Shown here piece by piece: positions 1-64,000 of a stretch of DNA of 64,000 nt. A model generated the notes under the pieces. That model made no database searches. It was not told the origin of the DNA and saw nothing but the letters and a program-made list of their open reading frames with translations. The position numbers and the translations under genes are program-made. The first letter of the stretch is position 1, and each line of letters opens with the position of its first letter. The DNA lies in contig NC_058368.1 in assembly GCF_018350175.1 (NCBI RefSeq), positions 63,614,001-63,678,000 of the forward strand. Direction: 5' to 3'. Source of the stretch: Felis catus. Its lineage: Eukaryota.

Positions 1-1370
1 GTTTCACACTCAAGTAGCAGGCTGTGTATATATGCTAACAATATATAGGCCTTCTGTCTCCTGAGCTGGTTAACGTGTTGCAGAACGTTGACTTCTAATT
101 CATGACTCAAGTGTGAGAAAGCATTCTGTTTAGCATACCTTTCTCTGCTTTATAGACATAGAATATATACATCCATATTAGAAATGCTTGTTTTTGGTTA
201 TAAAAGTAAAGATTTAAGTGTGTGATTTTGTGTAAATATTGATAAACTATGGCTAGAAACACAGCTCTGAGTGTATCATCTGTTGAAGGATCAACGATGC
301 CATTTATATATATGGGAGACAGCATTACTGTTCTACCTGTGAATATTATGTTGACCCTATTTGTCTAAATTTGTAGATTGCCAAATGTTACTTATTTTAT
401 ATTGAATCTAGAACCAAAAAAAACCCCCTCATAATAGCCAAAATAATACTCTTGTGATAGCCAAAATACTTAATACTCTTCTGAAAAAAATTTTGTTTTT
501 ATATTTAAATGAATAATATCAATATATACTTTTATAGGACAGTGCCTGTATTCCATAAAATGGATGAATCTATAAGTTCCAGCGATACATTATTATGAGG
601 AATATTTGTAAAAAGGTACAGTAATAACAAATGCCATTTTAAAAGGTTTATTGAACCAGTTTTTAATGTCCTCAGTGATATGCTTATCCTGAATCTATAT
701 TTAAAACTATCTCATTAATTTTAAGCCGTGAAAGTGCCTTCTTAGGTTTCTTAGAAAATATTTATGTGCAGGTAAGGGGAAAAGGGAGGAGACTAATGCT
801 TTATTGAAGATCTTTTGTTCCAGACACTGTGCTAGTTGTGTACAACACCCTGGGACACGAGGCAAAGGTGGTCGTTATCCTGTTGGGACTTGAAGTCTCT
901 GGAGAAAGAAAGAAATAAAATATAATCAATTAAATGCACAAAAGCGAATGTTTGGGTAAGCACCAGGGTGCAGGCCAATACAAGGGACTGTTAGCGCTTC
1001 AGTCATCAACAGGAAATGGACAGGAATGGACAGCAAAACTGTTAAGTCTTAGCACAACAGCTTTCAGTGTGTTTAAATGACCTTGTAACTATTTATCAGG
1101 AATAGGACCCCATATGCAATGTGATTGTTCCTGTAGTCACTGTCTAATTAGAGTCAAGAAAACAACCAAAATGGTAGCCCAGATGATTACAGATCTTAGG
1201 AAAATACAGACTTTCTGGAATGTGGCCACTTTCCCCAACAGAACTAATCTGTCCCTTCCTGAAAGCAAGATGTGGTGCCATCATCTTTTCCTTTTCCCCT
1301 CCCCCACCTCCTGTCTTTCTACCTCATTGACAACTCCTTCTCTGTGAAGGTTCTTTTGAAACGCTTCTTT

Positions 1371-1749
1371 CGGATTTTCCATGTATAATATCATATCATC
1401 TGCAAAAAGTGAAAGCTTAACTTCATCTTTGCCAATTTTGATGCCTTTGATTTCCTTTTGTTGTCTGATTGCTGATGCTAGAACTTCCAACACTATGTTA
1501 AACAACAGCGGTGAAAGTGGACATCCCTGTCGTGTTCCTGATCTCAGGGAAAAAGTTCTCAGTTTTTCCCCATTGAGGATGATGTTAGCTGTGGGCTTTT
1601 CATAAATGGCTTTTATGATGTTTAAGTATGTTCCTTCTATCCCGACTTTCTCGAGGGTTTTTATTAAGAAACGTTGCTGAATTTTGTCAAATGCCTTTTC
1701 TGCATCGATTGACAGGATCATATGGTTCTTTTCTTTTATTAATGAGATG
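1371..1749 (-). mobile_element. L1 (young felid LINE-1) ORF2 RT segment, inverted 5' part of a twin-primed insertion
   Basis: Minus-strand translation [18 protein letters not shown]...[21 protein letters not shown]...[14 protein letters not shown] contains the L1 RT motifs, including FADD. Confidence 0.95.
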
Positions 1750-3642
1750 CTAGAACTGATACATGAATTTAGCAAAGTTGCAGCATACAAAATCAATGTA
1801 CAGAAATCAGTTGCATTCTTATACACTAATAATGAAGCAACAGAAAGACAAATAAAGAAACTGATCCTATTCACAATTGCACCAAGAAGCATAAAATACC
1901 TAGGGATAAATCTAACCAAAGATGTAAAAGATCTGTATGCTGAAAACTATAGAGAGCTTATGAAGGAAATTGAAGAAGATATAAAGAAATGGAAAAACAT
2001 TCCGTGCTCATGGATTGGAAGAATAAATATTGTCAAAATGTCAATACTACCCAAAGCTATCTACACATTCAATGCAATCCCAATCAAAATTGCAGCAGCA
2101 TTCTTCTCGAAGCTAGAACAAGCAATCCTAAAATTCATATGGAACCACAAAAGGCCCTGAATAGCCAAAGTAATTTTGAAGAAGACCAAAGCAGGAGGCA
2201 TCACAATCCCAGACTTTAGCCTCTACTACAAAGCTGTCATCATCAAGACAGCATGGTATTGGCACAAAAACAGACACATAGACCAATGGAATAGAATAGA
2301 AACCGCAGAACTAGACCCACAAAAGTATGGCCAACTAATCTTTGACAAAGCAGGAAAGAACATCCAATGGAAAAAAGACAGTGTCTTTAACAAATGGTGC
2401 TGGGAGAACTGGACAGCAACATGCAGAAGGATGAAACTAGACCACTTTCTCACACCATTCACAAAAATAAACTCAAAATGGATAAAGGACCTGAAGGTGA
2501 GACAGGAAACCATCAAAACCCTGGAGGAGAAAGCAGGAAAAGACCTCTCTGATCTCAGTCGTAGCAATTTCTTACTTGACACATCCCCAAAAGCAAGGGA
2601 ATTAAAAGCAAAAATGAACTACTGGGACCTCATGAAGATAAAAAGCTTCTGCACAGCAAAGGAAACAATCAACAAAACTAAAAGGCAACCAACGGAATGG
2701 GAAAAGATATTTGCAAATGATATATTGGACAAAGGGCTAGTATCCAAAATCTATAAAGAGCTCACCAAACTCCACACCCGAAAAACAAATAACCCAGTGA
2801 AGAAATGGGCAGAAAACATGAATAGACACTTCTCTAAAGAAGACACCCGGATGGCACATGAAAAGATGTTCAACGTCACTCCTCATCAGGGAAATACAAA
2901 TCAAAACCACACTCAGATATCACCTCATGCCAGTCAGAGTGGCCAAAATGAACAAATCAGGAGACTATATAGATGCTGGAGAGGATGTGGAGAAACGGGA
3001 ACCCTCTTGCACTGTTGGTGGGAATGCAAACAGGTGCAGCTGCTCTGGAAAACAGTGTGGAGGTTCCTCAAAAAATTAAAAATAGACCTACCCTATGACC
3101 CAGCAGTAGCACTGCGAGGAATTTACCCAAGGGATACAGGAGTACTGATGCATAGGGGCACTTGTACCCCAATGTTTATAGCAGCACTCTCAACAATAGC
3201 CAAATTGTGGAAAGAGCCTAAATGTCCATCAACTGATGAATGGATAAAGAAATTGTGGTTTATATACACAATGAAGTACTACGTGGCAATGAGAAAGAAT
3301 GAAATATGGCCCTGTGTAGCAACGTGGATGGAACTGGAGAGTGTTATGCTAAGTGAAATAAACCATACAGAGAAAGATAGATACCATATGTTTTCACTCT
3401 TATGTGGATCCTGAGAAACTTAACAGGAACCCATGAGGGAGGGGAAGGAAAAAAAAAAGAGGTTAGAGTGGGAGAGAGCCAAAGCATAAGAGACTCTTAA
3501 AAACTGAGAACAAACTGAGGATTGATGGGGGGTGGGAGGGAGGGGAGGGTGGGTGATGGGTATTGAGGAGGGCACCTTTTGGGATGAGCACTGGGTGTTG
3601 TATGGAAACCAATTTGACAATATATTTCATATATTGGGAAAA
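1748..3642 (+). mobile_element. L1 ORF2 C-terminal half plus 3'UTR and short A tail; disabled
   Basis: [20 protein letters not shown]...HCWWECK...[11 protein letters not shown]. Premature TGA at 2158-2160 and frameshifts near 2177 and 2850-2960. G-rich 3'UTR. Shared target duplication cgcttcttt at 1362-1370 and 3647-3655. Confidence 0.95.
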
Positions 3643-3677
3643 AAACCGCTTCTTTATCGCCAACATTTGTCTTCGGC

Positions 3678-3920
3678 CAGTGCTTCTCACCCAGAGACCA
3701 TTGATTATGCCCAAGGGGTATGTTTAGCAATGTCTGGGGTCACAACTGGGGAGGGTGCCTCTGACATCAAGTGGGTGGAATTCAGAAATGCTCCTATCCT
3801 ACCACACACAGGGCAGCTCTCTCACAAAGAAAACAAAGCAAAACAGAAGAACCCCCAAAAGCAAAAAAAAAAAAAACTCCCCAACAACCCCAATGGTCTG
3901 GCCTAAGGATGAGAAACGTT
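3678..3920. mobile_element. MER20-like hAT DNA transposon relic, interrupted by an A/C-rich stretch
   Basis: cagtgcttctca... terminus and gcaatgtctgg...cacaactggggagggtgc..tgacatc.agtgggt motifs. Confidence 0.55.
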
Positions 3921-4429
3921 CTAAATTTAATAAATGAAACTCTTCCCTTAGTTGGTCTCATTGAAACCCTCATTATTTAGTACCATTTGTGTGTCAAACT
4001 CCCAAACTTACAGTTTCAGTGTGGATCTCTTGCCAGGGCTCCTTGCAAACCTGCACACCCTGCGCATTCTCCGTTTCTATGACCAGTACCACGGATGCAT
4101 CCAGGCCCAAATACTAAGGCTTATCTGTAATTCCTGTTTCTTTCTCACCTGTCAGATCCCACCCAAGACATCCAAGTTATCTTCCGCCTCCAATGTATGT
4201 CTGATCTAACCACTTCTCATTACTTCTACCCAATCTTAACTCTCCTCTGCAATACAGAAATACTTATGGTCAAAATAACAATTAGGTGCACTTGTAAGAA
4301 CAAAATCAAATCATGTTCCCCCCCTACTTCCTTTCTTCATTGTGAAAATCCCTCCTAAGTGTGATCTAGAAGGCATTGTGTGAACCTACCTCATCTCCTA
4401 TCTTTCTCCCCTTTGTTCACATACAGGGC

Positions 4430-5690
4430 TTCTTTCCTTTTCTTTTTATATTTGGCTTTCAGTAGTTTGACTATAATGTGCTTAGGCATGATTTTCTTTG
4501 TATTTATTTTGCTTGGGGTTCAGTGAGCTTTTAAGATCTCTTGATTTGTGGTTCTTACCAATTTGGGAAATTTAAAGTTATTATTTCATGGAACATTTTA
4601 TCTTTTTGCCTTCTGGGACTCTAATCTTATATGTTACATTTTCTGATACTCTCCCACAGCTCTCTGAGGCACTATTTATGTCTGTTTATCTCTCTGTATT
4701 TTCAAGTTTTAGCTCTTCTTCACATTGGATACTTTCTATTGGTCTCTTAATGTCCTCTGACTCTCCTCTGTCATCTCTATTTAGCTATCAAGCCCACCCA
4801 GTGAAATTTTTATTTCATATGTTGTATTTTTCAGTTACAGAATTTGCATTTTGTTTTTCTTTGCAGTTTCTTTTTCTCTGTTAAGATTTCTTATTCTATA
4901 ATTTTCAGTGCACATGTTCCTTTTACTTCATTGAACAGAGTTATAATAGCTCTTTAGAGCCCTTCCCTGTTTATTCTAACATCTGGATCATCTCATGTTG
5001 GTCTGAATTATTGCCTTATCTCTTGACAATGGGTCGCCGTAATACAGATTCTTCATATGTCCAGTTATTTTAGATTGTCCCCTGGACACTGTGAATGTTA
5101 CGCTATTGGTATCTCTGGATTCTATGATACTCCTCCAAAGGGTGTTAATGTCTTTGTCTTCAGAGAAGATTACTCTGGTTGGACTCAAACTGTCAGTTGT
5201 ATCTCTTGGGAAACTATTGCAATTTTAATTTAGTTCCTTTTCTTTATCTTGCCAGTAGCTGGATTACTTACAGTCTGCCTTGGCCACGTGAGGTGTAGTG
5301 TCGGGATTAGCCAGAGATTTGGGCAGAGTGTGCATAGAGCAATTGGGGTTCCTTCTCTCTGGCCCACTCCTTCCTGGTGTTTCTCCCTTCCTCACTGTTT
5401 CTACCAACAGTGATTTCCTCGATATCTATCATCTTGTGCTTAATTCCTAAAAAGACTGAGTTTTTTTTTTAAATTGGTAGTCACTTTATAGATGGGATGC
5501 CCTCAGACTAAAAGCCACAGAGATAGGAAACTAACCCTATGGCGTTTCCCTTCTTCTAAATATTGACTCCTTTCCAGAATCTTTCTTCTTTTGTTCACTC
5601 TCCAGAGCTTTCAGGTCATTGGTTGTTGTATTTTGTCCGGAGTTAATGGCTGTTCTCCATTGGTAGCACTGCCACACTGCAGTGGAATCT
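4430..5690 (-). mobile_element. Ancient L1M-type fragment (ORF1/5' region)
   Basis: T-rich, with cagtagtttgactataatgtg...ttttctttgtatttattttgcttggggttcagtgagctt, typical of antisense L1M ORF1. Confidence 0.55.
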
Positions 5691-6809
5691 TTCTTATTGT
5701 TTCTTGGACATAAAAGTTATTACCACAGAGCAGGAAACTGGAACAGGCACTAAACAGGTGTTATTTGACCCTCCATTTAATAGCAAGTCCTTTTGAAGTT
5801 CTGGAATAATGCATAAAAGAGAGTGGCATGTTTAGCCTGCTGTAACCCTGTGCACTATTATTGCTGTTGTATTGGCTGGATCTTGTTATATGGCAGGTGA
5901 CAGAAGAGGCTGTGGTAGATCCAGGCTTGACTCCGAGCCGGGAAGTGACTGTGGCATCTGCAAGCCCTGCGTCCTTGCGCCATTAAATTCAGTTCCAGCC
6001 GAAGCAAGAAAGCTTTGCTTTCCTAGATGCCTCGGCAAATATCTTTTTGCATTTCTTTCTTGTGACTGGCTGTCTATTTCTGAATCAATCACTGTGCTGA
6101 CAGGATAGGATGCTATGTTTTAACCAGTCTAGACTCATCATTATATATGTGTAGATATGTGTCTATGTGTATCAGTCTCATTTGGATAGCATGTATGTGA
6201 GTGAGCAAGAGGTTGAACTGAGAAGAAATTTCCAGGAGAGGGAACAGATGCTGGCCAGTGTTCAGCAGATCCAATGCCATTGTCATGATTCTTGCTGGAT
6301 TCATGGACTTAAGTATTTTTTATTCTAGCTGGGTGAAGGAATACATTTGACTCAGTCAGAACCCTATCACCATATAACATTTTACAAACTCCTATCACTT
6401 TCTGAATTTACGGCAAGAAGACAATCTCAGAAAAGATAGGAGGAGCAAGTTTACCAGTGTACTCCTCCTACTCTCAATTCCAAGGTCCTGTTTTCGTGTG
6501 GTGAGCATTTGGTATTTTATGACATATAATATCCACTCTGGTGATCCTGAAATATATCTTGATCTCAGGGTCTTGGTACCAAGGGCTCTTTTCTATGTAA
6601 GCTATCAATAAAGCTGGTGTGTGCTACAAGTATAAAAATCCTGTAAGTTGACTGGGGAAGAGTAAATGTTTGAAACAAAAAGAGAACGTATGTAATCAAC
6701 AAGCAGTTCTATTCTAAAACTATTTTTTTATTACAAAATAAAGCACAGATATAGAAAACCCTTGGGTTTAAGCATATTTGATTAATTGTAGCTCATTACA
6801 ATTATTATT

Positions 6810-6840
6810 TTTCTATTAAAATAATTTTTTAATCTTTATT

Positions 6841-6876
<36 letters not shown>

Positions 6877-7042
6877 TGTGAGCAGGGAGGAACAGAGAGA
6901 GAGGGAGACACAGAATTCAAATCAGGCTCCCGGCTCCAAGCTGTCAGCACAGAGCCCGATGCAGGGCTCAAACTCATGAACCGTGAGAGCGTGACCTGAG
7001 CTGAAGTTGGACGCCCAACAGACTGAGCGACCCAGGCACCCT
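6810..7042 (-). mobile_element. Can-SINE
   Basis: Antisense tRNA-derived head, (GA)n tract and T tail. TSD tcattacaattattatt at 6793-6809 and 7043-7059. Confidence 0.92.
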
Positions 7043-7117
7043 TCATTACAATTATTATTATTGAGGTTCAGGTTGTTCCAGGTTTAACCAGTAGAAACCT
7101 TTTGAAATTGGCTGCTC

Positions 7118-7506
7118 TGTTAGACTAAATTATTTCCTCCCAGCCCCCCCCCCCTTCAAATTCATAAGTTGAAGCCCTAGCACCACCCAATATGGCTCTA
7201 TTTAGAGATACGGCCTTTAAGGAAGGAAGGAAGGTTAAATGAGGTCATGAGGATGGGTCCTATCTGATATGAATTGTGTCCTTATAAGAAGAGAGAAAGG
7301 TACCAGGGGTACAAATGCACAAAGAGAAGGTCATGCAAAGACATAGGGAGAAGGTGGCTATATGCAAGACAAGGAGATCTCAGGAGATACCTAGCTTGTC
7401 AGCACCTTGATCTTGGACTTCCAGTCTTCAGAACTGTGAGCAAATAGATTTCTGTTGTTTAACTGACCAGTCTGTTGTATTTTATGACAGCCCTAGTGCC
7501 CTAACC
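7118..7506 (+). mobile_element. MLT1 (ERVL-MaLR) solo LTR
   Basis: Motifs aaattcataagttgaagccct, gtccttataagaagag and caccttgatcttggacttccagtcttcagaactgtgag...tttctgttgttt. Confidence 0.8.
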
Positions 7507-10074
7507 TAGCTCCTGAATCCTTTTGATGAGACTCCGCTAATTATTTCGTAGCTTCTTCACTATGTGGTGGACAGGGTGCTTTGGCTAGTTTGTCATCTTG
7601 TTTTTGCCTGCTCTTGACCTAGGATGAGGCATTTCTTTTAAGAAGCACTGATTTCTTCTTGTGAAAAGTAGTATTTCAAGATGATAATCTGGGCACAAGG
7701 GATGCCCTTTGCCACTCAGTTGGTCATTGTTTCTAGGCCTTTTCAGGGAAGCTAGGAAATATGTACTTTCAGAGGTAAAGTTTTTCATGATTTCATGTTG
7801 ATACTTCAATTCAAATTCAAGATTACAGACTTTTACTTCTTCTTTATGCCTCCACACTAAAAAAAAAAATCTCAATTTTGAAAATACAGGGTAGAATTAG
7901 ACAGTAGAATTTGAATATTCCCTAATTATTTGTTTTATCTGTGCCCTTCACAGTTGTAGCGTAACATGAAATGTAGTTTTTAGCATTTTTCCTGTTTTTT
8001 TCTTTGGGAACTGATATTATGAGAGTGTATGTTATTTCTGTCTTTCAAATCTATCCATTCATTTTGATTTTTGAAAATTTCTTATTTTTCATTTTCTTTC
8101 CCGTAGGGCATTACCTTTGTGTGACTGGCTCCTGTGTTCCTTCTGGTTTAGTCTTCATTTCAGAACTTGTTCTTTCATCTTTTGTTCTGTACCGAGTATG
8201 GGCACTGCATCTGTCAGGTTTTCTGATACTGCTTTGTGTTATTCTTCCATGTTTTCTTTCATTATCTTTTATCTTTTGTTTTTCTTTTTAGGGGCATATC
8301 TTTCTAGCATGCTTTCTTTGTCTGTGGGCGATTTTTCTGTTCCTTACTCTTTTTTATCATAACAACTCTGTGTGAGATTTGACTGCAGTATTTTTTGTTG
8401 CTCATTCTATAGGAAGGGAGTATTGTTTTCCTGGACATTTAGGTTGAGGCTGGCTTCAGAAAAGCTTTTCTAGCTTTACAGAACTTCTTCCGTTTCTGTG
8501 TAGCATTTAAAATTATGGGTGCTTCTTTTCTGAAATTCCTTGGCTTTAATTCCATTCTCACATTGGTCTAGACCTTCTTTATCTGTGCTTCTTGGATCCC
8601 TATTCTGTTAAATTTTGATTCCACTTCCAGAACTTTTTCTGTGTGGAGTTCTATCCTGGAAAAGAGGCTGCTTGATCTGTTTTAACAGTTCACAAGTTCG
8701 GATAGCTCCTGATCATTCACTCCCTTCTATCGTAGGTCGTTTGCACATACCCGGTAATCGAGAGGGCAAAAGCGTCCCTGTTTCTGCTGCTGTTTTCAAA
8801 TTGGCCGACTGTACTTTCTGGCAAATTCTGTTGGCTGTTTGGGGGTTGTCCTGTCCTCAGTGCTTCTCCCCACTGCCCAGACTCTGATAATGGGAAAATC
8901 TGTGGCTGTTGCTGATTTCCACCCCCTAGCCCCCCGTTTACATTTTGAAATTGTGGGAATTCTCTATCATCTAGTTTTGTTATATTTCTTGGATTTATTT
9001 TCTAGTTGTTCCATCTGGTTTATGTGGGGATTTGGAGATAGTGAAAACTATGCCTTCACGGCTACCATCTTCCCAGGATGACTCCCAGTGCTCCTATTTT
9101 AACACATTTGAAAAAACCATCCAGAAGCAGGGAGATGGCTCTAACAGTTTCTCATGCAGGAAAACAGAAAGGAAGTCATAGTCACCAATCCTGCTGCTTC
9201 TGGGTGACAGATCAGGAAAAGCCCCTGAAATTCTGGTTGACTATCCTTCAGCAAGGAGCCTGCTGTTTTATTTTTAATTTCATTTGCTTTTAGTAATTTA
9301 ATTCTTGCAGAGCTTGATTTTGCCATTCGGAAACATGACTGCTGCCTCTGAGCCTTGACTGTGCTCTCTTGCTGTTTCATAGCATCCTCAGTTATGCCAT
9401 GTTCTTTGAAACCAGGCTTTGAAATATGCTAAAAATGAGTCTTGGTACCTACATGGTATCTGCTTGGGTTCCGTCTGGCTTTGCTTTCTTATAATGTTTG
9501 TTCTGTTTACAGTGGGAGAACCGCAGCCTCCCATGTTGGGCGTTTTATCAACATACAGCTTATTATGACCTCTGGGCTTATACTGTGAGCAAAATGTAAG
9601 GTATGGTCCTTCCCCTGAGGGTGTTTGGTTCATCTCCTCTGTCTTTTGGGCTGATACAGGAAGCATGGGAACTAGTTTCTTGTGGACTCTTTCCCCCTCC
9701 ACCGCCACCCCAACTCTGGATACTGAGGAAAATGTTGTGCTGGTTAAACATAACTAGATCTTTGAATTATAGTCCTGCTTTGCATTGGAGTTTAGTGTTA
9801 TGTTGTTGTCATTATCATCCACCAAGATTCTGAATGAAAGTCTGGATTAATCAGTGCAGATGCTCATCAGCGTGAAGAATGTATTTGCTCTTAAGTGTTC
9901 TAAATTGCTGTCCATGCTTATTCAGAGCTGTGAGATAGGAGATAGTCTCTCTCCCTTGTTATGTTTAGGACAACAGTCAAGGCCATTTGCAGTACCTTTC
10001 TAACTGTACTTTCCACCATTTAAAATTGGGCGAAAACGCAAATGGCATCTTTATAACTTCATATTTTAGATGAC

Positions 10075-10093
10075 TTTTTTAATGCTCATTTAT

Positions 10094-10141
<48 letters not shown>

Positions 10142-10306
10142 TGAGAATGCGAGCAGGGGATGGGCAGAGAGAAAAAAAGAGAGAGAGAGAGAGAGAATCC
10201 AAAGATGTGGGGCTGGATGTGGTGCTCAATCCCACAACCCTGAGATCATGACCTGAGCTGAAATCCAGAGTTGCACACCTAATTGACTGAGCCACCTAGG
10301 CTCCCC
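10075..10306 (-). mobile_element. Can-SINE with long (GA)n
   Basis: gagatcatgacctgagctgaa...gactgagccacctaggctcccc. Confidence 0.9.
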
Positions 10307-10464
10307 AAGCCTATTTTGTTTTTTGAATAAAATTCCTTGGATGGTTCCTGACCTAAAATTTGGTAACTTACCAAACAGATGACTTCTTTCAAGAAGAAGA
10401 ATCAAAAATGGCCAGTCGTATCTGTAGACAAACCATTTATAGATTTAAGGCTACAGCTTTCCTC

Positions 10465-10670
10465 TCAGTAGAGTGATGGTGAAGAAGATACTTTGGGAAT
10501 CAGTCTGCCTGTTTTCGATCACCAGCTCCACCATTTTGTAGTGTGTGACATAGGTATGTGATATCGGGCAGTTTTCAAATCCTCTTCATGTCTCCATTTC
10601 CTCATATGTAAAATGTGGTAGTAATGGTCTCTACATCATATGGTTAATGTGAGGATTCAATAAGATGATG
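10465..10670 (+). mobile_element. MIR relic
   Basis: MIR core tttcctcatatgtaaaatg...gtaat...ctacatcatatggtt..tgtgaggatt.aataagat. Confidence 0.65.
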
Positions 10671-10699
10671 TTTATTCCCATTAGATCCTCAACTATAGG

Positions 10700-11260
10700 T
10701 TTGGTGAATAAAAATGGAGTCTCTATGCTTTTTTAGGCGCTGTACTGGTCAACTGGGATATAACAATGAGCAAAAATTCCCTCATGTGGAGCTTTACAGT
10801 TACATGAAGGAATTAATTAGTCATCACATGAAGGAATATAACATTGCACCATGATAAGTGCAATGGAGAGGAATGGTGCACTTCAAGAGCATATAATAAA
10901 GACAAGAGCTGTCTGGGAGGCTAAGGAAGGTTCTCGCGGGAAGGCTGAGTTCACATGTAAAGAAAAATAGATGGCAATGAATTAGGAGGAGGTGTGTGTT
11001 TTCCATATGTGTGGGTGAGCACATGTAGGATGAGAGCATCCCTTCCAGAGAGCCGAGCATGGAGAAAGTGGCCCTGAGGCAAGAGGGCACTTGGTGAACA
11101 TGAAGGGCTGAAGTAGGCCCATGTGTGAAGGGAAGGGTACAGTGGGCAGCGTTACTTGAGATGAGGCTGGAGTGAGAGGGAGGTTGGAGTGGTCACAACT
11201 TGGTGCCTTCATAAGCTATGTTTAAGAACGTGGTCTAGCAAAGGACCTTGGTGTTTGAAT
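10700..11260 (-). mobile_element. L2 relic
   Basis: Purine-rich antisense L2 3' motifs (ctgggatataacaatgagcaaaa..ccctcatg.ggagctt.acagt; gatgaggctggag). Confidence 0.55.
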
Positions 11261-11612
11261 TCTGAAGAGACATTTGCAAAGATCTATTATTGTTGTTGTT
11301 ATTGTTGTTACTATTGTTATTCCCTAGCAGTCCTTACCATACTAAATATGTTTATATACTTTCATGCTTATTTATTTGTTCTTTCCTCCAATCTCTATTC
11401 TTCTCTGAACTCTTAATTCCCTAGTCCTTCCATTTAGGAATGAAGCTGGGAAGACAGCTTTTTCTTTCAATCAGTCTTAAAGTAGAATTTGCTTTTGTAT
11501 ACTTTTAGCCAAGAAAAATGAAAAACAGTTGTCAAAATATTACCTGCTGTGACACACATCAATATTTTATGCTTTTTTGCCTTTGAGAAATGCTCAAATG
11601 TTGTCATTTTTT

Positions 11613-11822
11613 TTTTCAATGTTTTTTATTTATTTTTGGGACAGAGAGAGACAGAGCATGAACAGGGGAGGGGCAGAGAGAGAGGGAGACACAGAATCGG
11701 CAACAGGCTCCAGGCTCCGAGCCATCAGCCCAGAGCCTGACGCGGGGCTCGAACTCACGGACCGCGAGATCGTGACCTGGCTGAAGTCGGACGCTTAACC
11801 GACTGCGCCACCCAGGCGCCCC
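11613..11822 (-). mobile_element. Young felid SINEC_Fc-type Can-SINE
   Basis: CpG-rich and near-identical to other young copies in the window. TSD aaatgttgtcatttttt at 11596-11612 and 11823-11839. Confidence 0.95.
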
Positions 11823-12811
11823 AAATGTTGTCATTTTTTATTTGTCTAACGTAAACAAACTAAAGCCAAAATTATTACAAATTTTGGTGTCCCGTATTGG
11901 CCGATTTCACATGTTTTGATCTTACCCAGAACCAACTTTTGGAGATGTGAGGCCTGAGGTCTACTCTGTGTGAAAAAGGAGGGGTTTGACAGTGTCTGTA
12001 TGGCATGCGTATGTGCACACATGGGTATTTTATATTTGCTGATGTAGAGTTGGTCACTGAAGAGCTGACATGTGTGCTGTGAAACTTCCCCGTCACCAAT
12101 AAGGCCACAGCTGTTTTTCCTACCCTAAGATAAGGAAATAATGTATTCTATTAGGCCATGAAAAGAAAACTCTGCTGAGCTTTACATAAAACCTGGCTAG
12201 CCTTGGGATGCTCTAGGGCCCAAACTGTGATGTCCCATCAGTGTTCTCCTCGATAGGCACTATCCATGCCCCTTTACCTCTTTGTTCTCTAGCACGTCTG
12301 CTGTGTATAAAGGTGCCTCCCCTGTCTTGTTACGTGTTTTGCCTATTATCATTGTACTGGTAAACTTGGCTATAAAAATACTTTTTTTTTTGTATTTGCA
12401 TATTATTCTGGTATAGAATGAGGTTTTAGCTCATCTGGGATAAGAGTTGTTAATTCTATTAGCATTTTTCTAACTACAACTATTACATATGTGCAATAAC
12501 TTCACATTCCATGTAATCTGAATCTTCCTGGAAGTTTTCTGAATACGGTTGTAAAACTAAATGTGCTTTTAATGGTAGGAATTGTCTGTAGTAAACTAGG
12601 GAATGAGTAGAAATTTGGATGGTGGGTTTGGACCATGGAGGATCTCAGTCCCCCATTATACTGTTATTGCTGATAACCACTTCTTGCATAAGAATCGCAA
12701 GTGTAATGCTGAGTTGAGAAATCAGGTGAAGTTTTTTTCACCTTTATTTGATGTACAAACTTTGATTTTATTTCCTCAGGAAATAAATAATTGTTTTAGC
12801 CCACGTCCTTC

Positions 12812-12999
12812 TTTTTTTTTTTTAATGTTTATTTTTATTGTTTATTTTTGAGAGAGAGAGAGAGAGCAAGCCGGGTTGGGGCAAAGAGAGAGAGACAGAG
12901 AATCCAAACCTGTGAACTGTGAGTTCAGACCCACAAACCATGAGATCGTGACCTGAGCCAAAATCAGACGCTTAACCAATTGAGCTACCTAGGCGCCTC
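12812..12999 (-). mobile_element. Can-SINE with internal deletion
   Basis: SINE head and tail present. Degenerate TSD tagcccacgtccttct / tagcccatacacttct. Confidence 0.85.
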
Positions 13000-13417
13000 T
13001 AGCCCATACACTTCTGATTAATGTATTTAGATCAAATACTTTTGGCTGAATTAACAAAATAAGCAAAAATAAAAGTTTCCTGATGTAGCTCTGTACTTAT
13101 ATGTAACAGTTAATTTGTTTCCTGTTATATAATGTATTTGTCAGGTAATAGTAATTAGTTAATTGAATAGACATATTTAATATTTGATCAAAATGTTAAT
13201 AAAATATTTGAGCAAAGAGTTAATAGTTTACAACATTTTGTTTCGTGGTTGGCTTCATGGACAATACATACATTTTTTTTTTAACAGCAACTGCTTTAGT
13301 AAATCAATTTCTCACATAGTACATGAGCCCCTTCTGATCATTAATGCCTGACATGTGACATGTAATGGTAATCAAATAAACAGGTGATTATTCTGAAAAA
13401 TATTACATCTGTTCCAG

Positions 13418-13579
13418 GACCTGATCTACAGGTTTGCATATCCAAAAAACCTACCTGTTGCACCAGGAAGATGGAGGAGAGATACCAGACTGCAGCTCGC
13501 CAAGATATGCAGGAAGTTCTTCAATCATCCAGCTCCACATTAAAGTTTCTAATATCGCGAAATGCTGCTGCTTTTCAAG
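13418..13579 (+). CDS. GPC5: Glypican-5 internal coding exon (exon 2), 162 nt, phase 1-1
   Basis: Translation (G)[53 protein letters not shown] matches the N-terminal Cys-rich glypican domain of GPC5 as recalled. Acceptor ttccAG at 13416-13417 and donor CAAG|GTAAAT at 13580. The ORF-track extensions on either side are intronic. Confidence 0.95.
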
Positions 13580-15242
13580 GTAAATGTATCTTGATTTCTG
13601 AAACTAAGGAGAAGTCTTGTTATGCAATCTTCCTATTACAATTATCCTGGTAAACTTGGGCTAGGTTTTCTTACCTTTGCATACCATCATTCTGGAACAA
13701 AATGAAGTTTTAACTTCTTTTAACCCTCAGAAAAAGGTCATTATTTCTGAGGTCAATCAGGACATAAATACTGAGTTGGACTGGGAAAACTGTTATATTA
13801 GTGAAATAGTCCTTGGACATATGTGCCCTTTGTGGGTCCTTCCAGGTCCCTCAGTATTCTGACCTATGGTTTTACTGCAGTATGAATGGACATAATTATT
13901 AGATTTTAGTATTCTGTAACATAAAATCTCATTGCTTTTAACTAGGAAATTATAGATTTATTTTTAAAAATATGATTTGAAGAAATATTTGTCTAAGTTT
14001 TTCCCCTGGCTACCTCATGTGGTTTTCATAAGAACACCAGTGTGATATGTCAAAGTGCAGACAAGTCTGATAAACAGTAAAATAGGAAATATTAATTGGA
14101 TATTTAAGGATCAGCTAAGACCAGAACTCAACCTTAATTCAAACAGTATGTTCAGAAATAAAATTAATGGGTTATAAAATTACAAGGCACATTGGAAAAT
14201 AGATGATCTTTCCCTTATTTTAGTCATCATCTCCATAAAACCCCTTATTACTACAATAAAATAGCTTAATTTATTTTTCCTTTTATAAAACATTAGCTTA
14301 ACTGTATATGATTCAAATGAAAATATCTAGATTATACTACTTTCAAACAAATTTATTGCTTTTGTTCAAAGCAAAATAGACTTTTGTTAGTATTCCTTTT
14401 CCTTTATGTATATTATTGTCAGTCTATTTAAATAATTTGTGCTTTGTTTACATGCATAACTAAATCACAAAGCTGATTAATTTTTAAAACTATGTTCATT
14501 AAATAACATAAATACAATGAATCAGGATAAAATTTAAGTGGAATTAAAATGTAGTTTATGATGAATTAGTGATTTTCTTAGGGAAACTGTGATATGTCAA
14601 ATTTTAAGATGTTATTACTTTAGTGATTTTTTAGATGTCTTAGAAAACAACTTTATGTCTGTTATGGGATTTATTCATATGAAATTGTTGGAGGAAAACA
14701 TGTTGATGTGCCTTGTAAGCAAAGATTTGTGATTTGAACTGGCTGAACCAGAAGACTATAACCACATACACAGAGTGATGTGATGGTTTTTTTCTCATGG
14801 AAATGACAACATGCACAATATGGACAATACATTCTAGAGGTAAAGGGCAGTGAATAAACCAGTCTGACCAGAACAGGGATGGGGAGTGTGGTGGAGATTC
14901 TATGCTTGAAAAGGTGAGCTGGGCTCACATGGAAGGAGATTTAGAGCATCAACTTGAGTTTGAGTCATTAAAGTTTATTGAACAGGAAAGCTTCATAATG
15001 ATTTCTTATCTTTTAATGTCAAAACTAATCCTTTCAACTAAGAATATATGGCTGAAGAAGATCATGACCAATGAAACCGACCTTTTTGGATAGCAGAGCT
15101 AATTATAGAAGTGAAAGAAAGTGCTATCGTTGCTAATATATTGGCACTCAGTGAATGTTGAACATTTTCTTCTACCTTCAAAGATACCTTAACAAACCTT
15201 TTACACATTGTTGGATAAATTGATCAAGATAGAATACATCAT

Positions 15243-15344
15243 GGGGTGCCTGGCTGGCTCAGTTGGTAGAGCATGCAACTCTTGATCTGAGGGTTGTGAG
15301 TTCAAGCCCTATGTTGGGTGTGGAGATTACTTAAAAAAAAAAAA
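15243..15344 (+). mobile_element. Short Can-SINE (tRNA-derived head plus A tail)
   Basis: ggggtgcctggctggctcagttggtagagcatg...gagttcaagccc, A-box/B-box like, flanked by agatagaata repeats. Confidence 0.85.
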
Positions 15345-15587
15345 GAGAGAGATAGAATATATTAGGTTCAAATGATTGGGAAAAATACAACACCTGAATT
15401 ATTTACTTTTAAAATGGGTTCAGGCTGCTGAAAAATTGTGGTGATATTGCTAAAAGTTTGGTGACAAATAAGAAGTAGAAATACATGGGATTGTCTCTAT
15501 CTACCATAGTGTCAGGTAATTTATCTACATTGAAAAAATTTTTCTGTTTAATAAATTTTGTTATATTCAGTAGGTTGAGTTTTGCTG

Positions 15588-15740
15588 GGGAGGGGGAGAG
15601 ATGGCTACACAGAATCCGAAGGAGGCTCCAGGCTCTGGGCTCTCAGCACAGAGCCTGATGCAGGGCTCAAACTCACGAACTGTGAGATCATGACCTGAGC
15701 CAAAGTTGGATGCTTAACTGACTGAGCCACCCAGGTGCCC
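15588..15740 (-). mobile_element. Can-SINE lacking its 3' tail
   Basis: SINE body flanked by ttgagttttgctg at 15575-15587 and 15741-15753. Confidence 0.88.
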
Positions 15741-17833
15741 TTGAGTTTTGCTGTTTACTTAAATATTAATCGTAAAAATGAAAATGGTAGGCACTTTCTT
15801 AAATATAACTTGTTATAAGTGGTTGTTTTCGCCCTTTGTGGAATGTCAAGTTTTATTTAAGAATCATGAGAAGGCAAAACAAATTTAGAATAAATTTGCC
15901 TAAAGGCTAACTTTACTGGAATATATTCTTTTATAAGAAGAATAACTGCTTTTAATTTAATAAATAGAGTAAGTAGCTTTAGGATTATGTCCATAAAAAC
16001 AAGCTTAAACATATATACTAAAAGCAGTTTGAGAAATCACATCTATTGTACCATAATCGAGCAGGTGACTTTATCAGTAAGTAAATTGCCTACTATCTAG
16101 TTTCTGTGCCATCAGAATATCTGAAAACAATTCAAAGTCTTTATTTTTCTAAGAAGAAAGAAGCCAACACACTTTATTGGGAAAACTGGCTGCTTGAGAG
16201 AAATTTAATGGGGAAATCAATTCACTTCTCAAATAATGTAAGTAGATTTGCTGTTTTTGATATTTTGATTTTCAAATATTTCATTTATGTCTCCTACTCC
16301 AACAGTGTTAACCTGCTTTTTAAGTGGTATTCTGGGTTATAAAAGACTGTAGTATGGTCCCTTCTCTCATAGCTTTTATAGAATCCCACGGAAACCTGGT
16401 TTTGAAGCAACCCTTTGGGTGTGACCGATGGGAATGATTGCTTGCGTGTATGGATGTAGTGGGCACCCACATTATTGTGAGATGAAGGAACTTTTAAAGG
16501 GAGGGAGAAAACAGTGCTGGCAACTGGTGCCGGAAGACAAGTTTATCCTGTACACAGTCTGCATTCAGATCTGGAATTGTGCACAGGAAGCTACCTACCA
16601 GTGCAATTGGAATCCACCTACTGGGATGATTCTTCTGTTTTCTTTTATGTAATTTATTTGTGTTGGTTCCAGTCACATTGCCTTAAATTAAACAAGCAAT
16701 GAAATGATAATCTGTTTTTGGAAGGATCAATAATTATGACCAGGGGCTTCACTGTATCCTCAAGTGTAGTCTTTCATATGGAATGGAGCATTTCATAAGC
16801 TAAAAGGAATAAGCTGTTATCTCTGTGTCTGTTGTTATTTGTAAATAAGTGGTGCTGTTTGCAGAGAGGAACACTGGCTATGTCACGGTGCAGACAGTAA
16901 CTCTTCTTTATTTTCAAGGGCTTAATAATGATCGTGAATGAAGCAGAACAGCCACAGATAATACGAAAGAGTTGTTTTTCCTTCCACTCTTTTAAAGTGA
17001 GTGTGGGATTGCTGGCTTTAAAAATATTTTGGAAATACTCTTTATAATGTTTTATTTGTTTATACAATAAAGTATGGTGTGACTCATGAAGAAACAGAGG
17101 AAGTTGACAGAGAATATGTCATCTACAGTAAAAGAGCAACGCTTATGCAGCTTTCAAATTTGGCAGTTTTTAAATCTCCATTCAAATAAGATAATGTAGT
17201 TTAGCTTTTTAAATTTAAAACTGAACAAATTTTTCAGCCTCACTTTCAAAAATTAAAAGGAAGGGAGAAAATAAAAGGAAGGAATACTTGGGAGAACGCC
17301 ATTGGAAACTTGTCGAAACGTTGGGAAGATAAGGTTAAAAAGCTGCACCTTTTCTTTGAGTTGTACCTTTCCCCACTTCTCTTATCTTCCAGTTGCTCGT
17401 GTATTTCAAAAATATATGGTAGATACCAAGTCTATATTCTGGAGGTTTCCAGTTTTATATATGGCATTTAAAAAGTGTACATTATTACAAAAGACTGAGT
17501 GATAAATGATAGTTAGAACAGGAAAGTTTTAGCATTTTTATTTATGTTTACATTCTCTCGGCTGAGTAAATTTTCATTTCTTGATTGTAAGTACTTGAAA
17601 GATTGGCAGGCTTGTCCTTGTGCATTGAAATATTAGAATTAGGAATTTAATAAAAAAAATACATTCTTATTTTTAATGAAATATAGGAATATGTTCAAAA
17701 TTAAGCATCTTATTTTAAAAAGTAGGTGAATTAAGAGTGAGGATGTAATTAATGGATTTTTCTCCTTTACACTAACTACTGTAAAATGTATAGCTGGTGT
17801 ATAGCTACTGTAAAACTAATGTAAAGTCAAAGG

Positions 17834-17836
<3 letters not shown>

Positions 17837-17871
<35 letters not shown>
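17837..17871. repeat. (TA)n microsatellite
   Basis: Perfect TA run. Confidence 0.95.
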
Positions 17872-17874
<3 letters not shown>

Positions 17875-19096
17875 AAAGGTACAAAGATATAGTGAATATT
17901 TGAATATACTAATATATGGGAGAGTAAATAGACTTATATAAATATTATTAAGCATGAGGTACATTAATCTTATTTTATTCACTTCAGCTATGCTTCACAA
18001 AGGTGGATAATAATTAAAATTATTCCTTGGACGAGCATTGTGTCGAAGGATAAAGGAATAATACCGGTTTTAACACGGAGAGTTACCTGATCAAAAGTTC
18101 AAGTGTAAGAGAACGGGTAGCCTTAGGCTGGCAGTTGTGGGGGGTTGTTTTTCTCAATCTCTAGCAGCTAGTAAATATAATTAACTGAACTGCATGAATA
18201 AATGAATGAATGAACACTACTTATCAAGAAGATGGCTCTGAAGTAAAATGCTTGTACCCCTCCCTTGCTCCTTTCTTTCTTTTATGTATTCCTCTCTTGA
18301 TGATTTGTGTGGCATTGGAGCACCTACTAGGTACCAGCACTGTTGGGTGCTGGGGTTACGGTGTCCAAACCTTTTATTGATTCCTTTAGACTTCTAATAT
18401 GCCAACATCTGTCTTTTTCATTTATGAACTAGAAAGGGGCACATTATAGTGTCTCCTTCGATGGCATCCTGAATATGATTGCACTGTTTTTCCTTTTCAG
18501 TGTGAGGCAGCATGTGGGTTCATGTGTTATCTCATACAGCAGCTACCAATGCAATTGGTCTTTATCCAATTGTCCTTTATCTCAGAAATGTTAAAAAATA
18601 GTTTCTGTCGAATCTGTGTCAGCAGGCTTCTGTTAATTCTGCAAATGGGTAATTTTCCTATATTCTAGATAAAAGTTGCAAGAGCTTAAATTACTTTTCA
18701 GCTGGAAGTAAAGCTTGCTTTGCATGAAGCGTTGTCGATGGTGGAAATACTATTAACTATTGACCTAAGAACAGGTTTACTTTGCCCGATTTATTTTTTA
18801 AACTTGAAAAAGTAAACTTTTTGTTGTTTTAAGTTTGACTGACAGCAGGTTATGATAATATCACCTGGTGCCATGGTAATCTCACCTAGAAAGCACAGTC
18901 ACCTGCTTATAGTCGGCAAAACAATTCTTTCTTGATTTTTATATTAAACACTTTTTCAGTTAAATCTTTTCAGTGTGAGAACTGCATATTTATTTTCTTG
19001 AGGATAAGTTAACATTTCATCAGATTCTTTATCATTTTGTTATCTTCGTATTAGTTTAATCTTACTTTTGCATATGGATCGCAAGGGATGATTCTT

Positions 19097-19270
19097 GAAT
19101 GTTTAGTTTTGAAGGAGAGAGAGAGACAGAGTGTGAGCGGGGGAGGAGCAGAGAGAAAGGGAGACACAGAATCCAAAGTGGGCCCGACCCAGGGCTCAAA
19201 CTCACAAACTGTAAGATGATGACCTGAGTAGAAGTCGGACGCTTAACCAACTGAACCACCCAGGTGCCCC
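19097..19270 (-). mobile_element. Can-SINE
   Basis: TSD aagggatgattctt at 19083-19096 and 19271-19284. Confidence 0.92.
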
Positions 19271-19407
19271 AAGGGATGATTCTTAAAAACTACCTATGTG
19301 TGAAGTAAAGAACGGGACATGTGGGAAGTTATAACTAGCTATGTTTTTGAGATTTATCTGTCCCTCTATCTCTTATTCATCCATGAAGAAGTGATTTATA
19401 ACATTAC

Positions 19408-19538
19408 TTTTTCTTTTTCTTTTTTTTTTAAAGTAGACTTCATGCCCAATGCTGGGCTTCAATTCACGGCTCTGAGATCAAGACCTAAGCTGAGATCAAG
19501 AGTCAGATGCTTAACCAACTGAGCCACCCAGGCGCCCC
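19408..19538 (-). mobile_element. Short Can-SINE
   Basis: ctgagatcaagagtcagatgcttaaccaactgagccacccaggcgcccc with a T tail. Confidence 0.85.
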
Positions 19539-19559
19539 TGTAGAATTTCTTTTTATAGA

Positions 19560-19960
19560 TACGTGACATTTGTTCATCCTCCTTTTGATGGACATCTCAG
19601 TAATTTCCAACTGAGTTTTGCACTTCTCCTGCTCTAGTGACCATTCTTGTTCAAGTCCCCACAGGCACCTGTTTTCCTGGGGTTGATAACACAGTGAGAC
19701 TGGGGCTTCTTGGCCGGGTGCCTTGTCAGCTTCACTACATGTTGCTTAGCTGCTCTTCTAAGGAGCTGCACCCATTGAAACACCACAAACAGTTTTTGTG
19801 CTTTGTGCACTGTTCTACTTCCTTCCCAACAATGAGTATTGTCAGAATTTTGAGAGATTTGTTAAACTGATAGGTATGAAATGGCACCTTGTTTCCAAAA
19901 CGCACGGTTCCCTGAGTAGGGGCTCTGAATGTCTTTTCACAAACAGTTCTTGATGTGTGT
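19560..19960 (-). mobile_element. Old L1 ORF2 3' fragment
   Basis: gatggacat...tttcca, ccaaca.tgagtattgtcag...ctgataggtatgaaatgg are antisense L1 ORF2-end motifs. Confidence 0.55.
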
Positions 19961-20664
19961 GTGTTTTTTTTTAATTTTCCCTTAGGAATATGTCCTAAGA
20001 ACCTGTATACACACTTTGAGGATATATACATTGTTGTTGGTGTTTTGTATGTATTTAAGATTTTTTTTTAGATACCAAAAACAAGAGTTTTTTTTAAGGT
20101 ACTGATATCCATTTGGATCGTAAAGTTTTAGCTAAAATAATTCAGATGTCTTTCCATATTCTGTAGAAGTCCAAGCTCTTCACAAGCTTCCTGCACATTC
20201 TCATGGCTTACAGTCCCATCCTTGCCCCTGCCTCTGCTTCCCTGCTCTCTTCGTTTGTTTTTGCCTCTTTCCTATCATATTAATTCAAAAAAAAGTTTTT
20301 AAATTACTACTTCCATACTTACACACATGTGTGCATACACACTAATACGGTATATATACAAGATCAATTTTATGAGATGGTGATGAAAAAAGATAAAATC
20401 TAAAAATTATAAATAATCATAAATTGAATATTAATTTTTATATTTCCAAGTACTTTTTTTTTTTTAGCTCTGCCTCTACTCCAATCCACGAAGCTACCAA
20501 CCTCACATCTTTCTCTCTGGCCTCTCTATCTCCCATTCCTCGTGTGACATTCTCTTCTCTTCTTCAAGTGGTGACATAATGTATCTTCCAGTTCCTTTTA
20601 TTTATAAGCATGGTAATATTAAATAACCAACACATGGCTCTGAGTGTGAATTTTAACTGAGGAC

Positions 20665-20915
20665 TTTATTTTATTTTATTATATATATTATATTTATTTC
20701 ATTTATTTATTTCATTTATTTTATATATATATATATACAGAGAGAGAGAGAGAGAAAGAGAGAGCGCATGTGAGCTGGGGAGGGGGGCAGAGAGAGAGAG
20801 AGAAATCTTAAGCAGCCTCCATGCCGATGCAGGGCTCTATCCTACCACCCTGTGATCATGATTTGAGCCAAAATCAAGAGTTGGACCTCAACTGACTGAG
20901 CAACCCAGGAGCCCC
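20665..20915 (-). mobile_element. Can-SINE with AT-rich degenerate tail
   Basis: tgatcatgatttgagccaaaatcaagagttgg...gagcaacccaggagcccc. Confidence 0.88.
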
Positions 20916-21329
20916 AAGGATCTATTTTTTAATTAAAAAAAAATTTCATTAATTTTTTTCCCTAGCTTTATTGAGATATAATTGTTGCCCCTCTGCCTTG
21001 TTGTTAGTTAGAGCCCCAGTTTTGCGGGGTGACCAACCTCTACTGCGGCGTGCTTAGGGACAGTGAACGCCACTGCAGCTCTAGGGCATGGTGCGAGACG
21101 GACTAGGAAGTGTGTGTGTATGGTGGTGATGTTCTGAAGTAGCTGCTGTGGGAAACGGGAAAGGAAGTGAACTAAAGTCCAGTTAGAGGGCTGACATTGG
21201 AGACAGCTAATTAATAATGAAGCCGGTTTGCATGATGGTACCGCTGTTTTCGTTTTTAGCCCTGCCTAGTTTTTGCCTCCAGAGAAGGCGTGAGTAGTGG
21301 GGATCTGTGGTTGAGCACAGGTAATAGGA

Positions 21330-22200
21330 GAATCATTCATCCATCCAGCAAACATTCATGGGGCAGCTTGTATGTGCCCGCATTGTTTTAAGTGCTTGGT
21401 GTACTTCAGTGAATGAAACAAAAATTCCTGTTCTCACACTGTGTGTTTCAGCCAGGGGAAAGTAGAAAATAAATGTATACAGGTGTAAATACATTAGGAT
21501 GGATTAAATGCTTTGGGAAACCGTAGCATAGAACAGAGGGAGGGAGAGTAGCAGTCCTGGAGGATTGCAGTTTTAAACTGGATGGTCAGGGAAGAGTTGG
21601 CATTGGAGCAAAGGTTTCGTCAAAGTGAAGGGGTTGGATATATGGATGTCTGGGAGAAAAGCATTCTAGCAAGAGGGAGTGATCCTAACGTAGGAATGGG
21701 CCTCACATGTTAGAGGAATAGCCTCAGTATGGCTGGGGCACCGTGGGGGGCTGGAAGGTGGTAAGAAAGACTATCACAGAGGTGACAGGCATAGATGCAT
21801 GTAGGGCACCTTAGGCTTTTATTCTGAAACAGAAGTTTTTGCCATAGGTATGGCTTGATTTGAAAACAGTTAACTAGGTCTAGTTGTTGAGGGGCACACA
21901 CACACATCCAGCTTGTAGTGGGGCGTGAGTGGACCTAGGAAGCCCCTAAAGAGATTATTAAAATAATCCATAAGAGGCACTAGGGTGACTTAAACCCAGT
22001 GCTGGCAGTACAGGTGGTCAGAAATGGTCAGTTTCTGGTTACATTATGGTCATCATGGGGCCCTGGGCATGATGGAAAAGGAATTGAGGACAAGAGAGGG
22101 CTGATGGTAGTAAACTACACCAAGGATACGTCTGTGGGGTTAAGTGCCTGGTGTGTCATGGAGATGAATTAAAGAGGCTGAGGTAGAAGGATGCTTTCCG
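21330..22200 (-). mobile_element. L2 relic
   Basis: Antisense L2 3' end cattcatccatccagcaaacattcatg...tatgtgcc.gcattgttttaagtgcttgg, followed by a purine-rich body. Confidence 0.65.
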
Positions 22201-22576
22201 CCGGATGTTGGAATCTCTGAGTCACATCTGCTGGAGAGTTGGAGTGAGAGAAACAGTTTTTCTAATAGTTTCTATTAGAAACTGTTTCTAAATAGTTTCT
22301 AAATATTTCTAGAAGTCTCTAAAGTTCTCTGTGGAACTGAGTTCTCTGTTTCTAAAGTTCTCTATGGAAGATGGACGTTGGTGGGCGTGACAGGGGCATT
22401 CATTGATTATCTGATGGAGGCTAATCTTTTTGTTTTGTTTTTAAAATCACTTTATCATGGTATGATTGACACAAAAAGCTGTACATATTTAATGTACACA
22501 GCTCGATGAGTTTGGAGATAAGTATATCTTATGTGGTGACGAAGCCATCACCACAATTTATGCCATGAACATGTAT

Positions 22577-22798
22577 TAAAAAATTTTTTTTAAATGTTTT
22601 ACGTATTCTTGAGAGGGAGAGAGAGACAGAGCATGAGTGAGGGAGGGGCAGAGTAGAAGAGGGACACAGAATCCAAAGCAGGCTCCAGGCTCTGAGCTGT
22701 CAGCACAGAGCCTCATGCAGGGCTTGAACTCACAAGCCGTGAGATCATGATCTGAGCTGACGTCAGACACTCAACCAACTGAGCCACACAGGCACCTC
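22577..22798 (-). mobile_element. Can-SINE at the edge of an L1M 3'-end fragment (about 22430-22575)
   Basis: TSD-like tatgccat(g/a)aacat on both sides. Upstream aagctgtacatatttaatgtacac...gatgagtttgg is an antisense L1 3' end. Confidence 0.88.
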
Positions 22799-24759
22799 TA
22801 TGCCATAAACATATTGGAGGAGGCTGATCTGTGACACAGGGTTAAAACAGTAGTGGTCTGGAAGAGCCTGGGGATTTCCAACTGCTTCCTATGATTTGGT
22901 TCTGTAAAGTGGTAGAGATGGTGTTTCTATAATAATACCATATGTGTAATTATGAAAATAACATTAATTTTGATAAAATACTCATGATTCTACTCAATGA
23001 ATCTTATTATGAATATTTAGCATAATTTAAAAGTTGAAGGGCATTATAAAGAAGTAACACAGATAAATAAAATTGTGTTGCTTGAAATTTGTCAATAAAC
23101 TTTGAGCATTGACGGGAGAAAGCTTGTAATAAGACCATGTTGAATAAAGGCACATAATAGTAATTATGGTCAAAATCATGGGTTTGTACATGAGAAATTT
23201 GTTTTAAACTTATTTTCATGGTACAAGATACAACTTGGTTACATAAAATTGAAAATAAAATTCCTTATTACTCAATAACCCATTTAGCAAATAAGATGGG
23301 GGAAAAGAAGATTAAGATGAAAATATTAAACCATCATCTATAATATTTAATTGGTAAAGTGGTAAAATATAATGGAAAATAAGGTACCTCTCTTTCCTCA
23401 GACAAATAGAGGACTTAAATTTTTTAGCCATTTTTCAATGTAGCTGTTCATGATGGGAAATTATCCATGTATATCTCCATGCTTTTAGCATAAAATATAT
23501 CTAGCAATAAATGTAATATACATGCTCTATAGCTTTTATGCAGAAGTCCAAGGGCTTCAAATGACATCTCAAAATCCAGAGAGTCATAGTAGTAAATAAA
23601 GGGTAATTGTTGGATAGCTATGCTGTGCTCCTTTTATTCCAGGGTGATTCTGCCTGGGGGCTAGCTTTTGTATAAACAAAGATCATTGAACTTTTGCACC
23701 TTAAAGTATACTGTTATCTTGTACCATTTGTTTGACTCCTTCTCCTCTGGGTATAAAGTTGACTTGAATGTTAATTTATGAAACCTATTCATTTTTTTTT
23801 TTTCTGTAAGTAGGAATAAACTGAAGATACTACATAATAGAACAAACATTGGTCTTTGTTGTGGGAAAACATTTGTTGTGATTGGACAGGGAATATGTTT
23901 AAGAGTTCCTGGACAAGGGTTTTAAATTTGGACAGTTTAGGTTTGATTCCTATCTCAAGATTTGCTGGTGGGGCCTCAATTCCTTTGCTTGTATAATGGC
24001 ATAATAATAGTACCTTCTTCTAGGCTGCAGTTAATGAAGATTGATTGAGGTAATCCCTATAAAGTAACTAGCACGGTGGCTGGTACGTAAGCACTCAGTA
24101 TATGTCAGCTATTCTTCTTCCTTTATTCATGGTGTATATTTTTCCCAATATTTGATAAGCAGCAAAAAATTTCAGGGCAGAAATTGTCTAGTGGTGTTTC
24201 TGCACATGTTTTATGGGGAATCGTCTAAAGTTGGTTGTCACATTATCAGAAGTGCTGTAGTGGCCAAGCAGCAGAAGGGCCTTGTGATCCAAACTCCTAG
24301 ATCACTCCTTGGATTCCCACACCGGATGGGGTTGCCAAGTCATGTTGCAAGTGCTTGGGGTTATGGCCAGTCATGCTCTCTACATTGGTAGAGACAAGCA
24401 ATGAGAACAATTATTTGGTGAATAATAATAATAGTACATTTCAAAGCAGGGTTTTTTCTGCTGCTCAGCTGGTAGTCAAAGGAATTTTCAAATTTCATTA
24501 AATGGTATTAAGTTGTAATGTTTGGACTCTCACTGTAGTAGAATCTAGTGTGAACACAGAAACCTAAGGTTTGACTAACAGAATAAAGCAACGGGACAGA
24601 ATCCATGGCACGTTATTCAATGACTTAACAAAAGCCTTAATCGTAGTGTCCTTCTCCAAAATGAGACTATCTTCACATACAAAAGGCTTTTGAGTTTTGA
24701 TATTACTGATTCATTCTGATCGTCTTCAGGGATGTTTGCAGTTTATGTTGGCATATCTT

Positions 24760-24877
24760 TATTTTTTTTTTAAGATTTTATTTTTTTAAGTAACCTCTAT
24801 GCCCAGTGGGGGGCTTGAATTTACAACCCCGAGGTCAAGAGTCACATGCTCTGCTGACTGAGCCAGCCAGGCGCCCC
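24760..24877 (-). mobile_element. Short Can-SINE
   Basis: TSD tgttggcatatctt at 24746-24759 and 24880-24893. Confidence 0.88.
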
Positions 24878-24929
24878 TGTGTTGGCATATCTTAACACAG
24901 CCAAGCCTTTAGATTATGCATTTGTGAGA

Positions 24930-24990
24930 TATTAGATAGAATCACTATTCACTATTAGATAGAATCACTAATCACTATTAGATAGAATCA
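24930..24990. repeat. 23-bp tandem repeat, about 2.7 copies
   Basis: tattagatagaatcacta(t/a)tcac starting at 24930, 24953 and 24976. Confidence 0.9.
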
Positions 24991-26083
24991 AATTGGTCCT
25001 TTCTCAACAGCATGGAGAAATAAATAAATACATAGCCTTCAGAGCAATGTGAAAGTTTTTGTGGTTGGTGGAATATGATAAAAATTTAATCTAAGATTTA
25101 ATTGAACTACTTTAAAAGCCTATGTTCATTAAGATAATTTTTATTTTGGTCTAAATGTTGCTAATCATTGTTCCATAAAATCATGTAACTATCTGATAGT
25201 TGCATTTCCTCTGCTGAAAATGTGAAATATTATTTTTTGTCTACAAGGCATCTTAGAGGGTTTCCTCTCTACATGAGGAAAGACAGTCTGGAGAACGATG
25301 GGCACTTACAGTCTCTGGAAAGTATGATTTGGGAAAAGGGTCAGAGGTGTGGGGCAAAAGCATCCACTCCACTGGTTCAAGAAGGAACAATACATGCTGT
25401 GTTTATGTTTCAATTTTTAAAATCTGAGTTTAACATGCTTACTTTCTAGTGGTAGTCCCAGGGCAATACTTTAGGATGATCAAGGCCGGCTGCTTAATTT
25501 GTTTTTATTGCATATCTTCAAAATAGGTTTAAATTAAATTATCTATGTATTTGGCAACTCTTACTCAATATATTTTGTGTATTTGCTATTTTAATGAGAA
25601 CATATTTTTGAATGCAAATTAAGAATATATTTAACAATTGCTAGTCTACACTGGTATAGCTATTCTGGAAAGCAATTTGACAATAGTTATTTAAGATATA
25701 TGTTCTTTCTCTTGTCTTTCTGATCCTTCTAATGGTTGTATATATTGGAAACGTTTTTAAAGAGACTGTTTAGGCACATGTAGAAGCATGGTAATGAAAG
25801 CATTTATAGTAATAGCTGGGAATTGAGACAGTTTGGGTGTCTGATTGTCAGAAAGCTAAGGACAATGTATAGATAATACATTCTGCATCATTAGGAATGA
25901 TCAACTGGATACATACATAGTGACATGGATAGACTTTAAAAACATAAGGTAGAGTGAAGGTATATGAGGTATATAGCACAATACCATATATGTATCTTAA
26001 AAATACATGTATCAAAGAATTCTATACATTTTACTAGAACTCATACAAATCAAAGAGTTTAAAGCACATTAGAATGATTTTTT

Positions 26084-26296
26084 TTAAATTTTTTAAAATG
26101 TTTATTTAGTTTTGAGAGAGAGACAGAACACAAGGAAGGGAGGGCCAGAGAGACAGGGAGACACAGAATCCAAAGCAGGCTCCAGGCTCTGAGCTCTCAG
26201 TACAGAACCCATCGTGGGGCTCGAACCCACCAACCACGAGATCATGACCTGAGCCGAAGTAGGATGCTCAACCGACAGAGCCACCCAGGCGTTCCC
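26084..26296 (-). mobile_element. Can-SINE
   Basis: TSD agaatgatttttt at 26071 and 26297. Confidence 0.92.
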
Positions 26297-26363
26297 AGAA
26301 TGATTTTTTAAGGATAATAATTACGTAATTTGCCATCCAACCTCATAAATAGTAGGAGGCATT

Positions 26364-26766
26364 GGGGGCGACTCCTGGGTTGCTCAGTCAGTTAAGTGTC
26401 AAACTCTTGATTTTGACTCAGGTCATGATTTCAGAATTGTGAGATCCAGTCCCATGTTGGGCTTTGCACTGAGTACAGGGCCTGTTTAAGATTCTCTCTC
26501 TCGGGGCGCCTGGGTGGCGCAGTCGGTTAAGCGTCCGACTTCAGCCAGGTCACGATCTCATGGTCCGTGAGTTCCAGCCCCGCGTCGGGCTCTGGGCTGA
26601 TGGCTCAGAGCCTGGAGCCTGTTTCCGATTCTGTGTCTCCCTCTCTCTCTGCCCCTCCCCCGTTCATGCTCTGTCTCTCTCTGTCCCAAAAATAAATAAA
26701 TGTTGAAAAAAAAAAAAAAAGATTCTCTCTCTCCCTGTCTCTATTCTCCCCTCCCCCTCAAAAAAG
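26364..26766 (+). mobile_element. Older Can-SINE interrupted by a nested young SINE
   Basis: Head at 26364-26502; the CT-rich tail resumes at about 26721. Confidence 0.85.
26503..26718 (+). mobile_element. Young SINEC_Fc-type Can-SINE, nested
   Basis: TSD aagattctctctctc at 26488-26502 and 26719-26733. Confidence 0.95.
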
Positions 26767-26809
26767 AGGTGTGGCAGATGTGAAGAATGGCTAGGAAAAA
26801 AGAAAGTGA

Positions 26810-27325
26810 AGTAAAGTGAAATACTTAGGTATAAATCTACTAAAAAATGTACAAGATTTATATGCTGAAATGCTGATGAAAGAAGTCAAAGAACCTAAAT
26901 AAATAGAAAGATATACCATGTTCATGAATTGAGAGACTCAATGTAGTACAGATGACAGTTTTACCTAAATTACTCTATAGTGTTAACCTAATTTATCAAA
27001 ATACTAGCAAGTTTTATGTAGATTTGGTCAAGCTTTTTCTAAAATTTATACAGAAAGGCACAGAACTAAAATAGCTAAAACAATTTTGAAAAAAGAAGAA
27101 TAAAGTGAGAGGAGTCCATCTACCTGATAATAAAGCTTACTCTGTAGCTACAGTAATTGAGAGTGTGGTATAGGTGGAAGGATAGACACATAGACTAGAT
27201 TAGAAAACCCTAAAATAGAACCACACAATTATGCACAACTGATTTTTGATGTGTGCAAATGCCATTCATTGGAGGAAGGATATCCATTCAACAGCTTGTG
27301 CTGAGCTATTGGACATCCATAAGTA
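26810..27325 (+). mobile_element. Old L1 ORF2 fragment
   Basis: aaatacttaggtataaatcta...aatagctaaaacaattttgaaaaa..., homologous to the young L1 at about 1890-2420 but degenerate. Confidence 0.85.
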
Positions 27326-27672
27326 AAATGTTATTCTGATATTATTATGTTGAAATGCATAAATATTTCAGCCCCTGAATTTTCACAAGTTCTGGGTTTT
27401 TCTGCCTTAGAGAAACTTCCTTTAATTTTTTTTCATAAGGCAAAATTTATTAAATAAGTCATCCCTGGTTTTTTGCCTATTTCATCAAATCCAAATTCTG
27501 CAAATCATAGACCTCAATTTCAGTGCATTCTAGTGGAGCACATATATTTATTTAAATAAAAATAGTAGTTTTATCAAGAGATTCTTCATACAAGTTGAGT
27601 TAATTCAAATAAATTTTAAATCATGAACATTGAGATCCCACTGTTCCATTTATTCAGTTCCTATTGTGGTTT

Positions 27673-27742
27673 TGTGTGTGTGTGTGTGTGTGAGTGTGTG
27701 TGTGTGTGTGGGTGTGTGTGTGTGGGTGTGGGTGTGTGGGTG
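27673..27742. repeat. Imperfect (GT)n microsatellite
   Basis: Direct observation. Confidence 0.95.
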
Positions 27743-27828
27743 TTGTTGTTTTTAGTAGGGACAAATTTCAATGTGTTTTTATTTCAAATATTCTCAGGAA
27801 TTGAAATATGTTAAAGGTTTTAAAAACT

Positions 27829-28035
27829 GGGGTGCCTGGGTGGCTCAGTCAGTTAAATGTATGATTTTGGCTCAGGTCATGATCTTATGGTTCATGAGTT
27901 TGAGCCCAGCATTGGGCTCTGCGCTGACCGTGTAGAGACTGCTTGGGATTCTCTCTCCCTCTTTCTTTGCCCTTCCCTGATTTGTGCTTTCTCTCTCTTT
28001 CTCTCAAAAATAAATAGGTAAACTTAAAAAAAATG
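27829..28035 (+). mobile_element. Can-SINE
   Basis: ggggtgcctgggtggctcagtcagttaa...CT tract...A tail, flanked by ttttaaaaactg repeats. Confidence 0.9.
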
Positions 28036-29184
28036 TTTTAAAAACTGAGGGGTTTTTGTGTGTACATTTGTTAAATATTTTGATTTAAGATTCCAGGTGA
28101 TATCTTCTGGCTGGGTGAGTGAAAGAAAAGACAGAAGAGTGAATTTTGGTAGGAATGATAAAGAGTCGGGGAGGAAGAGATTTTAAGTATACGTAGGAGA
28201 AAAATTTAGCAGGACTGGGTAAGTGAATGACTGTGGTGTGAGCTTAGGAACAAGAAAGAACCTAAAATCAATGTTGAGTCTTGCAAGACAGTATTCTAGG
28301 GACTGATTTACACTGTCATCTTTTTTTTTTTTTTTTTTTACTTCTTAATTTTTAATGAAATTCTTTTGAAAATTCTCTTCAACTCCAAGTTGGTGGGTAA
28401 GCTAGTATAGAGAATTAATTCATTTCTTTGTCAATATTTATTTAGTATATATCAGTATATACAGTGGGCACTGTACTATATTCAAGCAGTCCTTGATTTG
28501 CAGAATTTTGTGTTAACTGAAAATCGGGCATATGGGGACTGACTGAGTCATTGCTTTACATGGCTCCACTGATCTTAGTTACCAGAAAACTATACAAAAT
28601 GAAGACTGCTCTTGTTCCTCCAGAGATAGGACTGAAACTTGTGGCTGCTTTCCCCAAAGCTTAAAATCTATTGTGGAAAATAGACAAATGACGTTTCTGT
28701 GTGCAATGCTGGAGTTAGGGTAAGACCTTGTAGAGAAGACATCTGATTGGATTGCTGGGGAAGGAGGTTGGGAAAATAGTTCTGAAAACAGAGGCTTCAG
28801 GTGAAGAAAAAAGGCCAGGTGATTCCTATACTGGGAGAGGAAGCAAGATTCTGAGCTATAGGGTCCACGAGTCTTCTTACAGTTACAGCCAAGTGTGGGA
28901 GGTGGAAAGTGGTGGGAAGTAAACCTGAAGATGTGTAATCCCTTCTGATTGTTTTTAATTTCCAATCCATCTATGTTATGTTTTCTCTCATTCTAATCTT
29001 GCTTCTCTTCTCCTACTCTCCTTTCGTACACTTTCCTTTCTCTCAGGTTCTCATTTCTCTCCCATTTTCTCTTTTCTCTGGTTTCTTCTCTTTGTCTCAT
29101 CATCTCTGTCATAATCAGGGTTTTGTCCATGCTTATGCTATTTTTTAAGAACATTCTTTCATATTTGGTTATCCTTTTTCTTTT

Positions 29185-29406
29185 TCTTTTTTTTTTTTTT
29201 TTCAACGTTTATTTATTTTTTGGGGACAGAGAGAGACAGAGCATGAACGGGGGAGGGGCAGAGAGAGAGGGAGACACAGAATCGGAAACAGGCTCCAGGC
29301 TCCGAGCCATCAGCCCAGAGCCTGACGCGGGGCTCGAACTCACGGACCGCGAGATCGTGACCTGGCTGAAGTCGGACGCTCAACCGACTGCGCCACCCAG
29401 GCGCCT
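29185..29406 (-). mobile_element. Young SINEC_Fc-type Can-SINE
   Basis: CpGs intact, near-identical to the 11613 copy. Confidence 0.95.
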
Positions 29407-29999
29407 CTCTTTTTCTTTTTAATAAGGCCTGTTGTGATCTTTTTAAATTCTCTCTTGTTACTTTTTAAAAATTTCATGTTTCTGATTTCTTAAGATAGCT
29501 TTTTTTGAATTTTTATGTTTTCTTTTTTGGTAATAAACGTGTTTTAGGGAATAAATTTTCCTTTGGTTATTGCTTTGCTTTATTGCATGATTTTACTATG
29601 AAGAGTTCTTTTCATTTTATTTTAGGTAGTCTTTTTTTTTTTTTTTTTGAGGCTATCCAGACAGTTTTTGCTTTGGATTGGCTATGTTTATTATGGTTTC
29701 ACTGACCCCCAGATGTCAGTGGCTCACAGAGACTACATGTCCTTTATGTATTGGTGATGGCTCTTCTGGCCCAGATGAAGGAATAGTCCTATCTGAGGTG
29801 ATACTGCTCAAGTAGCAGAGGGAAAGATGGTTTTGGCTCCAATGTATCTGCTTGGAAGGGGTACATGTTGCTTCCATTCACATTTCATCTTCCAAAGTCT
29901 TAAACAGCCAAGCCTGATATCAAGACCTAATACTCACTAATATTCCCACAGGGAAGGTAGACCATAGTTTGTATGAAAATTTAATCTACCCTGAAGTAT

Positions 30000-30392
30000 G
30001 TTGATATGAGTTGAATTGTGTTCTCTCAGAAAAGATGTTGGAATCCTGAGCTCAAATGTGACTTTGTTTGTAAACAATCTTTACAGAGATAACCAAGTTC
30101 AAGCGAGGTCATTAATGTGGGCCCTAATCCTATATGACTGATTTCCTTATAAAAAAGGCCAATTTGGCTAAAGAGACACATACATGGGAGAACACCATCT
30201 AAACACCAGGGCATGCTGGAGCCTACCAGAAGCTAGAGGAGATAAATGCATGAAAGATTTTCCCTGTCAGCCCGAAGAAGGAGCCAAACTTGCTAACATT
30301 TTAGTCTCAAACTTCTGGTTTTCAGACAATGGGACAGTGAGTTTCACCCATTTTGTGGTGCTTTGTTATTATGGCACCAGGAAACCAAGACA
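30000..30392 (+). mobile_element. MLT1 (ERVL-MaLR) LTR
   Basis: gttgaattgtg...gtgggccctaatcc.atatgactg..tccttataa...taccagaagctagagga...ttatggca.caggaaac.aagaca. Confidence 0.75.
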
Positions 30393-33069
30393 AATATGTT
30401 TCAAAATTTTCAAGATATGCTTGGTCATATTCTTATTATTTCTAATTTTATTACCTTTTTATTAGAAAATGTAGCCAGTGAAATCTCTGCCTTTCAACAC
30501 TGAAGTGTTTCCATGGTTAGAATCATGATCAACTTCACAGATTTGTTTCAAGTGGCAAATTCTCTACTCAAAAATTTTCCTCAGATTTCAAAAATTGTCA
30601 TATGTATATGCTTTTCTGTTCAGAAGCTTAAATAACAATTTTACCGTCTTCTAATTTACTTCAGGGTTTTGTAAACCTTAATTATAAAAAAAATTCAAAT
30701 TCATCTTTCTAAAAAAATGAATAAATACTCTTGATTTTGAAGTGTACCTTTATGTTGATCTTTTCATTTGTTTTATTACTAAGTTGCAGTGGTAAGAATG
30801 ATGAAAAGTAGACTAGGCTGATCATGTCTTTGTAAATGTTTTCTTTTAGTGACCCCTGATCATGCCTTCCTTTTTCTATCGTTCCTTCTTTCCTTTTTTT
30901 TTATTTTCTTTTTTACTGAAGCAGCACAGTAATTTCCTTCAGAGAGCTATCTGCAAGGCCTGTCTATGAGATCCCTCCATTTCTGTCAAACAGTCCTTTA
31001 GAAGTTATAAAGAAAATGCTCATTATTACTGAAATCTTCCTTTCCGTTCAGATGGGGCTGAACCTGATAGCAATATTGCAGCTCAGCTGGGAAAGGAAAT
31101 GGGGAAAAAAGAATTGGACAGGAGAAAGAAGATAGAAGGTAATAGATTACATGCTGTATTGTTCTCAGGAAAAAATTAGATGCCGTTAGATGGCATATTG
31201 GATTTAAGTACATGATTTATGATCTGCTGAAATCATCTGTGTTATTCTGAATTATGCAAATATTATTTTATGACCTGATCTTGAATCAGGTAAGAGAATG
31301 GTTCTAACTTATGTGTATTTTGCCCTTTTTTTAAAAAAAAATCCCAAACACTATGATCTTAATGCTATTTTAACTTACATGTTTATACATGTAAAAGTGT
31401 CTAAAATAATTAATATAACCAATTTTGTGTCCTCAAGATTAACCGTTTGCAAACAACAAACAAGCTCTGGTGAGAAACTGGAGCAAATCTTTCCAGTTGG
31501 ACTATATTAGAATTCCATCTACATTTTAATTTGGTTCCTGCTGTGTGGATATATTAGACTGAATCTATTACCTGGCTCAATGGTCCTCTTAGACAATTTC
31601 CCTTTCTCATTCTGATTTTATTGTAAGTGATTGTCAACATACTGTAGAAGTCTGCACATCCAATTTTGATCACTCCCGTGAGGCATTGATATCTATGACC
31701 TTACATTAAAAAACAAAAAAAAAGAAAAAAACAAGAACTGAAGGAGTGTAGCGATATTTATAGATTATCTTTTGACGAAAGGCGCTAGTTATGGAGTGTA
31801 GGGTGAGGCTTTATATTTGGACTGTGTTTGGATGTTGTGCACGAGAAAATTCTGTAGCACTCATCCCCTTGGGGGCAGGGCCTGGTTTTACATTTAACAT
31901 TCCTGCTTTATGTTTACTGTTATTTTGGGTTGCCTCTGTTCTAGTGCTCATGAACCACCTGCTGTTTTTTCGTTTGGAGACAGTGTTTCTCTGAGTATTG
32001 ATTATAATTTCAGCTTTAAATATAGTCCTTTCATGCATTTAATACACTTAATCCTTACTGTGAAACAGATTAATGGACCTTTGGTGTAAAGCTGAGGAAC
32101 ATTAATTTAGTTCACTCTGGTTTATTTAACTGTGTTGCAGTCTTAACTGGGGTTTACTTTTTTAGGACATGTCTAGAAGTTAAGAGAGATGATGTCAGAT
32201 GGTAATGCAAGGCACTTCATTTTCTCATGCTGCCCACAGTTTGATGAAGGGCCCTCTTAGGGAAAAATAAATAGTAGTTATTCATTCCATATGCGGCTCG
32301 ATTTTCTCCTCTTCATCTTCAAAACTGTCCTGGCATCACCTTGTGTTTGGTACCTTGTTTTGACCCCTCATCCTGGCTCTCAGATCATTTCTTTCTAACT
32401 CTCTTATCTTTCCTCTTCCTGTTTTTGTTTCTTTGAATAGTTTATTCTTAATGTAGCCCCTGTCTCTTAGATGCCTGATGTATAGATTTCTACCTGGATA
32501 TCCTGCTAACATAACATTAAATGTTATGTTTGAATATACATTTCTCATCCTTTTCTCAAAAACAACTTTTCATCCTAACTTATCTGTCTTTATGCATGGT
32601 ATCACCATTTTTTTCCTGAGTCTTAGGTTCAACTTCAGTGCCATCAGTTACTTAAATCTCTTGTGTATCTTCTGCATGTCAATTAAAGATGAACTTTTCT
32701 TCTTATTTACTCTTTTTTTCTCTTTCTCTTGACACCTTTATTACTGTGACAACTTCTTGACTGGACTAACAACTTTAGTTTTTATCCTCTCCTGATCTTA
32801 AGAAACCTAACAGATTAAGATTTTAAATTATAATATTCATATATCATTTTCCAATTTAAAATTCTTCAGTGCTTTGCAGTTTTTTGCTGCTTAAAATGCT
32901 ATCTAATATTCACAGTTTTAAATGTCTGCTATAATCTCTGTTATATCATTCAAAATTAGTTCTTATTCATTTCACAACATCTTCTTTCCATCAGCAGGTC
33001 CTGCTCCCAGAATCCTCTGTTCATTCAATACTATTACTTTCTTGAGAACAGGAGGTATGTCTTATGTGT

Positions 33070-33432
33070 TGCTATAGACTGAATGTTTGTTTCTCCCTGA
33101 AGTTCCAAATTTGTATGTTGAAGCCTAATCTCCAGTGTAATGGGATTAGGAAGTGGGCCTTTGGGAAGTGATTAGATCCTAAGGATGGAACCCTGATGAA
33201 TGGAATTAGTGTCCTTGTAAAAGAGCCTCCCAAGAACTCCGTCACCCCTCCACCATGTGGAGATGCAGCGTGAAGATGGCCTCCTATGAACCAGGAAGTG
33301 GGTCCTCACCCAATACCTAATCTGTCCATACCTTGATCCTGGACCTCTTCTCTTTTAGAGCTGTGAGAAGTAAATTTCTGCTGTTTATGAGCCACCTATT
33401 CATGGTATCTGTTAGTGTCATCTGAGGGAACA
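33070..33432 (+). mobile_element. MLT1A-like LTR
   Basis: tgctatagactgaatgtttgt...tgggcctttgggaagtgattag...tatgaaccaggaagtggg.cctcacc...accttgatc.tggac. Confidence 0.85.
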
Positions 33433-35920
33433 GGTACATGTGTATATCACTTTTCTCAGCACGGTGTCTAATCTATGGTAGATGTTCAAGTAATATGATT
33501 ATGTTATTGTTGTTGAGTTTCGCTGTCAGTCAAGGTGATCTTTAGATGGGTAGGATGGTGATATATCTTTTATTTTGCCTTTTAAACTTTAAGGGCAAGA
33601 TATCTGGGGTCCCATCATGGGTTTAGATGTAACTCTTGTTTTGTGACTTTAAACAATTTACCTATAAACAATATATCTTAGTTTCCTCATCTGTAGAATG
33701 GAGATAACAACTATACTAATCTTGTTATGAGTTGTTATGAGGACTAAAGAAGAAAAAGTACAGATACAGGGTTTTAAAAGAGTGACTGATACACAGTAAG
33801 TTCTCAGTTAGGTATCAGTAAGATTTTGCCGATGTAATATATCTTTCTAGGTTGATGTTACTGAGAACATTTCCAGTTACTTGGCAAATTATGTAGAGAG
33901 AAAAGTCTTACTGGGAAACTCATTTTTAAAGATTTTATTTCTTGTCATTGTCAATACATGCATTATTTTTATAGTAAGGCTATTTATATGTACATCATTA
34001 TTTTTGTCTTGTTGAATCAAACTGGTATCTGAAAGTATTGATGAAACATTGATGAAAGTGCTGAGAACTGTAGGAATACTGAATTTACTGAATGTTTGTA
34101 GGATGACTAATAGTCTATATTAATGCTGTTTGACTACTCCTACAACCATCATCACTACCATCATTTATTGAACACTGATTATTTGTCATTTGAATTTTTT
34201 TAGTACACTGCAGTTGTTCCACTAAATACTAGGTAACATTTTGTCATTAGATATGTATACATAAATTATTACTACAAAAACATTTACGCATCAAGTAATC
34301 CCCTTTAAATACCCTAAAATTACCCTTTAAAAATTATCTGGTGGGGAAGTTCCCCAGTTTGCGTATTATCCATACTCTTTAAGTTTTCTCTGTCTCCCTC
34401 TGCATTATTATCTCAATTATTTTTGTCTATTAAATGTAGAATTTGTTTGGAGTCATTCTTTACAACTCTGGAATTTATTCTTCCTTAAACATATGAAAGG
34501 AAATATTCACAATAATTAAAATTTTAAGTGGCTTTTTCTAGAACCCGATAATATCTTTTAAAATAGTTGGAGATGTGTTGCAAAAAAGTCACCCCTTCAT
34601 GATGAGAAGAATTTGACTTTTGCTGCTTTTAAAAAAGTAGAGAAAATTTTGGGTAGGTTGACTCTGTGCCTTGGTGATTGATCACATTAAAGAGTTGATC
34701 ATGAAGAGTTGGCAGAATAAAGGATATAATTTCGCTGTTGAATTCAATTGAAACATATATTTAATATTTTTTCTGGATCTGAGATTCTGTGAGGTGCTGA
34801 AAGGCCAGGGAGCATTGAGACTTAGGTCCTTCCTCTGTGACTCTCATATTCTAACAGGGAAGATGGTGAATAATCCCAATAGAGAGGGGTCAACACAATA
34901 AGAAAAGTGTGGATCAGACAGGGGAAAGATTAACTGTATTAGAAGGAGAAACATAAACAGGGCTGGTTGGGAATGTTTCCCAGTAGGGTTACAATACAGT
35001 GTTCACCTTTTAAAAAAAAAAAATTAATTGCAGTTTGGTTGGTTGGCAATTTTTATTTCCATATGTTTGATATTAAGCAAGAATACTTTTTTTTTCTGGC
35101 TGCTGTAAAATTATTGTACCAAATCTTCTTAGCCATGACACAGTCATATACCTCATTGTAAACTTGAGTTTTATCTCCTTCACAGGTGATATTTAGAGTT
35201 TGGCATCCATCAACAACGCTTCAAAACAGAATATTACTAGCAAAGAAAAGAAGCTTAAACAGACAGTTCAAAATTTTATTTATGCTCCTGGAGTAGTAGG
35301 GAACCTGTTTATGACAGCTATTTCTCTCCTTTTAGGCTAAGATGCTTCATCTTTTAGCAGTGTTAGTTGAGCAAGAATACCATGGAGAAATAGGGTTTTT
35401 TTTTTTTTTTCCTAGAGCACTCTAGGCTATCAATTTTATAGACTCTGCATAATTCTCGACAAGAATGTAGTTTGAAGCAAGCTGTTATGATTAATTATTG
35501 CTCGTTAACTGGATCTTCACTCTGCATGAAAGAATATTGCAGCTTTTTTTCTCATTCCAGAAATCATGTTGTTTGTATTAAAATGAAATGCATTTGGGGA
35601 AGTTGGAAGCTGAGATGCCCATATTGGGCTGGTTTGGGAGGGGGAGGGGGATAGCAGGCATGTGAAAACCTTGCTTAGGTGGTACTGTACCAATGCCTTT
35701 GTGATTTTTCAGTAAAACTGAATTAGAGTGCTCAACAGAAAACTTATATAATAAGTTATTTGTGATGGAGACAGTTTGCATACCTTGTACTTTATAAATC
35801 TGCCTTCTTCTTAGCAAGAGTCCTTGGTCAACGTGTATATTTGGAAGAACTTAGAAGAATAAAGTACCAAAATTATTCATATCCTTGAACTCAGATCAAT
35901 TTCTTATCTTTAGAGGGTAT

Positions 35921-36121
35921 TTCTTTTAAGTTTCTTTATTTATTTTGAGACACAGAGAGAGGCGGGGAGGGGCAGAGAGAGAGGGAGAGAATCCAGGGCA
36001 GTCTCTGTGCAATCAGGACAGAGCCTGACTTGGTGGGGCTCGAACCCACAAACTGTGAGATCATGGCCTGAGCTGAGATCAATAGTCAGACACTTAACTG
36101 ACTGAGCCACCCAGGCACCAC
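35921..36121 (-). mobile_element. Can-SINE
   Basis: SINE motifs, flanked by tcttatcttta repeats. Confidence 0.9.
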
Positions 36122-37204
36122 ATCTTATCTTTATAAGATATTAACTAAACTACTAACCTGGTTTATCAGTAGCTCTCTGAAGAAAAAAATAGAATTGTAA
36201 CATGCAATTTTTTCACTCTCTTTATTCTACTTATATGAAGATAGGAAATAAAGATTTCTGCATGTGTTTATATGAGTAAATCTTCCTTAATAGTTGAGCT
36301 GAAATCTGTCAGTTTCTCAGTCTGTCTCCACATATACCTTTGAGAGTCTGACACATATGATTATGCTCACGTAAACAATGGAAATAGCATAAGAAAGAAA
36401 ATGCCCTAGTTTCCAACTTACAGGCAAAGTTTGTCTATAGCCAATTAGGATGGCCATTTCTAATAATTCTAATATTTTGTAGGTCCTAAAGAAAAGGACA
36501 AAAAAAAAGAATGACTGCTAACCATTGTTATATTTGTGGGGCCACAGTTTTCAGAAGCTCCCGCAGATATAGTTTTTTTTTTTTTTTTTTTTTTAATTAG
36601 GAAATTTTTGGAAGACTAGCAGTAGGAACTGAAGACAGTATAAACTGATTGACAAGGTGTTTTTCACTATTAAAACACTATGGGGGATGACACTACAAAA
36701 AACCATAGGAAGGATAATATACCGATCCTCTGGTTAATGTTCTTAATTCCTAACATATAAAAAACAAGATATCAAAAGCCAGAGCAACAGGACTTAGAGC
36801 AAACGGATGTTAAATATAATGAGCATTTACCATAACTTAAAATATTCTGATTTGAGTTACTTTATTTTTCCCTGTAAGGAGAAGTTGATCTTAATATACA
36901 TCTTCTTTCATTGTTTCTTATTCTATCACTCTTTTTGCTGTTTCTGAATATTTTCTGAGTACATAGCCAAATTTTGGTCACCTTTTGGACGCTTTTCCAG
37001 TGGAAAGAAATCCTTTTATATGTAAGCATATAAGCTAGAACATAAACTGAAAAAAAAGCATTTAGTAGGTGATGCTAATGCTATTATTGTGTGTTCCTCT
37101 ATGAGAGATTCCATTTGGTGATAAAGATGTCTTGCTGTGAAGTTTTCTTCCTTTTTCCTTAGTGTGGGAAAAAATTGTGTAAAAACGAGGATAAAAAAGC
37201 ATAT

Positions 37205-37680
37205 GGCTTATCAGTCAATTATTGCTGTTGAACAAGCAACCACAAAATCTCAGAGGGACACAACCATCGTGTTTATTACTTGCTCATGGGTCTGCAGATC
37301 AGTTAGGGTTTGGCTGACCTAGGCTTGGTTTACCTTGGCTTGGCTCCAAACTCCCCGGTTGGGTCCAAGCAGGTCTGTTCCAGGCTTTGGTTTGTGGGGA
37401 TGTGCTTAGATCTGTTTCCTGTGTGCTCATTTTTGGGGCTCAGATGAAGGAAAAATAACCACTCGGGAGAAATCTGTTCCCTCAATTGTTGGCAGGAGTG
37501 TAAGAAAGCAAGTGGAAACATGCAATGCCTCTTAAAGATGAGGCTCAGAGGCCCTCTGTCATCTCTGTCTATATTCCATTGGTCAAAGCCAGTCAGTGGA
37601 TGAGGGAGTATGTTTCTTCCTTGAATTTGGAGGATGCAAAGAAAGAATGCTTGCTAAACAATAAGCTAACTTTCCACTGG
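37205..37680 (-). mobile_element. Old MLT1-type LTR relic
   Basis: tattgctg...aaccacaaaatctcag...tttattacttgctcatgggtctgcag...ccattggtcaaagc.agtca. Confidence 0.55.
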
Positions 37681-37824
37681 GAAATGTAATTAATGAAGTA
37701 GCACAAATTCAAAGTCTTTAAGAGGTTGGAAATAAATGAATCTCTTGATATTAGCAATCACTACCATTTCCCAGTGCTAAGATGAGCATGTGTGGTGCTG
37801 AAAGCCTCCTTCATGCCTCATGTC

Positions 37825-38043
37825 CTTCTCAGCCATGGCACTACTGACATTTAGAGTCGTGTGTCCCCTTTATTGTGGGGAGACTTCTCGTGAAGTGTAG
37901 GATGTTTAGCAGTATCCTTGGCCTCTACCCACTAGATGCCTGTAGGATCTTTGCTGACCTTCCAGTCATAACAGCCAGAAATGTCTCCAGAATTGCCATA
38001 TGTCACCTGGGAAGCAAAATCACCCTCTGTTGAGAAATGCTGA
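37825..38043. mobile_element. MER20 DNA transposon relic
   Basis: ttctcagccatggcactactgacattt...gtaggatgtttagcagtatccttggcctctacccactagatgcc...aatgtctccaga..ttgcca...gttgagaa. Confidence 0.85.
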
Positions 38044-38779
38044 CTTACCTTATACTGGTAATCTTTGATATAGGGATCACTTCATTTCACAGATGGTGAA
38101 AGTGAGGTGCAGAAAAGCTACTTTCCCAGGGTTGCATTGGGGTAAATAACAGACTTGGGATTGAAATCCAGATCTCTCTAATTCCAAAACACATGAGTTT
38201 AAGCCCTATTGTGAAAGACTAATGCAGAAGATGCCTTTGCATTGAGTTTTAATAGTGCGAGTAGAAAAGGCAATCACGATATGCAGAAAGTAAGGTCTAT
38301 AAAAGGCGTGCTCAGGGAATTAGGAGAGGAGGGTGAGAACAGAACAGGATCCTCTGCTCACACTAATTGAAGCAAACAGCTGCAGGATTAGATGAACTAC
38401 TAACAGAGCAAATGGTAATTAACCAGATGAAGGAAGACAGGATGGGTTGCACCAAGTAGAGACCACAGTATATAGAAAGTCTTATGTACAAAGAAAGCAA
38501 AGAAATGGAGATGGTGGAAGCGAAGGATGTAGGGGAGAAAATGGCTGGAAATGAAGGCAGAGGCAAAGCCAACAGTGATTTATGCTGTGCAAGGGATTCA
38601 GAACTTTAATCCTGAAGGCAATGTTGGACACACACGGGAATTGTAAATAGGAAAATTACAGAATCATATTTGAATTTTGTAACATTGCTGTGTCCATCAG
38701 TGAAGGATGGATTAGAAGGGGGATTATAGATGGTAGGAAAATGTGCTATAGAAGCAAGAAAATTATGTGGAAGGATATA

Positions 38780-38796
<17 letters not shown>

Positions 38797-38810
<14 letters not shown>

Positions 38811-39015
38811 AATGTTTATTAATTTTTGAGAGAGAGAGAGAGAGACAGAGCATGAGCAAGGAAGGCAAAGAGAGAGGGAGACACAGAATCTGAAACAGGC
38901 TCCAGGCTCTGAGCTGTCAGCCCAGAGCCTGATGCGGGGCTCGAACTCGCAAGCCGTGAGCTAATGACCTGAGCTGAAGTCTGCCGCCCAGCCGACTGAG
39001 CCACCCAGGTGCCCC
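38797..39015 (-). mobile_element. Can-SINE
   Basis: TSD gaaggatatatat on both sides; the left copy is expanded. Confidence 0.92.
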
Positions 39016-40569
39016 ATGAAGGATATATATTGAAGTACTAAGAGTATCTTTGGATGAAGATTATGGTCTTATTTTCCATTTTTAGTTATTTTGAATTTTT
39101 CTGCAGTGAAAAAATATTGCTTTTGTCAAAAGTAATGTGTTTCATTAGAAAAATAGAACATTGTAGCAAGTCAGGCAAGAAGGTAACAGAAGTGATGGAG
39201 AAGGAGTGATTTATCTGAAGATGGTGTAGGAGGTGAACTTGTCAGGGCTTAGAGATGCATGTTTGAGAGCTTTGCTGAGGGTAAGGAAAGGGAAGGATCC
39301 AGGAAGCTCCTTGAGTTTTGGGCTTGAGCAGTTCATAGAAAAAGGGGTGGAGAAAGATGGGGTGACAGTTTGGGGGAAAAGATAGATTCTTCTTTGAATG
39401 GTGTTTCTGGAGCACCTGTGTGGAGGACATACCAAACTGTCCATAAGAAAGAGGAGTCTAAGAGAGGTTTTGATATCACTACAGATTTTGAAACAACTAA
39501 AATATAGAGTTATCTTTTTGGGTACATTTATCCAGGAAGAATGTACAGATGGGGAAAAGAAAGGGCTTACAGATAGATTTGTGATGGTAAAAATCATGTG
39601 CAGCCAGGGCAGTGTCAAAGGAAGGAAGAGTGAATTCTCAGAGGATGGTGTAGGAAACTCTGAAAGATGGAGAGGCCAAATAGGATACCACACATTCTTT
39701 TATATTGAGCATTAGGTTTTTAGTATGAGGGCAAAAGCCATTTCAGAGGGATTGGTGGTTACAGTTAGAGGTTAAATAGCTGTGGGTTGTGGTAACAAAA
39801 TAGAGGCCATAAGACGAAACCATTCGTTTGAGACATCTGCTTTTAAAAGGAAATGGGAAAATAGATGATCTTTTGATGCACAAAAAGACTCTCCATGTTA
39901 TTCATGTTTCTTTCACATAGAAAAATTTCCTGAGAGGGCTTGGAAGAAAGAGATGATTCATATTTAGGTGACATTATTCGATGCTAATGGAATTTTAATA
40001 TGAAAATTGTCTGTTTTGTGAGGTTTTTTTCATTTTGCTTTAATTTTAATTTTATCTATGTTTTTAAAAATCACTAAACCTTGAGGAAAAAAGTTAATCT
40101 TTATACCTGAAACTTAGCATTACTCTTTATTAAAGAAAGGAATCAATCCACTAAAATGAGAAAGGTACCCTTTGAAGGGTTTGTCTTTTGAATTGTGTGT
40201 GAATTTATAAATTTATTTTATATCTCCAATCACTTAAAATGTTATTAAAATGAAAGATTTTCTATCTTTTTTATTTCATTTTTGTCTTTTTTCTGAGTCA
40301 TTTTTTCCTTCTGTTTAAAAAAATTTTTAATGCTAAAAAAAGGAGAAATAAATGTAATTATTATTTAAGATATAAATTAGGGCATTTTATATGCCAGTTA
40401 GTAAGGGTTTTTGTTATAGTTTTATCATCTATTTCTTTTAAACTGTAAGTGCTATTTTTTGATTGTTTGCCATACTGTATTTCAAAACCTTTATTTTAAA
40501 AGTTTCCTATTCAAAACTCTACTTGGATTTTGAATGCTCATAGAAATATCAGTTTATTAAACTATGTCC

Positions 40570-40613
40570 TTTTTTTTTTTTTGAGAGAGAGAGTCAAGCT
40601 AGGGAGCAGGGCA

Positions 40614-40667
<54 letters not shown>

Positions 40668-40790
40668 CTTAAGCAGGCTTCATGCTCAGCACAGATCCCA
40701 ACACGGGGCTTGATCCCACAACCCTGGGATCATGACAGGAGGTGGAACTGAGAGTCGGAAGCTCAACTGACTGAGCCACCCAGGCTCCCC
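40570..40790 (-). mobile_element. Can-SINE with long (GA)n
   Basis: SINE motifs and T tail. Confidence 0.9.
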
Positions 40791-42584
40791 CTCCTTTTTC
40801 CTTTCTTAATGTAATTGATACATATATGATGACAGAATCGTAATAATATAATAGATATCTGCTCTGAATTGTGAGTATTAGGTGTGAGTCATTGTGTTTG
40901 CTCATTAACAATGTGATTTCGGTCAAGTCATTTCCACTTCACTTGAATTAATAAGTTTCATTTGTTAGAAAGAAATTCTTGAGACTTTAGCATTATTAGC
41001 TATTTACATCTGAAAATGAAATACATCTTATGTCATGAGAGCATCTAAACTTTTATCGAAGAGTAAGTTTTAAAATAGGAAAAGAGGTACATGGCTATAG
41101 AAAATGAAATAACATAGGGGAGTAGAGACCTAATCGTACACTGTGCTTCTGGGGCTGAGGTGCATTCAGTATCCTTTGACAGTGATTATGAAGGTACTTG
41201 GGCTTCTTGGGGTAAAAAGTAAAGAGAAACAGGATCTGGTAACAGATAATCGAAAAAGAGATGGAAGCTTATTAAAGTTTAGAAATTCAATAATATAATT
41301 GACTCTAAAGATTTGGTATGGGTAACTTCATATTTAACATTTCAGCCATGCAGTTCAAATAAAATTGCATTGTTTTGAAGTAGGAAATTAACAGATCCAC
41401 AGTACAAATTCTTAGGCATAATAGTAAATTAGCAAAGTTGTTGAATTAAACTGAATGTGGCTTCATTTTCTAAATTCAACATACTTACCAAGACTAATTC
41501 ATGATGTGTTAACCATAGTCAAATAAAAACATTTTAAAAAGTAAAAAAAGTAGATTTATAATATATTCTATTGTATTATAACGATGTAGAATAGACTTAA
41601 ATTGTATAATGACAGAGAGTGGAAGAGAATTTGTTTTTCTGTGGATCTTCTATTCTCACCAGAGGGTAAAATTTAAGGGTAAGAACCCGCTGAAATTATG
41701 TGTGACAAAAAAAGAAGTCAATTCACTGTACTGTATACATTTGCAGAACCAGAAATGAGTATAGGATTTATGCTTTAACTACGGTTAACATGGAAATTGT
41801 AGCCCTAATATATTCTTCTATGGAACCGGACTTTCTCTTTATGCGTTGGGTGTGTATATCAATGCTTAAGATGTTCTGAATAGCAAGAATAATTAGAAAC
41901 TTTTTGACAAAGGATGGGGTTTTATTTACTTCACTTTGGCAGACTTTATACATTTGACATATTTCAGGCTCCTGCTGTGAGATGTATATTGTGTAAACTA
42001 TAAACATATCTTCATTTATGGAGCCACAGATAGCTGTTCTATGGGCAGGATATGTCTTCTAAAATAGATGATCACTTTTACAGTATGGAGAGGGAAATAG
42101 AACACTAATCAATTAATTTGCTAAATTTCCCCTGCTGCGGGTTTCACTTCAGTGTTAAATCCTTCACCACACGTACATGTCTTTCTATAAAGAGCGATGT
42201 GTGGTAAGAGATAGTTGAGCTGCCATTACTTGGATGCGTAGGAAAACCACTTTCTATAATCCATTACAAATTCAGCATGACTATCCATTACTTACTCCTA
42301 AAAGGTTCTTTTGTAAAACTTTCTAAATAATTCACTAGAACTTTAGTAAATAGTGCAGTTAGATTTCTATCAGGACATACTGAACAGGAATTCTCTCAGG
42401 CTCTTTCTTGAAAAGACAGACTGAGGATGGGAAACAGTATTTCAGAATTGAAAAATAGCTTGTAAAGAAGCTTTATACGTATATCACATAGCCTTTAGTA
42501 TTGCTACCTGTTAAGTTTTTGGAATTTCTGCTTAGTGTTTTTAGTGTATTATAGGCTACTATTATCATAATAGTTTTCAGAACT

Positions 42585-42930
42585 ATAGTTTCTGTTAGTT
42601 GCAGACAACTGTATTTGATTCTGTCATGCTTAAACTAAAAAGGAGATTAGTTGGAAAAAACTTGAAGTGCTCTCAGTTTAGAAGGAAATGTTGAACTGAG
42701 CTTAAGAAAGAAAAGAACAAGGCAACAAGAATGTTTAGCTAGTTTGTGGACATTTTCTCTAGAACCTTGTCCTAAACATGACAGCAGCAATCACTTCCAG
42801 GCTCTTTGTTTTTCTGTTGAAATTTCAAATTCTGGGAGAGATAATCATATTGACTTAGTTTGAGTCAGGTATCTATTCCATTGGATCAATCAGCTGTAGC
42901 CAGTGGCCCAGATCACATTGTATACACTTC
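42585..42930. mobile_element. Old MLT1J/K-like LTR relic
   Basis: tgttagttgcagaca...gcttaaac.aaaaaggag.tt..ttgg and tcaaattctgggagag...attg.cttagtttgagtcaggt...tggatcaatcagctgtagcca. Confidence 0.5.
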
Positions 42931-43694
42931 ACCACTTGGGGAGTTGGATGGCTGCACGTTTCGTGCCCAGTGTCCTCTAACTATTGGCTACCCAAACCTT
43001 GTGTATTTACCATACCTTCCCCCTTGGCGACAGTTGAATACGGAACTTCTACCCTGACTCCCAGCTTACAGACTCAGAGCCTTTTGCATCAAGGAGACCA
43101 GATATTATTGGGGAAGGACTCAGTTTTACCTTCACTGGATCGTTCTATGAATTCTCCTGTAAGACTTACCAAATAAGACTTTGAACTAGAAGGCTGTACC
43201 TTGCAAAAAGTGGAGTGCCCAAACTTTGGGGTTACATTGGTTAATAGATCTGTGTTAAAACGAATTCCTGTGGCCCTTGAATCACTGTGCTCCAATTCAG
43301 TGATTAAGCTATGGTAAAATATTAACAGTGTTTTTATCTAAACAAAAATTACTACTATGATTATAATAAACACAATTGGATGGTGACCTCAGTTCAGCTA
43401 CAGTCAATCCTAGATGTGGTCTTGAAGCAAATTCATAGAGCTCCCAATATTTTATATGACAAAATAGTCTATATTCTTATACACAGGAATCATGAAAAGC
43501 AACTGTCAGTTATCTAAAAGAGGGCAGTATTTCTCTGACTTTCCCACAGCGCACCTCCAGATCCACTACATAAATAATGCCATGATGATGAGATCTAAAG
43601 AGCAGGAAAGAACACGACAGGGGATAGAGAGAAGTCCCTGGGAAACAAGGAGGCTCCCATGTCAATGCAGTCCCTGTGGTCAAGTCATCTAGGA

Positions 43695-43840
43695 CAGTGC
43701 TTCTCCGATTTCAGTGTGCATACAAATCACCTGAGTATATTATTAAAATACAAATTCTGATTCAGTAAATCTGAGGATCTGCATTTCTAACAAGTTCCTA
43801 AGTGATATGTTGCTAGTTCCTAAATTACACTTGAAGACAT
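43695..43840. mobile_element. MER5A-like DNA transposon relic
   Basis: cagtgcttctc...gtgcatacaaatcacctg...aaattctgattcagta..tctg...atctgcatttctaacaagttcc. Confidence 0.8.
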
Positions 43841-43849
43841 ATAGCTGAT

Positions 43850-44330
43850 CTGTTGGGATGTTTCCTCCAAAACGAATTATTCTTGCCGGGAAGTCATAGT
43901 GACAGATAAGATTTTGGATCTTGGATAGTCTGATTTTAGCCATTTACTATGTCCTTTAATAGACTGTTACATTTGAGTTGGGTACAAAGCCAAAGAAGGG
44001 TCTCTAGCTGGCCCAGGTTCCAGTACCAGTGGTTCTGCCATTCAGGCCTGTATGATGTATGAAGTTTATGGCAAGCTTTCATGGAAAAATCTAGAAGAGA
44101 CACTTGGGGTATAGGATTAAGGCCAAATATCCTTTAGAAGATGTCATTTTTTTGTTTTTGGCTCCAGTGTTTATGGGAAATTAGGTGACCATTTAATCCA
44201 GTCTGCCATCATACACTAAGGTGCTACAGATAATTTAGCTGTAAAGTCAGGGCTACTCAGCAGCTTCCCATAATAAGTAGAATTGGTTTGTGTGATCAAA
44301 CCCCAGAGGGCCCCCAAGGACATGAGTTGA
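43850..44330 (+). pseudogene. Decayed ERVL pol fragment (RT connection/RNase H region)
   Basis: Broken translation FELG..K.L..AQV.V..VLP and MGN*VTI...II...KVRATQQ.PII...DQTPEGPQG resembles ERVL pol FEWGPEQEKALQQVQAAV..LP and MGHQVT...HKVG.AQQHSII...AGPEG as recalled. Many stops and frameshifts. Confidence 0.6.
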
Positions 44331-44996
44331 GTGTTGCTTTGTGGGAAGATCAGAGAAATACTGCTCTTCTTCAGGTAAATGACTATTGCTTTTTGTGATT
44401 CCTGTGTATAAGAATGAAGACAATTTTTGCCATATAAAATACTGGAAGATCTATAAATTTGCTTCAGTTAGAAGACCACATCTAGGATTGATTGTAGCTG
44501 AATTGAAGGAACCTTCCGATTGTGTTTGTTATAATCATAGTAATACTTTTTATTTAGATAAAAGTATGGTTAATGTTATCATAGCCTAATTACTGAATTG
44601 GAGTTCAGTGATCCAGGATCCACAGGAATTCATTTTAACACAGATCTATTAACCAATATAACCCCAAAGTTTGGGCATTCCTCTTTTTGCAAGGTATAAC
44701 CTTCTAGTTCAAGGTCCTTTTTGGTAAGGCTTAAAGGTTAAAGGAGAGTTCATAGTACAGTCTAGTGAAGGTAAAACTGAGTCCTTCCTCAATAACATCT
44801 GGCTTCCTCTTGATGCAAAAGAGTCTGGGTCTGTGACCTGGGAGTTAGGCTAGAAGCTTTGTCCTCTAGGCTCATCATTCAAGTAAGGCCTTTGTAAGTT
44901 AACACTGAAATTGTTTTGTTTTACAATAATTAATTAAGACCCTAGGGGATGTTAAATGATTTTATTTCCGAAGATCTCTTGATGAATTAATTGTAT

Positions 44997-45072
44997 TCGG
45001 GAATCTTTGTATGTCAAACTATTCGGTGTACCCTCGGGAATCTTTGTGTGTCAAACTATTCAGTGTACCCTC
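44997..45072. repeat. 37-bp tandem duplication
   Basis: tcgggaatctttgt(a/g)tgtcaaactattc(g/a)gtgtaccc at 44997 and 45034. Confidence 0.92.
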
Positions 45073-45454
45073 ACGACTACTCCAGCCCTATTGCTTGTTA
45101 TGATGCGCATGCCCACTTGGCTTCTGGTAATTAAATGCCTCCTCCTGAGCTTGGGCATCCTGGGCTCCTGTGTGATTTCCAGCAGGTTTGGCGTTCACAT
45201 TAAACTTACCCAGTAACATTTCTGCCCTAGAAGTAATAGTTGGTCAGTCACTATTGAAAATTTGGATTGTCTTAACTTGTCTTAACACTATCCCTTTTAA
45301 CGAGGGAGTGGAGAACATTGTAGATTGATATTCAATTATATATGTCATACCTTCCCTGAATTTATTGTTCATCATTAATATTATCTTCATATGTATTTTT
45401 AGAGACAGCATTGTCAAATTAAAGCTAAGTTTTAGTTTAGAAAGTGGCAGTTCA

Positions 45455-45675
45455 GGGGCGCCTGGGTGGCGCAGTCGGTTAAGCGTCCGACTTCAGCCAG
45501 GTCACAATCTTGCGGTCCGTGAGTTCGAGCCCCGCGTCAGGCTCTGGGCTGATGGCTCAGAGCCTGGAGCCTGTTTCCGATTCTGTGTCTCCCTCTCTCT
45601 CTGCCCCTCCCCTGTTCATGCTCTGTCTCTCTCTGTCCCAAAAATAAATAAAAAAACGTTGAAAAAAAAATTTAA
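45455..45675 (+). mobile_element. Young SINEC_Fc-type Can-SINE
   Basis: TSD aaagtggcagttca at 45441-45454 and 45676-45689. Confidence 0.95.
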
Positions 45676-45989
45676 AAAGTGGCAGTTCATTTGCTTTTGT
45701 AGTACATTTTGTAGAATGCATTTTTTTGTTAAATGAGCTCTCTTCTCTATAATGTTTTGACATTCTTTTTTTTTTTTTTTTTTTTTTTTTTTGGTATTCA
45801 CCCAATGATATCTCATTTGCTTCTTAGGTTAATTGCTGATGTATTGAAGAGAGCACTGTGACATATTGGGAAGTGATGTGATAGAAGGGAACACACAGCA
45901 TCAGAAACAAAGCAGCAGGTCCTGACTCTGTCTCTCACCAGCTCAGTGAGCTTGGAAGGGGTCTCAACTTCTTTGGACCTTAATTTCTT

Positions 45990-45990
<1 letters not shown>

Positions 45991-46033
<43 letters not shown>
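45991..46033. repeat. (AC)n microsatellite
   Basis: Perfect AC run. Confidence 0.95.
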
Positions 46034-46037
<4 letters not shown>

Positions 46038-46827
46038 AGGAGAAGAAAATATTTTCTCTATCTGATAGGATTTTTTGCTTTACTTAGGATAATTTAAATC
46101 TTATGTATGTCAGGAAGTCTTTATAAGCCCACTCTGCAAGCCAAGCTCTGTTCTCGCTCAAAATCCGCAAGAAGCAATTAATAATAAGCTGTGTGTTAGG
46201 GCTCTAAATTCTGAGAAAACTTAATAACATTTGTAAAAAATCAAAGAAACAAAATTATTTTGAACACAGTTACAATATGTGTATACCTGGTTGTGTGCAT
46301 ATATGTGTTCATGTAGGCATGAACATTCCTGTTTTGAGAGAGGTTGGAGAAGGTGTAGCAAAGAAGAGGCATATTTTTCTGCTTGTTTTTGCATATTTTA
46401 TCGGGAAATATGATTTTTAATGATTTTTCGTTTAAAATAGTGGAGCTATCTCTCAGGATAGAGAGTAGTCCAAAAATGGAAAACAGGGTGCTTTAATTGA
46501 GAGACCATTGATTAAATAAACAGGTACTGAAGGCTTGCTGTATTCCTTGATATTTTATAGGTACAGTGACAGTATTTGTACTTTTCCGGCCTCTCAAGTG
46601 TAATACTTCCTAGAACAAACAAGGACAATTAAGGGTAATTTGTATGATCTGACGATAAAAGTAGAATTTCTGATTTTTTAAGGCAGAATTAAGTAATATT
46701 CTAGTTGTAAAAGGAAATCTTCTTTTTCACCCTCAACTCTCTGCCCACTACAAACCATGCCAACTCAGTGGGAAAACTAATCCCTTAAAAAATGCTTCTC
46801 TAAAGTCAGTGAACACTACTGTATTCT

Positions 46828-46993
46828 ATGCTTGCTACTCAAAGTATGGTTTACAGACCAGCAATGTGGGCATCTCCTGAGAGGTTCTAAGAAAAGCAGA
46901 CTCTCAGGCCCTACCCCAGGACTACTGAATCATTATCCTCATTTTAGCAAGATGATGTGATGCTTATGCACATTAAAGTTTGAGAAGCACCAC
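46828..46993. mobile_element. MER5A-like DNA transposon relic
   Basis: ctactcaaagtatggt...gaccagca...gcagactctcaggccc.accccag..ctactgaatca...tgcacattaaagtttgagaagcac. Confidence 0.85.
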
Positions 46994-48809
46994 TCTGGAT
47001 CACATAATACAATCTGGGGTTCAGATTTGAAAATTTTCCAAGTAATTTGACATGTTTGTTCCTCTACCTGTACTAACTACCCCACCCCCCTCCATCTCTT
47101 ATATGTTGCTTTTTCAACCTTTCCCATCTCAAAACAAAAGATTAAAAACAAGTAAACTAGTAACAGTAATACCAACATACTGTGGTCTTTCTTTTTTTCT
47201 TCTTCCAACTAACATCCTAAAATGTTCAGTTTCCTATCTGTCTATAGTTACCTCGGTAACTAAGATTCTAACGTTAGTAATTTCTCTTTTCTCTTTCTTA
47301 TTAGACTAACCACTGGGCTCATTCCAATTCCCACCCCTACTCTGTTCCTTCATGATTAATTGGTCTTTACCAATGAATCACTTTCTTTAACAGAACCCTG
47401 CAATTTACAATTTCACTCTCTATTCAAGCCAAACTGCTTCTCAAATAGACACCGACCTCCTTTTCCTCCTCACTGAACCTTTTAAATATATTTGAATAAA
47501 ACTTAATGTAGCAAAATAGTTTTAGTTATGTTAAACCCATTGGGTTCTTTTAAAGGTCTTTTCAGAAACCCTCAAATAATACTAAATAGTCAGCTTCACG
47601 GTTGGTTATTTGTTAGACTAACTTTGATACCAGCTTGCCAGGGCTAGGGAGGGGAAAAAGCTAAGAAATAATTAGAAAATTTCTAAGACTAGCTATCTCC
47701 TACTCTTGGTGTCTTTGGAGCCAACACAAAACAAAGCCAGATGAACTCTGCTCAGTTAAAGCTATTTTTTGAAAAGTGAAAACAAACAAACCCTGCTCCC
47801 CCAATATGGTGTCTTTAAGATAAACCTTAACAGGAAGGATAAGAATGCCTACCATTTAGTTATGAATATGAGAAAGAGGGTGAGCAAACTGGAATGTGAC
47901 ATCAAGTTCTGGACCCAGAGGCTTTATACTGGATGGGTAAAACAAAGGTTATTCTGTTGACTGTAGTGAACAGAGAAGTAATAGAGGGTTGGGTTGGGTT
48001 GAAGAATGGTTCATGGGTTCTCTTAACATGCTGCATGGAGTGATTCTCTGTGTTAAGGTTGTATTCCTACAGAACAAAATCTGTGACTGATTTGGGGGCT
48101 GAAGAATTGAAAATTGTGTAAGGTGTGTCTGAAAAATAAAAATAAACAAATTGAACTTTGACTCAGGCTTGATATCTTTATAGCACTGTTTCATGGAATA
48201 GTTTGTTTTCGAAGAGGTTTAACCTTTAACCATGTCATTGGTAAATCTTACCTCTATTTCTCCTTTGTACATCAGACAATATCCATCAGATAAAGCTCGT
48301 CTTTTGTATCCCTTCAGGGGTCTATTTCTTATCCTTAATTTTTTCCTCATTGCAAGAACCCAGTATGTTAATATTTTCCAATCAAATAATGTCATCAGAA
48401 AGTATTTGCCAAGCAACTGCCTTGAGTAACATTTTAACATGGGGCATTTGAAGAGATTTCTCTGGTGATATTTACACTATAGCTAAGGAGATAGTTCTAT
48501 AGAATAGTGTAGAAGATAGTGTGTTCAGAGGAATTGCATTATATACATACTTAATTCCACTATAAGTTTTGAGTAGAAGGAGAGAGATTGAGAAAGAAAT
48601 ACATATAACAAATTAAATTGTTCCATTCATAGAAAGAGTATGACCCAGTGAATATATAAGGTGGGATAAATGGACCTGGTATTCTAAGTTTCCATATTCC
48701 TATTATGGTATCTCTGGTCTTGATGGTTTTCTTGGTATGAAGCATCTCCTTGATTTGAGTTTGATGTAGAACTGAGATTTTTTTCTTTTATGACTGACTT
48801 AAGATGTTT

Positions 48810-49030
48810 ACTTTTTTAAATATTTGTTTATTTTTGAGAGAGAAACACAGAGTGTGAGTGGGTGAGGGGCAGAGAGAGGGGGAGACCCAGAATCCAAAGC
48901 AGGCTCAGGGCTCCCAGCTGTCAGCACAGAGACAGATGCGGGGCTTGAACCCACGAACCATGAGATCAGGAGATCACGACCTGAGCCAAAGTCGGGTGCT
49001 TAACTGACTGAGCCACTTAACTGACTGATT
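48810..49030 (-). mobile_element. Can-SINE with rearranged 5' junction
   Basis: SINE body flanked by tgactga(c/t)ttaagatgttt. Confidence 0.88.
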
Positions 49031-49319
49031 TAAGATGTTTTAAAGGATTGTTAAGACAATACTATACTTGATTTTCATGATTTTCACTTTATACCCAAAC
49101 AATATTATAAGGTACTCTTTTCTAATGCCAAAATGTGTCATTTGCTAGAGGAGAATAGAAGAATGAAGTATTTTCTCAGGGAAGTTGGAGCAATTTGAGT
49201 TGGGTCTTAAAGGAAAGATAGACATAAATGGTACAAGATAAAGTCTGAGCCTGTTGATGAGTAGTGTGCATGAATAAGTGAGTTAATACAAGTGGCTAAG
49301 TTAGACTCAACCAAATTCT

Positions 49320-49533
49320 TTTTTTAAGTTTCTTTATTTATTTTGAGGCAGAGAGAGAAAGAGACAGACAGAGAGAGGGAGTAAGCAGGGGAAGGGCAGA
49401 GAGAGGTCTCAAATAGGTTTTGCACTGTCACTGCAGAGCATGATGTGTGGCTCTAACCCACGAACCATGAGATCATGACCTGAGTCGAAATCAAGAGTCA
49501 GATGCTTAACCCACTGAGTTACCCACACATCCC
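49320..49533 (-). mobile_element. Can-SINE
   Basis: TSD tagactcaac(c/t)aa(a/g)ttctt. Confidence 0.88.
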
Positions 49534-49983
49534 TAGACTCAACTAAGTTCTTTCTGCTTTTAAAAGTTGTTTCAATTTAAATAAAGAATGCTCACAAAAA
49601 CCACTGAAATAATTTTCCATGCTACTTCAACTTTTTTGTTTATTCCAAATGAGTACATTTTAAAGTTGTTGTAGTTGCCATCATATATGGCATCCTATAG
49701 TCTGGGAAGCTAAGCCCCCCAACCTTTACTTTTTAAATAAGATAAGTGTTTGCGTTAGGAACATTTTAGCAAAATCTAATTGTTCTGGATCAACAGAAAT
49801 GTGGTTACGGATACAAAAATACTTGCTGTTACTGTTAACCAATTTAATTATCTCTGAGTACAGACATAGGAAAATTAAGAGCAGGGATGGGAAGGAGATT
49901 TGCCTTCCATTGTACATTCTTAAGTATTTCTGGAAGTTTGTACCACATGCACATGTAAATTATTTAAAAAGGGGGTTGTCACC

Positions 49984-50192
49984 GGGGTGCCTGGATGGCT
50001 TGGTCAGTTAAGCGTCCGACTTCGGCTCAGATCATGATCTCATGGCCCCGCATTGAGCTCTGTGCTGACAGCTTGGTACCTGGAGCCTGCTTCAGTTTCT
50101 GTGTCTCCCTCCCTCTCTTCCCCTCCCTGGCTAGTGCTCTGTCTGTGTATCTCAAAAATGAATAGAAATGTTTAAACATTTTTTAAAAAATA
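49984..50192 (+). mobile_element. Can-SINE with internal deletion
   Basis: TSD aaagggg(g/a)ttgtcacc. Confidence 0.9.
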
Positions 50193-51179
50193 AAGGGGAT
50201 TGTCACCGAAGTTGGTTATAATATTATTTATATACCCATGTGCTTTGTATGTTTAGTTAAATGACAAATGAATAAGATTGACTGCTTCTTTGGTAAAGAG
50301 TTGTTATTATTGTGGTGGTAAAGGATGGCACATGTACATAATTTCTGCACAGTTTGAAGAGTTGGCGGAGAGGCACATCGGAGTAAGGAGTTGAGAGGAT
50401 GTTATGTTGCGATGATGGATGGAAAGAGAGTAAGATGTGTGAATTGGAGAGATATGTGCCAGGATGAGTCACTGGGTACTTTGCCTGGTAGTGGAGAGAA
50501 GAAGCTTCAAGCTTTCAGGCCTGGTCACTGGGAAAATGGAGAGTGCCACTGAGAAATAGGACATTTCAGATTTAGTTCCCTGGGAAAGGTCCCAATTTGG
50601 GGTTTTAAATAAAATAGGCAGCTGGTGAACTAGGACTTTTAGGTAGCACTCCTTCAGGGTTTTATTTGTTGTTTTCTATTCAATTTCCATCCTTATCAAG
50701 ACTTTTTAGCTCTTAGATTCATTTATGTAACCTAGGTAGGTACTAGTTAAGCAGTAGGGGAAACTGGTTATGAATAAATATTTGTTGACTATTGGTATTG
50801 TTACTCAACTTGTATTTGAATCAGGTCTTCACTTTTTTAGCACAATAGGAGGAAATATATATGTTTGAAGAAAAGATAGATATGTATTAAATGTATGTAA
50901 CTTATTTTACAGTCTACCTAGGTCCAGTCCAGAGAGAAATCACTAAATGTGCAATCTGTTTTACTCAAGAAAAACAGTCGGAACTTTCTTCTTTGCCTCG
51001 TGTCTAGCTGCCCTGAACTTGTCACTTTTCCCAAAACAAGCCGTGTCCCTTCATTACTCCCTCCTTTGCACCTCGTGTCTGGAATAATATTTCACTGCTC
51101 ACTTTAACTTTTTGCCATTTCAAACTTCTATTCTTCTTTCACAATTCAGTTCAAATTTCCCTGTAAGACTTATCCACAT

Positions 51180-51617
51180 TGTATCTGTTTCAGTGTATTT
51201 TATTTCTGTAACAAGTGACCACAAACCCAGTGACTTAAAATGACAAAAATTGATTTTCTCATCACTGTGGAGGCCAGGGGTCCAAAATCAAAGTGCCATG
51301 GGGCCGTGCTCCCTGCAGTGGCTCCAGAGAGAGTCTGTTCCTTGCCTCTTCCAGCTCCTGGTAGCTCCAGCTATTTCTCGGCTTGTGACTGACCAACTCC
51401 AATCTCTGCCTTCCTCTTCACATCTCCTCTGTGTTGGTGTCTTCATTTATTCTGTCTCCTATATGTCATTGCGTTTAGGGCCCATCAAAGTATCTTACGA
51501 TGTTCTCGTCTCAAGATCCTTAATTTCATCTTGAAAGATCCCTTTTTTCAAATAAGTTCATGGTCAAAGATTCTAGGGGGACATATTGTTTGCGGGACCA
51601 CTGTTCAACCCACTGCA
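51180..51617 (-). mobile_element. MLT1C/D-like LTR
   Basis: tgtaacaagtgaccacaaac..agtgacttaaaa...tggaggccag..gtccaaaatcaa...tgttccttgcctcttccagctcctggt...ttcaacccact.ca. Confidence 0.8.
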
Positions 51618-51819
51618 CTCATCATTTGATGTCTGTTGAGCAGCTAACAGTTCCTCTTGTATCATTTCATGGGGCTTCATTCATATCTCTATTTTAGCAC
51701 TCTGTATATTACATTTATGTATTCACTTCTTCCTTGCTAGGTTAGAAAGCTCCTTGATGGATGGTTTTTGACTTCTTTTTTCTCATTCCTTGAAAAAGGA
51801 AACCTCTGGCACATTGTCA

Positions 51820-53790
51820 TTCTCTCCAAACACTATTGGTGATCATAATTTTTGGTGATTTAAATAACAGCAAAGAGGATCCTTGTAATACTCTGACATT
51901 TTGGCTACTTAATGTCCTTTCTTCCAATGATCTCATCCTCTGTGTTCTCTTAAGCATTCACTCCAGGGACATAACCTGGTTCTTATCATTCAAAATAACT
52001 AACTCCTCCAAAATGTCAGTTCGATGCAGAGTACTGTCTTGTGATCACCACCTACTGTTTTTCCCAGATGCTTCTCTTTCTTTTTTTCTTAAAATTTTTT
52101 TTAATTTGAAATTTATTGTCAAATTGGTTTCCATACAACACCCAGTGCTCATCCCAACAGGTGCCCTCCTCAATACCAATCACCCACCCCCCTTCTCACT
52201 CCCACCCCCCCATCAACCCTCAGATTGTTCTCAGTTTTTAAGAGTCTTATGGTTTGGCTCCCTCCCTCTCTAACTTTTTTTTCCCCCCAGATGCTTTTCT
52301 TGAGAACTACTTCTTAATGATTCCTTGACCTCATTGACCTCACCCCCTTTCCACTCTTGTTCTCAGCCCTCATATACTCATGTTTCTCCCTGTCTAAGCG
52401 GATTTACTGGCAATCATCATAATTATTCTCTGGCATCCTCCTTTGCTTTGTCATTCTTCCTTTCTTTTTTGCCCCATTTTTGTCTTCTATCAATATAGAA
52501 GTTCTGTCAATATACTAATAAGCTCTTATTTCTCCCTTCAGTACAAAATACCTTTTGAGGAGATTTTCTTCCCCTTCTGTGCTCCACTCCCCCCCCCCCC
52601 GCCAATGTAACAGAATGTTTTTAAAAGAGTTGTCTACATTTGCTGTCTACAATTTCTCTCATCCCATTCTTTTTTGAATCCATTGTGACAGACTTTCACC
52701 TATGCCACTTCAAAGAAACACTTCTGTCAACATCCCCATTGGTCTCCACACTGTGAAATCCATTGTTAAATCCAGGTTTCTGTCTTCATCTTAATTGACT
52801 TGTCAGCAGCACATGGCAGTGTGACCCCTCCCTTGTCTTTTATTTATTTAATTTATTTTTGCTTGCTTTCCAGAATCTCATTTTCTTGGTTTTTCTCCTT
52901 TCTTGCTGACTGAATGCCTTTCCTTAGTCTCTTTCACTGATTTTTAAATCTCCTCCAGTGTTATCTTGTAATTGCACCAATGTTCCATTCTTAATTCTCT
53001 TGTTTTCATCTGTACTCACTTTTTAAAAATGATCTCACCAAATTTTATGGCTTTAAATATCGAAATTGCTATTTTCATCCTGGACCCCTGTGCTGAACTG
53101 TTGTTGACTAATACATCCAACCGAATATTTGACATCTCCACTTGAATTTCTAATGGATTTCTCACACTCCAAACTGAGCTCCTAATCTTAATCCCCAAAA
53201 CTTGCTTAACTGAAAACTTGCCCTTTCTTAATTAATAGATGTTCTGTTCTGGGGTCATCCTTGATTCTGGTCTTTCTCTCATTCCTCCATCCAATCTAAA
53301 CTTATATTATTGGCTCTAGTCCAAAAAGATTCATAATTTGACTATATCTTTCCCTTTCCCTGGCTACCAGACTGGTCCAAGCCACTGTTATTTTTTAATC
53401 TAGATTTTTACACTGTGCTAACTGCTCTTCCTGTTTCTGTCCTTGACCCCTACCTTCTGTTCTTGATATACCAGCCGGAGTAGGGATGGAGTAGGAATGG
53501 AGGAGCCTCTTAGCCTGTAATGCTCAAATGCTCACATCCCTTCACTGACTTCCATTTCATTCAGGGTAATGGAGCCCTGTTACAAGGCTCCACTCTAATG
53601 TCACCTGCAGCCTCTCTCCCATGTTCTCACCGTTCCAGCAACAGTGGTCTCCTTGCTTTTCCATTAGCAGTTAGCAGCTTCAGGGCTTTGCCATTTGCTC
53701 CTTCTGCCTGGAATACTTTCCCCAGATGAGATTATAAAATGTGGCATTTGCTTGTTGTGTCTTCTCTGACTACTCTATTTAAAAATCACG
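51820..53790 (+). mobile_element. Long L2 relic with traces of the endonuclease and RT regions
   Basis: IIFGDLNN...NTL...LLNVLSSNDL resembles the APE GDFN motif. gtcttcatcttaattgacttgtcagcagca resembles LILLDLSAAF. L2 3' motifs include gacatctccacttgaat.tctaat and cttctgcctggaatact. Confidence 0.75.
52079..52285 (-). mobile_element. Young L1 3'UTR-only insertion inside the L2
   Basis: Reverse complement of the 3445-3630 region. TSD cccagatgctt(c/t)tctt at 52063-52078 and 52286-52301. Confidence 0.92.
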
Positions 53791-55329
53791 TCCCCAATAC
53801 TCCCTTCCAAAATAGAGAAACAAGGAGACACTGGTAAGGAATGAATCTTGTGATCTTTTGTAGCTAAATCTAAGTAAAAAATAAAACAAAACAAAACAAT
53901 AATATGGTTGGGAAGTGCAGTGTGAAGAAAAAATTCTTAAAGCAACATTACATTCTGCAAAGGAATAAAAACACTTGAAACTAAAATTACAAACTGTATC
54001 AGCATATGTGTTCTAGGGATAATTGGTAAATACTTGGCATGGTCTTGATGTGAAGTTGGGTCTTCTGACTCTAAATGTCCTTAACAACCAATTTTCCCTC
54101 TTCCCTTACTCTCTCTTTTCTCACATACTTACTGCTGTTTTGCTTATTTTTTCCATATATGTATATATATACACACACGTATATATACATATATGTTAAT
54201 AAATAATATAATTTTTTCTGTCCTCTAATGGCCCTTTGTGGAACAAACTTGTTATAACTACTTGAAGTATGGCCATTTGTAATTATACTTTATAGTTTTA
54301 TACATAGATCTAGCTTTGAGTCATTTTAATTATCTATCTGTCCAAACTATTTAACATCTTTCTGTATGTTATTATGTGTCAAATATTTTACTGAAGTCAG
54401 CTATAGTTTATGCTTCTGATTTTTTTTTTCAACCAGTGAATTCTCTACCATAAAGAAAAAAATGTCATCAGATTAGTCTGGCCTGGCAACTATGTGAGTT
54501 TCTGTAATGTTCTATGCCTACTGGCTCATTATTTCTTTGTCTGTTCAAATTTCTTTAGGAGGGATGATACAGTATTTTTTAGCTGTTTTAAATATCCTTT
54601 TCTCCCATTCATGCTCTAAATTCATATATTTATTGCATTCAGCTTGATTTTTGTAATTGCAGAATATACTCCTTTTCCTAACCATGTATAAATTAATCTG
54701 CACAAATTAGTCCATGCAAATCAATGGCCATTCTTGATTAAGTCACATATACTGAGGCACAGTGTTAAGAGTTGAAGGTAACAAACTGGAGCTGTTGCTC
54801 TGTGAGGAAAGCAGGGCAACAGTTTTGGGATCATATTTGATGGCCTCAGTGTCAGCATTCATAAAGAGATGAATTTCATCTGTTTAAAGTAAAAATGGGA
54901 ATACATTATTTCTGCTATTTCCCCCAATTTTCATTTTAATATGAAGGTTTATCCCCCTGCCTGATATTCTCCAATGATTTCTAATTGCACATAAACTAAT
55001 ATTCAAACTCCTCACTCTGCCTCTAGGCTCTTTTTCATCTCTAGGCTATTTCCTCTGCTTGATACACGTTCACTCTAGCTGCCCCTCCCCTCCCCGCTTC
55101 ACTTCTCTCTTGGCTACTTCCTTTCATTGTTGAGGTCTTGGCTTTCATAGATTCCCACTGAAAGCCCTCCTTTTTTGTTTATGTTTATCACATTAAAAAA
55201 TATTGTTTTTTCTACTGTTCTACCTTTTTTTCCTGTTGCCCCCAGGATTGTAAATTGCATGTCTTGTTGATTAACTTACTGACTGAACAAATAAAGAAAA
55301 AAGAGCAACCTACCTGCAGGCAGAAGGAA

Positions 55330-56030
55330 GTGGATGCATGGAGGTTAAGGGGTGTTTTGAGCCATGGTTTGATGGTTTGTATAGAAGCAGAAGTGGGGAC
55401 TCCACCATGACTCCAGTGTGAACTGAGGGTAGGGCAGCCTAGTGCATGGGGAGATGAAGGGGCAGAAATGTAGGTTGAGGAATCTGGAGGAACATGTTTT
55501 TCCACATAATAGTAAAAGAATCATACTTGTGTTTAAAAAGATAAGTCCTAGAAGGGTGGGAGGATATGTGACTGGTGAACAGTGTAGTAGTAGGGGAGCC
55601 AAGTAAGAAGCTCCTTCAGTAACTCAGGCAATTGATGTTAATGGGAGGAACTCAGGGTGTTTTAGAGGAAATGAAGAGAAATGGGACCAAAGATGATTTC
55701 TGAGATGTAGAATTGGTGGACATGTTAATCTATGGACTACAAGGTGGGTGGTGAGAAAGACAAACGTGGCTCTGGGGTTCCACCTCAGGTAACTGGATGC
55801 TTGTTATTATCCAAGGATGAGAAGAGAGGGCTGGCTATGATGAGTTCCAGTTGTATCTGGTCAGATTTGATGGATCAGTGTATTATTGCAAGGAGAGATG
55901 TTCAATTGATAATATATGTTTGGGTCTTTGGAGACAAAAATCTGAGTCCTGAGCAAGGAAGTGAACACTTGTAATGAGAGGGGAAGAATGTGAAAGGAGG
56001 AGAAAGTCAAGGATGAAACTTAGGTAAGAA
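55330..56030 (-). mobile_element. L2 relic
   Basis: Purine-rich antisense L2 motifs (gagatgtagaattg...atggactac.agg.gg; tgatgagttccagttg). Confidence 0.5.
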
Positions 56031-56714
56031 AAAGAAAAACACCATGGTTTTTCCTAACTCTCTCTCTCAATACTCTTCTTAGTCTCTTTTGCTGTAATTT
56101 CCTCATCCAGTGTGTTTTGAAGATTCAGCTGTCCTTACCATTTTAGATTCCACGATTCGAGGATTGCCTCATCACTTCTTTTTGCATATGGCTCATGTTG
56201 TTTTAATTTTTTTTTTAATAACTCCTTCCTCATTTCTACTGAACCCTGTAAATTGCAATGGCATGGACATGAGCTTGCTTTCCATTTAGCCCTTTTTGTT
56301 TGGTTACCTCTTTCTGCTGTCAGGCTTGTCTTTGTGTCTCTGTGTCAGGCTTAACGTTGTCAGTTACTCTTTCCCCACCTCTCAGAGGCAGCTCTGTTAC
56401 GGGCAGGCATTCCTGACAGTCTCATCTCAGCTCTTTAGACTGGTCCTCCCTAGTACCATAATCTAAAAGAGACACACTGGGTCACTTTCCATTGCAGTAG
56501 GCTGCATTCATTTTCTCTGTAAAAATTACCCTGTCCAACAACCCATGTTGTTTGTATTCATTGTCTGTCTCTATCTATGGGAAGTGAGCTCTGTGACAGC
56601 AGTCAGTTACTCGTATTGTATTATGAGCTCCTTTTTGTGTTTCAATTGTGCCTTAATGTTTTCTCTTAGGAAACTTTCCCCTTAGATATCCTCTTGGATC
56701 ATGCCCTCATTTCA

Positions 56715-56762
56715 ATTATTATTGTTGTTGTTGTTGTTGTTGTTGTTATTATTATTATTATT
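56715..56762. repeat. Compound (TTG)n(TTA)n microsatellite
   Basis: Direct observation. Confidence 0.9.
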
Positions 56763-57588
56763 AAACTTCTTCAGTTATTTGCTCACGTGCCAGCTTACCA
56801 GATAAGTGTTTTCTCTCTATTCTATATCAAATAGACCACACTGCCAATCTGATCACCATTTATAATCCTTTTTTACTTAACAGCATTGACCTATTTTTTA
56901 ATGTGTTTATTTTCTCTCTCTCTCTCGACATCAGAATGCAAATCCCTAAAGATGGACACATTATTTTATTTGATACTGTGTCCTTAGAAATTAGAATAGT
57001 TCTTGACACATAGAATTTACTCAATATTTGATGACTAAATGACAGAATGTACAGAAATAGAGATGTCTCTTATGCCAGGCAGTAGAATAAGACCATTGGT
57101 CAGCCAATCTGGCCATCTGATTCTTCCTGATATCAAATCCTTATTTTTACTTGTGATCTATTTTTGATAACATTGGACACACACGAGATGGGTACTGGGG
57201 AGGATTCCCACCAAGGAACAATACCTAAGAATATATAGAAACAGACCTAAGAATATGTAGTATAATAATTGGATGACTATTCTTGTCACTGAGATATTTG
57301 AATGCAATTGACTTGAACCCAGTTTTACCATTCATGGAAGTTCACAGGCCCTCCCCAAATTTCTCTAAACACATAGGCTGGTGGGGGCCTTATGTTCCCA
57401 TGTCCTCTTCTACCTTCTGGACCTTTAACCCCCTGTGTTCTAGCTCTGGACTATAGCACATTAATCCAGATATGAAACTCATATCTGTTCAAGTTTCACA
57501 AAATAAAAATGAAAATAAACTAGCGCTATTCTAAGTCAGTTACCATTCTTCCTTTCTGTTTCCCTCTCCCAACATTTGGTTAACCATT

Positions 57589-57677
57589 ATTTTATTAAAA
57601 AATTTTTTTTGAATGTTTATTTATTTTTGAGAGAAAGAGAGAGGCAGACTGCAATCAGGGGGAGGGGCAAAGAGAGA

Positions 57678-57714
<37 letters not shown>

Positions 57715-57841
57715 TCGGCAGCAGGCTCCAGGCTCTGAGCTGTCAGCACAGAGCCTGATGCAGAGCTCAAACTCATGAGCTGTGAGATCATGACCTGAGC
57801 TGAAGTCAGACACTTAACCTATTGAGCCACCCAGGTGCCCC
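57589..57841 (-). mobile_element. Can-SINE with internal (AC)n expansion
   Basis: TSD tggttaaccatt at 57577-57588 and 57842-57853. Confidence 0.92.
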
Positions 57842-57969
57842 TGGTTAACCATTCTTATCTGCTGTTGTTTCTTATTCTTTGTCCCTTGCTCTTTTTTGTT
57901 CCCCTCACTGTCATTTTAGTGAGACATTGGGAGGGGAAATCCATAAATGTATGCATTTAGGATGCCATT

Positions 57970-58230
57970 TTATTTATTTATTTGTTTGTTCATTTATTTA
58001 TTTTTAATATAATTTATTGTTAAGTTGGCTAACATACAGTGTATACAATTTGCTTTTGGCTTCAGGGGTAGATATCCATGATTCATTGCTTACATACAAC
58101 ACCAAGTGCTTATCCCAACAAGTGCCCTCCTCAATGCCTATCACCCATTTTCCCCTCTTCCCTGCACCCCCATCAACCCTCAGTTTGTTTTTTGTATTTA
58201 AGCGTCTCTTATGGTTTGCCTCCCTCTCTG
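57970..58230 (-). mobile_element. Carnivore L1 3'UTR-only insertion (longer 3'UTR type)
   Basis: Homologous to the L1 3'UTR. TSD taggatgccatt at 57958-57969 and 58231-58242. Confidence 0.9.
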
Positions 58231-58439
58231 TAGGATGCCATTATAGTTGGAAACTTCTTTCACCTTTAAGTCATTTTTAAAAGAGATAGTTATTTTTCAG
58301 ATACTCTTATCTTCTCAAATACGGTCTTTTAATTAACTCAGATAATACAGGGTTTCAAGCAGTGTAAAAGTGCTAATATTTTATTTAGCTTTCTCTTTGT
58401 AGAATAGGATTTATTATGAAAGAAGGAAGAACGCTAACG

Positions 58440-58645
58440 TTTTTGTTACTATTATGTGATATGGGCTTTGCATAGTTTCCCTCATTGAACAGTTCAAAGC
58501 GACTCTATTAGGCATATGTCCTATTACTCTTATTTTATAGAACAGAAAATGAGGATCAGAGAAGCGAATTTCTTTGCCTGAGATTGGAGTAAATAAGTAA
58601 ATAAGTAGCATATTTAAGCCAAGATCTTCTGATTCCCAAGTCCAC
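58440..58645 (-). mobile_element. MIR relic
   Basis: tattactcttattttatagaacagaaaatgagg.tcagagaag...ttgcctgag...tttaagccaagatcttctgattccc. Confidence 0.65.
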
Positions 58646-59716
58646 ACTCCTTTACTACATTCCATTTTTTCTTAGAAATAAACTTGTTACTCTTTAAAAG
58701 TGAGTAATTATTTTATCAATTTAAATAGAGACTCATAAAAGTAATTCTAAGCAAAACAGATGTATTTAAGAATGAAAAGAAAATGAAAAATTGTTATCCT
58801 TTGTGTTTTACCCTCTTTATTTAATGTGTAAGACCATTAATCTTACTCTCTTGTTTCCATGAGTTTAGTAATGAGTTTCTCTGTTCTATTGCAGTGTAGT
58901 CTGGTTTCCCAATATTTTATTTTGATTGTCTCTTGCTCATCCTATTAACAGAATACTGCAAGATATCACAAAATTGCATAAAATTCTGAAAGCATGAAAG
59001 AGCTATGTGCCAATAAGCTCTTTGAGTTTATGGATAATATAGAAGCAAAGTAGTTAACAAAGAATAAGTCAAATTTACTTCCATATGACGAAGTGGAAAA
59101 CACTCTGAAACCAGAGTGCTTGAGAAAGGCAAAAGATTTAAATTGAGTGATAGAAAAAATGACTTTGAATAAAATATTTTAAAGCATATTTAAAGTAAAA
59201 GCACATTAATGTCAATATAAATTTAAAAATATAATAGATCATCCCTTGGTGACTTTTGTTAATAACTTAGATTATGAAACATGATGTTCTGAGTTTTTCC
59301 TGCTTATTAAAATGACTGATATTTGCTTATTGTAGCTGTTATTCAAGTAAGAGTTTAAATACTATTATATAAGCAAAACTTTCCCACTATAAGAAAAAAA
59401 TGAGCAGAAGAAATGATAAGACCCTTGTTTCTTAATTCCCACTTCCTAGCCCCAAGATACACGGAGTATTTTGCTCTGTACATTACATATATATAGAATA
59501 TAGAATATAGCAATATATATGTATGTATATGCAGAATATAGAATATAGCAACTGTGTGTATACTCGTTTTTCATATACATGTATGCTTGTTGAAAGGCAC
59601 CCATATGTCAAAATGAAATTTTACTGTATATCATTTTCTGAAACTTTTCTCTTGTAGCATATGAAAAAATGTTTAAATCAAGATGAATATTGAAAACATT
59701 GAGAATGTACTTTATT

Positions 59717-59942
59717 TTTTTTTTTTAATTTTTTTTTCAACGTTTTTTATTTATTTTTGGGACAGAGAACGACAGAGCATGAACGGGGGAGGGGCAGAGA
59801 GAGAGGGAGACACAGAATCGGAAACAGACTCCAGGCTCTGAGCCATCAGCCCAGAGCCGACGCGGGGCTCAAACTCACGGACCGTGAGATCGTGACCTGG
59901 CTGAAGTCGGACGCTTAACCGACTGCGCCACCCAGGCGCCCC
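59717..59942 (-). mobile_element. Young SINEC_Fc-type Can-SINE
   Basis: Perfect 16-bp TSD gagaatgtactttatt at 59701-59716 and 59943-59958. Confidence 0.95.
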
Positions 59943-60046
59943 GAGAATGTACTTTATTAAAAAAGACTATAACTTTCTTTAAAATAATTTTTAGTCTTAA
60001 AACTTACTCTGTAAGTCTAGAACAATGTGTATTTAAAGGAAGTAAA

Positions 60047-60156
60047 TTTTGAAAAGATAAATGCACACCTATGTTTATTGCAGCATTACTTACAACATCT
60101 AAGATATGGAAGTAAGCTAAGTGCCCACCAATAAGTGAATGTATAAAGAGGATATG

Positions 60157-60201
<45 letters not shown>

Positions 60202-60675
60202 GATATCGCACAGCCATAAGAAAGATGAGATCTTGCTATTTGCAACAGTGTGGATGGAGCTAAAGGGTATTATGCTAAGTGAAATAAGTCAGCTTGAGAA
60301 AGACGAATACCATACGATTTCACTCATATGCTCATATGTGGAATCTAAAAAAAAAATGAATGAACAAACAAAGAACAGATTTAGAATGAATACAGAGAAA
60401 GAACTGATGGTTATCAGAGGGAAAGGAGATGGGGGCATGGGCAAAATGGGTGGAGGAGAGTGAGAGATAAAGCCTTCTAATTATGGAATGAATAAGTCAT
60501 GTGAATGAAAGGTCTAGGATAGGGAATTTACTTAATGATATAATAGCATTGTGTGGTGACAGATGGTAGCAACACTTGTGGGGAATATAGCATAACATAC
60601 AGAGATGCTGAATCAGTATGTTTTATACCTGAAACTAATGTAATGTGCAACTATACTCAAAAAGATTAAAAAAAT
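60047..60675 (+). mobile_element. L1 3' end (ORF2 terminus plus 3'UTR) with (CA)n at 60159-60198
   Basis: atgcacacctatgtttattgcagc and the translation FATVWMELKGIMLSEISQ.EKD.YH.ISLIC. Confidence 0.88.
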
Positions 60676-62719
60676 TTTAGATAGTGTCTTGAATTTGAGT
60701 GAAAGAGACAGTAAAAATATAAGATATGTGATATGTGACCTTTCTCATTTTTAGATTTTTGGCATTTAAAAAAATTATTATCAGATGATCAAAATACCTT
60801 GTATTTTCAAAATGGAGAAGATTGGGCTTAAACACAGTCCACATAAGAAAAGAATCATGGCTTTTGCTCATGACAAAACTTATTAGTTCGACATAGTGTG
60901 AATTGAATGTGAAAAAATGCTAACACAAAATTAGATTGCATTTCTAGAAGTGAAATGTTGGGATCAAGGGAGGATGCTATTTCCTGATCATTAGCAATTG
61001 AGAAAACATGTTTGATAGAAAATGGTCTGTCCAAGAAGCCACCCTGTTAGATGAACACTGGCAATTAAGGCTTATAAAAAGGAGGGAAGCCATGATGGCT
61101 TTATAGTGCAAAATTGTGCCTTGTGAAGAATGACTGAAGGAATTGAAGGCATTTTGTTTTGTTAAATAAGTTTTGTTATTTTGGCTGCAGGCAAAATAGG
61201 GACAATGGAATTGATACCAAAGCAAGGTTAAGCTCAGTTTAGAAGGAGGGCTAGTAGATACATTTGTTAAGTGCCTATCCTTTGTCAGGCAACATAATAG
61301 ATGTGTGCATATTTGGTCAAGGTGGAATTTTGAATGAGTTTTGAAAAAAGATGGATTAATCGCCAAATGTGCTTCAGATAACTGATTGGAAAAAAGTATT
61401 TAACTCATTATTTCACATCTCAGTGTAAAAGAAATGTAAAAAAATAAATGTAAAAGATGTCAAAGCAATGACTGTCCTGGTACATTTCACCAGGTTGCTT
61501 CAGTTAGATCTTTAAATGTGCTCAAAAAGAAATCTTAAACATTCATATTTTAAGAGATGGAATAGTGAGATATTCGTATTTTCATAGGCATTTTTATGAA
61601 AAATTTCACTGTTTTACAAAATTATGCTATAATATATATTCATAAAAAGTAGATATGATTAATAACCTCATTTTAGAGTCCTAGGCAAGCAATATTTCAT
61701 TTTGAGACTTTGTTTTTCATGTTACATGAGAATAACATTAATATAACACTAAATGCTCAATAAAAAAAAAAAAAGCTTTATGTTATGTTTCCAGCTTGGC
61801 TTTCTTTTCTTTCCTAAACTAACATTTTCTTCAAAGCCGTATGTAATTACTTGGGAATGGTTTAAACCTAGTCATGATCTGTTTTACTATATTTGTGTGC
61901 TTGCCTTATATCAGGCATATAGCCAAGTAATATTTAATAATTAATGTATAATTTATAAGAATTTCTAGTTCTTACAGTTCAGCTATATCCAAAGAATTTC
62001 TAGTTCAGCTATATCCAAAGAAGCTTGAGTACACAGTATTAAATCTTTGGAAGTGAAATAAATTAATAATTTGGTCACACGGTTTCTGATCCCAGTTGGT
62101 GATAAATGCCTAAGTAAGACAAGATTATGTTTATTATTATGATTTGTAACAACACCATTCCTACATAACTCCTAATGATTTGAAGCATTTATCTCTTATC
62201 ATTTTCCTCTATTTACATACTTCTTTATGTAGAAAGCCTACTATATATAAGTTGTTTTTTATTTTACTTCTCCATATTATTAAATATTTTTTGGAAAAAT
62301 TAGAAAAATTGATAATTGGTAAAATTTGGAAAAATTGATAGCTATAGAAGATTATATACATATATTGTTTTATTTCTCTGCTAAAATTCTCTATTTGTTC
62401 ATGACTCTTATCTACTTTTTTCCTCTGGATCCCTTGACATACTCGTCATAGTTCTTTTAAAAGTCCTGGTCTGATAGTTCCAACATCGCTACAGCCATCT
62501 CTAGTTACGGTTTTATTGTCTACTTTATGTTTTGACAGTGGGTCATTTTTTCCCTTGTCCCCAGTTTTTCTCATGAATACCAGGTGGAAGTCTTTGGAAA
62601 AGAACTGGTGAATGATACAGATTTCTTTTATGTGGAGGACTACCAGAAATTAACGAACAACGTGAGATACATGCACACATATACATGTATATACACATAC
62701 GTGCACACACACCCCCCCA

Positions 62720-63268
62720 CAAAATGGAATGTCATTCAGCCTTAGAAATGAAGGAAAGCCTGCCATTTGTGACAACAAGGATAAACTTGGAGGACGTTAT
62801 GCTAAGTGAAATAATTTAGATACAGAAAGGCAAGTATTGTATGATTTCATTTATATATGGAATGTAAAATAATCAAATACTTAGAAACAGAGAGTGAAAT
62901 AATGGTCACCAAGGGTGCGTGGGGCGGGGGGAGGAGAAATGGGGAGATGTTGGTCAAAGCATATAAACTATCGGATATGCAAAAAAGTTTTGGAGATCTG
63001 TGCAACAAAGGGTCTATGATTAAGAATTGTATATTTAAAAATTTACTGAGAGAATATTTCATATGTTAAGTGCTCTTATCGCAAAAGGAACAAGCACAGG
63101 TGTTAGAAAGGAACTTTTGAAGGTGATGGGTAAGCTTACAGCATTGATAGTGATGATGCTTTCATGGATATAAATCCATCACCAAACACCTCAAATTTTA
63201 TACATTAAATATCTATAACATTTTGTATGCAAATAATACCTCATTGAAGCAAGTTAAAAAATAAAAAC
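62720..63268 (+). mobile_element. Older L1MA/MB-type 3' end
   Basis: aatggaatgtcattcagcctt...ccatttgtgacaac..ggataaac.tggaggacgttatgctaagtgaaata. Confidence 0.8.
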
Positions 63269-63290
63269 ATGCATTTAAATGTAACTTTTT

Positions 63291-63480
63291 AAAGTTTATT
63301 TATTTATTTTGCGAGAGAAAGAGAGTAGGCAGAGAGGGAGGGATAGAGAGACAATCCTAAGTGGGTTCTGCACCATCAGCTCAGAGCCCAATGTGGGGCT
63401 TGAACTCATAAGCTGTGAGATCATGATCTGAGCTAAAATCAAGAGTCAGATGCTTAACCAACTGAGCCACCCAGGCACCC
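63291..63480 (-). mobile_element. Can-SINE
   Basis: TSD atttaaatgtaacttttt at 63273-63290 and 63482-63499. Confidence 0.92.
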
Positions 63481-64000
63481 TATTTAAATGTAACTTTTTA
63501 AGAAAAATATATTTTAAAATAGAAAACGAAAACAATGGACACTTAAGAGTTACACATTGATTCAGGCAAAATATTATAGTATTTCATTTTAATAAAAGGA
63601 GAGTTTTGGATTCCTAAGGGACAGGGGCATCTTAGGCCACAAGGAGCAGATTATAAATCTGTAAATGGTGCTCACACTATCTGAGTTTAGTCCTGGTGCT
63701 CTTCACAATGCCATGCTCTCACAACACTTTTATAACTCTCTCACAATCTGGAGATTTAGTTTTTAAGGAGTTTACTAACTTTCATAACTTTTTCAGTAAA
63801 GTTGTTACAATGGATTGTTTTATTTTATTTCTTCTGGAAGAGAGTGATTTGTTGAAAATACCTTAGTGACTTCTGATCTTATATCCTGTGTAATAGTGTC
63901 TTGTGGAGGATAAGTTATGTTCAGTCATTGTACCTTGTATTTCCAGCTGCTCCTTATCCCAGCACCATGGGGAAGTAAAGAAAAGCTGACTCATTCATTT

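Follow-up and report, generated by a model that had tools for sequence, protein, structure and literature searches.

A 0.5-kb inverted repeat downstream of a glypican exon in the cat as the probable product of a rearranged ERV-L-class provirus

Background

Loytynoja and Goldman 2017 (PMC5453318, available part) define the outcome of template switching of type 3-1-2-4 as an inverted repeat whose spacer is inverted as well. The model presented there deals with short-range events, and long-range switches are not modelled in that part. The provirus rearrangement proposed below belongs to the same outcome class (3-1-2-4 / 1-3-4-2), but it differs from those short-range events in that the fragment is about 1.3 kb long, appears to be tens of My old and is polarised by retroviral gene order and not by an outgroup. 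Inversions that arise from staggered breaks and are flanked by inverted duplicates have been described in Drosophila chromosomes by Ranz et al. 2007 (PMC1885836, available text). When the break is staggered at one end only (their Figure S5B) a single segment is duplicated, as is the case here, whereas the present event would be a 1.3-kb intronic one in a mammal and not a chromosomal inversion.

The relics of ERV-L (class III) covered by the accessible part of PMC3758187 resemble the present locus in their gag-pro-pol homology and in their interruption by an old MER-type element, and pre-placental ERV-L insertions, older than 104-110 My, with MIR/MER elements are known from the same source. The locus studied here differs from them as it is internally rearranged and as its integrase and dUTPase regions were not detected in a scan with the reference locus L011 (see below). 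Ricksha, which is listed as MuDR in what is available of PMC5753468, also has ERV-L sequence between inverted repeats (PMC1431705, in part). However, its repeats measure 79 bp, are non-retroviral and lie around the 3' end of HERVL, whereas the arms described here consist of 503 bp of gag/pro/RT sequence. Such 79-bp non-retroviral terminal inverted repeats around a 3' HERVL/MLT2B were not found at this locus and identity with Ricksha was rejected. Finally, SINE pairs in inverted orientation that undergo ADAR editing (PMC526178, accessible portion) form an imperfect intramolecular intronic stem comparable to the one predicted here, but they derive from two insertions, whereas the present arms would come from a local duplication.

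The type of rearrangement is already known and the ERV-L locus is a further, fairly ordinary example of it. Its importance is modest and would lie in a clean, datable, kilobase-scale inversion, born with an inverted duplicate and read from retroviral gene order alone. Moreover, it suggests that a single old repeat is enough to give rise to a long intronic dsRNA stem, with no second insertion needed, and the inverted repeat could be of use as a presence/absence marker close to the root of cats or carnivores. No published report of this locus was found among titles and the beginnings of abstracts, most of the subscription literature being outside this scope.

Results and Discussion

The inverted repeat, its host gene and its support in the assembly

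The strongest self-match in the window (the whole 64-kb stretch of DNA analysed) pairs positions 43046-43548 with 44856-44340, at 82.7% over 519 columns (self-blastn, E 6e-149). The inverted repeat with arms of about 510 bp announced in a preliminary description of this DNA is therefore real. In a global alignment of the arms 429 of 501 ungapped columns are identical (85.6%), the mismatches comprising 51 transitions and 21 transversions with 5 gap runs, and the repeat finder split the pair into six collinear ungapped pieces. The arm-arm K2P distance is 0.163 +/- 0.020, or 0.157 without CpG sites. A core of about 129 nt with about 14 mismatches had also been pointed out; the best 130-column stretch does have only 13, although it is unexceptional, chance placement explaining it as well (p 0.70).

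The host gene is indicated by one exon:

13414..13581, plus strand: glypican exon (Pfam Glypican, E 1.3e-16)

From its peptide we take this to be exon 2 of GPC5. As the exon lies on the plus strand, the inverted repeat, downstream of it, would be inside the sense pre-mRNA, in intron 2. The placement in GPC5 intron 2 given by the preliminary description thus stands for a plus-strand glypican gene; the name GPC5 exon 2 is presumed and intron 2 follows by deduction.

All of the 331 words sampled from the surrounding 3.1 kb were present in 14 of the 24 listed sequencing runs. Eight of these 14 were flagged as a possible source, and the six unflagged ones come from four studies, which makes an assembly artefact unlikely. 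RNA runs contained a fraction of 0.06-0.82 of the sampled words, possibly from DNA, and give no evidence of expression.

ERV-L identity of the arms and the spacer

A motif scan of metagenome contigs yielded 33 loci, of which four are of ERV-L type and near-identical in the stretch shown and 29 are unrelated. One of the four, L011, is intact and was used as the reference, although a distant one (about 60-65% identity). It encodes a gag of 576 residues, with Fv1-like proteins among its relatives, and a pol of 1182 residues that includes RT, RNase H and integrase, followed downstream by a dUTPase (RVT_1, RNase_H, rve, dUTPase). This layout is what we assume to be that of ERV-L.

The four intact ERV-L-type elements (L011, L018, L021 and L027) come from public metagenome contigs, and a gag of 99% identity (P0002) carries a trypanosome protein label. 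Both observations are probably due to host contamination.

Compared with L011, the inverted repeat and its spacer resolve into the following segments:

43046..43548, plus strand: left arm, with remnants of the ERV-L gag end, the start of the protease and N-terminal RT (L011, z 11)
43549..43690, plus strand: spacer part 1, decayed region of the RT active site, joined to the left arm without a break (L011 3976-4167, z 4.0)
43691..43835: MER5-like DNA transposon inside ERV-L pol (L011 coordinates resume from 4167 to 4169 across it)
43851..44330, plus strand: spacer part 2, C-terminal half of RT and connection region (L011 4169-4796, z 13.8)
44320..44339: strand-switch junction zone from spacer (plus) to right arm (minus), where both readings overlap and the exact base is not resolvable
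44340..44856, minus strand: right arm, second copy of gag end, protease and N-terminal RT, oriented as the flanks (L011, z 9.1)

The opposite strands of arms and spacer gave z of 1.7 or less. The arms, which the preliminary description did not recognise, are therefore ERV-L gag-end/protease/RT sequence, and the ERVL pol relic that it placed in the spacer was recovered. By nhmmer, 43053-43294 of the left arm corresponds to L011 3029-3289, 43332-43614 (left arm into spacer) corresponds to 3649-4051, and the right arm matches L011 with the pieces 44841-44614 and 44537-44318. The homology to L011 follows the retroviral order of gag, pro and pol.

A sliding scan against L011 was run with 67 scan windows on both strands, the threshold being the 95% control level. 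Over 43001-44350 this level was exceeded by 13 of 17 plus-strand scan windows, one of the 13 being out of register, and the four that failed lie over the MER5-like insert and its edges. On the minus strand six of seven exceeded it over 44276-44875, and among all the remaining scores one of 110 did so. This strand-specific pattern indicates that left arm and spacer form a continuous piece of gag end, protease, RT and connection region, and that the right arm is an inverted copy of its first part. Beyond about L011 position 4970 (integrase, dUTPase) no scan window rose above the control, and this region is either lost or too decayed.

Other searches were negative. None of 24 translated reading frames from the arms, the spacer and the right flank had a Pfam hit. 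The best local match in tblastn with the L011 proteins had an E of 2.1, and this search is uninformative because of frameshifts. A 63-residue frame of the arm had no match in the ESM Atlas or in a homolog search, exact arm motifs had none among viral and metagenome contigs, and the RT motif had none among viral contigs.

Flanks and polarity of the provirus

Outside the arms further remnants were found:

42932..43045, minus strand: probable beginning of RNase H of ERV-L, from the outer border of the left arm (DNA match to L011 4880-4969, p 0.027)
44857..45147, minus strand: C-terminal gag remnant, outward from the right arm (gag proteins against 60 genomic controls)
44997..45072: tandem duplication of 37 bp within the gag remnant (2.1 copies, 94% match)
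45455..45670, plus strand: young SINE inserted in the gag remnant (four further copies elsewhere in the window, at 94-97% identity)
45721..46039, minus strand: further remnant of upstream gag on the far side of the SINE (scores 45 and 47 against control maxima of 38 and 39, for two of three gag proteins)

With the arm excluded, two of six gag proteins scored above all 60 genomic controls on the right flank; for three of the other four, 3 to 6 of the 60 controls scored higher, and the last one gave nothing. At the DNA level this flank gave no match to L011 (p 0.41). No gag signal was found on the plus strand to the left of the left arm. The SINE is presumably a carnivore tRNA-derived one. The 37-bp tandem duplication is a second, younger local copying event.

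The start of RNase H on the minus strand left of the left arm is moderately supported by sequence comparison. An anchored test gave p values of 0.0007, 0.014, 0.042, 0.085 and 0.041 for 30, 40, 50, 70 and 100 bases, respectively, and a comparison at the protein level with 44 pol proteins gave no signal (mean 21.4 for the minus strand, 23.8 for the plus strand and 18-23.5 for shuffles). About 80 reference bases are missing at the outer left junction. The sequence at 42750-42930, which abuts the RNase H-like remnant, resembles what we take to be an MLT1-type LTR.

On the minus strand gag is followed by D, the inverted spacer, an inverted D and the start of RNase H, D being the duplicated 0.5-kb segment. 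The spacer is inverted relative to its flanks, with pol on the plus strand and the right-flank gag on the minus strand, the support from the left flank being moderate. Arms, spacer and flanks thus appear to be one ERV-L provirus, a point missed by the preliminary description.

One template for both arms, and the proposed rearrangement

The three-way alignment of both arms and L011 has 509 ungapped columns, 256 of which agree in all rows. Differences from L011 that are identical in both arms occupy 174 columns, private differences occupy 37 and 22, and all rows differ in 20. In addition, both arms lack about 350 nt of protease/RT relative to L011, the aligner's gap placement being unreliable there. 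Since L011 is distant, the common differences may partly be subfamily features and not decay. These common differences and the common loss argue for an origin of both arms from a single template, and a later inverted duplication, which had been one of the suggestions made for this DNA, is their best reading.

The element inside pol, which we assume to be MER5-like, has a match to Rfam mir-544 at 43726-43811 (50.7 bits, below the gathering score of 66.5). A presumed second copy lies in the window:

46842-46991, strand opposite to the spacer copy: second MER5-like copy (68% identical to the spacer copy)

The MER5A relic reported earlier is accordingly upheld as a MER5-like element by the sub-gathering match and the second copy, the name MER5A itself being presumed. 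The two copies are identical at 91 of 133 positions (K2P 0.43 +/- 0.08), a yardstick that is a single pair of possibly different subfamilies. As the element lies inside pol, the provirus is at least as old as the element. The common lesions of the arms, together with an arm K2P of 0.16 against 0.43 for this one MER5-like pair, indicate that the rearrangement postdates the provirus. The same comparison bore out the earlier remark that the similarity of the arms is higher than expected from the age of their neighbours.

We consider it likely that the locus is one very old minus-strand ERV-L-class provirus in which the middle 1.3 kb was inverted and its first 0.5 kb duplicated by a single later event, with neutral drift since. 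The identities and orientations of the segments, the common lesions and the divergence were read directly, and from them we infer the single event, its mechanism, its date and its neutrality. The provirus, on the minus strand of the intron, would have been long diverged before the rearrangement. A local rearrangement would then have inverted about 1.3 kb, from the gag end through the connection region, with an extra copy of its first 0.5 kb remaining in the original orientation. The most likely mechanism is a pair of template switches (type 3-1-2-4) at a replication fork: synthesis would proceed forward through D, switch to the other strand 0.8 kb further on, run back across spacer and D, and return. 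A staggered break with fill-in and end-joining would give an equal product. The data fit template switching and a one-sided staggered break alike, and the former is slightly favoured because it requires no 0.5-kb overhang. At the inner junction two registers fit almost equally (scores of 69 and 66). A 5-base junction microhomology was considered and dropped, as the second register fits about as well.

The arms would have been identical at birth and have drifted neutrally since. At a felid rate of 1.8e-9 (PMC4643047, accessible part) they separated about 45 My ago (34-56), and the estimate becomes 61 My at 1.33e-9 (PMC6407205, likewise in part) and 37 My at 2.2e-9. The rearrangement would therefore date to roughly 35-60 My ago.

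The same rearrangement could be much older, dating from reverse transcription or soon after integration, with the divergence later reset by arm-to-arm gene conversion. Inverted arms 0.8 kb apart can convert, but the alignment shows no patchiness: besides the ordinary best 130-column window, the longest identical run is within chance expectation (p 0.47) and mismatches are spread evenly. Moreover, identity is similar right up to both ends of the duplicated segment, and this explanation would need one full-length conversion. We regard it as unlikely. Arm-to-arm gene conversion had been raised as a possibility in the preliminary description, and recent conversion patches found no support in the same figures.

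The predicted RNA stem

In the predicted fold of the sense transcript 458 of the 503 left-arm bases pair with the right arm. The longest helix has 36 bp and the predicted arm duplex reaches -667 kcal/mol. By prediction, the strand that is transcribed thus carries long pairable arms, the host gene being on the plus strand. Close inverted repeats in introns are commonly edited (PMC526178, in its available part), which makes incidental editing of the predicted stem plausible. If the model holds, the pre-mRNA may fold into a long imperfect stem that is incidentally edited.

The extent of this pairing, and the frequent editing of inverted repeats this close (PMC526178, same part), could also be explained by selection having retained the stem for a dsRNA role in the host pre-mRNA, as an ADAR substrate or as a source of endo-siRNA. 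However, the mismatches tolerated by sense-strand pairing are not enriched (29 G-U against 22 A-C, p 0.40), no Rfam family reached its gathering score anywhere in the window, and per base the arms are less stable than an inverted pair of SINEs from this intron (-1.33 against -2.08 kcal/mol per nt). The outer 112 nt folded alone are weaker than shuffles. A young duplication accounts for the identity of the arms without selection, and retention of the stem in this way is very unlikely; selection on a sense-strand dsRNA stem, as previously suggested, was not supported by these tests. In a wider form, a hairpin of dead ERV-L pro/pol would be kept in carnivores by selection or repeated conversion, as a source of anti-ERV-L small RNA or as a regulatory edited stem, and this we hold to be very doubtful as well. 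Judged from its sequence, the rearranged provirus shows no sign of use and is probably neutral.

The SINE pair just mentioned (26505-26720 / 29188-29405) is young and inverted, 95.9% identical and 2.5 kb apart, and is the better per-base dsRNA candidate. Two SINEs of opposite orientation also lie at 26078-26720, about 200 bases apart and 79% identical.

Separate insertions and mobile composites

ERV-L is a multicopy family (PMC3758187, available part), and two independent insertions in opposite orientation, nested and later homogenised, could in principle give the same arrangement. But the plus-strand piece begins exactly where the similarity of the arms begins, without upstream gag, and the pieces complement one another as parts of a single genome. 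Moreover, the same stretch of about 350 nt is absent from both arms, and their divergence is under half of the MER5-like yardstick. There is very little probability left for two insertions. A mobile composite with built-in inverted ends, on the pattern of Ricksha, a DNA transposon carrying ERV-L sequence, or an inverted repeat built into a repeat consensus, is likewise very improbable, as Ricksha combines its 79-bp terminal repeats with the 3' part of HERVL and MLT2B (PMC1431705, accessible text), whereas the 503-bp arms here are gag/pro/RT and proviral sequence extends outside them.

Elsewhere in the window, reading frames of an L1 fragment occur on both strands at 1281-3630 (minus strand 1281-1946, plus strand 1681-3414). 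We take this to be a 3' fragment of L1 ORF2, and the presence of frames on both strands suggests a 5'-inverted L1 insertion.
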